Positions 1 to 350 of a stretch of 350 bases of DNA are shown piece after piece. How positions within the stretch are numbered: position 1 is the first letter of the stretch; every line of letters begins with the position of its first letter. Below the pieces are notes generated by a model. It was not told the origin of the DNA and searched no databases. It saw only the letters and a list, made by a program, of their open reading frames with translations. Where the stretch lies: the NCBI RefSeq assembly GCF_003334255.1, contig NZ_QOWU01000258.1; one strand, given 5' to 3'. Source of the DNA: Escherichia coli (GTDB taxonomy: Bacteria; Pseudomonadota; Gammaproteobacteria; Enterobacterales; Enterobacteriaceae). The position numbers and the translations under genes are program-made.

Positions 1-24
1 GCAAACTGCTCCGGAGGCAACCAT
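1..24 (-). CDS. Probable 5' end of a downstream gene (partial, continues beyond window position 1); start codon overlaps the stop of the upstream ORF (TAATG)
   Basis: Minus strand reads CAG AGG CTG TAA TGG TTG CCT CCG GAG CAG TTT GC. The ATG at 24..22 shares its A with the TAA stop. The frame M-V-A-S-G-A-V-C is open to the window edge. AGAGG lies 5 nt upstream of the ATG. Only 8 codons are visible, so this is an inference; an alternative start in a different frame at 58..56 is also possible. Confidence 0.3.
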
Positions 25-287
25 TACAGCCTCTGTAACGGATTATCAGCCCTGGCATCTTCCGACGGCACCTCCTGCCGCCCCCACGCCCTGCTGTATA
101 CCCCGGTACCGCAGCGTGGGCAGCACTTTTCCCCCTCATAATCTTCGTCACACATCACACAAAACCACTTTCTCACCTTCACCGTATAATCCGGAACCGT
201 CATGCCCTGCAGATGCAAACGACGGGCCTCTTTCTCTGCCGGGTCAAGCCAGGTACATCGCAGCAGGATTTTTTCAGCGACAGTCAT
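24..287 (-). CDS. Hypothetical small cysteine-rich protein, putative zinc-ribbon/zinc-binding; 87 aa from first in-window ATG, possibly N-terminally longer with start beyond position 350
   Basis: Supplied six-frame ORF, re-derived by hand: ATG at 287..285, TAA stop at 26..24, no internal stops. Six Cys in 87 aa, five of them clustered as C43-x2-C46-x8-C55-C56-x2-C59 (CVMCDEDYEGEKCCPRC), followed by a GTG motif. No + strand ORF competes. The same frame is open for 21 more codons upstream (288..350), and no Shine-Dalgarno precedes the ATG (minus-strand upstream sequence TTTGAACATGACCAG), so the start is uncertain. Confidence 0.72.
   Translation of the reverse strand: MTVAEKILLRCTWLDPAEKEARRLHLQGMTVPDYTVKVRKWFCVMCDEDYEGEKCCPRCGTGVYSRAWGRQEVPSEDARADNPLQRL
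30..34 (-). promoter_or_regulatory. Candidate Shine-Dalgarno (AGAGG) for the downstream overlapping start at 24..22
   Basis: Minus-strand AGAGG at 34..30 is followed by a 5-nt spacer (CTGTA) and then ATG at 24..22. The spacing is canonical, but the motif is embedded in the last codons (Q-R-L) of the upstream ORF, so it could be coincidental. Confidence 0.25.
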
Positions 288-350
288 CTGGTCATGTTCA
301 AACCACGGTGGTTGTCCGTCATTGCCCCGCTGAAGTGTTAACGGGCATCC

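Follow-up and report, generated by a model that had tools for sequence, protein, structure and literature searches.

The evidence supports the view that the gene covered by the stretch of Escherichia coli DNA analysed here (350 nt, hereafter the window) is a horizontally acquired genomic-island gene, and the skew of its arginine codons towards rare ones is real. Probably it is an accessory gene of the island backbone in which the skew has arisen as a by-product of history and constraint, and not as a device. Use of the rare codons AGG, AGA, CGA and CGG by E. coli island genes is textbook knowledge; the skew is an ordinary trait of an accessory gene, and annotations of the gene itself already exist in thousands of genomes.

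The window is 100% identical to many complete E. coli chromosomes, including those of Nissle 1917 (NZ_CP022686.1, positions 3346509–3346858) and the type strain ATCC 11775, and it represents the 3' three-quarters of the gene. The original prediction had set the gene limits at 24–287, but these proved to be wrong. Mechanical translation identifies the minus-strand ORF 24..287 as the last 87 codons of a 144-codon CDS, annotated by RefSeq in two genomes at window-equivalent positions 24..458, with its 5' part outside the window; the product is identical to WP_001221615.1, a ‘zinc-ribbon domain-containing protein’. The relevant features in the window are as follows.

24..350, minus strand: in-window part of the zinc-ribbon CDS, comprising the 3' 109 codons and the stop codon TAA at 24–26
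285..287, minus strand: internal Met58 codon, previously taken as the start, in a frame that is open on its 5' side

The frame runs from 287 to the window end with zero in-frame stops, the annotated ATG has the motif AGGAGG 5 nt upstream of it, and the Met58 column is not conserved in an alignment of 37 sequences of the family. An allele of 97% identity has 14 nucleotide differences, which give 13 synonymous codon changes as against one that is non-synonymous, and the seven differences lying 5' of Met58 comprise six synonymous and one non-synonymous. The open frame, the AGGAGG motif, the unconserved Met58 and the mostly synonymous upstream differences together indicate that the long frame is the gene, and judged by these features of the sequence the 144-codon gene is real and under purifying selection. 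Two short plus-strand ORFs (202–333 and 213–341) and a nested minus-strand ORF (46–126) were regarded as by-products of the real gene, lying antisense to it or out of frame with it.

The product is a protein of about 140 aa with two predicted zinc sites, one of the C-C-H-C type in a DUF7828 domain and the other a C4 zinc ribbon. Both Pfam models are matched significantly, and the protein is a full-length member, with no differences, of the Enterobacterales proteins that combine DUF7828 with Zn_ribbon_11 (formerly DUF3279).

192..350, minus strand: in-window part (residues 37–89) of DUF7828 (PF25165, residues 4–89; Pfam E=9.3e-31)
75..182, minus strand: Zn_ribbon_11 (PF11682, residues 93–128; Pfam E=1.7e-18)
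294–305, minus strand: W52-F53-E54-H55, in the putative C-C-H-C zinc site of DUF7828
255–257, minus strand: Cys68, in the same putative site
159–161, 150–152, 120–122 and 111–113, minus strand: four cysteine ligands of Zn_ribbon_11

Cys33 and Cys36 of the putative C-C-H-C site fall just beyond the window. In the 37-sequence alignment the putative ligand sets are C33-x2-C36...H55...C68 and C100-x2-C103...C113-x2-C116, and the ligand columns are either invariant or at least 90% conserved (C100 and C103 invariant, C113 and C116 at least 90%). Both domains are modelled confidently by AF2 (mean pLDDT 86, rising to about 95 at Zn_ribbon_11), and comparison of this model with solved structures returned generic zinc ribbons and no other fold. 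When 1.84 billion representative proteins were searched exhaustively, only 123 matches were obtained, many of them fragmentary; structure-database matches were exclusively family members from Enterobacterales, in genera that include Escherichia, Salmonella, Klebsiella, Citrobacter, Serratia, Pectobacterium and Yersinia. No NCBIfam model was matched, and no paper in the literature searched names PF11682, DUF3279 or DUF7828. The N-terminal domain has a C-x2-C ... aromatic-F-x-H ... C pattern like that of CoiA_N (PF25164), with a match that is weak (E=0.39 for this protein, below significance; E<=0.1 for nine of 37 relatives, the best being 1.3e-3), and unlike CoiA the protein lacks the CoiA nuclease domain. 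In UniProt, many members of the family are entered as ‘DNA-directed RNA polymerase, beta subunit/140 kD subunit’, which, on zinc-ribbon proteins of about 140 aa, looks like a propagated mis-annotation; others are named ‘Ybl85’ or ‘Competence protein’.

The arginine codons listed in the original prediction for ORF 24..287 were reproduced exactly by mechanical translation: in order, CGA, CGT, CGT, AGA, CGC, AGG, CGG, AGG and AGG, at codons 10, 22, 23, 39, 58, 66, 70, 79 and 86 of the 87. Exact too were the count of six rare codons in nine and the threefold occurrence of AGG in the last 22 codons (66–87). The rare set consists of CGG, CGA, AGA and AGG, and over the whole 144-codon gene nine of the 12 arginine codons belong to it. 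AGG encodes residues 123, 136 and 143 of 144, CGG encodes residue 127, and the other rare codons in the window are given here.

258..260, minus strand: CGA (Arg67), by translation
171..173, minus strand: AGA (Arg96), by translation
327..329, minus strand: CGG (Arg44), 5' of the originally predicted ORF and still in the window

The host reference comprised 111 annotated CDS from three chromosomal stretches of Nissle 1917 (36,959 codons, 1871 of them for arginine). Rare codons make up 22.2% of arginine codons in this set, in which CGT accounts for 39.3%, CGC for 38.5%, CGG for 9.1%, CGA for 6.5%, AGA for 4.6% and AGG for 1.9%, so the assumption that AGG, AGA and CGG are uncommon in the host was borne out. 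Against these frequencies, the binomial probability is 0.0054 for at least six rare codons of nine, 5.5e-4 for at least three AGG of nine and 1.5e-4 for the nine rare of 12 in the full gene, under a model that takes no account of differences between genes. When runs of nine consecutive arginine codons were taken from inside host genes, at least six rare codons were reached by 48 of 1055 (4.5%), and three AGG by none of the 1055. The skew is thus real and unusual, and its strongest component is AGG.

The codon oddity is limited to arginine, and the remaining codons are typical of E. coli. Codon typicality, scored as the mean log relative synonymous frequency against the 111-CDS set, gave z=-0.64 for the whole gene and z=+0.9 with arginine removed, which is more host-like than the average native gene. 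The predicted GC content of about 56% agrees with the measured values (ORF 55.7%, window 56.0%); the full gene has 53.6% as against 49.6% for host CDS, and so lies above the host and not below it. The coding strand of the gene has a GC skew of +0.24, rising to +0.31 in its window part, compared with 0.05±0.07 for host genes, and this excess of G is particular to the zinc-ribbon gene, being absent from neighbouring island genes and from distant homologues. At 24–287 on the minus strand the excess of G over C accompanies AGG, CGG and GGG codons. The rare fraction of arginine codons in neighbouring island genes is mostly 0.3–0.76, as against 0.22 in the host.

27..92, minus strand: G-rich 3' stretch encoding residues 123–144, with AGG at 90–92, 51–53 and 30–32 and CGG at 78–80
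71..76, minus strand: internal AGGAGG, Shine–Dalgarno-like, spanning the codons CAG-GAG-G

Residues 123 and 127 (AGG 90–92 and CGG 78–80) are variable and lie where the Zn_ribbon_11 match ends, and residues 136 and 143 (AGG 51–53 and 30–32) belong to a variable tail beyond it. The tail columns are unaligned or variable in the 37-sequence alignment, AF2 pLDDT over the last three blocks is 76, 61 and 57, and alleles diverge and differ by indels in this C-terminal tail. By eye, the internal AGGAGG is followed about 11 nt downstream by an out-of-frame ATG, the first after it, which begins an ORF of only about 20 codons.

We suggest that these features are probably explained as follows. The gene would belong to the conserved backbone of tRNA-integrated islands common to Enterobacterales, and, as a mobile-element gene presumably expressed at a low level, would be under weak selection for the preferred codons CGT and CGC. 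The AGG and CGG codons lie in a locally G-rich stretch at and after the last domain, that is, in what would be a poorly constrained, indel-prone tail beside the cargo junction, and codon choice in this tail may have been set by base composition and not by translational selection. In E. coli the argU, argW and argX tRNAs are scarce and CGA is poorly decoded; because of this, translation of the gene would be expected to be modestly slowed or low.

An unlikely alternative is that the rare arginine codons form a selected translational throttle tuned to the supply of argU and argW, perhaps coupled to a regulator resembling Hha. There is precedent in the EcoVIII restriction–modification system, in which clusters of AGA and AGG tune expression of the restriction enzyme in E. 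coli (PMC6456624); like EcoVIII, the present gene is horizontally transferred and has a surplus of AGA and AGG relative to the E. coli genome. Chromosomal Hha has been reported to repress rare-codon tRNAs, argU among them (PMC2408971), and the island encodes a short protein of the Hha/YmoA family two genes upstream of the zinc-ribbon gene (locus L001, 17406–17555), although any tie between that protein and the rare arginine codons is speculative. Furthermore, a paralogue in the island and several distant homologues are likewise rich in AGA and AGG, all three AGG codons are unchanged in the single 97%-identical allele compared, and a second allele also keeps rare arginine codons in the tail. 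This retention is compatible with selection, but the divergence between the sequences is too small to tell. Against the throttle, the effective codons of EcoVIII are consecutive and near the N-terminus (PMC6456624), whereas those of the zinc-ribbon gene are dispersed and not in tandem, with no tandem AGA/AGG near the 5' end; its AGG codons occupy variable positions and an unconserved tail at the 3' end, where ribosome stalling would least affect yield. In addition, only one of the six arginine codons is rare in a distant homologue (L011).

Evidence for the preferred reading, that of an island-backbone gene, comes from the surroundings of the gene and from its distribution. The original prediction had looked to flanking tRNA, integrase or other mobile-element hallmarks for confirmation, and these are present: in Nissle 1917 about 24 kb separate the gene from a tRNA-Leu gene and an adjoining site-specific integrase.

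Nissle 1917, 3320548–3320632: tRNA-Leu
Nissle 1917, 3320723–3322633: integrase

Between these and the gene are IS30, IS3, the fec operon, IS1 and IS66. On the opposite side is a backbone of genes for Rep-like, Hha-like, AlpA-type HTH and YeeP-type GTPase proteins, Ag43, DUF932, antirestriction, RadC/JAB, DUF987 and CbeA/CbtA proteins, and beyond the CbeA/CbtA end are restriction–modification genes. E. coli tRNA-associated islands with a YeeP–Ag43–DUF932–antirestriction–RadC–CbeA/CbtA backbone are of the same type, and the K-12 elements CP4-44, CP4-57 and CP4-6 are relatives; a literature search for this backbone yielded nothing specific. In other strains the module to which the gene belongs adjoins different cargo, a gentisate pathway in one and a sugar PTS/ribokinase cluster in another, and homology between islands stops 170–270 nt 3' of the stop codon. 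These sequence comparisons place the gene at the limit of the conserved backbone, where a variable cargo region begins. A shared 3' stretch is found at about 14755–15023 of locus L001, with equivalents in L016 and L017. In a distant island relative of low GC content (37%; L014/L015, 7400–10320) the zinc-ribbon gene is followed by SMEK_N/CTD10, MC6 and DUF2326 and then by an integrase, an arrangement suggestive of a slot for conflict or defence cargo at that same junction.

A location in a conserved core-genome context, which would speak against acquisition, was not found. Instead, the gene is set in an island, and the window is present in 3427 of 5426 complete E. coli genomes (63%), at one to five places in each, and missing from 37%. 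A few relatives are carried by large Klebsiella plasmids, where the zinc-ribbon genes are likewise paired. Copies of 97–99% identity are also labelled Veillonella sp. (a MAG) and Pseudomonas aeruginosa (a 307-nt contig), and these probably reflect contamination or mis-binning and not true hosts. The suggestion that the rare arginine codons fit horizontal acquisition is supported, with a qualification: the skew is real and acquisition is supported, but codon usage by itself is weak evidence, since the non-arginine codons are host-typical and some native genes are equally skewed. It is gene context, not codon usage, that shows acquisition; arginine skew alone would not have been decisive here, and context settled the origin.

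The same context bears on the kind of element involved, which the original prediction had left as a phage, a prophage or a genomic island. The genomic-island origin is supported by context and patchy distribution, and the phage or prophage part is not supported, with no phage match. A phage or prophage origin, with the gene carried by a cryptic prophage or a phage satellite, is very improbable, even though the related K-12 islands bear the label ‘cryptic prophage CP4-x’ and the neighbouring Rep-like protein, which goes by the name ‘inovirus Gp2 family’, has a match to one PHROG. Neither megablast nor tblastn found a DNA or protein homologue in 50,697 phage records, neither zinc-ribbon protein matched a PHROG, and the 70 kb of surrounding sequence contained no genes for capsid, tail or lysis functions. 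Phage origin was rejected on the absent DNA and protein matches in phage records and the absent PHROG. Membership of a known anti-phage defence system was likewise rejected, as neither the gene nor its paralogue nor the neighbouring Rep-like gene matched a PADLOC model. The three K-12 CP4 elements checked differ from the present island in that they keep the YagK/YfjJ gene (36–40% identity) and lack a zinc-ribbon homologue, none having been found in the CP4-6, CP4-57 and CP4-44 regions searched. Finally, a native, vertically inherited and poorly expressed gene whose rare codons reflect low expression is scarcely credible: equally rare arginine runs do occur in poorly expressed native genes such as glsB, dgcZ, ynfF and yjgR, and the other codons are host-typical, but this explanation is contradicted by distribution and context, as the gene is missing in 37% of complete genomes and multi-copy in others, sits between tRNA-Leu/integrase and island backbone genes, and has varied chromosomal neighbourhoods and cargo as well as Klebsiella plasmid copies.

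The immediate neighbourhood of the gene forms a conserved module. Directly upstream is the full-length paralogue, of 133 aa and 31% identity, with the same two zinc sites.

Locus L001, 15446–15847 (just past the right end of the window), minus strand: paralogue, overlapping the start of the zinc-ribbon gene by 13 nt

Upstream of the paralogue is the gene for the Rep-like protein, which matches YagK_YfjJ_C (E=1e-47) and REP_ORF2-G2P (E=5e-5) and in which an H-Y-H motif and a later tyrosine were seen by eye in the translation. Diverged islands and Klebsiella plasmids retain the zinc-ribbon pair. In homologues of 26–60% identity the Rep-like gene is still linked to a single zinc-ribbon gene or a pair of them, in some cases with an intervening AlpA gene, and these diverged linked homologues are found in the same island type across Enterobacterales. 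The three-gene module of 1.65 kb was found in 3237 of the 5426 complete E. coli genomes, at up to six places per genome. A promoter and terminator scan of the module yielded no more than shuffled sequences did, and a search of the window with Rfam gave no match better than chance, the best having an E of about 0.8 and a score far short of the gathering threshold.

Taken by itself, this conserved linkage suggests that the protein may be a nucleic-acid-binding accessory factor, acting beside the HUH-type YagK/YfjJ Rep-like protein and AlpA in island maintenance, replication or mobilization. More tentatively, and with rather more doubt than confidence, we propose that the YagK/YfjJ HUH Rep-like gene and one or two DUF7828/Zn_ribbon_11 genes may constitute an undescribed functional unit of these very common Enterobacterales tRNA islands, kept at a low level by the rare arginine codons; this proposal draws on conserved linkage and purifying selection. 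In one possible scheme an initiator or relaxase, assisted by zinc-finger accessory factors that bind DNA, would drive replication or mobilization of the excised island. Alternatively, it may act at the junction at which variable cargo is exchanged. About 60% of E. coli genomes carry a conserved, uncharacterized module, under purifying selection, of a Rep-like gene and tandem zinc-ribbon genes, located at the edge of the cargo region of tRNA islands.

The Nissle 1917 island has a counterpart in the SRL PAI of Shigella flexneri, in which the order of orf34–orf47 matches (PMC6980539). The published order is esterase, IS66, ‘orf38 no similarity’, YfjJ-like, Hha, AlpA, YeeP and Ag43 (PMC6980539), and from gene order, not from sequence, we infer that the zinc-ribbon gene corresponds to orf38.

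A large share of the database entries for the family are truncated (81–125 aa) or fused or extended (160–240 aa), which suggests frequent pseudogenization of the gene or its disruption by IS elements, and IS110 insertions are annotated inside the module in H43–H45. Mosaic alleles were also seen (L009, 8001–8420; L010, 832–1233), one sharing with the present gene the C-terminal half only and the other the N-terminal half only, and this half-sharing indicates recombination within the zinc-ribbon gene.

Follow-up and report, generated by a model that had tools for sequence, protein, structure and literature searches.

A DUF7828/Zn_ribbon_11 protein encoded next to a Rep-like gene in Escherichia coli genomic islands and its possible role as an accessory partner

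The window analyzed here, a stretch of 350 nucleotides of E. coli DNA, contains a single long minus-strand frame, which is open from position 350 at the right edge down to a TAA stop codon at positions 24 to 26. This frame (24 to 350, minus strand) represents the C-terminal 108 codons, plus the stop, of a 144-codon gene whose product is identical to WP_001221615.1, named in RefSeq "zinc-ribbon domain-containing protein"; the window covers residues 37 to 144, and the first 36 codons lie beyond position 350. The identical gene is found in E. coli Nissle 1917 (CIW80_RS16675; L001 12024 to 12458, minus strand). The first-pass annotation had described a small protein of 87 aa, corresponding to an open reading frame (ORF) listed at 24 to 287 on the minus strand, from the ATG at 285 to 287. 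However, the gene has 144 codons in Nissle 1917, and therefore the 87-aa ORF begins at an internal methionine codon, Met58. The true start was placed at Met1 of the 144-aa protein because the match to the Pfam domain DUF7828 (residues 4 to 89) spans Met58, because the homologues align from residue 1, and because a strong AGGAGG Shine-Dalgarno sequence directly precedes Met1. The product is thus a two-domain protein, with DUF7828 followed by a Zn_ribbon_11 domain, whose N terminus falls outside the window.

The comparison of E. coli alleles gave a pN/pS ratio of 0.08 to 0.14 for the 144-codon gene, which indicates a functional coding gene under purifying selection. Two plus-strand ORFs of 42 to 43 aa (202 to 333 and 213 to 341) lie antisense to it and were rejected, no support for them having been found. 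The scans of the operon region with Rfam and for promoters and terminators returned nothing above background. The protein ends with an acidic tail (residues 129 to 144; positions 27 to 74, minus strand), which is modeled at a pLDDT of 62 to 64 and differs between alleles. In some of them the tail following the ribbon is replaced, as in E. coli HS (L017 2976 to 3386), where the protein ends with YSREGGLQEGNWKDRN, compared with YSRAWGRQEVPSEDARADNPLQRL in the allele considered here, and many E. coli matches end about 48 to 50 nt short of the 3' end of the gene.

Retranslation of positions 111 to 161 on the minus strand yields CVMCDEDYEGEKCCPRC, followed by GTGVYSR, in agreement with the cysteine cluster previously read at residues 43 to 59 of the 87-aa ORF. 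The cluster belongs to a Zn_ribbon_11 domain (PF11682, formerly DUF3279) formed by residues 93 to 128, VKVRKWFCVMCDEDYEGEKCCPRCGTGVYSRAWGRQ, at positions 75 to 182 of the minus strand; the Pfam HMM matches the 144-aa protein with an E value of 1.7e-18 (66.4 bits), over model positions 1 to 36 of 37. The family, left unnamed in the first-pass annotation, is described in Pfam as "Probable zinc-ribbon," and the RefSeq name of the protein already mentions the zinc ribbon.

Cysteine conservation was counted over all 205 domains matched by the family HMM, with no motif-based selection and in the numbering of the 144-aa protein. The four putative ligands, all on the minus strand, are C100 (159 to 161; Cys in 124/128), C103 (150 to 152; 118/120), C113 (120 to 122; 110/112), and C116 (111 to 113; 107/107). 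The invariance of the same four positions in our 41-sequence alignment was discounted, that alignment having been picked with a Cys-motif regular expression. When homologues devoid of the conserved cysteines were sought, the four ligands proved to be kept in 97 to 100% of the domains, and the few members without one of them look like frameshifted or truncated copies. The CxxC-x8-CCxxC pattern initially proposed was right as to the two CxxC pairs, but not as to the spacing, which is CxxC-x9-CxxC and constant across the aligned relatives. In fact, the first cysteine of the CC pair, C112 (123 to 125, minus strand; residue 55 of the 87-aa ORF), is a Cys in only 41/112 homologues, the others having Y (35), F (13), H (11), and also L, Q, or S. 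The spacer residues Y107, G109, and K111 are conserved as well, and the homologues share the consensus W-x-C-x2-C-x3-[YF]-x-G-x-[KR]-x-C-x2-C-x2-G. Thus, the CC pair and the acidic spacer, previously singled out as unusual, do occur in this allele, but both are lineage-specific features that the homologues do not conserve. Judged from its sequence conservation, the cluster is far more than a chance occurrence.

The N-terminal domain, DUF7828 (PF25165, residues 4 to 89), was matched with an E value of 9.3e-31 over model positions 2 to 86 of 87, and its residues 37 to 89 are encoded in the window (192 to 350, minus strand). In particular, the column counts revealed a near-invariant W-F-E-H motif at residues 52 to 55 (294 to 305, minus strand), whose last residue, H55 (294 to 296, minus strand), is kept in 158/163 sequences, and a cysteine, C68 (255 to 257, minus strand), kept in 140/151. 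Two further near-invariant cysteines, C33 (144/150) and C36 (143/148), are located outside the window. C33, C36, H55, and C68 could form a probable second metal site, of the CCHC type, in this domain. A 238-aa relative (P0072) contains two tandem DUF7828-like N-terminal domains followed by a single Zn_ribbon_11 domain, and it looks like a fusion between the N-terminal domain of a paralogue (ZnA, described below) and the protein studied here (ZnB).

The AlphaFold2 model obtained from 41 sequences, which superseded a run based on 8 sequences (pLDDT of 66), has a mean pLDDT of 87.7, rising to about 95 over residues 101 to 120. Strands 97 to 100 and 105 to 108 bracket the first CxxC, and strand 122 to 124 follows the second one; as modeled, the two CxxC knuckles are placed on a small three-stranded beta unit, an arrangement resembling that of a zinc ribbon. 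The zinc-ribbon reading of the first-pass annotation is supported by the family match, by the conservation of the four cysteines, and by the topology predicted in a confident structural model. On the grounds of pattern, conservation, and predicted topology, we infer that C100, C103, C113, and C116 constitute the C4 metal site of a small zinc ribbon.

A different nature of the cluster was also considered, namely, that it binds iron in a rubredoxin-like redox site, forms disulfides, or is otherwise no structural zinc site. The second knuckle, C-P-R-C-G, resembles the C-P-x-C-G of rubredoxins, and rubredoxins were indeed among the weak matches, both in the profile search (E = 2.1) and with Foldseek (E = 3.9 to 5). 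However, these matches are not significant, the residues other than Cys in the CPxCG-like stretch vary among the homologues, and the neighboring genes are related to DNA mobility and not to redox reactions; in addition, the protein is cytoplasmic, with no evident signal peptide, which makes stable disulfides unlikely. Taken together, these observations render such a reading very improbable. More generally, Foldseek found no match below an E value of 1 in the PDB, the top matches being weak and consisting of small zinc domains, and searching the PDB by sequence, starting either from the protein alone or from the 41-sequence profile, brought up nothing beyond insignificant matches driven by cysteines, such as RPB9 (E = 0.057). 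No solved structure in the PDB search and no experiment in the accessible literature was found for any member of the family.

Both Pfam families, DUF7828 and Zn_ribbon_11, were matched by 41/41 diverse relatives. The DNA of the window has matches in 3,427 of the 5,426 complete E. coli genomes, with many chromosomes being 100% identical, and the complete gene is present in 3,368 of them (about 62%); thousands of E. coli genomes have an annotation for the identical protein. The family is nonetheless small, given that a profile search against 1.84 billion cluster representatives retrieved only 264 clusters at E values of ≤0.001. The matches in AFDB50 are named from E. coli, Salmonella, Klebsiella, Serratia, Citrobacter, Enterobacter, Pectobacterium, Budvicia, Cedecea, and Moellerella and, judged by these names, the family is restricted to Enterobacterales. 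Many of the UniProt relatives (e.g., the group of B7MMF4 and A0A403JX91) are labeled "DNA-directed RNA polymerase, beta subunit/140 kD subunit," and one is labeled "Competence protein." We rejected the identity with the RNA polymerase beta subunit: the labeled proteins are only 114 to 173 aa long and Pfam recognizes in them only DUF7828 and Zn_ribbon_11, so that the label is evidently a propagated misannotation, as is "Competence protein." The accessible literature contained nothing on Zn_ribbon_11 (PF11682, DUF3279), on DUF7828, or on an inovirus Gp2 protein paired with a zinc ribbon.

The first-pass annotation had mentioned small phage or island proteins in connection with such motifs. The gene resides in chromosomal islands and large plasmids, and no DNA or tblastn match for it was obtained among 50,697 phage records. 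For the zinc-ribbon proteins, nothing significant emerged from PHROGs (best E = 0.018) or from PADLOC (best E = 0.063, PDC-S64), and NCBIfam recognized neither the protein nor its paralogue nor the Gp2-like neighbor described below. In IMG/VR, searched with an 8-sequence alignment, two near-identical contigs (L014 and L015) carry the gene at 98 to 100% identity, and L015 has the same order as the island, Gp2-ZnA-ZnB; they are probably island DNA classed as viral, given that the deposited phage genomes contain no homologue.

In Nissle 1917, three genes run in the same direction and code, in this order, for an inovirus Gp2 family protein (YagK/YfjJ, 189 aa), ZnA, and ZnB, the last being the protein studied here. 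ZnA (WP_000270962.1, "putative zinc ribbon protein"; L001 12446 to 12847, minus strand) is a paralogue of 133 aa, located just past the right edge of the window and 31% identical to ZnB (E = 2e-15). The end of the ZnA gene overlaps the start of the ZnB gene by 13 nt (L001 12446 to 12458), and the AGGAGG Shine-Dalgarno sequence of ZnB sits within the 3' end of ZnA. The same 13-nt overlap was detected in a Klebsiella plasmid (L012 7001 to 7013), in L005 (489 to 501), and in L016, and it spans E. coli strains, Klebsiella, and one metagenome contig; its recurrence suggests translational coupling and perhaps the formation of a heterodimer. In E. coli HS, an IS110 element is inserted between the two genes.

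Downstream of ZnB in Nissle 1917, a complete IS66 element (tnpA/B/C; L001 9510 to 11669) lies about 355 nt past the stop codon of the gene, with positions 1 to 23 of the window being the start of the spacer, and beyond it are a gene for a phytase-like esterase, insertion sequence remnants, and the fec operon. Upstream, we found genes for Hha, an AlpA-like helix-turn-helix (HTH) protein, a YeeP-like GTPase, Ag43, and DUF932, together with antirestriction genes.

The comparison of the neighborhoods across loci, proposed in the first-pass annotation as a search for conserved partners, revealed a constant neighbor: a YagK/YfjJ-like gene is encoded shortly upstream, in the same orientation, in 9/9 loci with enough flanking sequence (L001, L006, L008, L009, L010, L011, L012, L013, and L015), which derive from metagenomes, isolate genomes, and a Klebsiella IncFIB/IncHI1B plasmid (L012). 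An AlpA gene is adjacent in most of the loci. The zinc-ribbon gene is part of a backbone module that is conserved in SRL/CP4-type islands and in some large plasmids of Enterobacterales; this module is composed of the YagK/YfjJ inovirus Gp2 protein, usually AlpA, and then one or two zinc-ribbon proteins. In K-12, YagK/YfjJ are retained in the islands CP4-6 and CP4-57, which contain no zinc-ribbon gene. YagN, YagM, and YfjM had been candidates for K-12 homologues and were rejected, none being found in CP4-6, CP4-44, or CP4-57.

The genes placed directly after the zinc-ribbon gene vary from locus to locus. Gabija-like OLD-TOPRIM and UvrD genes follow the module in L011 (9641 to 12968), an HNH/ScoMcrA-like gene follows it in L005 (2407 to 3279), and in K-12 yfjJ is followed, at the equivalent position, by abpB/abpA (L004 9352 to 13154) and also by rnlAB; this position looks like a cargo or defense hotspot of the island class. 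In strain PK-F-10132, an 85-nt fragment 100% identical to the 3' end of the gene (NZ_CM148383.1, 1901556 to 1901640) overlaps or adjoins a BREX pglX annotation and is probably a remnant from cargo replacement. The onset of variable cargo immediately after the gene, and the presence of abpAB and rnlAB at the corresponding K-12 position, might suggest that the zinc-ribbon protein is an accessory or sensor of the adjoining antiphage defense cargo, or else an island-borne antidefense factor. We consider this improbable: the cargo changes between loci while the zinc-ribbon gene stays with the Rep/AlpA backbone, the region downstream in Nissle and in the SRL-type islands holds just IS66 and the phytase-like gene, no phage homologues exist among the records searched, and the best PADLOC match falls short of significance.

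The constant neighbor, the Gp2-like protein, matches YagK_YfjJ_C (E = 1.1e-47) and REP_ORF2-G2P (E = 4.7e-5), and a histidine-hydrophobic-histidine motif (H-Y-H or H-F-H) with a downstream Y-x-x-K is present in all the Gp2-like copies examined, namely, those at L001 13107 to 13676 (minus strand), L008 2557 to 3120, L009 2193 to 2768, L010 6463 to 7095, L011 6817 to 7467, and L012 5343 to 5912. The copy in L010 (210 aa) has no Pfam match on record and is clearly homologous. The HUH and YxxK motifs are hallmarks of the HUH rolling-circle Rep endonucleases, and the Gp2-like neighbors look like uncharacterized rolling-circle Rep or relaxase-like enzymes of the island backbone. The search of the literature on YagK/YfjJ found no functional data. 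In the Klebsiella plasmid, a second inovirus-type Gp2 gene (L012 7493 to 8059) comes right after the pair of zinc-ribbon genes; it is devoid of the HUH histidines (CKMVLLLN) and is followed by a DUF2913 gene.

One relative links the two protein types in a single chain. P0175 (454 aa; L006 2797 to 4161), which comes from a single short read-assembled contig, starts with DUF7828 and Zn_ribbon_11 and continues with a stretch of about 320 residues that shows homology to the neighboring YagK-like protein (E = 1.6e-23). Its YagK-like part reads YFLHALFFF where the others have H-Y-H or H-F-H, and its HUH motif may be degenerate. A 466-aa relative from Serratia oryzae in AFDB may be a similar fusion, judged by length alone. 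A fusion of this kind is a classic indication that two proteins are functionally linked, in this case the zinc-ribbon protein and the YagK-like, Rep-like protein.

It is possible to hypothesize, on the basis of the family assignment, the conserved cysteines, the purifying selection on the gene, its synteny, and a single gene fusion, that the zinc-ribbon protein is a zinc-stabilized accessory partner of the Rep-like protein in SRL/CP4-type islands, a reading that we regard as reasonably probable, its metal binding, its partnership, and its DNA-processing role being the parts that are inferred. According to this hypothesis, zinc would stabilize a pair of small modules connected through a helix (residues 73 to 85) and a flexible linker, each chain binding two zinc ions, one at the C4 site and the other at the CCHC site. 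The protein would act as an adaptor, probably as a ZnA/ZnB pair, which would bind the Rep-like protein, its DNA target, or both, and support the DNA transaction that this protein carries out for the island, whether replication, mobilization, or control of excision. Two observations restrain this picture. The members of the family are near neutral in charge (median pI of about 7) and show no electrostatic signature of a DNA binder, which counts against DNA binding; moreover, the K-12 islands retaining YagK/YfjJ without zinc-ribbon genes imply that the partnership is not obligatory, at least in decayed islands.

The same neighborhood lends itself to another interpretation, according to which the protein is a zinc-finger regulator in its own right, perhaps a transcription factor or a cofactor that acts with AlpA/Hha on the excision of the island or on the expression of its cargo, and its proximity to the Rep-like gene reflects only the shared backbone. 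AlpA is directly upstream of the zinc-ribbon gene in L009, L010, L011, and L012, the AlpA-like HTH gene and Hha are nearby in E. coli, and small zinc ribbons are common in regulators. However, the P0175 fusion joins the protein to a YagK-like domain, pointing to the Rep-like protein and not to AlpA, no regulator family was matched in NCBIfam or Pfam, and neither a recognizable DNA-binding HTH nor a charge other than near neutral is present. We consequently deem the regulator interpretation unlikely, and each of the three alternatives discussed, namely, an iron or disulfide site, a defense accessory, and a regulator, has less support than the role as a partner of the Rep-like protein.

The partner role could also be conceived in a stronger form, in which a YagK/YfjJ-type HUH endonuclease driving the replication or mobilization of the island would strictly require ZnA/ZnB as its specificity or loading subunit, with the fusion as the single-chain version of this complex. 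We put this forward as a speculative and rather doubtful extension; if true, it would explain how the "cryptic" SRL/CP4-type islands move. As a sequence feature, the cysteine cluster adds little, because Pfam already includes the domain and RefSeq already names this very protein as containing a zinc ribbon: its identification is correct but ordinary, concerning an already cataloged and very common E. coli island protein. The wider interest resides in the distribution and setting of the gene: about 62% of the complete E. coli genomes have it, the selection on it is purifying, and it shows tight linkage with a Rep-like (inovirus gpII-like) gene and with AlpA in the backbone of islands that carry virulence, iron uptake, and antiphage cargo. 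If the pair were a cofactor of the Rep-like enzyme, it would help explain the replication or transfer of an abundant island class.

With regard to known systems, the gene order of the Nissle locus matches that of the SRL pathogenicity island of Shigella flexneri YSH6000, where the orf34-orf41 region comprises a phytase-like esterase, IS66 (three ORFs), orf38, and a YfjJ-like inovirus Gp2 protein, together with Hha, an AlpA/Vis-like regulator, and the fec operon nearby (PMC6980539). There, orf38 was published as having "no similarity" (PMC6980539), and it corresponds to the zinc-ribbon gene by position only. In a broad class of genomic islands of Pseudomonas, Gp2-like, AlpA, RadC, and HTH genes have been indicated as proposed or probable core functions (bioRxiv 10.1101/2024.08.29.610337).

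At the level of the protein, WP_001221615.1 is a direct member of Zn_ribbon_11 and DUF7828, with nothing different in kind, and its allele is distinguished by the extra, nonconserved cysteine beside the third ligand, by the acidic spacer, and by the acidic tail. With the classical zinc ribbons, such as Nop10, the C-terminal ribbon of TFIIS/RPB9, and the ribosomal zinc-ribbon proteins, and with the C-terminal zinc domain of Pirh2, the Zn_ribbon_11 domain would share, as modeled, two CxxC knuckles on short beta hairpins, a size of about 30 to 35 residues in all, and a predicted C4 ligation. The DUF7828 domain weakly resembles the N-terminal domain of CoiA (PF25164), with which it shares a CxxC ... 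aromatic-x-H pattern: CoiA_N was weakly matched by 10/41 members (best E = 1.3e-3), by 0/41 at E values of ≤0.001, and by the query itself at an E value of 0.39, below significance, while DUF7830 was weakly matched by 8/41. We take this as a resemblance only. Unlike CoiA, the zinc-ribbon protein has no PD-(D/E)XK nuclease domain after DUF7828, and CoiA functions in a different context, the natural transformation of Gram-positive bacteria (PMC1189080).

Follow-up and report, generated by a model that had tools for sequence, protein, structure and literature searches.

Results

The window holds the 3' part of an annotated gene

We analysed a 350-nt stretch of Escherichia coli DNA (the window), whose minus strand carries a reading frame that enters at position 350 and ends at a TAA stop. 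Many E. coli chromosomes contain the window at 100% identity, among them those of the B2 strain Nissle 1917 and of ATCC 11775. A match to it is present in 3,427 of 5,426 complete genomes and about 1,834 records match it at >=99%, while a search of a phage collection with the window returned no match. Nissle 1917 served as the reference locus (L001), in which position p corresponds to window position 6351-p. RefSeq annotates a 435-nt CDS there at 5893-6327, encoding the 144-aa "zinc-ribbon domain-containing protein" WP_001221615.1, and ATCC 11775 has this CDS annotated as well. Residues 37-144 of the protein, which is found in E. coli and Shigella genomic islands, are encoded in the window without any difference; only the first 36 codons are absent from it. 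The flank beyond position 350 was taken from genomes identical to the window (Nissle 1917), so for the window's own copy it is inferred. The features discussed below are as follows.

24..350, minus strand: in-window CDS, codons 37-144 and the TAA stop (26..24) of WP_001221615.1; first 36 codons outside the window
192..350, minus strand: in-window part of DUF7828, residues 37-89 (Pfam match and alignment)
288..350, minus strand: the 21 codons singled out in the preliminary description, residues 37-57 (GCPLTLQRGNDGQPPWFEHDQ), core of DUF7828
305..294, minus strand: W52-F53-E54-H55 (WFEH motif); F53 and H55 invariant in 35/35 homologs
288..290, minus strand: codon 57, CAG (Gln); TAG in a minority allele
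285..287, minus strand: ATG read here as internal Met58; no Shine-Dalgarno sequence (SD), residue not conserved
257..255, minus strand: Cys68, presumed to complete a four-ligand metal site (C33/C36/H55/C68), of which C33 and C36 are just outside the window
75..182, minus strand: Zn_ribbon_11 (PF11682), residues 93-128 (W98, C100, C103, C113, C116)

Within the window, the earliest start codon of this frame is the ATG at 287..285, which opens an ORF of 87 aa (287..24). The preliminary description had pointed out that the 63 nt upstream of it (350..288) continue in phase as GCPLTLQRGNDGQPPWFEHDQ, through 21 codons that contain neither a stop nor an in-frame ATG, GTG or TTG, and recomputation gave the same result. 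The other two minus-strand frames had been described as closed over this stretch, and both of the stops named, TAA at 340..338 and TGA at 321..319, were found, together with two more TGA codons at 300..298 and 294..292. The estimate that 21 stop-free codons would arise by chance about one time in three also agrees with our calculation (0.38 for the window's composition, 0.36 for uniform bases); by themselves, these codons have no significance. As had been stated, no SD is present in the 15 nt 5' of ATG 287 (TTTGAACATGACCAG). The 20 nt before this ATG are predicted to pair with the 16S anti-SD at -2.2 kcal/mol, a value that 44%-71% of the 20-nt windows of the locus reach. A scan of the window for repeats and hairpins gave nothing meaningful, merely 10-nt chance pairs. 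On the plus strand, ORFs of 43 aa (202..333) and 42 aa (213..341) overlap the gene in antisense; they are unannotated in RefSeq and have no support as genes.

The start codon lies beyond the window edge

From the lack of an SD and the open frame, the preliminary description had derived two options: a longer protein that begins past position 350, or initiation at ATG 287 from a weak ribosome-binding site. With the flank included, the frame meets no stop immediately past position 350. It runs on for 36 codons beyond the window edge to an ATG at L001 5893 (window-equivalent 458..456, 108 nt past the edge and 57 codons upstream of ATG 287), and further back to a TAA at L001 5782-5784, the nearest in-frame stop, 73 codons past the edge, with one more in-frame ATG at 5806. 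In total, the open frame spans 180 codons, a length with a chance probability of about 3e-4. Four start codons were compared by the length of the product and by predicted SD pairing.

ATG 5806: 173 aa; -2.2 kcal/mol
ATG 5893: 144 aa; -10.3 kcal/mol, with AGGAGG 4 nt upstream; top 1.5% of the 20-nt windows of the locus
ATG 5914: 137 aa; +0.1 kcal/mol
ATG 6064 (window 287): 87 aa; -2.2 kcal/mol

Relatives of the protein point to the same codon as the SD. Only 123 relatives came out of an exhaustive HMMER search across 1.84 billion representatives, and in the full-length ones, at 31-50% identity, residue 1 aligns with residue 1 of the 144-aa form. We aligned 35 sequences with 20-84% identity to the query. 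The homologs start exactly at the Met1 column in 19 of 34 cases, and at this column or at most 2 residues downstream in 26 of 34. Most homologs, at 24-51% identity, have their first residue at the Met1 column or close to it. None of the full-length homologs starts at MTVAEK, the N-terminus that would follow from initiation at ATG 287, and the Met58 column holds Met in only 3 of the 35 sequences, most of the rest having Q, P, R, D or H there.

Independent loci were examined on a Klebsiella IncFIB/HI1B plasmid (L003, 51% identity) and on four more distant contigs (L014-L017). In all of these, and in six homologous loci altogether, translation could start only at the ATG that corresponds to Met1, there being no other start codon; an in-frame stop lies 3-9 codons before it, and each locus has an SD-like site. 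Comparison of two E. coli alleles (Nei-Gojobori) gave a pN/pS of 0.03 for codons 58-144 and of 0.34 for codons 1-57, the latter from only 7 substitutions (3 synonymous and 4 non-synonymous), which are too few to inform alone.

Because the evidence from the flanking frame, the SD, the protein and the independent loci comes together at one codon, we consider the start settled at window-equivalent 458..456, and we put the probability that ATG 287 is the internal Met58 of a 144-codon gene beginning there at about 0.9. The first of the two options in the preliminary description, a longer protein, is the one borne out, with a strong SD at the start; a start at 287 is rejected for the main product. 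Translation would begin at the ATG at 458..456, with the AGGAGG as its probable SD. The 63 nt that precede ATG 287 are plain coding sequence from mid-gene, and the open frame is a truncation by the window edge of a gene that RefSeq already annotates and that is, in this sense, already known.

Met58 falls within a conserved domain

The protein gives near full-length matches to two Pfam families and has their conserved Cys, His and Trp residues. DUF7828 (PF25165) matches residues 4-89 (model 2-86 of 87, E 9.3e-31), and Zn_ribbon_11 (PF11682, formerly DUF3279) matches residues 93-128 (model 1-36 of 37, E 1.7e-18). The predicted product would have an N-terminal DUF7828 domain followed by a C-terminal four-cysteine zinc ribbon. 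DUF7828 is carried by all 35 aligned family members. Because it spans residues 4-89, Met58 lies in the middle of the first domain, and the 87-aa ORF would keep only about the last 32 residues of DUF7828.

Conservation does not begin at Met58. C36, F53, H55, W98, C100 and C103 are invariant in the alignment, and C33, C68, C113 and C116 are each present in 34 of the 35 sequences. Residues 37-57, encoded by the 21 codons upstream of ATG 287, form the best-conserved stretch, with a mean top-residue frequency of 0.53 versus 0.44 for residues 58-128. An AlphaFold2 model built on the alignment has a mean pLDDT of 87, with 10-residue block means of 88-97 over residues 1-80 and >90 over residues 1-70; the residues around Met58 are thus predicted to belong to one folded unit that spans this position. 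Metal binding is presumed from the conserved Cys/His pattern and the confident model.

In the contigs read, an 87-aa database entry stems from a nonsense allele

The exact 87-aa sequence beginning at MTVAEK is deposited as a protein on >445 contigs. We read eight of these contigs (L005-L012, position 2998), and all eight carry a C-to-T change at gene position 169 that converts CAG (Gln57) to TAG directly before ATG 287. Because of this TAG at codon 57, gene callers split the allele into proteins of 56 and 87 aa; in the PGAP annotation it is a pseudogene, marked as having an internal stop. Since the eight TAG contigs also share a second SNP, A222G, the data suggest a single, recent origin of the TAG allele. 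In searches with exact 61-mers, the TAG form occurs in 55 records versus 1,785 for the CAG form. Codon 57 is CAG in the window, which is therefore the intact allele. The database proteins that start at MTVAEK, in the eight contigs read, come from an allele that the window does not have.

A third length, 173 aa, is found in UniProt entry B7MMF4 (E. coli S88), in which the start is set too far upstream, at ATG 5806 within the preceding gene. Names such as "DNA-directed RNA polymerase beta subunit/140 kD subunit" or "competence protein" are attached to some family members; these propagated names are unreliable and look like annotation errors.

Alternative initiation sites

We considered whether two products might be made, the 144-aa protein and, by minor initiation at Met58, a free C-terminal zinc-ribbon fragment. 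Two variants can be imagined: re-initiation in the TAG allele, or low-level initiation in the intact allele. A stop codon adjacent to an ATG generally permits re-initiation by terminating ribosomes, and in the amber allele the two are adjacent (gacTAGATG). However, Met58 is not conserved and lacks an SD, the amber allele is rare, and its fragments would split the presumed metal site. We regard a second product as very unlikely.

An independent 87-aa zinc-ribbon protein that truly starts at ATG 287, on a weak ribosome-binding site, would account for the many deposited copies of exactly this sequence and would use the earliest start codon within the window. The eight contigs read argue otherwise, given that all have the TAG codon that is absent from the window, and so do the missing SD and the poorly conserved Met58 column. 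Moreover, because ATG 287 is Met58 inside DUF7828, the 87-aa product would be left with half of this domain and without three of its four presumed ligands (C33, C36 and H55), whereas the 57 codons upstream are conserved as protein. We give this reading only the slightest chance of being correct.

Extension in the other direction, to the 173-aa form, appears equally far-fetched. ATG 5806 is the first in-frame start after the TAA at 5782-5784, and a database entry of this length exists, but the codon has no SD, and the extra 29 codons would be read, in a different frame, through sequence in which the upstream gene encodes its zinc ribbon. In the homologous loci, the in-frame stop shortly before the Met1 equivalent makes such an extension impossible, and the DUF7828 match begins at residue 4 of the 144-aa form. 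A start at ATG 5914 (Met8, MANDSKGHF), giving 137 aa, has in its favour that the codon is in frame and just 7 codons after Met1, and that the corresponding position has been chosen as the start of one homolog (P0130). Against it stand the absence of an SD, the retention of residues 1-7 (MR[IM]LKCY) in relatives of 40-51% identity and the alignment of the Pfam model from residue 4, and it is most improbable that translation begins there. Finally, a programmed frameshift fusing the two neighbouring paralogs was dropped, as there is no obvious slippery site, each gene has its own SD and start, and the homologs have separate genes.

The gene overlaps an upstream paralog

The 144-codon gene follows in tandem a gene at L001 5504-5905 that encodes WP_000270962.1, a 133-aa "putative zinc ribbon protein". 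The two proteins are paralogs: both have DUF7828 and Zn_ribbon_11 with the WFEH and CxxC motifs, and they align from residue 7 onward with 31% identity over 125 residues (E 2e-15). The upstream protein differs in its diverged sequence and in being the first of the pair, with its TGA overlapping the ATG at 5893 by 13 nt (ATGCGAATTCTGA). The overlap with a preceding DUF7828 gene recurs at related loci, with 13 nt in L003 and L014 and 10 nt in L015. A search for a sigma-70-like promoter in 2.3 kb around both genes, the intergenic part included, found none, and an Rfam search of the 2.3-kb region returned no family. The 13-nt overlap, the SD placed within the first gene and the lack of a promoter hit between the two give the layout expected of a translationally coupled overlapping pair, and we infer that both genes share a transcript and are probably coupled in translation.

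The 861-nt two-gene region is found in 1,463 records at >=99% and at up to 7 places per genome. Seven proteins among the relatives (P0033, P0038, P0040, P0041, P0047, P0052 and P0054) appear to be mosaics in which the N-terminal half comes from one paralog type and the C-terminal half from a different one, the two being joined close to the WFEH motif. Given the number of places that the region can occupy in one genome, these mosaics suggest recombination among multiple island copies.

Genomic neighbourhood

Similar neighbours recur at related loci. A Gp2/YagK-YfjJ-like Rep protein (PF11726, with a weak REP_ORF2-G2P match) is encoded in four of the five (L003, L014, L015 and L016), as is AlpA (L003, L014-L016). 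The tandem DUF7828 pair follows in three (L003, L014 and L015), and a YeeP-like GTPase is near in three. L017, a contig of just 1 kb, has neither Rep nor AlpA. The gene is part of a conserved module, consisting of Rep, often AlpA, and then two tandem DUF7828 proteins, in CP4/SRL-type islands and some Klebsiella plasmids.

A different arrangement is seen in L016 (3458-4381 and 5537-6459), where an unannotated gene encoding about 176 aa, for which Pfam gave no match, stands before each DUF7828 protein. This module, the 176-aa gene plus the DUF7828 gene with no paralog before it, occurs twice and flanks the YagK/YfjJ-like gene.

Discussion

For the biology of this gene, the placement of its start matters little, as the correct gene model is already in RefSeq. 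The locus nonetheless illustrates that when an ORF is open to the window edge, the first ATG inside the window should not be taken as the start. It also shows how one locus can give rise to three database lengths, namely the correct 144 aa, an over-extended 173 aa and the 87 aa that come from a nonsense allele.

In the 144-aa protein, the region around the CxxC...H pattern (residues 18-57) shows sub-threshold similarity to CoiA_N (PF25164) and DUF7830 (PF25169). At E <=0.1, CoiA_N is matched by eight of the 35 family members and DUF7830 by seven, and for this protein the CoiA_N match has an E of 0.39; at E <=0.001, none of the 35 members matches either family (best 1.3e-3 and 3.2e-3). CoiA is defined by a PD-(D/E)XK nuclease domain (PMC1189080). 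Our protein, in contrast, is 144 residues long and has no such domain, which places it outside CoiA, and the similarity to CoiA_N and DUF7830 is a lead rather than membership.

Other searches were negative within their scope. The anti-phage defence models of PADLOC-DB gave no family at E <=0.01 for this protein, its paralog or the Gp2-like neighbour, and neither NCBIfam nor PHROG gave a family for the two zinc-ribbon proteins. No relatives were found in the PDB by sequence (E >=0.15 with the single protein, E >=0.068 with a profile) or by fold, and all the AFDB50 models that Foldseek retrieved belong to this family itself. Literature searches under Zn_ribbon_11, PF11682, DUF3279 and DUF7828 yielded no papers on the family, and papers that mention inovirus Gp2-like proteins are silent on the zinc-ribbon genes.

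With low confidence, we suggest that the protein may be a zinc-dependent nucleic-acid-binding or protein-binding accessory to the Rep and AlpA functions of the element. Going further, it is conceivable, if on the improbable side, that the tandem overlapping DUF7828 and Zn_ribbon_11 pair is an uncharacterised core module of CP4/SRL-type islands and plasmids, for instance a factor that, as a heterodimer, binds DNA in a zinc-dependent manner and steers the island's replication, excision or helper-dependent transfer. A still smaller possibility is that the rare allele with adjacent TAG and ATG may continue to make two polypeptides by re-initiation. For a broad class of genomic islands, a core role of Gp2-like proteins has been put forward (bioRxiv 10.1101/2024.08.29.610337). 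As a consistent neighbour of Rep-like and AlpA genes in widespread enterobacterial islands, this small family with two zinc domains would be a reasonable target for work on island biology.

The gene set around the Nissle 1917 locus resembles that of CP4-type islands and of the SRL island of Shigella flexneri (orf34-orf41), a likeness that rests on the published SRL table. This table lists a phytase-like esterase, IS66 genes, a hypothetical ORF, a YfjJ/inovirus Gp2-like protein, an Hha-like protein and an AlpA/Vis regulator, and it describes the ORF next to the Gp2-like gene as "hypothetical, no similarity" (PMC6980539). The genes listed also occur as neighbours at the Nissle locus, with the exception that its record names the regulator only as a helix-turn-helix protein. 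An IS66 element (tnpA, tnpB and tnpC; L001 6682-8841) lies about 350 nt 3' of the stop of the 144-codon gene; after it come a gene for a phytase-like esterase, IS remnants and fecI. The Gp2-like gene has upstream of it a 66-aa ORF (L001 4278-4475, equivalent to L004 1889-2089 on the minus strand), which is named "zinc-ribbon domain-containing protein" in one genome and "hypothetical protein" in others.
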